From the NCBI GenBank assembly GCA_016284485.1, contig JAEEOX010000154.1, forward strand, positions 1 to 29,455: a DNA stretch of 29,455 nucleotides, in the 5' to 3' direction. This document shows, piece by piece, positions 1-29,455 of the stretch. This DNA is from Bacillota bacterium. GTDB lineage: Bacteria > Bacillota > Clostridia > Peptostreptococcales > Anaerovoracaceae. Each line of letters opens with the position of its first letter. Positions within the stretch are counted from its first letter, which is position 1. Both the position numbers and the translations under genes were made by a program. Under the pieces are notes generated by a model that was given only the letters and a program-made list of their open reading frames with translations, did not search any database and was not told the origin of the DNA.

Positions 1-306
1 GTACCAGTTGACGATGTTCGGGGCGCAAAGAGCTATCTCCGCTGCGATGAGGATCACCATCCAGCCCTTCCATGCAAGCCTGGGCCAGCGGTCCCTCAGA
101 AGCAGCATGAAATTCCGCACCATGGAAACGGCCAGGACTATCATTCCCGATACGCTTCCGAGGAGCAGATACTGTATCCCGAAAAACACGTTAGCCAGAA
201 TGTCCATGATGAGGACCCGGGTGGCGTTTTTCATCTGGAAACTTATGACCATTGAAGCCAGGCCCAGGAAACCCAGGGCCTGTACGAAGAATACGGATTC
301 CGTCAT
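1..306 (-). CDS. YgjV-family inner membrane protein, 3' end truncated by window edge (not in the supplied ORF track)
   Basis: Hand translation from ATG at 306: MTESVFFVQALGFLGLASMVISFQMKNATRVLIMDILANVFFGIQYLLLGSVSGMIVLAVSMVRNF..., open to base 1. Hydrophobic, with the SFQ.K and RN motifs I associate with YgjV. The start overlaps the EamA stop (ATGA). Confidence 0.7.
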   Translation of the reverse strand, partial: MTESVFFVQALGFLGLASMVISFQMKNATRVLIMDILANVFFGIQYLLLGSVSGMIVLAVSMVRNFMLLLRDRWPRLAWKGWMVILIAAEIALCAPNIVNWY

Positions 307-1217
307 TGTGGCGAACTGCCTCCTTCAGCCGGAACTTCAGATTTCTTTTTCTTTTCGGGGAGGTTGGAGATGACCACTGCTGCGAACATTATGATGCAGC
401 CCATTATCTCCCTCATTGTCATAGTCTCGTGAAGCAGTACAACTCCTGCCAGGACACCGAACACCGACTCGAGGCAAAGTATCAGCGCCGCGATGGCGGG
501 ATCCGCCTCACGCTGTCCCAGAACCTGGAAGGTGTAAGCGATGCCGCAGCTTATGACGCCTGCATAGAGGATGGGGAACCAGACTGACATTATGTTGGAC
601 ATGCTCACCGGGCTCTCGAAGATCACCATGCAGATCATTCCCAGAAGTCCCGAAAACAGGAACTGGATGCAGGAGAGCTTCAGTCCGTCGATGCGCTCCA
701 CAAAGTAGTCCACTGCGTTCATCTGAGCCGCGAAGGCTATGGCGCAGAGGATGACCAGCGTGTCTCCCAGCTGGATCTTGAAGGACGCATCGGTCATGCA
801 GAGCAGATAGAGCCCTATTACATCCAGCACAACGCAGAGCCATACGATGGGGCGGGTCTTTTTCTTGAAAACCAGCAGGTACAGGATGGGGCAGAACACC
901 ACGTAGAGCGTTGTTATGAATGCAGCCTTGCCCGCCGTGGTATATGCCAGACCGAACTGCTGAAGAGAAGCGGCTACGAAGAGGAAAAAGCCGCAGACTA
1001 TGCCGCCGATAAGCTCAGTCTTGTTTACTATGGGCTGGGACTTGTCTTTATGATTCTTCAGTACCAGAGGCACCAGCACCAGGCCTCCTATGAAGGTCCT
1101 TATACCGTTGAACGTGAACGCTCCTATCTGACCTCCGCTCTTCTGGGCCACGAAAGCCGTACCCCAGATGAAGGCTGCGATCAGCAGCAGCAAATTGGCT
1201 TTCATTTTGTTCGACAT
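303..1217 (-). CDS. DMT/EamA family transporter
   Basis: 304 aa, about 10 hydrophobic segments in two repeats, N-terminal IWGTAFVAQK motif; AGGAG upstream. Confidence 0.9.
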   Translation of the reverse strand: MSNKMKANLLLLIAAFIWGTAFVAQKSGGQIGAFTFNGIRTFIGGLVLVPLVLKNHKDKSQPIVNKTELIGGIVCGFFLFVAASLQQFGLAYTTAGKAAFITTLYVVFCPILYLLVFKKKTRPIVWLCVVLDVIGLYLLCMTDASFKIQLGDTLVILCAIAFAAQMNAVDYFVERIDGLKLSCIQFLFSGLLGMICMVIFESPVSMSNIMSVWFPILYAGVISCGIAYTFQVLGQREADPAIAALILCLESVFGVLAGVVLLHETMTMREIMGCIIMFAAVVISNLPEKKKKSEVPAEGGSSPQ

Positions 1218-1227
1218 GATTCTTCTC

Positions 1228-2412
1228 CTATACTCCGGTATTTCTCAGCGTGCCTTCCAGAAGCAGCACTCTTACTGCAAGCACCAGACTCTCTCTGAAT
1301 TCCTCCTCCGAAAGGTGAGGTGCTGTCATCTCATGGATCCTTTTGATCCTGTATCTTACTGTGTTCTTGTGGCAAAACAGCCTTTCGGCAGCCTCGTTCA
1401 GATCACAGTTCGCCAAAACATATTCTCTGGCTGTCTCCATCAACCCGACAGATTCAGCTTTTTCCTCGGTCAGGGGTCTGAGGAAGTCTTTTGAACTTCT
1501 GACCAGACTGCCCGAACTCATCTCCGGAGCCAGAAGTCTGTATACTCCCATGTCTCCGTATCTCTGAACGGCCTCGCCCTTCACGCGGGCCGCCTGCATC
1601 GCCCAGAATGCTTCGTTCACAGCTTCGGTGAAATCTTCACTTTCCAGGATCATGCTGAGTCCGGTCACAGCCGTCTCCAGGGGAAGGCCGCAGGCCACTG
1701 CGGCATCCTTCATAAGGACGCCCATATCCCTTTTGCCGGGCTCTTCCCTGGTCATGATCATCAGTCCGCCCTGCCTGAATCTAGTGAGGCTCACCCGGTC
1801 CGAATACCTGGGCTCAAGGCTCAGCTTCCTGATGTATCTTATCATATGATCCCTGTCATAGATGCCGGGATCTGAAGGACTCTCGAAGCAGGCAGCCTGA
1901 ACATACCTGCCCTTGGCAGGAAGTATCATGTGCTTCAGTCTCTCCGCATCGCCCCCGCTGAGCTGACCGCTCAGGATATTTTCCAGGGCGTCCTCGGTCT
2001 CCGTCTCCGTCATATCCATGCCGGCTTCTTTCTTCACCGCCAGCACAATATCCTCGAAGAAGGCGTCGTCCGTTATCTCGAAGATCGGAAAGCTGTTTCT
2101 CTCGGAATACTCCAGGACTTCGCCCGGCAGTTCCCTGAAGAAAACAGGCTTGTAGCAGAGACAGGCGATGCCCATCTCATCCATCCGGGTCACGGCGTCC
2201 AGCAGGAGTTCGGGTTTGTTCCTGGCGAACATCAGGCTTGAGATACCCAGGCTGTTGCCGTAAAACATCTCCTCCCTGGTGAACTCCACGCCCTCTGCGA
2301 ACTCGAAGTCCACTATCTCGGTGGCGTTCACTTCCTTGTCCAGTCCGCCGGATCCGGATACCAGTCTGAAGCCCGACAGTTCGGGCAGTTTTATGATCTC
2401 CTTAAGTCTCAA
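1228..2412 (-). CDS. PucR-family transcriptional regulator
   Basis: N-terminal 'MRLKEIIKLPELSGFRLVSGSGGLDKEV' PucR-like domain; C-terminal 'NLNEAAERLFCHKNTVRYRIKRI'-type HTH (CDLNEAAERLFCHKNTVRYRIKRI); TTG start with GGAG RBS. Confidence 0.85.
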   Translation of the reverse strand: MRLKEIIKLPELSGFRLVSGSGGLDKEVNATEIVDFEFAEGVEFTREEMFYGNSLGISSLMFARNKPELLLDAVTRMDEMGIACLCYKPVFFRELPGEVLEYSERNSFPIFEITDDAFFEDIVLAVKKEAGMDMTETETEDALENILSGQLSGGDAERLKHMILPAKGRYVQAACFESPSDPGIYDRDHMIRYIRKLSLEPRYSDRVSLTRFRQGGLMIMTREEPGKRDMGVLMKDAAVACGLPLETAVTGLSMILESEDFTEAVNEAFWAMQAARVKGEAVQRYGDMGVYRLLAPEMSSGSLVRSSKDFLRPLTEEKAESVGLMETAREYVLANCDLNEAAERLFCHKNTVRYRIKRIHEMTAPHLSEEEFRESLVLAVRVLLLEGTLRNTGV

Positions 2413-2432
2413 TCTATGCTCCGATCATGACC

Positions 2433-2618
2433 TTAGACCGCCTTGCTCTTTGACTCCTTGTAAAGCCTGATAACTTCCGGCCAGGTCTTCCTGCCGATGG
2501 GCACGCAGTATACCCTGTTCATATCCTCAGCAGTATTTTCTTTCGCGATATTGTAGTTGAGTATCCTCTCAGTTACGCTTGCTGCGTACTCTGATGTGGG
2601 TCTGTTGTAGATATACAT
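2433..2618 (-). CDS. Small hypothetical protein (61 aa)
   Basis: GGAGG followed after 7 nt by ATG at 2618; MYIYNRPTSEY...KESKSKAV; ends 20 nt before the PucR start. Confidence 0.6.
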   Translation of the reverse strand: MYIYNRPTSEYAASVTERILNYNIAKENTAEDMNRVYCVPIGRKTWPEVIRLYKESKSKAV

Positions 2619-2700
2619 TTCCGTACCTCCTTTGTTCATTTGGTACTTTAAATATATATCATCAGCCCACGGGATTCATTATCTCCAGATATAAATAATA

Positions 2701-2746
2701 TAGCCTGTCTTTGTACGTTTGTACAACATTATTTGATTACAGGCTA
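2701..2746. promoter_or_regulatory. Candidate operator TTGTAC-N4-GTACAA nested in an 8-bp inverted repeat
   Basis: ttgtac-gttt-gtacaa at 2711-2726; tagcctgt (2701-2708) / acaggcta (2739-2746); AT-rich region upstream of the small ORF-PucR unit. Confidence 0.4.
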
Positions 2747-2783
2747 TTATTATCTTTAAAATCCATCGATTATTTGTTCTAAC

Positions 2784-3449
2784 TTACTGATATTCCTTCC
2801 AGGTCTTGCCTTTGGCTGATTCGCAGGTGAGTTCTTTGAAGGATACGGGCTTGCCGTCCTCAAAGAACACCTGATATCCCAGGCCGGACTTGGGGGTCCA
2901 GAGCCAGAAATTCTCTCTGAGGCCCGGGAACCAGTTCATCATGGTGGCGGAGATGGCTCCTCCGTGGCAGACCATGACGGACACAGCGTCTCCGCCGTCG
3001 TGTCTGTGAGCCAGTTCCGTCATGCGGTGCTTGCCAACGAGGATCTCGTTGCCTCTCTTGATCCTGTCCATGTAGCCCATCATGCTCTCGCCTCCGGGGA
3101 AGCAAAACGTGCCAGTCCCGTCGTTGATCCATTCCTCGGCTCCGGGGAGTTCCTTCAGCTCATCGAAGGTCTTGCACTCCCAGTCGCCGAAGTTGATCTC
3201 CTTCATCTCCTCGATCTCCTCGTAGGGCACGTCGCCGAAAAGATGATGCAGGGTCTCCTTGGTCCTGACCAGGGTGGTCACATAGAACCTGGCGTCGGCG
3301 GGAATCTCCGGATAGGCTCCTTCTTTTTTGTATATATCCAGAGTGTCGTAGCCCTCCTTGACCACGTGCAGGTCGGCCCAACCGTAGTACCAGTGGTTCA
3401 CTATACCCTCAGTAGTTCCGTGTCTTATCAAAACTATGTACGACTTCAC
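2784..3449 (-). CDS. cobC: Histidine phosphatase, probable alpha-ribazole phosphatase
   Basis: RHG motif (LIRHGTTE), EINFGDWE, C-terminal VCHGG; last gene of the cob cluster. Confidence 0.72.
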   Translation of the reverse strand: MKSYIVLIRHGTTEGIVNHWYYGWADLHVVKEGYDTLDIYKKEGAYPEIPADARFYVTTLVRTKETLHHLFGDVPYEEIEEMKEINFGDWECKTFDELKELPGAEEWINDGTGTFCFPGGESMMGYMDRIKRGNEILVGKHRMTELAHRHDGGDAVSVMVCHGGAISATMMNWFPGLRENFWLWTPKSGLGYQVFFEDGKPVSFKELTCESAKGKTWKEYQ

Positions 3450-3475
3450 TTCTTTTCCTTTCCTGCGGCTCTGCG

Positions 3476-3856
3476 CTATTTGATGCGCTTGCCGATCCCT
3501 GCGAACACGCGGATGACTGCGTCAGCCTCGCCCACCAGATAGATGGCCAGGCGGCTGGCAGCCTCTCTGGCTGCCCTGTCCTTGGGATCCATGGGCACCA
3601 GTCCGCAGGAGATGTCGTTTAAGATTATCACCGAGTTGGCCCATTTGCTGCGCCTGGCAGCCATGAACTTCACCGGGTTTCTGTCCGCCTCGAGACAGGC
3701 GTAGCAGATCTCCTCCACATTGTTCAGTATTCTTTTGCTGAAATCTATGTCCACCTTGTCACGGGTGCAGTTGTACACGTCCGTGGATCTGTAGTGTGTC
3801 TTTTCCAAAGCGTATTCCAGCATTCCCTGGTACGCTCCCCCTATGATCAATACCAT
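3476..3856 (-). CDS. Short CobU/CobP-like protein with degenerate P-loop
   Basis: 126 aa; MVLIIGGAYQGM..., IILNDISCGLVP, REAASR, ADAVIRVFAGI match the CobU fold pattern. Confidence 0.7.
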   Translation of the reverse strand: MVLIIGGAYQGMLEYALEKTHYRSTDVYNCTRDKVDIDFSKRILNNVEEICYACLEADRNPVKFMAARRSKWANSVIILNDISCGLVPMDPKDRAAREAASRLAIYLVGEADAVIRVFAGIGKRIK

Positions 3857-3886
3857 TTTGACCTCCTGTAATTCAAAACATCCAAC

Positions 3887-3910
3887 TCCGGGCCCCGCGC
3901 CCGGCCCGGA
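3887..3910. other. GC-rich intercistronic hairpin without U-tract
   Basis: tccgggcc-ccgcgccc-ggcccgga, perfect 8-bp stem 3 nt after the cobS stop. Confidence 0.5.
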
Positions 3911-3913
3911 CCT

Positions 3914-4786
3914 CTATATCAGAAGCCCGACTATACCCATGAGTTCTCCCCAGAGTATGCCGTATCCGGCTATGTCGCCGTTCATGCCCTTGAGCTGATG
4001 GCGGGCGATGAGGCAGGATATCAGCGACCCCGCGAAGGAGAGAATTATTATCATCATAAGCCCGAATCTGTCCGGTCTGGGGCAGACGGTGTGGGCTATC
4101 ACCAGAAGGATCAGCAGCTGGACTGCCATGAATACGGCAGCCTTGGTGTCCTTCATCATCATCCTGTACTGGCTGGTCTCCATGGGCTCCAGGTTCATCA
4201 TCAGGAACCCTGACACCGCCCTGGGGACGGTCATTATCACTGCGAAAGCCATGAGAACGGACTTGGGATCATGTCCGCCGGTCAGCGAGTTGATCAGGCC
4301 GTTTCCCATGCCAGGCGAGAACAGCTGCAGGAGCCCTGAGCTGATCAGCGTGTCCAGCAGGGGCTTGAAGGACTGGCCCAGTCCCGGATCCACGTAGGAT
4401 GCCATGCATCCGAACTCGATGAGTACCAGGAAAATGAAGCTGACTATGGCGAAGGTCCCGCACCTGCTGTCCTTGAGGATGGCCCGCTTTTTCTGAAGAT
4501 CTCCCCTGGACATCAGGGCGTCGTTGACGTCCATGTATCCGTCCACGTGGATGAATCCCGATATCACGAAGGGTATCCAGATAAGAAGGGCTGCGGCCGC
4601 GATGTATGGCAGCTGCAGCTTGAGAGCCAGTATCCCCAGAAGTCCCCAGATCAGGCCCATCAGGAAACCTACTGTGGGCAGCCATGCCAGCATGTATGGT
4701 CTCGCCTCTTCATCCCACTTCCTGGGACCGGGTATGTAGCAAAAGTTCCCCCAGCACATGAGAAGTCCCGTCAAAACCTTTTTCAT
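3914..4786 (-). CDS. cobS: Adenosylcobinamide-GDP ribazoletransferase (cobalamin synthase)
   Basis: GFIHVDGYMDVNDA, ILKDSRCGTF and GMNGDIAG motifs; membrane protein; overlaps the cobU stop. Confidence 0.85.
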   Translation of the reverse strand: MKKVLTGLLMCWGNFCYIPGPRKWDEEARPYMLAWLPTVGFLMGLIWGLLGILALKLQLPYIAAAALLIWIPFVISGFIHVDGYMDVNDALMSRGDLQKKRAILKDSRCGTFAIVSFIFLVLIEFGCMASYVDPGLGQSFKPLLDTLISSGLLQLFSPGMGNGLINSLTGGHDPKSVLMAFAVIMTVPRAVSGFLMMNLEPMETSQYRMMMKDTKAAVFMAVQLLILLVIAHTVCPRPDRFGLMMIIILSFAGSLISCLIARHQLKGMNGDIAGYGILWGELMGIVGLLI

Positions 4787-5490
4787 CGTTCTCCCTCACC
4801 TCCGGAATGTCTGAACTCTGCCCACGGGAAATTGGCCTCCCTCTCCAGGGCCTTCGGGTGAGCCGGCGCCCCGTCCTCGCGGGATATCCCCTGGACCGCC
4901 AGCTGGACGGCCGCCTCGTCGTTCCTCTCGGCCATCCTGGTCAGTTCCTCAGGTACCTCTTCGTCTTTTTTGTACCATGTGGGGAAGCCGTAAAACATCT
5001 CTATGGCCGCATCGCATTCCTGGGCCAGCATCCTGTCTATGTCCGCCAGGCCCTTCCTGTACGCCTCCACCGTGTCCGAGTAGTCTATGGCATCGGAGTA
5101 CATGTAGTCCGACACGAAGATCAGAGAATCGAAGGTGTGGCAGAGCTCCCTGAGCTCAGCCGTGATCTTTCTGGGCGCGGAGTGATACATGCTCCCGTCC
5201 TCTCTGAACATCTCGTTGGACAGCAGGGCTGTCACCGAATCTATGAGGTAGACCCCCTCAGGATCCGTCAGCGCCTGAGACAGATTCTTTCCCGCCTCGA
5301 TGGTACGGAAACCCAGGCCGTTCCTGTTCCACTGGTGACGCTCGATCCTCTCCCTGTCCTCGTCGTCGTGAGGGATCATGGTCGCCACGTAGTAAAGCGG
5401 CCTTTCCGCCTCCCTGGCCATCTTCACGGCCAGGTTCTGGGCGAAGTCAGATTTTCCGTTTTTGGCTCCTCCTGATATGAATACGTTCAT
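4783..5490 (-). CDS. cobU: Bifunctional adenosylcobinamide kinase / cobinamide-phosphate guanylyltransferase
   Basis: ISGGAKNGKS P-loop, YYVATM, RIERHQ, LIDSVTALLSN; extra C-terminal tail. Confidence 0.85.
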   Translation of the reverse strand: MNVFISGGAKNGKSDFAQNLAVKMAREAERPLYYVATMIPHDDEDRERIERHQWNRNGLGFRTIEAGKNLSQALTDPEGVYLIDSVTALLSNEMFREDGSMYHSAPRKITAELRELCHTFDSLIFVSDYMYSDAIDYSDTVEAYRKGLADIDRMLAQECDAAIEMFYGFPTWYKKDEEVPEELTRMAERNDEAAVQLAVQGISREDGAPAHPKALEREANFPWAEFRHSGGEGER

Positions 5491-5534
5491 TGCTTTTCCC
5501 CTTTATTGTTCCCTTTTGGTGATCAGTTCAATTC

Positions 5535-5555
5535 CGGCGCAAAACATCTGCGCCG
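5535..5555. repeat. Short hairpin repeat, copy 1
   Basis: CGGCGCA-aaacatc-TGCGCCG; 5537-5555 is identical to 25458-25476 (19 nt). Confidence 0.7.
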
Positions 5556-5561
5556 CAGTCT

Positions 5562-6701
5562 CTAGAAGAAATTGCCGCTCTTCCTCTGCTCCAGATAATC
5601 GGCATCTATTGCCCCCTCGTCGTAGGTGGCCATCAGATTCATGGTGGCACAGGCCGTTTCCATGATCTTGAAGGTGATGGGGCATCCCGAGCCCTCGCCC
5701 AGGCGCATGCCCAGGTCGAACAAAGGCCTGATCCCCAGTTCCTCCATGGCTATGACGTATCCCTGCTCCCTGGACTTATGGGACGCGAACATGAAGTTCG
5801 CGGCCTTGGGTGCCAGGCGGGCGGCCGCCAGGGCCGCCACGGCTGAGATGTAGCCGTCGATCACCACAGGTATGCGATAGAGGGCGGCGCCGACATAGGC
5901 GCCGGTCATGGCGGCTATGTCGAAGCCGCCTGCGTTCCTTATTACTGTAAGTGGATCCAGCCCCGCGTTGGCCGCGGCGGCCTCACCCACTATCTCTGTT
6001 TTTCTTGCCAGACCTTCATCGGTGAGGCCGCCTCCGCGGCCTACCACTTCCTCAGCGGAATGGCCTGTCAGAGCTGCCAGCACGCAGGCGGAGGTGGTGG
6101 TGTTTCCTATGCCCATCTCGCCTATGCCGAAGACCTGAACGCCTGCGTCCTTCATGGCTTTTGCGGCCTCGATGCCGGTGAGGAAGGCCTTTTCAAGCTG
6201 CTCATCGGTCATGGCCGGACCCTTGGCCAGGTCAGCCGTTCCGGGGGCCAGCCTGCGGTCCACTATCTTCCGGGCGATCCTGCCCTCAGAAACCATGTCA
6301 CGGGTCATGAGAGTCTCGGGTATGTCCATCTTGACTCCCATGTTAACCACCAGAAGGTCGAAGTTCCAGTACTTGGCCATGGAGCTCACCCCGGTGAAGC
6401 GACGCGGCATGTTGATGGTCTGTGAATAGGTCACCGACTGGGGAGCCGATGCCACGCCCTCCGCGCATACACCGTTGTCCGCGCTGAAGACCGCCACCGC
6501 CTGGCGGCTCACGTCGTTCTTGACCCGGCCGGTGATCCCCGCCAGGCGGACGGTGATGTCCTCCAGGTAACCCAGTGCTCCGGTGGGCTTGGCCAGCTGC
6601 TCCTGGCGGGCTTCTGCAGCCTTCACCGCGTCAGCATCCAGGTCGCCGGTACGCTCCACCTGTGCAAGTATATCTTCGATAAGTTTTCTGTTATCGCTCA
6701 T
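5562..6701 (-). CDS. cobT: Nicotinate-nucleotide:dimethylbenzimidazole phosphoribosyltransferase
   Basis: LAKPTGALGYLE, FSADNGV, GEMGIGNTTTS, GRGGGL and LGMRLGEGSG motifs. Confidence 0.92.
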   Translation of the reverse strand: MSDNRKLIEDILAQVERTGDLDADAVKAAEARQEQLAKPTGALGYLEDITVRLAGITGRVKNDVSRQAVAVFSADNGVCAEGVASAPQSVTYSQTINMPRRFTGVSSMAKYWNFDLLVVNMGVKMDIPETLMTRDMVSEGRIARKIVDRRLAPGTADLAKGPAMTDEQLEKAFLTGIEAAKAMKDAGVQVFGIGEMGIGNTTTSACVLAALTGHSAEEVVGRGGGLTDEGLARKTEIVGEAAAANAGLDPLTVIRNAGGFDIAAMTGAYVGAALYRIPVVIDGYISAVAALAAARLAPKAANFMFASHKSREQGYVIAMEELGIRPLFDLGMRLGEGSGCPITFKIMETACATMNLMATYDEGAIDADYLEQRKSGNFF

Positions 6702-6714
6702 TTATTCCGACCTT

Positions 6715-8250
6715 TCAGTTCATCCTGATCCTGGGATAGTCCTCCAGGAAGGCAGCCATTATCTCCAGTATGGTCTCGCACCTGCCCTCAGTCACCTCGA
6801 TGTTGAGGGGCATGAGAGGCTCATGCAGCGAACGCCTCAGCAGACACCATCCTTTCAGGCCCTCAAGCCTGAAGTTGATGCGGACCCCCTCGTAGTTGGG
6901 CTCCACCAGGGAGATTCCCTGGCCGTTCTTTTGCTTGTATTCCACCCATACCTTCAGCCCTGCCAGGACCTGATCCGCGTAGAGTCCGGGATCGTGGCCC
7001 TCCACCGGGAGCCGGACTTCAGTGGCTTCAAGAGGCTCCTTAAGGCTGGAGATCATGTCGCTTATGGTGGCTCCGGACCGCTTGAGCAGTGCAGCCTTGA
7101 TCACGATCTTGGCAGCCAGATATGCTCCGTCGTCCAGCCAGAAATTCTCCTTGTATGCAGCGTGGCCCGAGGTCTCGATGGCCAGCTGGCTGTCGGTGCC
7201 GGACTGGTTGAGTTCTATGGCCTTGTTTATGACGTTCCTGTATCCCCTCTTGAACCGGAGGTGCTTCAGACCCAGGCACTCGGTGAGGTACTCCGTCAGT
7301 TCATCGGAAGTGATGGAGTCTGTGACCACCGTGGTCCCCGGATGATCCGCCGCGATCAGTGCAGCTGCCAGCGCCACGATGCCGTTTCTTGCGATCTCCC
7401 TGCCCTGGCCGTCCACCGCAGCAGACCTGTCCACGTCGGTATCGAAGATCAGTCCGAAGTCAGAGCCACTGTCCAGCACAGCGCGGGATATGGCCTTCAT
7501 GGCTTCCTTGTCCTCAGGGTTCGGCCTGTGGTTGGGGAAGTGACCGTCGGGCTCCAGGAATACCGAGCCTGACACGTCGGCTCCCAGGGGCTTCAGGATG
7601 TTTTGTGCGAAAAATCCGCCTCCGCCGTTGCCGGCGTCCACTGCTATCTTAAGACCCCTCAGGGGATGCTCCGGGTCTTCCCGATCCTGCACTCCCATAA
7701 TGATCAGATTCCTGATGTATGCTTCGTAGGTGCCCATGAGGTCCACCCTGTCCGCTCCTCCTCTCACCTGGACCACAGGCGGGAGGCCATTGTCGGCTGC
7801 GTAGACTTCAGCATATTCTATGATGGAGGCGATGTCCTTCTTGTCCAGACCGCCGCCTTTCCCGAAAAACTTGAAGCCGTTCCTGTTCCAGGGCAGGTGT
7901 GATGCGGTGATCATCACCGCGCCGTCGCACTTGAAGCCCTCGAATACCGTGGACATGAACATGGCAGGCGTGGAAGCCTGACCGCAGTCCAGCACATTGA
8001 CCCCGCAGGACCTGAGCGCCTCAACTGCCCAGTCCCTGAGGTCTTCCGAGCTCAGCCGGGGATCGTGTCCCACGGAGATCCTCATCTCCCAGGGATCCAC
8101 TCCCGTATTCTTATTGAGCCATTTCACGAAGCCCTTCATGAGGACCTCAGTCTCCGGCTTTCCAAGGTTAACGTGTTCGTTCTCGATGCCCTCCAGCGCG
8201 ATGCCGCGGATGTCGGAACCGTTCTGAAGTTTCTTTAGATCCAAAGCCAT
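6715..8250 (-). CDS. Phosphomannomutase/phosphoglucomutase (alpha-D-phosphohexomutase)
   Basis: NGSDIRG, catalytic ITASHLP, metal loop FDTDVDR, IETSGH. Confidence 0.9.
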   Translation of the reverse strand: MALDLKKLQNGSDIRGIALEGIENEHVNLGKPETEVLMKGFVKWLNKNTGVDPWEMRISVGHDPRLSSEDLRDWAVEALRSCGVNVLDCGQASTPAMFMSTVFEGFKCDGAVMITASHLPWNRNGFKFFGKGGGLDKKDIASIIEYAEVYAADNGLPPVVQVRGGADRVDLMGTYEAYIRNLIIMGVQDREDPEHPLRGLKIAVDAGNGGGGFFAQNILKPLGADVSGSVFLEPDGHFPNHRPNPEDKEAMKAISRAVLDSGSDFGLIFDTDVDRSAAVDGQGREIARNGIVALAAALIAADHPGTTVVTDSITSDELTEYLTECLGLKHLRFKRGYRNVINKAIELNQSGTDSQLAIETSGHAAYKENFWLDDGAYLAAKIVIKAALLKRSGATISDMISSLKEPLEATEVRLPVEGHDPGLYADQVLAGLKVWVEYKQKNGQGISLVEPNYEGVRINFRLEGLKGWCLLRRSLHEPLMPLNIEVTEGRCETILEIMAAFLEDYPRIRMN

Positions 8251-8296
8251 ATTATCTCCTGTTCACGGGCTCAAAACACCTGCTTCTCCACCATCC

Positions 8297-8336
8297 AAAA
8301 ACTCCCCCATAGTAGTCTTATTGTACTACAGGGGAG
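8297..8336 (-). terminator. Probable intrinsic terminator after DUF2804
   Basis: ctcccc/ggggag plus gtagt/actac stem, followed by T5 on the minus strand. Confidence 0.55.
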
Positions 8337-8348
8337 CCTGTTTTTCAA
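8320..8348 (-). promoter_or_regulatory. sigmaA-type promoter for the phosphomutase-cob unit
   Basis: TTGAAA (8343-8348), 17-nt spacer, TACAAT (8320-8325). Confidence 0.65.
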
Positions 8349-8364
8349 TTGATTTAAGGTTATC

Positions 8365-9474
8365 TTACCACTTGTTGAACACCTTCTCCGCGAAGCCTGG
8401 GAAGTCCTCAACATACACCGTGGAGCCGTCGTCCAGGATCACGACGCCGGTGAAAAGCCCGAAGACCTGGTGCTGATCGGAGCAAAGCACCTTGAAGTCG
8501 GTCTTTGCGGCTCTGTCCAGCAGGGGCCTGAAAACCATTTCGAAGCGCCCGTCGTCGGAGGTTATGACCCAGGGGCTCATGAAGTCATCCACTCTCTCCG
8601 CCGTCTCCACTGTCTTGCCGGAAGGCATGCAGCAGCCGCCACGGGTGGTATAGGTGCCGTTCTTGTCCGGAATGTCGAAGACCAGCCGTCCCAGCTTGTG
8701 GGCAACGCCGTTCACGAAGACCATATTCTCGCTGGCGGCGGAGGTGTCTCCGAAGCCGTAGCCGATGTTCCATCCGAAGCGCCTGCCATCCGGGAGTTTA
8801 CCCTGGGCTGCGCCCCAGTACCAGGTGTTCTTGTAGGTCCAGACGCCGCGGCCCCAGTCGAGAAGGCCGAAGCTCTCACCCTCTTTGAACTCGTAGCGGG
8901 TCCCGTCATACTCCACCCAGCCGGAAGCCGGCATGGCGATCTTTTTCTGATTATAGTAGAACGCTTTCTCGTTCCCGGGAAAAGGTGTTGCGATGACCAT
9001 GCTGTCGTCCGGATCATCCACGGGATCCAGCAAAGTGAACTCGCCCCGTATCGGCTTGCCGTTCCGGAACTTGTCCATCCTGAACTCAAGGATCCTCTTG
9101 TCGCCCACCCTGAGGAAGCTGATCTCGTGTGTTTTGCCCTTGGTGTGGACGTCTCCGGAGTCGGAGGTGGGCGGGAGGTTTTTGCGGCCGCCCGTCATGA
9201 ACTGCATGAGAGAAGTGGTGATCTCCCAGGGCTTCCCGGGATCCAGGATCAGGAGCGATACGCTGTCCAGCCCCATGTAGGAATTGTCGTCGATGGTGAG
9301 AGCCACCGCAAGGCCCGGCGCGGTCACCAGGTAGTAGTCCCACTCCTTGATGCGATGCCTGGGCGCCTTGATGGCGCTGCGGTCATAGTTTAAAATGAGG
9401 CTTCTGGCGTAGCCGGGCTCGGTGAGCCTGCCCTGCTCATCCAAAAGGGCGTGTCTTTCGGTAATTTCGTGCAT
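8365..9474 (-). CDS. DUF2804-family protein
   Basis: Start MHEITERHALLDEQGRLTEPGYAR with GGAGG RBS; RIKEWDYY, LDWGRGVW, NTWYW, NIGYGFGD and HQVFG motifs. Confidence 0.8.
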   Translation of the reverse strand: MHEITERHALLDEQGRLTEPGYARSLILNYDRSAIKAPRHRIKEWDYYLVTAPGLAVALTIDDNSYMGLDSVSLLILDPGKPWEITTSLMQFMTGGRKNLPPTSDSGDVHTKGKTHEISFLRVGDKRILEFRMDKFRNGKPIRGEFTLLDPVDDPDDSMVIATPFPGNEKAFYYNQKKIAMPASGWVEYDGTRYEFKEGESFGLLDWGRGVWTYKNTWYWGAAQGKLPDGRRFGWNIGYGFGDTSAASENMVFVNGVAHKLGRLVFDIPDKNGTYTTRGGCCMPSGKTVETAERVDDFMSPWVITSDDGRFEMVFRPLLDRAAKTDFKVLCSDQHQVFGLFTGVVILDDGSTVYVEDFPGFAEKVFNKW

Positions 9475-9531
9475 GGTGTACCTCCGGCAAAACATACAAG
9501 GCCGAGGATGTCCCCCGGCCATGCAAAACTA

Positions 9532-10686
9532 CTATTTTATATATGCTCTCTCCACGTAGGGTGATGTCGCGGTGTGAAGGGCCGCGCCGTACTCCAGCTT
9601 GAAGGAGACCACGTCGCCCACCTTGTACTCCTTGTCAGATTTGGTCACATCCAGGATCATGTGGTCGGAGGACGCGCCCAGCACGTCCACCTTGGGATCC
9701 AGGGGGATCATGCCGCCGATATCCGTATCCTGCTTGCCGATTCCCACGATGGCTCTCTTGATGACACCGCGGTCCTCATACTCAGGCACCTCGCCGAAAG
9801 CGTCCACTCCCACCTCGCCGATGGGGATGGAGGGCTTTTCCTTGAGCTCCACGATCTGAGCCTCCAGGATCAGCGCATCGTCGGTGGTTCCGGGAAGCTT
9901 GGTGAGATAAGCCGTATCGTTTCCCATGAGGAAGGATTCGCCCAGCCTCAGGTTATTCACGCCCTCAGGAAGCTTGTATGTATCCATGGTCTCTCCGGGC
10001 AGCAGTCCGCCCTGGCGTACGATCATCTCGGACTCGGGAAGCTCCTTGTTGAGAGCAAGATAGATGGACGAGGAGTTGCCGCCGGAGATGGTCTCCAGCT
10101 TGATGCCAAAGCGGTCCTCGATCTTGCGGGCGATGCTGACCAGTCCGCCCAGATTGTTGGCCTTGGGAATGATCGCTCCATAGCAGGTCAGGTTCACGCC
10201 CAGACCACAGAGCTTGATGTTCGGCATCTGAAGGATCTCCTCCACAGCTTCGAATATTTTGTCCTCATACTGGAAGAACATGCCCTCTCTCAGGTCGCCC
10301 ATGTCGATCATAAGCAGGATGCCGTGGACCTTGCCCTGGCGGCCGGCCTCTTCATTGAGGAGCCTGATGGTGGAGAGTTCCGAGTTCTGGCTCAGGTCCA
10401 CGTACTTCACCACGTCCTCGATCTCGCAGTGCATGGGGATGCGGAGGAGCATGGTCCTCTTGCCGTTCTCGTGAGCGATGTCCGCAAAAGATTTAATGTT
10501 CTTCACTCTGGAATCCGCGATCAGATCCACCTGCGGGTTGGCAGCGATGACCTTCACCATCTCCGGATCCGCGCAAAGACATTTGGTAACGATGGCCAGC
10601 GAGCATCCGGCCCTCTTGGTGATACCGGCCACAGCATTCAGATTCTGCTCCAACTTATTCAGATTTATAACGAGTCTGGGGTACAT
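9532..10686 (-). CDS. orr: Ornithine racemase (alanine racemase-like PLP enzyme)
   Basis: VTKCLCA (PLP Lys), ADSRVKN, DMGDLREG, NLTCYG, SGGNSSS, GASSDH; last gene of the ornithine cluster. Confidence 0.85.
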   Translation of the reverse strand: MYPRLVINLNKLEQNLNAVAGITKRAGCSLAIVTKCLCADPEMVKVIAANPQVDLIADSRVKNIKSFADIAHENGKRTMLLRIPMHCEIEDVVKYVDLSQNSELSTIRLLNEEAGRQGKVHGILLMIDMGDLREGMFFQYEDKIFEAVEEILQMPNIKLCGLGVNLTCYGAIIPKANNLGGLVSIARKIEDRFGIKLETISGGNSSSIYLALNKELPESEMIVRQGGLLPGETMDTYKLPEGVNNLRLGESFLMGNDTAYLTKLPGTTDDALILEAQIVELKEKPSIPIGEVGVDAFGEVPEYEDRGVIKRAIVGIGKQDTDIGGMIPLDPKVDVLGASSDHMILDVTKSDKEYKVGDVVSFKLEYGAALHTATSPYVERAYIK

Positions 10687-10721
10687 GATATATTTCTCCT
10701 TACATTATCATATTGATATCT

Positions 10722-11014
10722 GATTATTAACTGATCGTATGGCGGCGTTTTCGAAGGCGTCTTCCGCAGCGCCGGTACTTAGCGACCGACGAGCAGTAAA
10801 AATATCCGCTCTGCCGTAGGCAGCGTATCTGCAAAATAAGCAAATGGAGAGCCAAATTCTATTTGGCGATGCAGTTGGCTGTTTTGCAGATACATGGCGC
10901 GTAGCGCCACGGATATTTTTACTTAAGCGAAGCGGTCGCTTAGCACCGCTGCGCGAGGACTAAGCGAGAGCGGGCGCCTTCGTAAACGTACTGTGCGTAC
11001 GTCAGTTAATAATC
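10722..11014. repeat. Structured palindromic intergenic element A
   Basis: Nested inverted repeats (13-bp outer, 14-bp and 12-bp inner stems, three small hairpins); shares a 23/25 and a 45/50 nt block with element B. Confidence 0.85.
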
Positions 11015-12796
11015 CGTATTTCTCCACTTGCAGTGCTTTCTGAAACATGTTTTGCACTGCCTGTTGCAGTCCGGGCGAGCCTCGTCGTAGGGGGTCTCGT
11101 CGGAACCGCTGGTTTCGATGGCCTTGGAATAAGCCTCGCTGGCCGGCTCCGTCTCCCCTTCATTGGACACATAATCGTGAGCCCTCACCATGGAACGGTC
11201 GTTCATGAGCGTCTCGCGCTTGGCCGCCTCATACTCTTCCCTGGATGCGCCGCCGATCTTTTCCTTGAGGGAATTGCGGTACTCCGTCATATCGTAGCCC
11301 ATGGCCTCCATCTCGTCGATGTGATGCATGAGCTCCTCCTGCTTGGCGTCGGAAGCCTTGGCCATGGCCTGAAGCTCCCTGATCAGGGAATCCTTTCTTG
11401 TCTTGTCCACTCTCTCATGGAGCTCGATGCCCAGAGACTGGCCCAGAAGCTTGATGGCTCCCTGCCTGTGAGTCTTGGAGAGAACTCCCAGAGAAGCCAT
11501 GATGTAGTCGTTGTCCTGCAGGATCTTCACCGCATCGGAGGGATAGAGCTTCATTCCCGTCTCGTTGTCCTGAGGGATCAGCGCCATGATATCCTTGCCA
11601 TGAGGAAGTCTTGTGAGGGCGCCGCCGGTGCCCACGATGTACTTGATCTGGGTAAGGTCCTTACCCTCAGCAACGGTGGACCTGCCCGAGGGGCCGTAGA
11701 TGTAGCGGATGGATCCGGCATGTCTCTCTACGGCGCGGAGGGTGGCCTCCTTGCAGAGTCTCTCAACCAGCTTGAACTCATCCTCGTTATTGGGGATGGC
11801 CACATAGGTCTCCAGGGTCTTGTCCAGGTCGATCATCAGCTTCTCTTCGCACTCTTTCCTGAGCTTTTCCTCACCGATGGACTCGATGACCTTGTAGCGG
11901 TTCACATAAAGTCCCAGGTCGCCTTCCACGGTCCTCTTGGCCATGGGCTCCGGTGCCACCAGAACTCTGGATACCGCGTCGGAATCCTCAGACACCGAGT
12001 GAACGTCGGTGGTGGCGCCGCCTACGTCGATGGTCATCACCTCTCCCAGGCAGTCGTACAAAAGTTTCGTGCACTCCATGACCGCTCCCGGCGTAGGGAT
12101 TATGGGGCCGTTGACCATGTCTCTCACGTGCTCCATGCCCGGGGCCTTGGTGATGTTGTCCTCGAATGCCGCCTGTATGACTTTACGGCAGGGCTCCACG
12201 TTGAGCTGGTCGATCTTGGGATATACGTTGTCAACCAGGTAGAGTTCCTGGCCGCTCTCCTCATCGAAGATCAGCTTCATCTCCTCCTGGTTCTCTATGT
12301 TTCCGGCATATACGACGGGGATGTGCAGCCCCATGGAGCGGATCATCTCTGCGTTGTATATGGCCGTATCTCTCTCTCCGAAATCCACGCCTCCCGCGAT
12401 CAGGATCAGGTTTGGCTTGATCTCCTTGATCTTCTGGAGGTCCGTGCGTCTCAGTCTGCCGACTGTGATGTCGTGGATGATGCCGCCTGCGCCCAGAGCA
12501 GCCTCTCTCGCCGCCTTGGCCGTCATGTCGTACACCAGGCCGTGCACGGTCATCTTCAGTCCGCCGGCAGCGGATGAAGTGGCAAGCATCTCATCATATT
12601 CCAGGGTGTCTATGCCCATCTTTTGCTTCAGGTCGTCGATGGCTCCCTGAAGACCTACCCTCACGTCCCCCTGGAGGACGGAAGTAGGTGCCTGACCCTG
12701 GGCCCAAAAAACGGGCTTCTCGGTGTCAAGTCCGATGAACGCATTTACTACCGTTGTGGTGGAGCCGATCTCGGCTACCAAAACATCTACTTTCAT
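11006..12796 (-). CDS. GlmL/MutL-like ornithine aminomutase reactivating factor with C-terminal Cys-rich extension
   Basis: Actin-like motifs AEIGSTTT, TSSAAGGL, IDVGGATTDVHS, RTVEGDLG, GTGGAL; located between oraE and orr. Confidence 0.85.
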   Translation of the reverse strand: MKVDVLVAEIGSTTTVVNAFIGLDTEKPVFWAQGQAPTSVLQGDVRVGLQGAIDDLKQKMGIDTLEYDEMLATSSAAGGLKMTVHGLVYDMTAKAAREAALGAGGIIHDITVGRLRRTDLQKIKEIKPNLILIAGGVDFGERDTAIYNAEMIRSMGLHIPVVYAGNIENQEEMKLIFDEESGQELYLVDNVYPKIDQLNVEPCRKVIQAAFEDNITKAPGMEHVRDMVNGPIIPTPGAVMECTKLLYDCLGEVMTIDVGGATTDVHSVSEDSDAVSRVLVAPEPMAKRTVEGDLGLYVNRYKVIESIGEEKLRKECEEKLMIDLDKTLETYVAIPNNEDEFKLVERLCKEATLRAVERHAGSIRYIYGPSGRSTVAEGKDLTQIKYIVGTGGALTRLPHGKDIMALIPQDNETGMKLYPSDAVKILQDNDYIMASLGVLSKTHRQGAIKLLGQSLGIELHERVDKTRKDSLIRELQAMAKASDAKQEELMHHIDEMEAMGYDMTEYRNSLKEKIGGASREEYEAAKRETLMNDRSMVRAHDYVSNEGETEPASEAYSKAIETSGSDETPYDEARPDCNRQCKTCFRKHCKWRNTDY

Positions 12797-12825
12797 ACTT
12801 TTTTCCTTATAATCTGATACGAACT

Positions 12826-12999
12826 TGAAAGAAGATAAAAAGTAAGGGAACTTGTATCGCTAAAGGCACTTTGGGATACCGGTCCTTAGCGACAGCCAAG
12901 GGCATCACCCTTGGCTGAGCTTAGAACCGCTGTTGGGCTCCCAAGTAGCGGGAGCGGCCTTAGAGATACATCGTTCCCTTGGTATTTAGTCTTCTTTCA
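12826..12999. repeat. Structured palindromic intergenic element C (short version)
   Basis: Core motifs CCGGTCCTTAGCGA (12879-12892) and GCTTAGAACCGCT (12919-12931) flank a perfect 10-bp hairpin; imperfect outer inverted repeat. Confidence 0.75.
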
Positions 13000-15235
13000 G
13001 ATCTTCCGGACGGAATCCGTGAGGAACTTCTCCTCTTCTTCTCTGTCTCTCCTGAGCCAGGAAGGTTGCTACGTCGATTCCGTGAGAGTTACGTCCGAAT
13101 CCCATGTCGATACCTGTCTTCAGAGCTTCCTCGGGGATTACCTGAGTTCCGCCTGCGCAGATGATGATCTTGTCTCTGATACCCTTTTCGATGGCCAGAT
13201 CGTTGATCCTCTTCATGTTCTTGTAGTGGACGTTGTCGTGGGAAATGATGGTGGAAGCCAGGATGGCCTGAGCGTTCTCCTCGATGCATGCGTCTACGAT
13301 CTTTTCCACCGGTACGGATGTTCCGAGGTATACGCACTCGATGCCCCACTTCTCGATGCCGCCGTGCTTGATGTTGATGATCTCACGCATTCCTACGGAG
13401 TGCTCGTCATCACCGACTGTTCCGCAGACGACCTTCATGTGTTCATGTCCCTCGAACTCTTCATAGAGTTCAGCGTCGCTCATTACGTAGGGCTCAGGCG
13501 GGATCTCCAGTGTGGTAAGGTCGATGTCGAAGTCTACCTTGCCCTTGATCTCGATCCTGGTTCCCTCTGCCGGCTGGAGAACTTCTGCGGAAATAACTTC
13601 CGGGTTCACCAGGCCAAGCTTCTTGGCCAGTTCTGTACCTGCTGCTTCAGCAACACGCTTCTCGCAGGGCAGGCAGAATACCAGCATGATCGTGCGGTCT
13701 CCGCACCACTCAACTTCGGGAGTGATGCACTTGCCGGTCCTGTATTTTGCGACAGCTTCAAGTCTCTTCTCTACGCAGTCCTCGGGGTCAAGCTCGTCGA
13801 TGTAGACGATCTTGGAGTGATCCTCGAATGTGCAGCCGCCGATGAGGGCTGACGGGTTCTCGGGATCTCCGCCGTACTGCTCAACGTTGTTGTATCCATA
13901 GTGAGCGGTGACGGGAGCCATGTAGTCTTCGTCTCTCTTGAAGATGAAGCCTGCTCCGAATCCTCCGTCGATCTTACGGGCGATACCGTCGCCGTTTCTC
14001 TCGGGATATTCGCCGGAGTCTACGAAGAAGCCGTCCTGAACGGCGTTGAAGTATCCGCCGACTTCAAGGATCTCTTCTACGTAAAGGACTGCTCTTTCCT
14101 TGAGCTCTCTGGCCTTTTCTCTTAAAGGTCCGTCCTTCTTGAGCTCTACCATGTCCATGATGCCGTCCAGACCGATCAGTGTCTGCTTGGCTGTATCCGT
14201 GGCTTCAATGTTGAAGATGTGCCAGGGAACGTTACGTCCTTCGTCAGGAGTAATGGTGGACTGGATGTCTACGGAGGTCAGCTTGGAAATGAACATGTTC
14301 ATTACGTGAGTTACTGTAGCCTCTGTGGTTGAGCTCTGTACATACTTGGTGTTCTGCTGTGCTCTCATCTTGTATCTGCCGCAGAAGTCACGAAGGGCTA
14401 CTGCATAGGGCAGGTCGAGGTACATGCAGGGTGCCGGTGTTGCCGAAGGCGGTACCGTTGACAGCGAGATGAGATCCGGCGGAAGGCCGATCCTCTCGGA
14501 GAAGTATGAGTTGATGGCGTGCTGCACGATGAGCTCGGGCATTACCTTCCATGCGTCACGGGCTGTAGCGTTGGCGTTGTGAGCTCCGTCGATCTGGAGC
14601 ATGTTGGCCCATGCCATGATCTTCTTGGATTCGCAGGCGTCTACGAAGGATCTTACCATGTTTACGTCTCTGTAAAGAACGTTGTACTGGGGGTCCTGGT
14701 GAGCGCCGTTGATGCCCTCTTCTGCGAACATGACGGCGATGTCAGGTCCTGCAACTCCGGAAATGTAGGAGTGATAGTTGATGGGACGGCCAACTTCGTC
14801 TTCGATCATGTCGATGGCCTTCCTCTGTGCCCTTACCTGCTTACGGGTAACGGGTACGCCGCCGATTCCCTGAGGAGTACCTTCCATGAGGCCGTCGATG
14901 TGGGACTGTCCCATGTGTCTGATTACCATCAGGTGGTCTGCGCCGTGCCATGCGGCCATTCTCATACGACGAACGTCGTCCTCGAATCTGCCGGATGCGA
15001 TCTCGGTAGTGATTACCGGCATCGGCTGCGGGTCGATATTATCAAGGAACTTAGCCGGAGGAAGAGGAACGGAGTTCTTCAGGTCCTTGGAAAGTTCATG
15101 ATATTCAAACTGATATCTGTGCTGGTTGGGGTCTTTCTCTCTCCATGTCCAGCCGCGGCGTCTGGGCTCATATTTGTCAAGGTCTTTGAGGAGCTCTACG
15201 ACGTCAAGTTTCTCGTTGGGTTTCAATACTTGCAT
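12986..15235 (-). CDS. oraE: D-ornithine 4,5-aminomutase beta subunit (AdoCbl + PLP)
   Basis: Start MQVLKPNEKLDV (GGAGG RBS), YEPRRRGW, EIASGRFEDD, base-off DEHSVG motif, PLP lysine in IKHGG. Confidence 0.95.
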   Translation of the reverse strand: MQVLKPNEKLDVVELLKDLDKYEPRRRGWTWREKDPNQHRYQFEYHELSKDLKNSVPLPPAKFLDNIDPQPMPVITTEIASGRFEDDVRRMRMAAWHGADHLMVIRHMGQSHIDGLMEGTPQGIGGVPVTRKQVRAQRKAIDMIEDEVGRPINYHSYISGVAGPDIAVMFAEEGINGAHQDPQYNVLYRDVNMVRSFVDACESKKIMAWANMLQIDGAHNANATARDAWKVMPELIVQHAINSYFSERIGLPPDLISLSTVPPSATPAPCMYLDLPYAVALRDFCGRYKMRAQQNTKYVQSSTTEATVTHVMNMFISKLTSVDIQSTITPDEGRNVPWHIFNIEATDTAKQTLIGLDGIMDMVELKKDGPLREKARELKERAVLYVEEILEVGGYFNAVQDGFFVDSGEYPERNGDGIARKIDGGFGAGFIFKRDEDYMAPVTAHYGYNNVEQYGGDPENPSALIGGCTFEDHSKIVYIDELDPEDCVEKRLEAVAKYRTGKCITPEVEWCGDRTIMLVFCLPCEKRVAEAAGTELAKKLGLVNPEVISAEVLQPAEGTRIEIKGKVDFDIDLTTLEIPPEPYVMSDAELYEEFEGHEHMKVVCGTVGDDEHSVGMREIINIKHGGIEKWGIECVYLGTSVPVEKIVDACIEENAQAILASTIISHDNVHYKNMKRINDLAIEKGIRDKIIICAGGTQVIPEEALKTGIDMGFGRNSHGIDVATFLAQERQRRRGEVPHGFRPEDLKED

Positions 15236-15236
15236 C

Positions 15237-15599
15237 TTACTTACCTCCCTTGAAAGCTGCCACGACCTTGTCCCATCCCTCGCCCTCAGCGAGCTTGATG
15301 GAAGCGTCACGGATCGAAATGTTCTCTAACTTCGATAACTTGTATACGCAGTGGCCTGCGCCCTTGCCCATGAGGCCGTGATCCATGCAGTGGTTCACGA
15401 TCTTCTGGGTATCCAGTGAAGACACACCCATCCTCATGAGGACGGCACGCTCTACTGAAGGAGTGGTGTTCTCGTAGCCCAGCTTGAGCAGAGGCTCGTC
15501 CACCTGTCTGATCAGATCCCAGAATCTGTCATAGAGTTCCTGGTCCGTAAGATCCTTCAGATGCTGATGTCTTACTTCAAAATCGTCTTCTCTTTTCAT
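15237..15599 (-). CDS. oraS: D-ornithine 4,5-aminomutase alpha subunit
   Basis: MKREDDFEVR..., ENTTPSVERAVLMRMG, GLMGKGAGH; directly upstream of oraE. Confidence 0.93.
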   Translation of the reverse strand: MKREDDFEVRHQHLKDLTDQELYDRFWDLIRQVDEPLLKLGYENTTPSVERAVLMRMGVSSLDTQKIVNHCMDHGLMGKGAGHCVYKLSKLENISIRDASIKLAEGEGWDKVVAAFKGGK

Positions 15600-15651
15600 C
15601 CTATATTTCTCCTTTATTAGTGGTCGCTTTTCATCTACTTCTTAAAAAGCA

Positions 15652-15895
15652 TTTTGTAGGATGGAGCTTCCGCAGCGTCGGTTCTTAGCGATCCGCAAGC
15701 CGTCAGATCAATTCGTACTGCCTGTGGCAGTTCCCGTGCAAAAGTATGGGTGCGGGTCCGTATTTATACGGAGAAGCGACCATCCTTTTGCGCGGGTAGA
15801 GTCGCGGAGCGACTCGAATTGATCTGTCGATAAGCGAAGCGGTCGCTTAGAACCGCTACGCGAGGACTGAGCGCAAGCGGCTCCATCCTACAAAA
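15652..15895. repeat. Structured palindromic intergenic element B
   Basis: Perfect 16-bp outer inverted repeat ttttgtaggatggagc/gctccatcctacaaaa; same stem architecture and core motifs as element A. Confidence 0.85.
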
Positions 15896-15903
15896 GATGA
15901 TTT

Positions 15904-17322
15904 TTAAAGTCCAAGAGTTTCCTTTACGAAAGCGATGTCGGTCTTTGTCTCGTCAGCCAGATACTGGAGGTCTTCCGGTGTAAGGTTCTCGAGAGCAACG
16001 CCCGCCTTCTGTACGGCCTTCTTGATCCTGGAACGTCTGAAGTGATCCAGGTCAGCCACTTTGTGCTTGATGTAGCTGGGGTCTTTCGGAAGTATGATGT
16101 TGACACCCGGCTTATCCTCTTCCTGAGGAATACCGAAGTGGATGTCGATGCCGTTCTCTCTTGCGAATGCAAGCTGCGGCTGGATGTGCTTGCCGGCTCC
16201 GGTGTACTCTGTCTCGGAAACTACGAGGATAGCGTCCTCGGGCATCTCCTGAGCCAGGGAGAAGGCAGCTGTAAGAGCTGTGTTGCCTGCAGGACCTCTC
16301 TCAAGTCCTTCCAGGTTGGCCAGCATCTCTGTCATGTACAGGAACTCGCCCTGAGTTACTGTGACGTACTTGTCCATGTAGCGGAGAGGTCTCGCTGCGG
16401 AACGGGGAACGTCGGAGTGGTCGGGGTCTGTAGCATAGGGAACGCCGAATCCGGTGTGTCCTGTGGTGCAGGACTTACGGTTGAAGTCGACGTCGGATGC
16501 CATTGAAAGTCCGCTGAGGTCGATGGATGCTGCATATACTTTGGTATCCTTGCAGCCGGCCTTAAGCAGTCCTCTTGCAGTACCTGTCAGCATTCCGCCG
16601 CCTGCGTTGGTGCAGACTACCAGGTCCGGATCTCTTCCCAGCTTCTCTCTGCACTGCATCGCGATCTCGTAGCCGAGAGTCTCGATACCGGAGATACCGA
16701 AGGGTGAGTAAAGGGAAGCGTTGAAGAATCCTGTGTCCTCAAGTACGGAAAGTGTGGTGTAGAAAAGCTCGGGTCCTACTGTGAGCTGGATAACTTCAGC
16801 TCCGAGAGCCTCGCACTTTCTGGCCTTCTCAACGATCTCAGGCTGGCCGATTCCCTTGGAATCATAGCACTCCTGAACGATGATGCACTCAAGTCCCTGC
16901 ATTGCGGCCTGGGAAGCAACGGCTGCGCCGTAGTTTCCGGATGTTGCTGCTACAACGCCCTTGTAGCCAAGCTTCTTGGCGTGAGCGCATGCGCAGGCAG
17001 CACGTCTGTCCTTGAAGGAACCGGAAGCGTTGGCAGCTTCGTCCTTGACGAAGATCCTGGCGCCGTAACCCGGCTTAGCATATTTTCTTGCGAGAGCTGT
17101 GATGTTTCTCAGCTCGAGAAGCGGTGTGTTGCCAACTCCTGTTCTGGACTGGATCCTGTTGATCTCGTCCAGGGTGTAGTTGGTTGATTTCATAAGAGCT
17201 TCATAATCGAAGGCAACTGAGCCGGACTCGAAGGGTGTGTAGTCAAGTCCAAGGGCTTCCTTCATGATGTCGTTGCCTCTTGCCATCACGGAATCATAAT
17301 CTTTTGGTAAATTCACTGCCAT
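15904..17322 (-). CDS. ortB: 2-amino-4-oxopentanoate thiolase beta subunit
   Basis: PLP fold II (GNTPL, KDEAANASGSFKDR, ATSGNYG), N-terminal DIMKEALGLDY; TAATG overlap with ortA. Confidence 0.92.
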   Translation of the reverse strand: MAVNLPKDYDSVMARGNDIMKEALGLDYTPFESGSVAFDYEALMKSTNYTLDEINRIQSRTGVGNTPLLELRNITALARKYAKPGYGARIFVKDEAANASGSFKDRRAACACAHAKKLGYKGVVAATSGNYGAAVASQAAMQGLECIIVQECYDSKGIGQPEIVEKARKCEALGAEVIQLTVGPELFYTTLSVLEDTGFFNASLYSPFGISGIETLGYEIAMQCREKLGRDPDLVVCTNAGGGMLTGTARGLLKAGCKDTKVYAASIDLSGLSMASDVDFNRKSCTTGHTGFGVPYATDPDHSDVPRSAARPLRYMDKYVTVTQGEFLYMTEMLANLEGLERGPAGNTALTAAFSLAQEMPEDAILVVSETEYTGAGKHIQPQLAFARENGIDIHFGIPQEEDKPGVNIILPKDPSYIKHKVADLDHFRRSRIKKAVQKAGVALENLTPEDLQYLADETKTDIAFVKETLGL

Positions 17323-17624
17323 TATTTCTCACCTCCGTGAAGGATCTCTCTCAGCTGACGGTCGATCTCGATGATCTCGGGAACGAAGTCGCCATAGCTG
17401 TGAGTGTAATGAGGTCTCTCTTCGAAAAGAGTTCCCTTTTCAAGACGTCCTGCTGCTGTAAGAACTGTTACTTCGTCTCCGATCTCAGCGGCCTCGTCCT
17501 GTAAAAAACCTTTAGTCCACATCTGAAGGTCAGATGCCCTTGTATCGTCGGGAAGTTTTCCCGTACGCTGCTCGGATCTGAGTACGATGTTATGGATGCG
17601 GACCCAATCTCCTTTTTTAGCCAT
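17322..17624 (-). CDS. ortA: 2-amino-4-oxopentanoate thiolase alpha subunit
   Basis: Start MAKKGDWVRIH (AGGAG RBS), QMWTKGFL, PHYTHSYG; 100 aa. Confidence 0.9.
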   Translation of the reverse strand: MAKKGDWVRIHNIVLRSEQRTGKLPDDTRASDLQMWTKGFLQDEAAEIGDEVTVLTAAGRLEKGTLFEERPHYTHSYGDFVPEIIEIDRQLREILHGGEK

Positions 17625-17645
17625 TTTTCTCTCCTTATTTGCTGA

Positions 17646-17681
17646 CATGAGGCACGCCGATCGCCGCCGGCGTGCCCCATG
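17646..17681. other. Intercistronic hairpin between ord and ortA
   Basis: ggcacgccg-atcgccgc-cggcgtgcc 9-bp stem extended by catg/catg; no U-tract. Confidence 0.55.
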
Positions 17682-17709
17682 AGTCATAAATCAAATTAAG
17701 CTCGTCTGA

Positions 17710-18765
17710 TTATTTTACGATCTTCTTGTCTTCTGCGATGAAGTCTCTGAAGTCGCCCATGATAGCTCTGGGAATCGGAAGGTCGATCATTGTCTTGAGG
17801 CCGGGCTCAGCATTGATAACGAACGGGATCATGTTCACGCACATAGCGATTGTTCCAAGTCCTCCTTCGATCTCGGGAGAGTTCTTCATGTTTACGTTGG
17901 GAGTTCCCTTGATGATTACATAGTCACCGGTCTGGATGCCGACCTGCTCGGGCTCGATCTGCTGCGGGTGATCCATGTGTACGGGGATTCCGCCGGAGAG
18001 CTTAGCTTCTGCTGTCATGGCAACGCCTGCGCAGGAACCTGCTGCTGCGAATCCGTAGGGGGACTTTCTGTCAACGTCAGTTGTGATGGGGTTCATGTCC
18101 TGGGAGAACTCTTCAACCTTGAGTCCCATACCAGCAGCCATCATGCCAACGGACTCTGCGAATCCAACGTGGCCGGACATTGTGTGGTTAGCTTTCCTCT
18201 CAAGGAATTCCTCAACGGGGATGCCGATGCCCTGCTCATGCATTACGAGCGGTCCGAAGGGTGAAAGTGAGTTGACTCTTCTTGAAGTGATCTCTTCAAC
18301 GTCTGTAAGTACGCCTGTCCAAACGAGAACCAGAAGGTCCATGATGTGGCCGGGGTTAACGCCTGTTCCAAGGATGGAAACGCCGTTTTCCTTAGCGATC
18401 TTGTCAAGTTCAGCTGCGAGGTCAGGATTCTGAGCTGCAGGGAATGCCATCTCTTCTGCGGAAGTGATGCAGTTGATCTTCTGCTCAAGGATAAACTTCA
18501 TCTTGGGGAAAGCTTCCTTTGTGAAGGAGTCGGTGCAGAGAAGAACGATGTCAGCTGCGCCGGGCTTGATGATGGACTCGTCCTGGATGATGACGTCCGG
18601 TCTGTCGCCTCTCTCTGTCTTGATGTAGTCATACATGGAAGTTCCGATCTTCTTGTTTCTTCCAACGACGCCTACGATCTCAACGCCCTTCTTCCTGAGA
18701 AGCATGTCAGCCATTCCGCCGCCCATTGAGCCTAAACCCCAAATGATTACTTTTACATTTTCCAT
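17710..18765 (-). CDS. ord: 2,4-diaminopentanoate dehydrogenase
   Basis: Rossmann IIWGLGSMG, ILGTGVNPG, RVNSLSPFG, GHVGFAES, HPQQIEPE; first gene of the ort/ora cluster. Confidence 0.92.
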   Translation of the reverse strand: MENVKVIIWGLGSMGGGMADMLLRKKGVEIVGVVGRNKKIGTSMYDYIKTERGDRPDVIIQDESIIKPGAADIVLLCTDSFTKEAFPKMKFILEQKINCITSAEEMAFPAAQNPDLAAELDKIAKENGVSILGTGVNPGHIMDLLVLVWTGVLTDVEEITSRRVNSLSPFGPLVMHEQGIGIPVEEFLERKANHTMSGHVGFAESVGMMAAGMGLKVEEFSQDMNPITTDVDRKSPYGFAAAGSCAGVAMTAEAKLSGGIPVHMDHPQQIEPEQVGIQTGDYVIIKGTPNVNMKNSPEIEGGLGTIAMCVNMIPFVINAEPGLKTMIDLPIPRAIMGDFRDFIAEDKKIVK

Positions 18766-18845
18766 TACTTATTCCTCCTCATTTGATTGAAAACGATATA
18801 CTTAACATCCCAAAGGGTGTAAGTTTTAATTACATTATTATATAT

Positions 18846-18861
18846 CGCAAGTTTTATGCCA
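18846..18861 (-). promoter_or_regulatory. sigma54 (-24/-12) promoter of the ord operon
   Basis: TGGCAT-AAAAC-TTGCG with exact GG-N10-GC spacing, about 80 nt upstream of the ord ATG. Confidence 0.85.
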
Positions 18862-18956
18862 TGCGGCTTTAAAAATAATGTATACATGAAAGGACGTTTT
18901 TTGTACTCCTACCACAAAAAACCCCGCCCGCAGCCCGATTCTTTGGCCAAATATAC

Positions 18957-18982
18957 GAAAAACCGGCCTTTCTGCGGCCGGT
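18957..18982 (-). terminator. Probable terminator of the sigma54 activator gene
   Basis: accggcc-N7-ggccggt followed by a short T run on the minus strand. Confidence 0.5.
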
Positions 18983-19006
18983 CCCGTGGTCTCCGGGCCC
19001 AGCGCG

Positions 19007-19045
19007 TGCAAAATATTTTGCGATTTATATGCAAAGTATTTTGCA
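19007..19045. promoter_or_regulatory. Tandem upstream activator sites (UAS)
   Basis: GCAAAATATTTTGC (19008-19021, perfect palindrome) and TGCAAAGTATTTTGCA (19030-19045). Confidence 0.75.
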
Positions 19046-19071
19046 CACAAGGCCCGGAATGCCCATGAATA

Positions 19072-20463
19072 CTAGCGTATGTCGTACTTCCTCAGCTTGT
19101 GCTGGAGGGTCTGGCGCTTGATGGAAAGCGCCGCCGCGGCCTTGGAGATGTTGCCCTTGGCCCTGACCATCTCGTCTGCGATGATCTGCTTCTCCACAGA
19201 GCTCAGGTACTTGTCCAGGGGCATCGTCTGATCGTAGCGCGTGGTGGGTTCCTGCATAGGGACCACCTCCTCCGGCATGGAAAGATGCTTCTCCGTCAAA
19301 ACGTGCTCGTTGTCCGCCATAGATACCGCCTGCTCAATGATATTCTCCAGTTCCCTGACGTTTCCGGGATAGTCGTAGGCCCTCAGCTTCTGGGCCGCGC
19401 CGTCGGAAAGCATCCAGACCTGCTTGTTGTATCGGCGGTTGTACTTGTCCAGAAACTTCTCCGAAAGGGGAACTATGTCGTCCACCCTCTCCCGGAGCGG
19501 CGGGATGGAAATGTTGATGACATTCAGTCTGTAGTACAGGTCCTTCCTCAGCAGCCCCTTTGCGATGAGTTCCTCGGGAGCCTCGTTTACGGTGGCGATG
19601 ATCCTCACGTCGATGGGAATGTCCCGGGAGCCGCCTACCCGCCTGATGTAGGACTCCTGGAGGACACGGAGCAGCTTGGACTGCAGGTCATAGGGCATGG
19701 CCGAGATCTCGTCCAGCAAAAGCGTGCCGCCGCTGGCCTGCTCGAAAAGCCCCGCCCTGTCCACGGCTCCGGTGAAAGCGCCCTTGGCCGTTCCGAAGAG
19801 CAGGCCTTCCAGAAGGCTTTCGGGGATGGCCGCGCAGTTCTGGGCCAGGAAGGGCTTGCCCGCCCGTGACCCGTTGTTGTGTATGCTCTGGGCGATGAGC
19901 TCCTTGCCCGTTCCCGTCTCGCCGTAGATGAACACCGAAGCGTCGTTGATGGCGGCCTTGCGGGCACGCTTCACCACCTCCAGGAACCGCTCGTTCTCAC
20001 CGTATATGTCGTCGAAGGTGTATTTCATGATCTCCCGGCCCCTGATGGGAGCGTGTTCCATCTTGCCCTCCTGGATCTCCAGCAGAGAGTCCGACACCCT
20101 TCTCAGGTCAGTGATGTTCTTGGACACCTCGATGGCTGCGACGGTCCTGCCGTCCACCATTACCGGGATGGTGGTGTTCTCCGTGGTTATCTCCTTGCCG
20201 TAGAGATTCTTGTAGGTCTGCTGGGCGTTCCTGGTGGCCTGGTCGCGGCTTAGGGCCCTGTAGATGGTACTTTCCCCCAGCTCGAAGTCCGGGAATGCCT
20301 CGTGGAACTTCTTTCCCAGCACATCCCTGACGTGGACCTTTTCCGTGCCGGCCATGGCCTTGTTGTAATGTATCCCCACGCCCTGGCTGTCAACGATGTA
20401 TATCCCCTCGTCCAGGAGCTCTATGAGCTCGTCCACCAGAGCCTTGTATTCTTCTGCGTTCAT
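19072..20463 (-). CDS. sigma54-dependent activator (PAS-AAA+-Fis HTH), RocR-like
   Basis: Start MNAEEYK (GGAGG RBS); PAS region, GETGTGKE, GAFTGA, LLLDEI, YPGNVRELEN, C-terminal NISKAAAALSIKRQTLQHKL. Confidence 0.93.
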   Translation of the reverse strand: MNAEEYKALVDELIELLDEGIYIVDSQGVGIHYNKAMAGTEKVHVRDVLGKKFHEAFPDFELGESTIYRALSRDQATRNAQQTYKNLYGKEITTENTTIPVMVDGRTVAAIEVSKNITDLRRVSDSLLEIQEGKMEHAPIRGREIMKYTFDDIYGENERFLEVVKRARKAAINDASVFIYGETGTGKELIAQSIHNNGSRAGKPFLAQNCAAIPESLLEGLLFGTAKGAFTGAVDRAGLFEQASGGTLLLDEISAMPYDLQSKLLRVLQESYIRRVGGSRDIPIDVRIIATVNEAPEELIAKGLLRKDLYYRLNVINISIPPLRERVDDIVPLSEKFLDKYNRRYNKQVWMLSDGAAQKLRAYDYPGNVRELENIIEQAVSMADNEHVLTEKHLSMPEEVVPMQEPTTRYDQTMPLDKYLSSVEKQIIADEMVRAKGNISKAAAALSIKRQTLQHKLRKYDIR

Positions 20464-20486
20464 AAAAATGCCCTCCGTACACATCG

Positions 20487-20515
20487 ATTATATCACAGTG
20501 CATAATATTTTGCAC
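20487..20515 (-). promoter_or_regulatory. sigmaA extended -10 promoter of the activator overlapped by a third UAS-like palindrome
   Basis: TGn-TATAAT (20487-20492); TGCATAATATTTTGCA at 20499-20514 covers the spacer and -35 position. Confidence 0.65.
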
Positions 20516-20663
20516 CTGTTTTATGAGTCCGCCACGGGGTAAATATTTTGTTGTCTGTGCTCTGTTAATTCCCACTCTGCTATGGTAAAATATCCCAGTA
20601 CGGGCAGGTTTTGCGCCGGGCTGGACCGGCCGCGGCACACCGCGCCCGAAGGAAGGAAAGTTT

Positions 20664-20987
20664 ATGAGAATCAGAAGAGACAAAAACGATTTTGACGAGG
20701 ACGAGGTCGTCCTCATCGCCGACGTGTCCGACTCGCTGGCGCACCCTCTCAGGGTGAAGATGCTCAAATACATAATGAAAGCCAACATGGAGCTCCGCGG
20801 GGTCTGCACCAAGGACCTGGTGGAGGAATTCGGCTACGCGCAGGCCACCGTATCCCAGCACATGAAGAAGCTGATCCAGTCGGGGCTTGTGGAGGTCAGG
20901 CACGAACATAAATTCAACTACTACTACGTGAACTTCGGGCTTTTCGTGCGCTACGCCGACCTGGCCAAGAAGTTCACCATGGAATAG
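20664..20987 (+). CDS. ArsR/SmtB-family transcriptional regulator
   Basis: LAHPLRVKML, QATVSQHMKKLIQSGLV winged HTH; 107 aa. Confidence 0.85.
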   Translation: MRIRRDKNDFDEDEVVLIADVSDSLAHPLRVKMLKYIMKANMELRGVCTKDLVEEFGYAQATVSQHMKKLIQSGLVEVRHEHKFNYYYVNFGLFVRYADLAKKFTME

Positions 20988-21023
20988 AGGCGGCGCGACA
21001 GGCGGCGCGGCGCAACAGGCGGC

Positions 21024-21929
21024 ATGAGTGACGTACGCAAAGGCTACATCTGCACACTGACCTACGGAGCAATGCTGGGGCTGATCGGGTTCTTCACCAC
21101 CACCCTGGGGAACATGGGACTCACGTCGTTCCAGATCAACTTCGAGAGGTTCCTGGTGACCGTGATCTCCATAGGGATCTACCTGGCGGCAGTCCGCGGC
21201 AGGGAAGGCTTCAGGATCGACCTGAAGGGCTTCCTGATCTGCGCCTTCCTGGGGATCCTGGGAGACGTGATCATGGCCTACTGCTACGTGGAAGCCATAG
21301 CCAGCATCGGCATGGGTCTGGCGGCGGTCATACTGTACACCGCCCCGATCTTCAGCACCATACTGGCCCGGATCTTCCTTAAGACCCCCTTCAACCGGTA
21401 CAAAGGCATCGCCCTGGTGCTGAACCTCCTGGGCTGCTTCCTGGCGGTGACCGGAGGCAAGGCCTCCCTGAGCGGTCTTCCCATGTACGGCATAGCGATC
21501 GGGTTCCTCTGCAGTTTTTTCTTCGCGGTGAACATTCTGGTAAGCCAGTTCGCCACCGACGGCAGAGACCCCATAACCGTATGCTTCTACACCTTCCTGG
21601 TGGGAGTCGTCTGCCTGCTCTTCATAGTGCAGCCCTGGTCTGCCGGCCCGGAGATCTGGGCGCCCCGCGTCCTCATGGTCAGCGTCCCCTACGGTCTCCT
21701 GGAGGGTGCCCTGGGATACGTGCTGTACTACACCGGCATCAAACTGGTCCGGGATCCCGCCAAAGTAAACGTTCTGAGTTCCATCGAAGTCGCCGTTGCG
21801 GCGATCTTCGGAATAATCGTATATAACGAGCCCCACAGCCTGTTAAGGTTCGTGGGCATGGCCCTTATCCTGGTCTCCATGTGGTTCGTGGGACGTACCC
21901 CGAAGGAGCCCAGGCTGGAAAGCCGGTAG
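21024..21929 (+). CDS. DMT/EamA family transporter
   Basis: 301 aa, about 10 TM segments, ILYTAPIFS, LSSIEVAVAAIFG. Confidence 0.85.
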   Translation: MSDVRKGYICTLTYGAMLGLIGFFTTTLGNMGLTSFQINFERFLVTVISIGIYLAAVRGREGFRIDLKGFLICAFLGILGDVIMAYCYVEAIASIGMGLAAVILYTAPIFSTILARIFLKTPFNRYKGIALVLNLLGCFLAVTGGKASLSGLPMYGIAIGFLCSFFFAVNILVSQFATDGRDPITVCFYTFLVGVVCLLFIVQPWSAGPEIWAPRVLMVSVPYGLLEGALGYVLYYTGIKLVRDPAKVNVLSSIEVAVAAIFGIIVYNEPHSLLRFVGMALILVSMWFVGRTPKEPRLESR

Positions 21930-21971
21930 TCATTGCTCAGATTAAGCACTTATCGCAGATTGGAGCAAAAA

Positions 21972-22829
21972 ATGGACGAAAACATCAACAACACACCTAA
22001 CCTTCTCCCAGGCAACTCTCCCAGGGAGATCGACAGCAAGCGGGCGATAGTCATACTTCTTGTCATCGTCCTGGTGGTTTCCGTGCTCTTCGGACTGTTT
22101 TTCGCATCGAAGGCCGACACGTACCAGACCACCATCGAGAGGCTGAATGAAAGCAGGAACACCGTGACACAGCTGATGGCATCCGCCACCGCAGCGTCGG
22201 CTCTCCTTACCCTCATCCCCGGCGACGTGGCCACTCCCATAGCAGAGAAGCTGGCCGACGTGGCAGGCGACTTCATAATCGTGCTCTGCGCCATCTACGC
22301 CGAGAAGTTCATGCTCACCATTCTGGGGGCACTGTCCTTCGTGGTGCTGATACCCGCAGGCTGCATTTCCAAGCTGCTGGCCATGTTCAGGAACAACGGC
22401 GGCTGGGGCAGGATCGGCACCAAACTCATCGCCACAGGCATCGCAGTAGCTCTGCTGGTCCCGGTCAGCGCATGGGTCTCCGACACCATCCGCGACAACT
22501 ACGGATCCACCATAGATGCCACCATCCAGGCCGCTCAGGAAGCCACCGATGAAGTCCAGCAGGAGGCCGACTCATACGAGGGCGATTCCGCCACCGAAAA
22601 AAGCGGCAACTGGTTCCAGAACCTCTTCAACTCCGCCGAAGAAAAGCTGAACGGCGTGACCCAGAAGTTCCAGACGATCCTGAACAACATGATGGAGGCC
22701 TTCGCGGTGCTCATAGTCACCACCTGCATCATACCCATAGTCGTCCTGGTCATCTTCCTCTGGCTGGTGAAGACCGCCCTGAACGTGGACATGAACCTGA
22801 GACTTCCCATGCCCCGAAAGAGACTTTAG
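21972..22829 (+). CDS. Hypothetical membrane protein
   Basis: GGAG RBS before ATG 21972; several hydrophobic segments plus a polar helical loop; family not recognised. Confidence 0.7.
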   Translation: MDENINNTPNLLPGNSPREIDSKRAIVILLVIVLVVSVLFGLFFASKADTYQTTIERLNESRNTVTQLMASATAASALLTLIPGDVATPIAEKLADVAGDFIIVLCAIYAEKFMLTILGALSFVVLIPAGCISKLLAMFRNNGGWGRIGTKLIATGIAVALLVPVSAWVSDTIRDNYGSTIDATIQAAQEATDEVQQEADSYEGDSATEKSGNWFQNLFNSAEEKLNGVTQKFQTILNNMMEAFAVLIVTTCIIPIVVLVIFLWLVKTALNVDMNLRLPMPRKRL

Positions 22830-22886
22830 AACGCCGGACATACTAAGCCGCCAAAGTACACCTGATATTCCCGGAAGGAGCACCAG

Positions 22887-23543
22887 ATGAAATACGAAGA
22901 CATAGCCAAGAACAAAGAAGTTCTCGAATACTATAACCGGGCCTGCACGATCCTGGACACCCTGGGTTACACCGATCACTCCACAGCCCACACCACCCTG
23001 GTGGCAAAGAGGGCTGCGGACATACTGGAGGCTTTCGGCTACAGTCAGAAAGAGATCGAACTGGTAAAGATAGCCGGCTTCATGCATGATATCGGAAACG
23101 CCCTGAACAGGCATCATCACGCAGAGTACGGCGCCCTGCTGGCCAACGAGATCCTCAAGGAGACCGACCTTTCCGTCGAAGACCGCGTCCGCGTCGTCTC
23201 CGCCATCGCCAATCACGATGAATCCGACGGTGTCGCCGCCGATCCCGTCTCTGCGGCACTGATCATCGCAGACAAGACCGACGTGCGGAGGACCCGTGTG
23301 CGCCAGAAAGACCCCATGCAGTTCGACATCCATGACCGGGTGAACCACGCTGTCACCGACACCAGGCTCAGATGCGGCAAGGAGGAAAAGAGGATAACAC
23401 TCTACCTCACCATCGACGAGAGCATCTGCACCATGTACGAATACTTTGACATATTCCTGGAACGCATGACCATGTGCTCCCACGCAGCCCGAGTCCTGGA
23501 CTCCACCTTCTCACTCAAGGTGAACGGACAGAGAGTGCTGTAA
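22887..23543 (+). CDS. HD-domain phosphohydrolase
   Basis: DHSTAH, MHDIGN, HHAEYG, NHDE, IADKTD metal-binding pattern. Confidence 0.88.
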   Translation: MKYEDIAKNKEVLEYYNRACTILDTLGYTDHSTAHTTLVAKRAADILEAFGYSQKEIELVKIAGFMHDIGNALNRHHHAEYGALLANEILKETDLSVEDRVRVVSAIANHDESDGVAADPVSAALIIADKTDVRRTRVRQKDPMQFDIHDRVNHAVTDTRLRCGKEEKRITLYLTIDESICTMYEYFDIFLERMTMCSHAARVLDSTFSLKVNGQRVL

Positions 23544-23559
23544 GATATATATGTATAAC

Positions 23560-23591
23560 AAAAGCCGGCGCTGGGATGCGCCGGCTTTTTT
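23560..23591 (+). terminator. Intrinsic terminator (possibly bidirectional)
   Basis: aaaagccggcgc-tgggat-gcgccggctttt then TT. Confidence 0.85.
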
Positions 23592-23648
23592 GTGTGCTGT
23601 GGGTGTGGGGGGTTCGGATGTCATTTTTTATCCGCGTAACTCCGATTA

Positions 23649-23839
23649 TACTGTACGATCTGGATTTTTTGTAATAGTACAGTAAAAAATCTTCATTTTC
23701 CTTGGAAAAGCCTTGTTTTCAGCCTGTTTCCCTCAGTTTTCTCAAAGTAATTACTGTACATATAGAGAAAATCTATTTTGTACAGTAAAACACGGAACCT
23801 CCCTACTGTACGATTTTAATATTTTGAAATCATACAGTA
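23649..23839. repeat. Array of three TACTGTAC-N20-(G/A)TACAGTA inverted repeats
   Basis: Units at 23649-23684, 23752-23787 and 23804-23839; each spacer is exactly 20 nt. Confidence 0.9.
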
Positions 23840-23892
23840 ATGCGGGTCGACACAATTCCAAGCCTAGCCTTTTGCCCCTCGCCCAACAACAT

Positions 23893-23923
23893 AAAAACAG
23901 GCGCAGCCATGTGCTGCGCCTGT
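23893..23923 (-). terminator. Intrinsic terminator after the isomerase gene
   Basis: acaggcgcagc-catgt-gctgcgcctgt 11-bp stem followed by T run on the minus strand. Confidence 0.8.
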
Positions 23924-23941
23924 ACATTCCATTATTTTCCT

Positions 23942-25420
23942 TTAGAACGGATTCTCCCCGGGATATCTCATGCCGGCGGGCTGATTGAAGCCGATTTCGG
24001 ATACGGGCACGCCCAGAAGCTTGAAGACTTCGTAGATGGCTTTGCCGTGATGTCCGAAGGCCACCGCGCCGTGGTGCGGGAAGTGCTTTTCCAGGAGCAC
24101 GTGGCGGTAGAATCTGCCCATCTCCGGGAAGGCGAAGACACCTGTGCCGCCGTAGGAGCGTGTTGCCACCGGAAGGACCTCTCCTTCAGCGATGTACGCG
24201 CTGATGCCGCCCTCAGCTGTGCCCTGGAGGCGGTAGAGCGTCACGTCGCCGGGAACAAGGTCGCCTTCCATGGTGCCCTTGGTCACCGTCAGCGGCAGGT
24301 TGCGGCTCATTATCCTCTGGTTGCACATGGTGCGGGTCTGGAGCCTACTGGAGCAGGTGTTTCCGCAGTGGAAGCACATTATCGTGTCTGACTGTTTGTA
24401 GTCGTACTTGCCCTTGATGGACTCCTCGTACATGTCGCGGGGGATGGAGTTGTTGATGTCAAGGATGGTGACAGCGTCACCGGAGATCACCTGGCCGATG
24501 TACTCGGAGATGGCTCCGTAGATGTCCACTTCGCAGCCTACGGGGATGCCGGAGCCCGCGATGCGGGAGTTCACGTAGCAGGGCACGAAGCCGAACTCGG
24601 ACTGGAAGGCGGGCCAGCACTTGGTGGTGAGCACCACGTATTTGCGGGCACCCTTGTGCTGCTCAGCCCAGTCTCTTAAGGTCAGCTCATACTGGGCCAG
24701 CTTGGGCAGGATGTCCGGGATCAGGTTGCCTGCGCCAAGTTCTGCCGCCATGTCGGCAACTACGTCGCCGATCCTCGGATCGTCCGCGTGCTTAAGATAT
24801 GAATCGTAAAGATCCATCTCAGAGTTTTCCTCAACTTCTACGCCCAGATCGAAGATCTGCTTGATGGGAGCGTTGCAGGTCAGGAAGTCATAGGGGCGGG
24901 GTCCGAAGGAGATGAGCTTCAGGTCCTTCAGGGCAACCAGTGCCTTGGCGATGGGTACGAATTCGTTGATCCTGTCTGCCAGTTCCTCCGCGGTTCCCAC
25001 GGGGCGCTCCGGGATGTATGCTTTCACGCCTCTCATGTTCAGGTTGTAGCTTGCGCTCAAGAGGCCGCAGAGAGCGTCTCCTCTTCCGTCCAGCAGGTCC
25101 TGCTGTGACTCTTCAGCCGCCGCCACGTACATGGAGGGGCCTCCGAACTGCTTGGCGAGCATGGTCTCCGGGATCTCCGGGCCGAAGTTGCCCAGGAAAA
25201 CGCACAGCGCGTTGCATCCGGCCTCCTTCACGTCCTCCAGAGCCTTCATCATGTCGATCTCGCTCTCGATGATGGTTGGACATACGTAGAGTTCGCTTGC
25301 GTCGTACTTGGAGGCGTAGGCCTTGGCCAGCGCTTCCCTCCTGGATTCTGACAGGGACGCCGGGAAGCAGTCGCGGGAAACGGTCACGAGGCCGATCTTG
25401 ATCTGAGGTACATTGTTCAT
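23942..25420 (-). CDS. L-fucose/L-arabinose isomerase family protein
   Basis: VSRDCFP, FLGNFGPE, KCWPAFQ, CEVDIYG, FHCGNT, FPHHGAVAFGH; AAGGAG RBS. Confidence 0.8.
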   Translation of the reverse strand: MNNVPQIKIGLVTVSRDCFPASLSESRREALAKAYASKYDASELYVCPTIIESEIDMMKALEDVKEAGCNALCVFLGNFGPEIPETMLAKQFGGPSMYVAAAEESQQDLLDGRGDALCGLLSASYNLNMRGVKAYIPERPVGTAEELADRINEFVPIAKALVALKDLKLISFGPRPYDFLTCNAPIKQIFDLGVEVEENSEMDLYDSYLKHADDPRIGDVVADMAAELGAGNLIPDILPKLAQYELTLRDWAEQHKGARKYVVLTTKCWPAFQSEFGFVPCYVNSRIAGSGIPVGCEVDIYGAISEYIGQVISGDAVTILDINNSIPRDMYEESIKGKYDYKQSDTIMCFHCGNTCSSRLQTRTMCNQRIMSRNLPLTVTKGTMEGDLVPGDVTLYRLQGTAEGGISAYIAEGEVLPVATRSYGGTGVFAFPEMGRFYRHVLLEKHFPHHGAVAFGHHGKAIYEVFKLLGVPVSEIGFNQPAGMRYPGENPF

Positions 25421-25457
25421 TCTATTTCTCCTTAATATTATATTCTCTTATTTTTTT

Positions 25458-25476
25458 GCGCAAAACATCTGCGCCG
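25458..25476. repeat. Short hairpin repeat, copy 2
   Basis: gcgcaaaacatctgcgccg, identical to 5537-5555. Confidence 0.7.
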
Positions 25477-25485
25477 GGCGGTGCG

Positions 25486-25773
25486 TCACAGCCCGTCATC
25501 CTCCTTATTCCGTGCTGCCCCTGCCACCGCTTTTATCACAGCTATCACCACCACGATGACCGTGACGATCGCCAACAGTATGAAGGCCGTGAAAGTGATG
25601 GCCGGGAAGGGATGCCCCTCGCCGGATCCCGCCGGGTAGGCCGCTCCGTCGGCCGCCAGGGCCGCGATCAGTGCCAGCACATCCACCACCAGCATGATGG
25701 GGATGGCCAGCAGGCTCCTCCAGGGGGACTTTCTTTTCTTTTTTCCGTCGTCGACGTAATACTGCTTAGCCAT
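25486..25773 (-). CDS. Small two-TM hypothetical protein
   Basis: 95 aa, basic N-terminus then two hydrophobic segments; AGGAG RBS; fills the gap between pfkB and the isomerase. Confidence 0.7.
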   Translation of the reverse strand: MAKQYYVDDGKKKRKSPWRSLLAIPIMLVVDVLALIAALAADGAAYPAGSGEGHPFPAITFTAFILLAIVTVIVVVIAVIKAVAGAARNKEDDGL

Positions 25774-25783
25774 GGTTTATCTC

Positions 25784-26749
25784 CTACAGACCGCACTCCT
25801 GCACTTCCTTCAGGGTGGGGTATGAGCTGATGGTGCCCCTCTTCTGCACACTCAGAGCGCAGAAAACGTTGGCGAAGGAGATGCACTCCTTAAGCTGTTC
25901 GTTGGTCAGGCTGTCCAGAGTGTCCGGGGTCATTCCCATCTCAGCCAGCTTGTAAAGGAAGGCTCCGATGGAACCGTCGCCGGCTCCGGTGGTATCCACC
26001 ACCTCCACCTTTCTGGCAGGATCCTCGGCGTAGGCCGTCCTTGTGAAGGCCTTCATGCCCTTGTCGCCCATGGTGTAGAGCAAAACCTTCACGCCGCGGT
26101 CGAAGAACATCTGCTTGGCGATGTTCACGTTGGCGGAGGCTGTGATGAATTCAAGCTCATCATCGGAGACTTTGAGGATGTCGGTGCCGGGGATGAATTC
26201 CCAGATGGCTTTGCGAAGGGCCGCCAGGTCGTCCCAGAGGGTGAACCGAAGATTCGGGTCGAAGCTGATGATGGCTCCATTCTCCTTGGCGAGGTCGATG
26301 GCTCTCCTGTGGGCCTTCTTCATGGGGAAGTCCCCCAGAGAGACCGATCCGAACTGCAGTGCGAAGCAGTCCCTGAACCACTTGGGATCAACGTTTTCCG
26401 GCTGGAACAGCATGTCCGCGCCGGGCTTCCTGTAGAAGTCGAACTCTCGGCCGCCGTCGTATTTAAGAGATATGAATGCCAGAGATGTCTTGGCCTCTCT
26501 GGTGCGGCAGATCATACTGGTGTCGATGCCGTAGCCTCCGAAGGATTCCACGATCTTGTCGCCGAATGGATCGTCACCCACCTGGGTGATGACGCCCGCC
26601 GGGCCGCCCAGTCTGGCGTAGGCGCCGCTGACGTCCGCCGGAGCGCCGCTGGCATTGGGATAGAACGCCTCCACGTCCTTGATCGCATATGCTTTTTCAC
26701 TTGGGGCCATATCTACGATGGCTTCACCAATAGATAACAGTCTTTTCAT
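25784..26749 (-). CDS. PfkB-family carbohydrate kinase (fructokinase-like)
   Basis: Start MKRLLSIGEAIVD (AGGAGG RBS); SGAPADV, FDPNLR, KVSDDE, VDTTGAGDG. Confidence 0.9.
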   Translation of the reverse strand: MKRLLSIGEAIVDMAPSEKAYAIKDVEAFYPNASGAPADVSGAYARLGGPAGVITQVGDDPFGDKIVESFGGYGIDTSMICRTREAKTSLAFISLKYDGGREFDFYRKPGADMLFQPENVDPKWFRDCFALQFGSVSLGDFPMKKAHRRAIDLAKENGAIISFDPNLRFTLWDDLAALRKAIWEFIPGTDILKVSDDELEFITASANVNIAKQMFFDRGVKVLLYTMGDKGMKAFTRTAYAEDPARKVEVVDTTGAGDGSIGAFLYKLAEMGMTPDTLDSLTNEQLKECISFANVFCALSVQKRGTISSYPTLKEVQECGL

Positions 26750-26768
26750 GAGGACCTCCTGTTCGGTC

Positions 26769-26803
26769 AAAAAATAGCTCCGCTATATTGTATCATAGCG
26801 GAG
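26769..26803 (-). terminator. Probable terminator after the Cof gene
   Basis: ctccgctat/atagcggag 9-bp stem followed by CTA-TTTTTT on the minus strand. Confidence 0.6.
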
Positions 26804-26815
26804 GTGTATTGTCCA
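26787..26815 (-). promoter_or_regulatory. sigmaA promoter for the pfkB unit
   Basis: TGGACA (26810-26815), 17 nt, TGn-TACAAT (26787-26792). Confidence 0.7.
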
Positions 26816-26841
26816 AAGGTTGTTGCGGTAAAGCAGCGATC

Positions 26842-27651
26842 TTATTCCAGTCCCGGGATCAGCTTTTTCACCGCCTCGTTGAAGCCCTGGTCGCGGGTGC
26901 CTTCCGTGATCATGTCGGCCTCTTCCTTCACTGCATCCACGGCGTTCGCTACCGCCACCGCCGTGCCTGCCGCCCGAAGGAGTGGCAGGTCGTTGGTGTT
27001 GTCGCCGAAGGCCGCGATCTGGCTGCGTCTCACCTTGAGGTGCCTGGCCAGCATGCTCAGGGCGTAGCCCTTGTTGACGCCGGCGGGCATTATCTCAATG
27101 ATGTATCTTTCGGACTGGGCCATGTAGATCCTGAACCCCAGTCTTTTGTTGAGTTCCTCCATGTGGCGGGGGACTTCCGCCGGATCGCAGGACACCAGGA
27201 GCTTGGGTGTTTTGAAGTATTCCACACCGAGGAGGTCGCCCACCTCTCTGTACTCTGCGTACCTGAGGTCCGGATCCGGGTGGATGTCGGTGCGGAGGTT
27301 TTCGACCATTATCACGCCCCGGTCGTAGCCCTGGACGTAAAGGTCCTCTTCATGGGCATATTCCACGATGGTGCGGAAGGTCTCCTCGTCCAGGTGATTC
27401 TCGTAGATCACCTGATCCTCTCCGTCACAGCCTGGGGCTATGATCAGTCCGCCGTTGTAGCAGATGGCATAGTAAGGCAAACCGATGGATGCTCCCACAC
27501 CCTTCACGGAATTTATGGATCTGCCGGAGGAAAGGGCCAGCTTGACCCCGCGGGCCTCCGCGGCAGCCAGGAGCTTCCTGGTCTCGTCGGTGACCAGACC
27601 GTTTGCGTCCAGCATGGTATTGTCAAGGTCTGTTGCGATAAGTTTGATCAT
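26842..27651 (-). CDS. Cof-type HAD-IIB hydrolase
   Basis: IATDLDNTML, SSGR, CYNGG, EIMPAGVNKG, AFGDNTNDLPLL. Confidence 0.92.
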   Translation of the reverse strand: MIKLIATDLDNTMLDANGLVTDETRKLLAAAEARGVKLALSSGRSINSVKGVGASIGLPYYAICYNGGLIIAPGCDGEDQVIYENHLDEETFRTIVEYAHEEDLYVQGYDRGVIMVENLRTDIHPDPDLRYAEYREVGDLLGVEYFKTPKLLVSCDPAEVPRHMEELNKRLGFRIYMAQSERYIIEIMPAGVNKGYALSMLARHLKVRRSQIAAFGDNTNDLPLLRAAGTAVAVANAVDAVKEEADMITEGTRDQGFNEAVKKLIPGLE

Positions 27652-27674
27652 GGTTTTTCCTTTCGGACCGGGCC

Positions 27675-28226
27675 TCAGCCCATGGCCAGAGTTATCAGGT
27701 CGATGATCATAACGATGGCCATGATCACCAGAACTATGATGTAGAAGTAAATGATCATCTGACGGGTGCGCAGAGCGTTGGGCTTCCTGGGATGATGGAA
27801 GGCAAACATGGCTTCCGTGGGCACCGCGTCCTGGAGTTCCTTCAGGGGCTTATCCCAAAGGAGCATCACATCTGCGGGAGTCTTGCCCTCAAGGATGATG
27901 GCTTCCTGCATGTAATAGGCTCTCTCTGCAAATTCCATGTGACGGTCAAAGGCGGTGTACCATCTCTTCAAAAGACCGTAGGCCATCGCTCCTGCCGCCA
28001 GGATGATGGCGTGCATCAGGAGGGACACAGTATTTCCTGCTGTTCCGCCGAAGTTCAGTGTCAGGGTCGCTGCCGCCACCGCCAGGAAAATACTGGTGAA
28101 GGTGTAGATCTCTCCCTCTATGTGCCTGGCGTGTGCCAGGTTCTCTTTCATTATGTCCCCCAGGTAGGGCAGCATGCTGTCCTTGTCGGCATTGGCGTAT
28201 TTCAGTCTGATTTCTTTCTCGTCCAT
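27675..28226 (-). CDS. Hypothetical membrane protein (3 predicted TM segments)
   Basis: 183 aa; two adjacent hydrophobic helices, a polar/amphipathic stretch, and a C-terminal hydrophobic helix; GGAG RBS. Confidence 0.75.
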   Translation of the reverse strand: MDEKEIRLKYANADKDSMLPYLGDIMKENLAHARHIEGEIYTFTSIFLAVAAATLTLNFGGTAGNTVSLLMHAIILAAGAMAYGLLKRWYTAFDRHMEFAERAYYMQEAIILEGKTPADVMLLWDKPLKELQDAVPTEAMFAFHHPRKPNALRTRQMIIYFYIIVLVIMAIVMIIDLITLAMG

Positions 28227-28245
28227 GTTGCGGTCTCTCCTTGGA

Positions 28246-28653
28246 TCATCTCTTTATCTTCGATACCTTGAGTCTGGATGTGGCGCGGGCCAGCTGGCGC
28301 TGGGCCTCGGCGTACACTCTTTTGCTCTTGTGGCGCACCATCTCTTCCCTGGCCTGCTCGGCTGCGCGCTCGGCGCGGTTCACGTCGATCTCGTCGGGGT
28401 ACTCGGCGGCTCCCACCAGAACGGTGACTTCGCCGTCCTTGACGATCACCATGCCGTTGGAAACGAAGGCGTGCAGGTCTGCTTCGCCTTCCGGCCGGAA
28501 GGTGAGCTCACCGGGGATTATCCCTGCGATCATATTCATATGTTTTGCCTGGATCCCATACATGCCCTCGGTGGTGGGCACGATCAGGGATTCAGCCTGA
28601 CCTTCGAAGAGGTCTCTCTGGGCGGCCAGGATGTGAAGTTCGAATGTGTTCAT
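28246..28653 (-). CDS. atpC: F1 ATP synthase epsilon subunit
   Basis: EGMYGIQAKH, AFVSNG, VTVLV, EIDVNRAERA, C-terminal helical hairpin; follows atpD. Confidence 0.92.
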   Translation of the reverse strand: MNTFELHILAAQRDLFEGQAESLIVPTTEGMYGIQAKHMNMIAGIIPGELTFRPEGEADLHAFVSNGMVIVKDGEVTVLVGAAEYPDEIDVNRAERAAEQAREEMVRHKSKRVYAEAQRQLARATSRLKVSKIKR

Positions 28654-28677
28654 TGCTGCACGCGCATGTCTTGCGCA

Positions 28678-29454
<777 letters not shown>

Positions 29455-29455
29455 G

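What the first reader, a model, noticed from the sequence alone, without database searches (positions are those of the whole stretch)
10722..15907. Family of modular, fully folded intergenic elements with conserved cores but swapped stems, inserted three times in one operon
Seen: elements A (10722-11014) and B (15652-15895) share CTTCCGCAGCGyCGGTwCTTAGCGA (10761-10785 vs 15667-15691, 23/25) and a 50-nt block starting TAAGCGAAGCGGTCGCTTAG (10924-10973 vs 15831-15880, 45/50). Between these blocks the sequences differ but the fold is the same. Both have a long closing stem (A agtaaaaatatccg/cggatatttttact; B cagatcaattcg/cgaattgatctg) and a CTGCC-NNN-GGCAG hairpin. Both have a TGCAAAA/TTTTGC stem enclosing a central hairpin (A gccaaat/atttggc; B tccgtat/atacgga) and a GNA-triloop hairpin (A tggcgc-GTA-gcgcca; B gagtcgc-GGA-gcgactc). 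All three copies end in AGC-GNRA-GCGG (GAGA, GCAA, GGGA) on the + strand, antisense to the operon. Inference: whole-stem covariation suggests selection on structure. Candidates are a structured RNA or mRNA-processing element, or a non-autonomous ssDNA-hairpin mobile element (REP/REPIN-like, mobilised in trans by an HUH transposase). No cognate enzyme is encoded in this window.
Basis: partly seen in the sequence, partly recalled or inferred. Interest (0 to 1): 0.8.

Follow-up and report, generated by a model that had tools for sequence, protein, structure and literature searches.

The report
Widespread folded palindromic repeat, mobiliser unknown
The three folded stretches between genes of the ornithine-degradation operon are copies of a dispersed palindromic repeat found in many rumen and gut Bacillota; it has an almost invariant core, stems that vary but keep pairing, no match in the databases and papers searched, and no identifiable enzyme that moves it.

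Summary
A (10722-11014), B (15640-15907) and C (12826-12999) are near-complete hairpin rods that share two core blocks.

They are not specific to this operon. The genome (a 1.63-Mb Anaerovoracaceae MAG) holds at least 12 copies. A covariance model finds the family in 27 of 151 Anaerovoracaceae genomes, with up to 24 or more copies each. An exact-pattern scan finds the core in Lachnospiraceae, Selenomonadaceae and other herbivore-gut Bacillota.

Pairing is kept through compensatory changes: 93-95% of cells pair, 23-26 of 32 pairs show double changes, and 0 of 500 shuffles reach this.

One strand is favoured (G.T 76 against A.C 12; that strand folds 11-17 kcal/mol better). Orientation relative to genes is not significantly biased.

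Presence differs between close relatives. The outer arms are locus-specific and copy the neighbouring gene's end, stop codon included.

There is no Rfam hit, no common target duplication or shared termini, no recurrent neighbouring gene and no RAYT/IS200 link. G000 shows no Y1, IS110 or TnpB gene.

Best reading (about 45%): a REPIN-like, non-autonomous element recognised as a folded single strand, with an unknown mobiliser. In this operon it acts as passive hairpins between genes. The scan had not noted this family on other DNA.

The parts
10722..11014 (+). Element A, whole palindrome (long form). It lies between the MutL-like gene (stop at 11006-11008) and the racemase gene (start at 10686). 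The outermost arm covers the stop and two codons.
   Evidence: The + strand folds at -151.4 kcal/mol against -134.5 for the - strand.
10761..10794 (+). A, 5' core block: TTCCGCAGCGCCGGTACTTAGCGA, then the 5' side of P3, then GAGC.
   Evidence: D17. Loose ends of metagenome contigs at 10761/10762 mark the left edge of the repeated unit.
10795..10923 (+). A, interior module: a 14-bp closing stem enclosing three hairpins. It sits in the apical loop of the core.
   Evidence: It is absent from the orthologous copy in G002, which has the same outer arms.
10924..10973 (+). A, 3' core block: GCGAAG, the 3' side of P3, GCTTAGCACCGCTGCGCGAGGAC, and the AGC-GAGA-GCGG mini-hairpin.
   Evidence: D8. Loose ends at 10972/10973 mark its right edge.
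12826..12999 (+). Element C, whole palindrome (short, diverged form). It lies between oraE (stop at 12986-12988) and the MutL-like gene. The left arm 12826-12851 is an inverted copy of the last 11 nt of oraE, its stop and the following bases.
   Evidence: Orthologous copies exist in G002 and G006.
12855..12970 (+). C, the part that matches the core covariance model.
   Evidence: 46.2 bits, E about 1e-10.
15640..15907 (+). Element B, whole palindrome (long form). It lies between ortB (stop at 15904-15906) and oraS (start at 15599). The core blocks are 15667-15700 and 15831-15880, and the interior is 15701-15830.
   Evidence: B is absent at this site in G006 and G002, whose flanks are 98% and 95% identical, and in strains seen in RNA libraries (joint 15624 to 15904 with 71 other letters).
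9532..18765 (-). Host operon carrying the three copies: ord (17710-18765), ortA (17322-17687), ortB (15904-17322), oraS (15237-15599), oraE (12986-15310), MutL-like (11006-12796) and a racemase (9532-10686).
   Evidence: Pfam assignments.

Best explanation
A, B and C are copies of a dispersed, non-autonomous palindromic repeat family of the REPIN kind.

Anatomy (shown). Each copy is a rod. Locus-specific outer arms of 10-45 bp enclose a conserved core of about 82 nt. The core consists of:
- two inverted half-sites, CCGGT-N-CTTAGCGA and GAGCTTAG-N-ACCGCTGCG, which pair with a fixed T.T mismatch;
- a loop that could form tandem G.A pairs (my reading of the consensus, not tested);
- a short variable stem (P3);
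- a side mini-hairpin RY-GNRA-RY.
The apical loop of the core is either short, or carries an insert of about 50 nt, or carries a three-hairpin module of about 125 nt.

Also shown. The family is multicopy and spans several orders. Stems covary. One strand is favoured. Presence and absence differ between close relatives. The arms contain copied host sequence.

Inferred mechanism.
- The core is recognised as a folded single strand, more likely DNA than RNA, by a trans-acting protein not yet identified. Only lineages that keep the core and the pairing go on spreading.
- Copies land in short spacers, often right after stop codons, and swap inner modules by recombination at the conserved blocks.
- The palindrome then grows outwards by templated copying of the flank. 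That would explain why the arms include the end of the neighbouring gene.
- In the ord operon the copies are passengers. In the mRNA they form very stable hairpins between genes, which may attenuate or stabilise transcript segments.
For: Multicopy and dispersed.
- At least 12 copies in G000, many at contig ends.
- Found in 8 of 10 genomes of the genus.
- Found in 27 of 151 Anaerovoracaceae genomes, 25 of 121 genera, with up to 24 or more copies where only 25 candidates were scored per genome.
- More than 112 exact-pattern hits in Lachnospiraceae, Butyrivibrio, Eisenbergiella, Selenomonadaceae, Mogibacterium and others.

Pairing kept. 94.6% and 93.0% of cells pair, 23 and 26 of 32 pairs show double changes, and 0 of 500 shuffles reach this.

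Strand asymmetry. G.T 76 against A.C 12 in one alignment and 49 against 6 in another. The GNRA and C-GNA-G loops lie on one strand. That strand folds 11-17 kcal/mol better.

Gain, loss and turnover.
- B is absent in G006 and G002 despite 98% and 95% identical flanks.
- The C205 pair of copies is absent in G002, G009 and G001.
- The A site is a 17-24-nt spacer in G001 and G009. In G002 it holds a short form with the same arms. In G006 it holds a different long form with different arms.
- Two G166 copies are absent in G029.

Arms copy host sequence. C's left arm is an inverted copy of the oraE end. A's and C205b's arms include the stop codon. At L087 one arm pre-exists in the empty site and the other is new. 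About 17 of 80 palindromes overlap a neighbouring stop codon.

A subfamily that moved with its arms. G166 holds 8 copies that share about 35-nt arms, each with a further unique outermost stem.

No cognate gene nearby.
Against: - No mobilising enzyme was found. G000 has no Y1, IS110 or TnpB hit. The Y2 search also found nothing, but its control rang nowhere, so that search is uninformative. The assembly is only 92% complete.
- There is no target duplication and there are no shared termini, so no insertion chemistry can be read from the junctions.
- There is no strong bias relative to local GC skew (13 to 7 in G153). An IS200/IS605-type mechanism aimed at the lagging-strand template would predict one.
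- No near-identical donor of B exists in the genus representatives. B may therefore have arrived by allelic recombination rather than transposition.
- An invariant core across several orders, combined with covarying stems, is also what a functional RNA looks like.
- Folded DNA versus folded RNA was not tested directly.
Confidence: 0.45

Rival explanations
1. A structured non-coding RNA family. Either a cis-acting element in 3' UTRs and between genes that binds a conserved protein or nuclease, or a multicopy small RNA. The conserved internal loops and the GNRA hairpin would be the functional RNA surface.
For: - Invariant loops with covarying stems across orders.
- A GNRA tetraloop hairpin whose 2-bp stem covaries (pairs 139/146 and 140/145).
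- G.U favoured on one strand.
- Most copies lie in transcribed spacers next to stop codons.
- RNA-library contigs contain the element.
Against: - Orientation relative to flanking co-directional genes is mixed: 24 antisense to 15 sense overall, and 5 to 6 in G153. In this operon the structured strand is antisense.
- Seven copies lie between divergent genes.
- The sequence to the left of the core is not conserved between copies, so no shared promoter is evident there. This rests on reading the flanks; family-wide promoter scans were not run.
- T-runs after the palindrome are rare, 7 of 74.
- No Rfam match even at E up to 10.
- The many C-GNA-G triloops and the GCGAAGC motif are, from my own knowledge of the DNA mini-hairpin literature, more typical of DNA than of RNA.
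Confidence: 0.25
2. A folded-DNA or duplex recognition site for a host or mobile recombinase or DNA-binding protein. Possible analogues are integron attC sites, Xer sites or the gyrase- and IHF-binding REP/BIME elements. Under this reading it is kept for a host function rather than as a selfish element.
For: - A strand-specific rod with fixed mismatches and a variable terminal structure, from a short loop to a branched module, recalls attC anatomy. The attC comparison is from my own knowledge.
- It sits right after gene ends.
- Whole elements are exchanged at one fixed site between close relatives.
Against: - Here the ends vary and the centre is conserved, the reverse of attC.
- There are no arrays, and gene order is the same with or without the element.
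- Distribution is patchy, 25 of 121 genera, which argues against a housekeeping role.
- No recurrent neighbouring integrase.
Confidence: 0.15
3. Ordinary intrinsic terminators or attenuator hairpins that happen to share sequence.
For: - B and C are followed by T5 runs in the operon's direction.
- Related genomes have plain hairpins at sites B and C.
- RNA-library depth drops after oraE.
Against: - Only 7 of 74 copies have at least 6 T in the 10 nt after the palindrome, and 9 of 76 on the other side.
- A has no T-run.
- Rods of 130-290 nt with a core conserved across orders are not terminator-like.
- The contig depth is not quantitative, and assemblies break at repeats.
Confidence: 0.05

Closest known systems
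REP / REPIN elements (repetitive extragenic palindromes and their inverted doublets, mobilised by RAYT Y1-HUH transposases)
   Same: Extragenic and multicopy. Two inverted half-sites form a long hairpin. Pairing is kept by compensatory change. There is no target duplication and no terminal inverted repeats shared with an insertion sequence. A single-strand-specific structure is implied.
   Different: No conserved GTAG or CGTC head was seen. No RAYT or Y1 gene is associated. The core is longer (about 82 nt) and has fixed internal loops and a GNRA side hairpin. It carries optional nested modules. It spans several orders of Bacillota. Its outer arms are locus-specific.
Bacterial MITEs and modular repeats (Correia/CREE, ERIC, and BOX with its A-B-C modules)
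   Same: Small, non-coding, intergenic and able to fold. Module content varies, as in BOX. Copies are co-transcribed with operons.
   Different: MITEs have terminal inverted repeats shared by all copies plus target duplications. Here the termini differ at every locus and no duplication is seen. No parent insertion sequence was found.
Integron attC sites and other folded-ssDNA recombination sites
   Same: A strand-selective folded rod with fixed unpaired bases and a variable terminal structure, placed just after gene ends.
   Different: In attC the conserved boxes are at the outer ends and the centre varies. Here it is the reverse. The copies are not in cassette arrays, and no integrase association was seen.
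IS200/IS605-derived palindrome-associated elements (PATEs)
   Same: No terminal inverted repeats and no target duplication. Hairpins are read on one strand.
   Different: Those have separate left-end and right-end hairpins and need TnpA (Y1). G000 has no Y1 or TnpB hit. No clear replication-strand bias was seen.

Membership tests
REP/REPIN | High-copy extragenic imperfect palindromes, often as inverted doublets that form one hairpin | tested here: met
   At least 12 copies in G000 and 24 or more in G166. The two inverted half-sites pair.
REP/REPIN | A RAYT (Y1 HUH, PF01797) gene in the genome, typically flanked by the repeats | tested here: not met
   G000 has 0 hits. Only 13 of 27 element-bearing genomes have any Y1 hit. 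Six RAYT-sized genes have no element within about 2.5 kb. Nine genomes with such genes have no element.
REP/REPIN | A conserved GTAG or CGTC tetranucleotide at the head of the palindrome | tested here: not met
   No such conserved head appears in alignments A1, A2 or A6. The conserved letters are internal: CCGGTNCTTAGCGA and GAGCTTAGNACCGCTGCG.
MITE | Terminal inverted repeats shared by all copies, plus direct target-site duplications | tested here: not met
   The palindrome ends are locus-specific. TTAA on both sides occurs in only 2 of 78 copies.
MITE | A related autonomous insertion sequence with the same ends | tested here: not met
   Among 180 copies, none has its halves split around an ORF. 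Neighbouring genes are only ABC, histidine-kinase and MatE families.
Rfam RNA families | A covariance-model match at or near the gathering score | tested here: not met
   No hit at the gathering threshold over the whole window. No relevant hit at E up to 10 on A or on a short copy.
Intrinsic terminator | A hairpin followed directly by a T-run | tested here: not met
   7 of 74 copies have at least 6 T in the 10 nt after the palindrome, and 9 of 76 on the opposite side. B and C do have T5 runs.
Integron attC | Conserved outer R''/R' boxes (RYYYAAC and GTTRRRY), cassette arrays and a nearby intI gene | tested here: inconclusive
   The outer ends vary and the copies are dispersed, not in arrays. 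The presence of intI was not searched.
IS200/IS605-type ssDNA elements | Orientation bias relative to the replication direction | tested here: inconclusive
   In G153 the split is 13 to 7 relative to local 20-kb GC skew. This is a noisy proxy on a draft assembly.

The most novel reading that the evidence does not exclude
The family is a new kind of mobile or self-propagating folded-strand element. It would spread across orders of gut Bacillota without any known hairpin-type transposase, insert at gene ends, nest inside its own apical loop, and build its palindrome by copying host flanks. That would imply a mobilisation mechanism or a host factor not yet described.
Probability: 0.15. Interest if true: 0.9.

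Novelty: new variant of a known kind. Interest (0 to 1): 0.66.

Why it matters
- It defines a large repeat family in rumen and gut Bacillota (Anaerovoracaceae, Lachnospiraceae, Selenomonadaceae) that I could not find described. A core conserved across orders, with stems that covary, calls for a specific partner protein that is still unknown.
- It gives a natural case in which palindrome arms demonstrably copy coding sequence. That bears on how long hairpins arise and on how far 'covariation' can be trusted as proof of RNA function.
- The family fragments metagenome assemblies, since many copies sit at contig ends.
- It places hairpins of -130 to -150 kcal/mol inside operons, so it probably shapes operon expression.
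- The covariance model built here can be used to annotate the family.

Tried and rejected
- Rfam: no family.
- RAYT/IS200 link: not supported.
- IS110, TnpB and IS91 Y2 in G000: none found. The Y2 control rang nowhere, so that search is uninformative.
- Plasmid and phage collections: no match. IMG/VR: one hit among 2.9 million contigs.
- Recurrent neighbouring gene: only generic families.
- Autonomous copy with an ORF between the halves: none. L350 proved to be three separate copies around a deaminase-like gene.
- TTAA target duplication, suggested by A and B here and by the G006 A-site copy: not general, 2 of 78.
- Insertion into the loop of a pre-existing hairpin: four empty sites (A, C205, L100, L087) show no such hairpin, and the B site holds a different hairpin. 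Rejected as the general rule.
- General terminator role: rejected.
- Orientation bias relative to genes (24 to 15) and to GC skew (13 to 7): not significant.
- Near-identical donor of B in the genus: none found.
- Literature searches by topic and by sequence words, and two repeat surveys: nothing matching.
- RNA libraries: only assembled contigs without strand information. They show presence and the edges of the repeat, not transcription of a given strand.


Full report
**Setting**

The window is contig C132 of a 1.63-Mb MAG with 215 contigs, 92% complete and 53% G+C. Record titles of close relatives place it in the Anaerovoracaceae, from ruminant gut.

The minus strand carries an ornithine-degradation operon:
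- a sigma-54 activator;
- ord, ortA and ortB;
- element B;
- oraS and oraE;
- element C;
- a MutL-like gene;
- element A;
- a racemase.

**Checking the observation**

- The two blocks shared by A and B are real, at 45 of 50 and 30 of 37 identical positions.
- All three elements end in AGC-GNRA-GCGG on the + strand.
- Each folds nearly end to end, with z-scores of -9 to -12 against dinucleotide shuffles.
- In an alignment of 12 long copies, 32 of 54 predicted pairs show compensatory change.

**What it is**

The trio is not specific to the operon.
- BLAST and a covariance model (R1, built from 12 short copies) find at least 12 copies in this genome, many at contig ends.
- 8 of 10 genomes of the genus have it.
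- 27 of 151 genomes of the family, in 25 of 121 genera, have it. Some show 24 or more matches although only 25 candidates were scored per genome.
- Other families of the order gave one weak hit in 132 genomes.
- An exact pattern for the core (CCGGTNCTTAGCGA, 18-48 nt, GAGCTTAGNACCGCTGCG) hit more than 112 stretches in species representatives. These include Lachnospiraceae, Butyrivibrio, Eisenbergiella, Wujia, Anaerotignum, Selenomonadaceae/Schwartzia and Mogibacterium, nearly all from herbivore-gut MAGs.

**Anatomy**

- Locus-specific outer arms of 10-45 bp.
- A variable stem that covaries (TCC/GGA in this genus).
- GYGC/GCRC and CGGT/ACCG stems, with a CT bulge.
- CTTAGC paired with GCTTAG, with a fixed T.T mismatch.
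- A GA/GA loop.
- A 4-5-bp stem (P3) that covaries freely.
- An RA/GMA loop.
- A 2-bp stem (P4).
- An apical loop that is either short, or holds about 50 nt, or holds a module of about 125 nt with three hairpins.
- On the 3' side, a mini-hairpin RY-GNRA-RY whose two pairs also covary.

**Covariation**

| Alignment | Distinct copies | Cells paired | Pairs with double changes | Cells with double changes | Shuffles reaching this | Slid partners pair at |
|---|---|---|---|---|---|---|
| Genus and family | 40 | 94.6% | 23 of 32 | 175 | 0 of 500 | 30-46% |
| Cross-order | 65 | 93.0% | 26 of 32 | 385 | 0 of 500 | 23-42% |

Both alignments were fitted to the model, which leans towards its structure.

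**Which strand**

G.T outnumbers A.C by 76 to 12 and by 49 to 6. The GNRA and C-GNA-G loops lie on the window's + strand. That strand folds 11-17 kcal/mol better than its complement. One strand therefore matters as a single strand. In this operon that strand is antisense to the genes.

**Orientation and position**

- Between co-directional genes the split is 19 antisense to 9 sense in the first 60 copies, and 5 to 6 in G153, so 24 to 15 overall. This is not significant.
- Seven copies lie between divergent genes.
- Relative to local GC skew in G153 the split is 13 to 7.
- The 3' side often lies within 20 nt of a stop codon.
- About 17 of 80 palindromes overlap a neighbouring stop codon by 2-21 nt.
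- T-runs after the palindrome are rare, 7 of 74.

**Gain, loss and turnover**

- B is missing in G006 and G002, whose flanks are 98% and 95% identical. Both carry a different, shorter hairpin there. Strains in sheep-gut RNA libraries also lack B.
- The two copies at C205 are missing in G002, G009 and G001.
- The A site varies between genomes:

| Genome | What sits at the A site |
|---|---|
| G001, G009 | a 17-24-nt spacer |
| G002 | the same arms as G000 around a short core |
| G006 | different arms around a different long form |

- A's inner part is closer (83%) to a copy at another locus of G006 than to its own ortholog in G002. This points to module exchange at the conserved blocks.
- Two G166 copies are absent in G029.
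- G166 holds a subfamily of 8 copies that share about 35-nt arms, each with a further unique outermost stem of 8-13 bp.

**The arms copy host sequence**

- C's left arm (12826-12851) is an inverted copy of the last 11 nt of oraE, its stop and the next bases. That coding end is conserved in relatives without the element, so the coding end is the source of the copy.
- A's and C205b's arms include the stop codon and 4-6 nt before it.
- At L087, one arm pre-exists in the empty site and the other is new.

I infer outward growth of the palindrome by templated copying, that is, intrastrand template switching at quasi-palindromes. This is an established mutational process, but it was not shown here. 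The same process could generate some of the apparent covariation in the outer arms.

**Mobiliser**

None was found.
- There is no Y1 association.
- G000 has no Y1, IS110 or TnpB hit. The Y2 search also found nothing, but its control rang nowhere.
- No neighbouring gene recurs.
- No copy holds an ORF between its halves.
- There is nothing in the plasmid or phage collections, and one hit in IMG/VR.
- There is no common target duplication and there are no shared termini.

**RNA evidence**

Only assembled contigs from RNA libraries were available.
- They show that 10762-10973 is the repeated unit: contigs diverge exactly there.
- Many short-form relatives are present in the same samples.
- Summed depth falls after oraE. 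This is suggestive at most, because assemblies break at repeats.

**Verdict**

| Reading | My estimate |
|---|---|
| REPIN-like interspersed element read as a folded single strand, mobiliser unknown | about 45% |
| Structured RNA family | about 25% |
| Protein or recombinase recognition site | about 15% |
| Plain terminators | about 5% |

Within the databases and papers I could search, the family is undescribed.

Noticed in passing
window 23649-23840: Two 37-nt units, TACTGTACGAT...TACAGTAA, 155 nt apart and 81% alike, each with inverted ends (family D18).
   Followed up: no
L102 about 2225-2297 (G006), L101 (G002), and G000:C124:14177: Where G000 has element B, G006 and G002 carry a different long hairpin centred on GCGCAAAAGATCTTTTGCGC. 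The same 20-mer hairpin occurs once elsewhere in G000. It may be a second, smaller palindromic repeat. Its GCAAAAG/CTTTTGC stem resembles the central stem of the interior module.
   Followed up: partly
L127-L132 (for example G166:C67:13396-13725): Anaerovoracaceae genomes carry Y1_Tnp-like ORFs of 250-280 aa with weak Pfam scores (40-69 bits). These are longer than ordinary IS200 TnpA. They are not linked to the element.
   Followed up: partly
L350, reverse strand about 3750-4830: In a Selenomonadaceae-type record, three copies of the element lie around one small gene that looks like a deoxycytidylate deaminase by eye. One copy is upstream and two are downstream, and one is inverted.
   Followed up: no
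L087 1125-1180: Tandem repeats of GATTGGAGACTTGA lie directly beside an element copy in G166. The empty site in G029 has a single GGAGATTGGAGATTGAG.
   Followed up: no
window 12604-13137: In three RNA libraries, summed contig depth is high over ord-ortAB-oraSE and near zero just downstream of oraE, across site C. This fits a 3' end or attenuation at C, but assembly breaks at repeats could produce the same picture.
   Followed up: partly
window 11006-11419: The MutL-like protein has 596 aa, while its Pfam MutL domain ends near residue 454. Relatives end in RWRNTNY or similar, and G000 and G006 end in NTDY.
   Followed up: no

Follow-up and report, generated by a model that had tools for sequence, protein, structure and literature searches.

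Among the described systems closest to the repeats reported here is template switching at quasipalindromes, or inverted-repeat expansion, a known process (Ripley model; Lovett lab; Monttinen and Loytynoja 2022, PMC8794818; Hazkani-Covo lab, PMC8604942, PMC13100816) by which stems are extended, their arms are homogenised and the spacers between them are inverted. The published cases mostly concern a few nucleotides, in rRNA stems or yeast promoters (PMC8794818, PMC8604942, PMC13100816). Palindromes of another kind are the REPs, which are 20 to 40 nt long, conserved in sequence and accompanied by a RAYT partner (REPIN/RAYT, PMC3337134). In E. coli, ribosomes stall and expression drops where a REP hairpin lies no more than 15 nt from a stop codon (Liang et al. 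2015, as cited in PMC12306157).

The window analyzed here, by which we mean the whole stretch of 29,455 nucleotides, contains an ornithine-fermentation operon of a rumen bacterium, in whose intergenic gaps lie three long hairpin repeats, A, C and B. Core copies were located with nhmmer. The elements and their parts are as follows (positions in the window; arms are given without a strand):

10722 to 11014, + strand: element A, long form, the whole hairpin, between the stop of the glmL-like gene and the ribosome-binding site of orr; spanned by an independent contig
10722 to 10734: far (distal) outer arm of A, reverse complement of the end of the glmL-like gene
10761 to 10796, + strand: core of A, conserved 5' half (nhmmer E=2.6e-10)
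10797 to 10923, + strand: optional branched insert of A, which gives the long form; missing from the G002 orthologue
10924 to 10974, + strand: core of A, conserved 3' half, with a GNRA-capped mini-hairpin (nhmmer E=1.9e-15; covariation)
11002 to 11014: gene-side outer arm of A, with the stop codon and the last two codons (Asp-Tyr)
12826 to 12999, + strand: element C, a minimal divergent copy, between the oraE stop and the start of the glmL-like gene
12826 to 12840: far outer arm of C, inverted copy of the oraE tail (15 nt, 87%)
12985 to 12999: gene-side arm of C, with the stop codon and the last oraE codons
15642 to 15907, + strand: element B, long form, between the ortB stop and the oraS start
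15642 to 15648: far outermost 7 nt of B; its partner, 15901 to 15907, contains the ortB stop codon
15652 to 15667: left half of the perfect 16-bp arm of B; partner at 15880 to 15895
15666 to 15701, + strand: core of B, conserved 5' half (nhmmer profile search)
15831 to 15882, + strand: core of B, conserved 3' half (nhmmer profile search)

The core of A is read on the + strand, that is, antisense to the operon. Folding of the whole elements is much stronger than that of shuffled sequences (z = -8.1, -9.5 and -7.5 for the window elements); A and C have no U-tract, and B has a U5 that lies partly within the stem. Independent metagenome contigs cover A and C end to end and B likewise, though with a swapped interior, and the elements are therefore not an artefact of MAG assembly. 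Parts of A and B also occur at low depth in contigs from an RNA library (X15), where DNA carry-over is possible and no RNA ends are visible.

A, B and C belong to one family, defined by a conserved asymmetric core of ~88 nt, an optional insert of ~125 nt and copy-specific arms of 20 to 67 bp. This genome carries about 12 copies. The family also occurs in 7 of the genus's 9 other species and in many Clostridia from rumen and gut, among them Bilifractor porci, a cultured isolate. Element C is found in G006, G002 and G007 besides G000, and within the genus, element B is confined to G000 and its conspecific strains. We did not encounter the family in the databases and papers searched; Rfam gave no match at gathering score in the window and none at E<=10 for two short-form copies, and the core pattern had no match in viral contigs. 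In the core fold, 92.5% of cells are paired, against 30 to 45% when slid, and the covariation score is 0.33 against 0.14 in shuffles (0/500), to be read knowing that template switching alone can produce compensatory pairs. The GNRA loop is closed by C-G or U-A. By these features, the core qualifies as a structured single-strand element (RNA or ssDNA) with a conserved fold and covariation on one strand. At several copies, the distal stem is GC-rich, with an A-tract before it and a T-tract after it, as in a terminator. Relative to neighboring genes, cores are antisense in 20 cases, sense in 11, convergent in 15 and divergent in 7, a distribution without usable bias that disfavors a cis-acting mRNA motif dependent on core orientation. 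A survey of about 110 loci turned up neither an autonomous copy bearing an ORF nor an associated protein gene, unpaired core halves were merely divergent or truncated copies, and G062, the genome with 45 copies, yielded no pairs of ends at kb spacing. TTAA, considered as a target, flanks A at both ends, its variant in G006 and B; other copies lack it, and this candidate was rejected.

The original prediction held that the outer arms of A, C and B pair over the stop codon of the preceding gene, and this was confirmed. In A, 10722-10734 is complementary to 11002-11014 at 13 of 13 positions. In C, 12826-12835 pairs with 12990-12999 (10/10) within a 15-nt arm of 87% complementarity that continues through the stop, and in B, 15642-15648 pairs with 15901-15907 (7/7) within a 14-nt arm (86% complementary) outside the perfect 16-bp arm. 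The minus-strand stop codons at 11006-11008, 12986-12988 and 15904-15906 all fall within paired stretches. Shuffling of the far flanks gave P<5e-5 for A, P=8e-4 for C and P=0.02 for B; the pairing of B is therefore weak on its own, and its 7 bp could be due to chance. That the outermost pairings in general are chance matches in AT-rich flanks is hardly credible, since only the A/T match of B lends itself to this, chance being rejected by the shuffles for A and C, and inverted copies of 24 to 35 nt occur at other loci.

Paired nucleotides inside the ORF averaged 5.3 against 1.7 in shuffles, a statistic that holds as an overall mean only, as P values per site are weak because local alignment picks up chance matches in AT-rich sequence. 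At 61 stop-facing sides, the stem covers the stop codon in 25 and lies no more than 9 nt from it in 36, and the overlap varies in length (1 to 35 nt) without favoring any register. Pairs within the arms are almost all Watson-Crick (755, with 27 G.T and 15 A.C) and show no clear strand bias (G.T to A.C, 27:15); such a composition fits copying at the level of DNA. The claim that arms are unrelated between copies largely stands, as no second copy of three tested arms (those of B, L030 and L014) and no donor was found in 10 genus genomes (MAGs, 82-96% complete), with the qualification that many arms share a loose plan of an ATAT-like centre and a GGAGG-like base. The absence of conserved terminal repeats also held, as arms are unique to each locus in the genus, the exception being one Lachnospiraceae sub-family with conserved 46-bp arms. 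Target duplications were likewise absent, both from 31+64 copies and from the 18 young copies, whose ends are well defined.

Which of the two arms is ancestral can be read from orthologous sites without the element. In line with the idea that host DNA is copied into the far arm, comparison with element-free relatives showed that one arm is ancestral host sequence, of which the far arm is a newly gained reverse complement, on a scale of 11 to 35 nt and at four or five loci. What was copied differs between loci: a coding tail together with its stop in some cases, a terminator or an operator-like promoter region in others. At junction C, 14 nt including the stop (ATTTAGTCTTCTTT) are common to the gene-side arm and to the element-free junction of G008, and at G003:C37, the last three codons and TGA are ancestral, with their reverse copy on the far side. 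At G002:C51, the left outer arm matches the empty site of G007 at 18 of 21 positions, and its inverted copy (26/28) is present only in the filled genome. At G007:C14, the host terminator is found in 3 of 4 element-free sister genomes (30/34 against G003), while an inverted terminator copy (32/35) lies beyond the element and does not occur in the empty sites. In other words, at each of these four sites, an ancestral arm faces an inverted gain in the other arm, the arrangement by which template switching is recognized.

Junction A is less clear-cut. Its GATTAT is ancestral and is kept where G003 and G004 lack the element. Six sister species with an empty site have no far arm, and their stop lies 10 to 20 nt from the ribosome-binding site. 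The stop of the glmL-like gene is TGA in all 6 empty sites and TAA in all 3 filled ones; part of the 13 bp of A may therefore be borne by the element, and the part that would count as a certain host copy comes to only about 6 bp. At G008:C7, the empty site of G001 ends in ...EAK and a stop, and the filled gene in ...EARI and a stop. Here, the arm contains both the last codons and the stop: it has taken the place of the original codons and supplies the stop, and the overlap arises only from the gene reading into the arm. The inner 15 to 30 bp of most arms occur neither in empty sites nor in any other copy. The genomes compared are fragmented MAGs at 80-93% identity, and some alignments are ambiguous: at the C133 site, alignment to the terminator of the empty site of G002 fits either loop insertion or flank copying. 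At L011 and L030, empty sites were located in which the origin of the arm is not readable.

To place the copying in time, we considered young copies. In 18 of these, from the expanded Lachnospiraceae sub-family (about 45 copies, whose conserved arms travel with the element), flank pairing was not above that of a swapped-partner control (p=0.63 and 0.24), and growth of the stem therefore follows insertion. The original prediction had inferred template switching during insertion or repair; its core, that flanking DNA is copied into the far arm, is borne out by the empty sites, by inversion and by swapping, and its timing has to be changed, with copying after insertion rather than during it. The inversion is seen in the orthologous pair G000:C26 and G006:C53, between which the whole hairpin is inverted in place, as expected when the spacer between two arms is turned around by template switching. 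The swapping is seen in conspecific strains, where the interior of B has been replaced by one resembling that of A, likewise a known outcome of template switching (PMC8794818, PMC8604942, PMC13100816).

From these end products we infer, with a probability of roughly 60%, that the stems grew outward by template-switch copying of flanking host DNA after insertion. A, B and C are copies of a non-coding palindromic repeat whose asymmetric core of ~88 nt folds and is closed by a long stem. Once inserted, this strong hairpin would provoke intrastrand template switching in replication: the nascent strand would snap back at the stem and copy the flank just made, so that an inverted copy of the flank lands on the far side (L-E-R becoming L-E-L'-R) and the stem extends outward into whatever adjoins it. 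In compact operons, an element could probably survive only directly behind a stop codon, and the end of the upstream gene would therefore often be copied and the stem come to cover the stop. Copies covering the ribosome-binding site of the next gene are presumably lost, a filter that we assume and that would make growth look one-sided. On this account, the hairpin repeats look like a by-product of replication and not like a purpose-built regulator.

The original prediction had offered a second account, in which selection has made the mRNA hairpin extend as far as the stop codon and terminating ribosomes control its folding. A hairpin starting at the stop would be melted by the terminating ribosome, or would stall it, and would so tune expression of the upstream gene or the processing and stability of the mRNA between cistrons. 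Stalling at E. coli REPs (Liang et al. 2015, as cited in PMC12306157) is in keeping with this, as are the 36 of 61 sides close to a stop, the retention in sister species of a hairpin of some kind at junctions B and C, which suggests that intercistronic structure may matter, and the way in which arms track lineage-specific changes in coding tails (C in G007 versus G000; the C205 site in G003 versus G000). However, we found no specific support for control by ribosomes. Non-coding flanks (a terminator, an operator-like promoter region) are overgrown in the same manner, plain hairpins of sister species at the same junctions begin 15-18 nt past the stop without overlapping it, and the overlap at G008:C7 comes from the gene reading into the arm. 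The variable register of the overlap, the lack of a G.U excess in the arms and the young copies without flank pairing further speak against selection on the mRNA, which we consider unlikely. A side effect of stop-covering stems on translation is nevertheless plausible, by analogy with the stalling at REPs within 15 nt of a stop.

If instead elements had inserted inside a gene or at its very end, the reading frame would run into the AT-rich arm and the coding tail would derive from the arm rather than the reverse. G008:C7 behaves in this way, the change from TGA to TAA at the glmL-like junction points in the same direction, and TTAA at both ends of A, of its G006 variant and of B would fit. Yet the nucleotides around the stop of junction C are shared with an element-free species, the tail and TGA of G003:C37 are ancestral, and so are the Asp-Tyr codons at A, whose complement on the far side would still need explaining. 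Copied terminator or promoter flanks are not accounted for at all, and we hold this explanation to be improbable.

The arms might also be born at integration, if the insertion mechanism made an inverted target duplication, for example through a hairpin or snap-back intermediate of a transposase or reverse transcriptase. Unique arms in every copy of the genus, without a donor, and inverted flank copies at several independent loci could both be read in this way. The ~45-copy sub-family is at odds with it, as its flanks are no more complementary than swapped partners, and so are the inner arms, most of which are not host-derived, and the lack of an associated protein gene in the loci searched; integration is in our judgment quite improbable as the source of the arms. 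Lower still do we rate insertion into the loops of existing hairpins (terminators or REP-like palindromes), with arms that are simply the old stems. Many distal arms are indeed terminator-like, and hairpins exist at the empty C133 site of G002 and at junctions B and C of sister species, but these older hairpins match the arms of B, C and C133 neither in sequence nor in orientation, no such hairpin is found at the empty sites of A, C205, C71, L014 and L030, and the terminator at G007:C14 stands intact beside the element instead of being split by it.

Taking stem growth by template switching after insertion as the preferred reading, these loci would constitute a natural record of palindrome growth in bacteria, with inverted host copies of 11 to 35 nt and element-free orthologous sites as controls, and would illustrate a route to long, near-perfect hairpins and palindromic sites without stepwise compensatory mutation. 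In this way, gene ends, terminators and an operator-like site would be drawn into stable stems by a selfish repeat, with possible effects on translation termination, mRNA decay and regulation. We further entertain, tentatively and with more doubt than belief, that the 88-nt core is a new folded ssDNA or RNA module with borders set by structure, such that the whole hairpin moves whatever its arms and actively promotes the snap-back synthesis that captures stops, terminators and operators; if so, the core would keep giving rise to new mRNA hairpins and palindromic regulatory sites in Clostridia of the gut and rumen. As the family is widespread and present in the cultured B. porci, both the growth process and the role of the core are testable at the bench. 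For annotation, the elements account for broken contigs and unusual C-terminal variants, and for what look like "conserved structured RNAs" in operons.

Compared with known systems, the elements resemble hairpin MITEs (Correia/NEMIS, ERIC, RUP; PMC3184786) in being small, non-coding, multi-copy and intergenic, in lying within operons in either orientation, in having short and long forms through internal inserts and in their patchy distribution among close species. Unlike MITEs, those of this genome show no conserved TIRs or target duplication, no parent IS was seen in the loci searched, and conservation lies in the centre and not at the ends. With REPs and REPINs (Liang, Rudd and Deutscher 2015, as cited in PMC12306157; PMC3337134) they share a palindromic form and an intergenic position, often no more than 15 nt past a stop; they differ in their length of 130-300 nt, in a structured core, in variable stems that lie over the stop and not merely after it, in the lack of a visible RAYT link in the loci and in that their conserved part is asymmetric rather than a short palindrome. 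The GC-rich distal stems between an A-tract and a T-tract recall Rho-independent (bidirectional) terminators, in contrast to which the stems here are 20-67 bp long around a conserved core of 88-215 nt, and the three copies of the window lie inside an operon. There is also a likeness to template-switch cases, in which one half of the stem is ancestral and the other gains a reverse-complement insertion, the arms stay complementary, the spacer or the whole unit may be inverted and several nucleotides change in one step. Compared with the published cases, the expansions described here are of 11-35 nt and have occurred repeatedly, in one mobile family, taking in coding tails as well as terminators and an operator-like region.

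All genes between 9.5 and 17.3 kb lie on the minus strand, and we take those of interest here to form an ornithine fermentation operon in the order ortB, oraS, oraE, glmL-like gene, orr (putative names, from the original prediction). Three hairpin elements lie at its junctions, all of them antisense to the operon:

10722-11014, core on the forward strand: element A, a long imperfect palindrome in an intergenic gap
12826-12999, core on the forward strand: element C, a long imperfect palindrome in an intergenic gap
15642-15907, core on the forward strand: element B, a long imperfect palindrome in an intergenic gap

Compared with dinucleotide shuffles, their RNA folding z-scores are -8.1, -9.5 and -7.5, reported in the order A, C, B. 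Metagenome contigs of unrelated origin span A and C, and also B with a swapped interior; the structures are therefore not an artefact of the metagenome-assembled genome (MAG). The window stems end 29-42 nt before the next start codon, which would leave space for a ribosome-binding site. In species that lack C or B, the corresponding junctions hold plain hairpins rich in GC (orthologues of 12797-12985 and 15600-15903; loci L035, L037, L038, L039, L032 and L033), some of which are followed by a T-run and so resemble attenuators or partial terminators inside the operon.

The outer arms pair as had been predicted: 13 of 13 positions are complementary in A, 10 of 10 in C (within a 15-nt arm that is 87% complementary) and 7 of 7 in B, outside its perfect 16-bp arm, and the paired stretches take in the stop codons at 11006-11008 (A), 12986-12988 (C) and 15904-15906 (B). 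When the far flank was shuffled, the pairing proved far beyond chance for A (P<5e-5) and C (P=8e-4), whereas B on its own is weak (P=0.02). Among 61 arm ends facing the 3' end of a gene, counted on mechanical ORF calls, the stem runs over the stop in 25 cases (by 1-35 nt), and in 36 it lies at most 9 nt away; on average 5.3 paired bases fall within the ORF, against 1.7 with the far flank shuffled. Part of this contact is due to geometry, because an ancestral gap of 10-20 nt between cistrons tolerates an insertion only directly behind the stop.

The elements belong to a repeat family whose core is conserved in two blocks, the 5' half (~33 nt) and the 3' half (~50 nt); both are common to A and B, and C has divergent versions of them. 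Using HMMs of these core halves, we found ~12 copies in the genome of the window (G000, a 1.63-Mb MAG of 215 contigs), either as a short form of ~88 nt or as a long form of ~215 nt, in which a branched insert of ~125 nt separates the halves. That three of the ~12 copies fall within one 6-kb operon (window 10722-15907; Poisson P=1.4e-5) points to the repeat spreading locally or being copied from one hairpin to another close by. Seven of nine congeneric species besides that of the window contain the core pattern; 51 genomes representing other genera within the family and order gave no match to it, and neither did the viral contigs searched. A core 85-90% alike, as judged by eye from an alignment, also occurs in over 116 stretches from Clostridia of the rumen and gut, with hosts in Anaerovoracaceae, Mogibacterium, many Lachnospiraceae, Eubacterium, Christensenellales and the isolate Bilifractor porci. 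The core is also present in two bins whose names, Faecalibacterium sp. CAG:74 and Prevotella sp. CAG:279, denote distant taxa (L079, L115); horizontal transfer or contamination of the bins could be the cause. No Rfam family was matched, either by the window at the gathering score or by two short-form copies at E<=10, and the literature searched yielded no description of the repeat; the family appears to be undescribed.

A single fold is supported by 60 short-form copies: a wholly variable closing stem, then an invariant TCC/GGA helix, a helix of 8-10 bp with two covarying pairs (C-G 44-45, U-A 12-14), an unconstrained apical hairpin, and a two-pair hairpin with a GNRA loop whose closing pair covaries (C-G 48, U-A 11). 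In these copies, paired cells amount to 92.5%, against 30-45% with partners slid, and none of 500 shuffles reached the covariation score. Template switching can itself make compensatory pairs (PMC8794818), so covariation alone is no proof of RNA function; that the core has stayed asymmetric is, however, a sign of constraint. Although strand-specific, the core lies in all orientations relative to genes (20 antisense, 11 sense, 15 convergent, 7 divergent), which speaks against an mRNA motif acting in cis that would depend on a particular core orientation. The mixture is in keeping with a selfish repeat in which some factor reads the core as a folded single strand.

The closing stem is each copy's own, measures 20-67 bp and is nearly all Watson-Crick (755 Watson-Crick, 27 G.T, 15 A.C and 71 other pairs). 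The earlier claim that arms are unrelated between copies holds insofar as those of B, G003:C28 and G008:C7 (copies named by genome and contig, with G001 to G008 denoting other species of the genus) have no second occurrence in ten genomes of the genus, but it needs qualifying, as an ATAT-like centre and a GGAGG-like base, the latter adjoining the core, are common to many arms. The arms in B. porci are conserved in their proximal part and specific to each copy in their distal part. One Lachnospiraceae genome (G062, RUG13128) holds ~45 palindromic copies with conserved 46-bp arms and the ends GGGGCTGTCGCA (e.g. L231-L238). They form a series of ever larger central deletions, the longest member (180 nt) retaining the core and the shortest (37 nt) consisting of bare arms; arms can thus move along with the element, and the palindrome is also shortened from the middle. 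The L236 copy in this genome bears an additional insert with inverted repeats of its own.

The key control for the origin of the arms was the orthologous sites that lack the element. At junction A, the glmL-like stop lies 10-20 nt from the orr ribosome-binding site in five such species, and in the sixth (G004:C109, L044) an unrelated insertion of 857 nt, which appears to contain a small ORF, lies between orr and the glmL-like gene. A hairpin with the arms of A was found in none of the six; the ancestral sequence includes the Asp-Tyr codons, and the arm on the far side is new. The glmL-like stop itself (window 11006-11008 and orthologues L041-L045 and L034) is TGA in all six species without A and TAA in all three with it, among them G002, with the same arms around a short core, and G006, with different arms that extend only to the TTAA at the stop. 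At junction C, the element-free G008 has the same 14 nt around the oraE stop, and the far arm of C is their reverse repeat; the G007 gene stops four codons sooner, and the outer stem there is different and again extends to the local stop.

Copies at other loci could be compared in the same way. The outer left arm of G002:C51 corresponds to sequence at the G007 and G003 empty sites (18/21 against G007), and an inverted copy of it (26/28) lies beyond the element and is absent from the empty sites. At G007:C14, an intact host terminator left of the element is also found in three of the four sister genomes that lack the element (30/34 against G003), while its inverted copy (32/35) stands on the right, the promoter region of the next gene having been displaced outward rather than replaced. 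The last three codons and TGA of the gene next to G003:C37 are likewise ancestral (empty sites in G002 and G001) and reverse-copied on the far side, and G000 shows the same reverse copying at this locus with its own gene tail. There are counter-examples: G008:C7 landed two codons ahead of a stop, so that its arm now provides Arg-Ile-stop, and the arms of G003:C28 are not host-derived. Separately, the stretch copied at G002:C51 overlaps a putative LexA-box-like operator (GAAC..GTTC type) upstream of a promoter (L174 ~17500-17800; L009 1290-1330), and its partial reverse duplication past the element could be a second operator half-site.

These comparisons support the original proposal that template switching copied flanking host DNA into the far arm, but with the copying following insertion. 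For timing, we used 18 copies of a recently expanded sub-family, whose ends are exactly definable. Complementarity over the 12 nt outside these ends was 4.1 of 12, against 4.2 with partners swapped (p=0.63). Insertion itself therefore makes no inverted flank copies; they accumulate afterwards. The elements also change in other ways. Between G000:C26 and G006:C53, the entire hairpin, arms included, is inverted in place, and at the C71 site the core has opposite orientations in G000 and G002; in G000, a newer copy here looks to be nested within an older copy's remnant. In conspecific strains from two metagenomes, the arms of B are unchanged around an A-like interior (window 15703-15831 versus 10799-10920, differing at 16 of 122 positions), and interiors are therefore exchanged between copies. 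The G000 contigs C67, C97 and C116 begin or end in or beside these repeats; in C116 the left and the right arm are of different types, a junction due either to recombination among copies or to chimeric assembly. A different repeat, with several tandem units around GGGTCAGATTTGGGTG and GACCCAAT motifs, occupies 50640-51000 of L186 (G006:C50), at the site of the G000 element C133.

The alternative originally put forward, that hairpins are selected to reach the stop so that terminating ribosomes control their folding, is unsupported and the less likely reading. In E. coli, hairpins at most 15 nt from a stop are described as stalling ribosomes (Liang et al. 2015, as cited in PMC12306157), so the stems of this family may well affect upstream genes. 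Four observations nevertheless speak against selection as the reason for the pairing: growth over non-coding flanks is as common as over coding tails, the plain hairpins of sister species at junctions B and C begin 15-18 nt past the stop, stop overlap has no fixed register, and flank pairing is missing in young copies.

We consider palindrome growth after insertion, filtered by selection, the best explanation, with a probability of roughly 0.6; the origin of the inner arms falls outside it. The flank-copy pattern L-E-L'-R is what intrastrand template switching would predict: the nascent strand would fold on the stem, copy the flank just made and then go back to the template. Our rating follows from this pattern together with the published behaviour of template switching, in which insertion into one half extends stems, arms are homogenised and spacers are inverted (PMC8794818, PMC8604942, PMC13100816). 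The growth process belongs to a class of mutation already known, here at an unusual scale.

Follow-up and report, generated by a model that had tools for sequence, protein, structure and literature searches.

Helically phased palindrome arrays in a gut clostridial genome and a candidate nuclease-fold partner

An array between two convergent genes

What occupies the gap between two genes that point at each other? The window (the whole stretch of 29,455 nucleotides analysed here) is contig C132 of a Bacillota bacterium of the Anaerovoracaceae (assembly GCA_016284485.1, contig JAEEOX010000154.1), whose 1.63-Mb genome, referred to below as G000, is a 92% complete metagenome-assembled genome (MAG) in 215 contigs. 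An HD-domain gene (22887–23543, plus strand; Pfam PF01966, E 2.5e-9; orthologues in the related genomes G006 and G002) runs into the gap from the left and a fucose-isomerase-like gene (23942–25420, minus strand; PF02952, E 1.8e-26) from the right, the latter with orthologues that are 98% (G006) and 96% (G002) identical. As the initial annotation had stated, there are terminators on both sides: that of the HD gene (23561–23591, plus strand) is a hairpin with its stem at 23570–23585, followed by a T-run (TTTTTTGT tail), and that of the isomerase-like gene (23897–23923, minus strand) an 11-pair stem read from 23923 to 23897, with a TTTTAT tail. Given an A-run on its 5′ side, the HD-gene terminator is possibly bidirectional. 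The gap had also been described as promoter-less, and we likewise found no sigma-70-like promoter in it.

Both genes lie outside a gene-less composite element of ~260 bp at 23612–23870. It starts with a small, hairpin-like left box, CGGAT-GTCATTTTTT-ATCCG (23615–23634, plus strand, as for all parts below), which aligns in six sister copies of the genome (contigs C112, C79, C102, C81, C59 and C90) and in the G002 orthologue, and whose loop is also kept in sequence among sister copies. Unit 1 follows at 23649–23684, reading TACTGTAC-N20-GTACAGTA with a T6 tract at its centre. The second slot (23685–23751) comprises a conserved linker, AAAAATCTTCATTTT, and then a non-palindromic, more GC-rich module in place of a unit, a layout common to the C112, C79, C81 and C59 copies and conserved in the G002 orthologue. 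Unit 3 (23752–23787; TACTGTAC-N20-GTACAGTA, A-rich tract at the centre) is joined by the linker AAACACGGAACCTCCC (23788–23803), kept among sister copies with the consensus GTACAGTAAAACAYGGnnCC in C79, C81, C90, C112 and C132, to unit 4 (23804–23839; TACTGTAC-N20-ATACAGTA). In the alignment, the shared element ends with a right flank (23840–23870) that includes the box GACACAAT at 23849–23856 (sister copies: TTGACATAA; family form (T)TGACA(T)AA).

Units thus occupy three of four 52-bp slots. A pattern search confirmed the three annotated units as exact matches to TACTGTAC-N20-RTACAGTA, a motif that occurred in 0 of 100 dinucleotide-preserving shuffles. The spacing of their starts, 103 and 52 bp, is as had been noted; the larger distance, however, is better read as two steps of a four-slot array whose second slot is taken by the non-palindromic module, just as in four sister copies. 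The spacers had been held to differ in sequence, whereas they turn out not to be unrelated and to follow the family pattern given below.

Is the gap transcribed? In three rumen metatranscriptomes, contigs lie on both neighbouring genes and end near their stop codons, and 0 contigs of these low-depth, assembled sets fall on 23510–23960. A search of the gap against Rfam 15 gave no family at gathering score, only sub-threshold matches to the flanking terminators. The gap is covered in a DNA run, whose contigs break inside the array, as is to be expected of a repeat; within 23570–23760, one such contig continues into the sister array on C90. The sequencing runs that contain the window are from cattle and sheep gut.

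A dispersed and conserved repeat family

Allowing one arm mismatch, we count 37 units of the TACTGTAC type at 11 loci in G000, and a reversed control pattern gave 0 matches. All loci have four slots, with unit starts spaced by 51–52 bp; steps of 103–104 bp mark slots where a unit is replaced or degenerate. When oriented, all 11 copies align over about 260–300 bp through the left box, units, linkers and right box, and they have two linkers in common, GTACAGTAAAAAAATCTCATTTT and the consensus given above for the junction of units 3 and 4; the left box of the window copy differs from that of the gene-linked copy described below and belongs to a different subfamily. The 20-nt spacers of the family conform, in one polarity or the other, to rrATCnnn-TTTTTTGA-nATn. 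Variation between C and T at arm position 8 and between G and A at position 29 is not strand-consistent, and the inner halves of units are often non-complementary, which favours half-sites in double-stranded DNA over RNA stems. The arms resemble the E. coli LexA half-site, but an assignment as LexA/SOS box agrees neither with the distance between 8-mers (N20 versus N4) nor with the context.

Could the arrays be operators of an ordinary transcription-factor regulon acting on their neighbours, or else serve recombination, as accessory sites, or partition? As phased palindromes they have the typical form of operators, and the arrays that precede the cognate gene probably act in this way. Yet Pfam annotation of 29 flanking ORFs portrays the neighbours of the 11 arrays as functionally unrelated (HD, DeoC, Fe-hydrogenase, Na/H antiporter, MatE, amino-acid kinase, ferredoxin, ECF-S, M20 and C1 peptidases, ABC transporter, FtsW, SSB, tRNA-editing domain and YgjV), most arrays sit at gene 3′ ends, and the window gap is devoid of a promoter-like site. 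Convergent gene pairs flank 6–7 of the 10 gene-less copies in G000, as compared to ~13% of all gaps and 20% of gaps of at least 250 bp genome-wide, a background from rough automatic greedy ORF calls that misassigned strands at several loci and served for this purpose only. Neighbours that are unrelated and mostly convergent rule out a regulon. As to recombination or partition, which the initial annotation had brought up by analogy, the arrays have no linked recombinase, ParB or Y1 transposase, and a set of 11 dispersed loci is at variance with the function of a single res, dif or parS site. Altogether, we regard this family of explanations as very improbable. A flanking protein family shared between loci was also considered and discarded, the two large unannotated ORFs beside the C81 and C112 arrays being unrelated to each other.

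How widespread are the arrays? The exact motif is present in one of nine congeners, the sister species G002, and in 0 of 31 further relatives from the family and order; in a 400-genome sample of the class, the sole match outside G000 is one isolated unit in G234. Scanning 185,579 species genomes for two adjacent units yielded, besides G000, only G002 and three rumen Lachnospiraceae with 1–5 loci each, namely Butyrivibrio sp. SIG346, Butyrivibrio sp. FCS014 and Lachnospiraceae bacterium AC2012. All three annotated loci, two from AC2012 and one from FCS014, have unrelated genes on either side, and those of AC2012 are flanked by convergent ones. Motif and 20-nt spacing hence recur in G000, a congener and three rumen Lachnospiraceae; the lack of such recurrence had been named as an argument against function.

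Comparison with G002 speaks to age and constraint. Here, arrays occur at positions orthologous to those of C81, C102, C190 and, on the HD-gene side, the window copy on C132; the window array is therefore not the excision scar of a mobile element that had been suggested earlier. Between the two genomes, 149 of 160 arm positions (93%), 170 of 200 inner positions of the 20-nt spacers (85%) and 413 of 524 positions in the rest of the element (79%) are identical, as against 60% of 752 sites that are four-fold degenerate, taken from five flanking genes. In inert DNA, one would not expect better conservation than at four-fold sites. For the most part the copies are old, with matching locations in the two genomes.

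In G006 the convergent HD/isomerase-like pair is kept and the gap is filled by an unrelated 170-bp repeat. No TACTGTAC units were found in this genome, the closest G006 homologue of the cognate gene carries different repeats, and at the locus orthologous to C102 a single degenerate unit is left, so that orthologous loci in G006 display replacement or decay rather than a precise empty site. The ~170-bp repeat contains a GAGCAA-N20-TTGCTC hairpin and is found at L037:1230–1420, in the gap orthologous to window positions 23544–23941, and twice more on G006 contig C48 (L046:1440–1620 and 2620–2800). We considered it as an arm-switched array; it proved to be a separate repeat with three copies.

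The units of G002 have themselves been invaded. In at least four arrays, an unassembled IS-like repeat resides in the A/T-tract centre of units, with contig ends on C54, C51, C32 and C6 for one end and on C42, C48 and C55 for the other (loci L038–L044). Its insertion duplicated ~10 bp of target (at the C190-orthologous array, TCAGTTTTTT), and it lacks terminal inverted repeats. The units would accordingly be an insertion hotspot, as are the PUs of E. coli for IS1397. The arrays further break short-read assemblies, with contigs ending inside them in G000 and G002, and array repeats probably explain several contig ends in both genomes.

Did some transposase spread the arrays as a purely selfish, non-autonomous mobile element of the MITE or REP type, now inert and devoid of partner and role? 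This would account for a dispersed family with common linkers and flank boxes, for its patchy spread (two of ten congeners plus the three rumen Lachnospiraceae), for the excess of orphan copies between convergent genes and for the different small repeat in the orthologous G006 gap. It would also fit the 280-bp stretch that C100 and C187 have in common at ~90% identity and with sharp ends, which attests to at least one recent duplication. Selfish and inert DNA is at odds, however, with the positions held since before G000 and G002 separated and with the excess of identity over four-fold sites just described. Moreover, the 11-copy alignment reveals neither terminal inverted repeats nor target duplications at the element ends, and a profile of the Y1 transposase (PF01797) had no match in the 92% complete G000 genome, whereas controls matched. 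We therefore consider this explanation unlikely, and turn to a partner protein.

Gene-linked arrays and a predicted nuclease fold

The copy on C187 differs from the others in that its array stretch runs into a ribosome-binding site and the opening codons of a gene that the contig end truncates. The C100 counterpart has lost the ATG, and its array stretch is not followed by a gene. A metagenome contig (JAEEGI010034140.1; L074) supplies the missing part: it matches C187 at 100% over the 112 residues compared and encodes a full 262-aa ORF, whose start codon follows the last of the same four TACTGTAC units at a distance of 25 nt, as in C187. Neither Pfam, NCBIfam nor PDB sequences gave a match to this 262-aa family, which nevertheless comprises at least 1,781 clusters at E≤1e-5. 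Among the 120 clusters listed, all are named 'hypothetical protein', most measure ~262–265 aa and the source assemblies are Firmicutes, Clostridia, Lachnospiraceae or Eubacterium. Within the genus, 8 of 10 genomes have the gene, in 1–7 copies. In G002 (a 94% complete MAG with arrays at contig breaks), we found no orthologue of the cognate gene above 64% identity, though the arrays are conserved. A tblastn search with five family proteins detected no gene remnants within 1 kb of the orphan arrays, the window copy included. In the literature, the motif string retrieved primers and unrelated sequences only, and a keyword search nothing on such gene-linked palindrome arrays.

What kind of protein is this? 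We modelled the C93 paralogue with AF2 from a 40-sequence alignment (mean pLDDT 90). In the model, residues 1–145 comprise one helix, a beta meander of three strands and a further, long helix, and residues 146–262 form an alpha/beta domain for which Foldseek returned TnsA (probability 0.99), Bax1 (probability 0.98), restriction enzymes and MJ1519 (E 5.9e-5). The same C-terminal domain matches the C-terminus of the PADLOC candidate PDC-S68 (E 1e-18 to 1e-25). An RSKSE motif, E159, E176, D190 and E205-H206 are invariant in the 40 sequences, and the L074 protein retains RSKSE, E176, D190 and E205-H206. The C-terminal half is thus predicted, from model and residues, to belong to the PD-(D/E)xK superfamily (restriction-endonuclease/TnsA-like). 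Separately, an ORF at C117:10251–10751 of G000 (L066) matches only the C-terminal nuclease-like domain (31% identity, residues 95–259).

Paralogues come with arrays of their own, and the arms differ from one to the next. Directly upstream of the C93 gene (463–1251, minus strand; 262 aa; L064), six TACTAGTR-N20-YACTAGTA units with a 52-bp period span 1265–1561; arrays of this TACTAGT type amount to 34 units on six contigs of G000 (C46, C90 at 108–300, C93, C95, C116 and C198). The C181 gene (4393–5184, plus strand; 264 aa; L065) is preceded by a 52-bp array of the GACCACA type, with arms CGACCACA/TGTGGTCG and a few further copies elsewhere in G000, including C32. Both arm types hence also have gene-less arrays in this genome. 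Outside G000, homologues have upstream arrays of 6 × 51 bp in G006 (orthologous to the C100 locus, with the same left box, AATCGTATACGATTTCGG), of TCAGTCC-N20-GGACTGA in G008, of AGACTG/CAGTCT and GAGACTGAG/CTCAGTCT in G003, of TCAGTCT at 52 bp in G001, of TGTGGCCCA/TGGGCCACA at 54 bp in G002 (8.8 copies) and of TAGTACTA in G007. Longer periods precede the genes of a Eubacterium sp. (84 bp, seven copies; L067) and of two metagenome relatives (64 bp in L079, 95–96 bp in L077), while no clear upstream array was seen at the distant homologues L068–L070 and L056. The periods of 51–54, 64, 84 and 95–96 bp approximate 5, 6, 8 and 9 helical turns. What recurs is a set of palindromes with fixed geometry and integer-turn period, directly upstream of a gene for a nuclease-fold protein and with arms specific to the paralogue; the window array is a gene-less member of this class.

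AC2012 offers the simplest case. It has one homologue only, with an upstream array of six 52-bp TACTGTRC units, the last of which stops 48 nt short of the ATG, and every other TACTGTAC array in this genome is gene-less. Its protein is 38% identical to the TACTGTAC-type protein of G000 (27% in the N-terminal part). Like arms need therefore not mean close proteins, and specificity may reside in few residues or have arisen by convergence. In two AC2012 arrays (L071:853–1150 and L025:4720–5015), the spacers contain, on one strand, the Shine-Dalgarno-like GGAGGAAG in place of the A-tract of G000; spacer content thus appears lineage-specific, whereas arms and the 52-bp period are kept. Beside three TACTGTAC units at L026:2600–2800 there is directly adjacent a tandem TGGTGCA/TGCACCA array of the same 7-N22-7 geometry with a similar spacer, which may be an arm-switched sister array.

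Might the units instead act as RNA hairpins, be it as a small RNA gene, as stabilisers of 3′ UTRs, as terminators of the convergent genes or as a structured 5′ leader at the gene-linked copy? Each unit is able to form an 8-bp stem and some are near-perfect 15-bp palindromes. Gene-linked arrays lie between the likely promoter region and the start codon and may thus be transcribed, and a position beside terminators recalls the REP sequences of E. coli, which are found next to terminators. The window array, on the other hand, lies beyond both terminators, belongs to no Rfam family at threshold and has no metatranscriptome contig although its neighbours are covered, the last being weak evidence in view of low depth and the use of assembled contigs. 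The strand-inconsistent arms and often unpaired inner parts do not behave as stems, and an integer-turn period that persists across unrelated arms has no meaning for RNA. We hold a role as RNA to be highly improbable.

A proposed binding platform and its relation to known systems

The repeat family, the linkage of gene and array, the change of arms from paralogue to paralogue, the periods of integer turns and the degree of conservation are direct observations, and together they suggest that the product of the uncharacterised nuclease-fold gene probably recognises the arrays. On balance we favour the window array being an orphan DNA-binding platform for this cognate protein. The element at 23612–23870 would then represent a copy without its gene, built of four 52-bp slots, each normally holding one 36-bp TACTGTAY-N20-RTACAGTA unit. 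Protein dimers would read both 8-bp arms across a 20-bp spacer bent by its A-tract, and with units recurring every ~5 helical turns, several dimers could assemble on one DNA face into a cooperative complex. At the gene-linked copy, such a complex may control the protein's own gene, and orphan copies may be kept by selection as additional platforms. Their original spread would most likely have involved duplication or mobilisation of the array, as in REPIN/RAYT systems. Orphan copies might have a structural or topological role where convergent transcription units end, or serve the propagation of the protein itself. The initial annotation had envisaged a cis-acting site with its units on one face, read by a dimeric protein whose gene lies elsewhere; this part of it is supported by the candidate gene beside the sister array (C187/L074) and by near-integer turns in every related array, while its recombination and partition analogies have to be given up. 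One feature sits oddly with the binding platform: a conserved catalytic site is not what a purely DNA-binding role would call for, and it counts against our preferred explanation.

How does this compare to repeat systems known from other bacteria? The 36-bp partly palindromic repeats, their regular period and the adjoining nuclease-fold gene bring CRISPR arrays to mind. We rejected this assignment, as CRISPR arrays combine identical repeats with unique spacers of ~25 nt or more, whereas here the 15–16-nt 'spacers' are linkers conserved between loci, and the repeats vary in their inner part and are fixed in their arms. Another architectural parallel is provided by plasmid centromeres and iterons. 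In F sopC, 12 units of 43 bp, each with a 7-bp inverted repeat, are bound by SopB. What is alike is the tandem arrangement with a fixed period, an adjacent gene for the proposed binding protein and the proposed mode of reading, with a dimer on the short inverted repeat of each unit and cooperative loading on one face; unlike centromeres, the present arrays exist in many dispersed chromosomal copies, have no ParA/ParB or Rep gene and are paired with a nuclease-fold protein. That protein resembles TnsA, restriction-endonuclease-like nucleases and the C-terminus of PDC-S68 in predicted fold and conserved acidic residues. It departs from them in having no TnsB/C partner, methyltransferase or long defence protein, in its distinctive N-terminal domain and its own repeat array, and in showing nil sequence similarity to solved structures.

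In lifestyle the arrays resemble REP/REPIN (BIME) elements and their RAYT transposases (Bertels and Rainey, PMC3116915, PMC3337134). In both cases, short palindromes are dispersed extragenically and often clustered (11 loci and 37 units in G000), several families coexist in a genome, each with its own cognate gene that is itself repeat-flanked, positions are fixed and inherited, with decay as in G006, and the nearest G006 homologue carries other repeats. Insertion sequences target the units here, in G002, as IS1397 does the PUs of E. coli. Membership in REPIN/RAYT was nonetheless rejected, given the absence of a Y1 transposase from the 92% complete G000 genome and the different architecture of the units. 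The cognate protein has a predicted PD-(D/E)xK rather than a Y1/HUH fold, in keeping with the lack of PF01797 in G000; 8-bp arms around a 20-bp A-tract spacer form rigid tandem arrays at integer turns and not single hairpins or doublets; the arrays accompany the gene on its upstream side only; and no transposition intermediates are known here. Nor do the units correspond to inverted REP doublets that fold into a long hairpin, their spacers being mostly unpaired and the tandem arrays of mixed polarity.

Tentatively, then, the arrays and the ~262-aa PD-(D/E)xK proteins may constitute an undescribed partnership, widespread in gut and rumen Clostridia, in which the protein maintains, and perhaps copies or cuts, a private population of arrays, and through which the REPIN/RAYT lifestyle could have been invented a second time, by an independent mechanism, with specificities that are readable and switch fast. 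If true, a large unannotated protein family would gain its first functional context, its DNA targets could be read straight from the genome, differing from paralogue to paralogue, and natural matched pairs of protein and site would become available for specificity switching in a restriction-endonuclease-fold protein. With its one gene and four array loci, AC2012, an isolate according to its genome record, would allow direct tests of the system. Such partnerships of a repeat with an enzyme would, if this holds, have arisen more than once, with REPIN/RAYT and the arrays described here relying on different enzyme folds.
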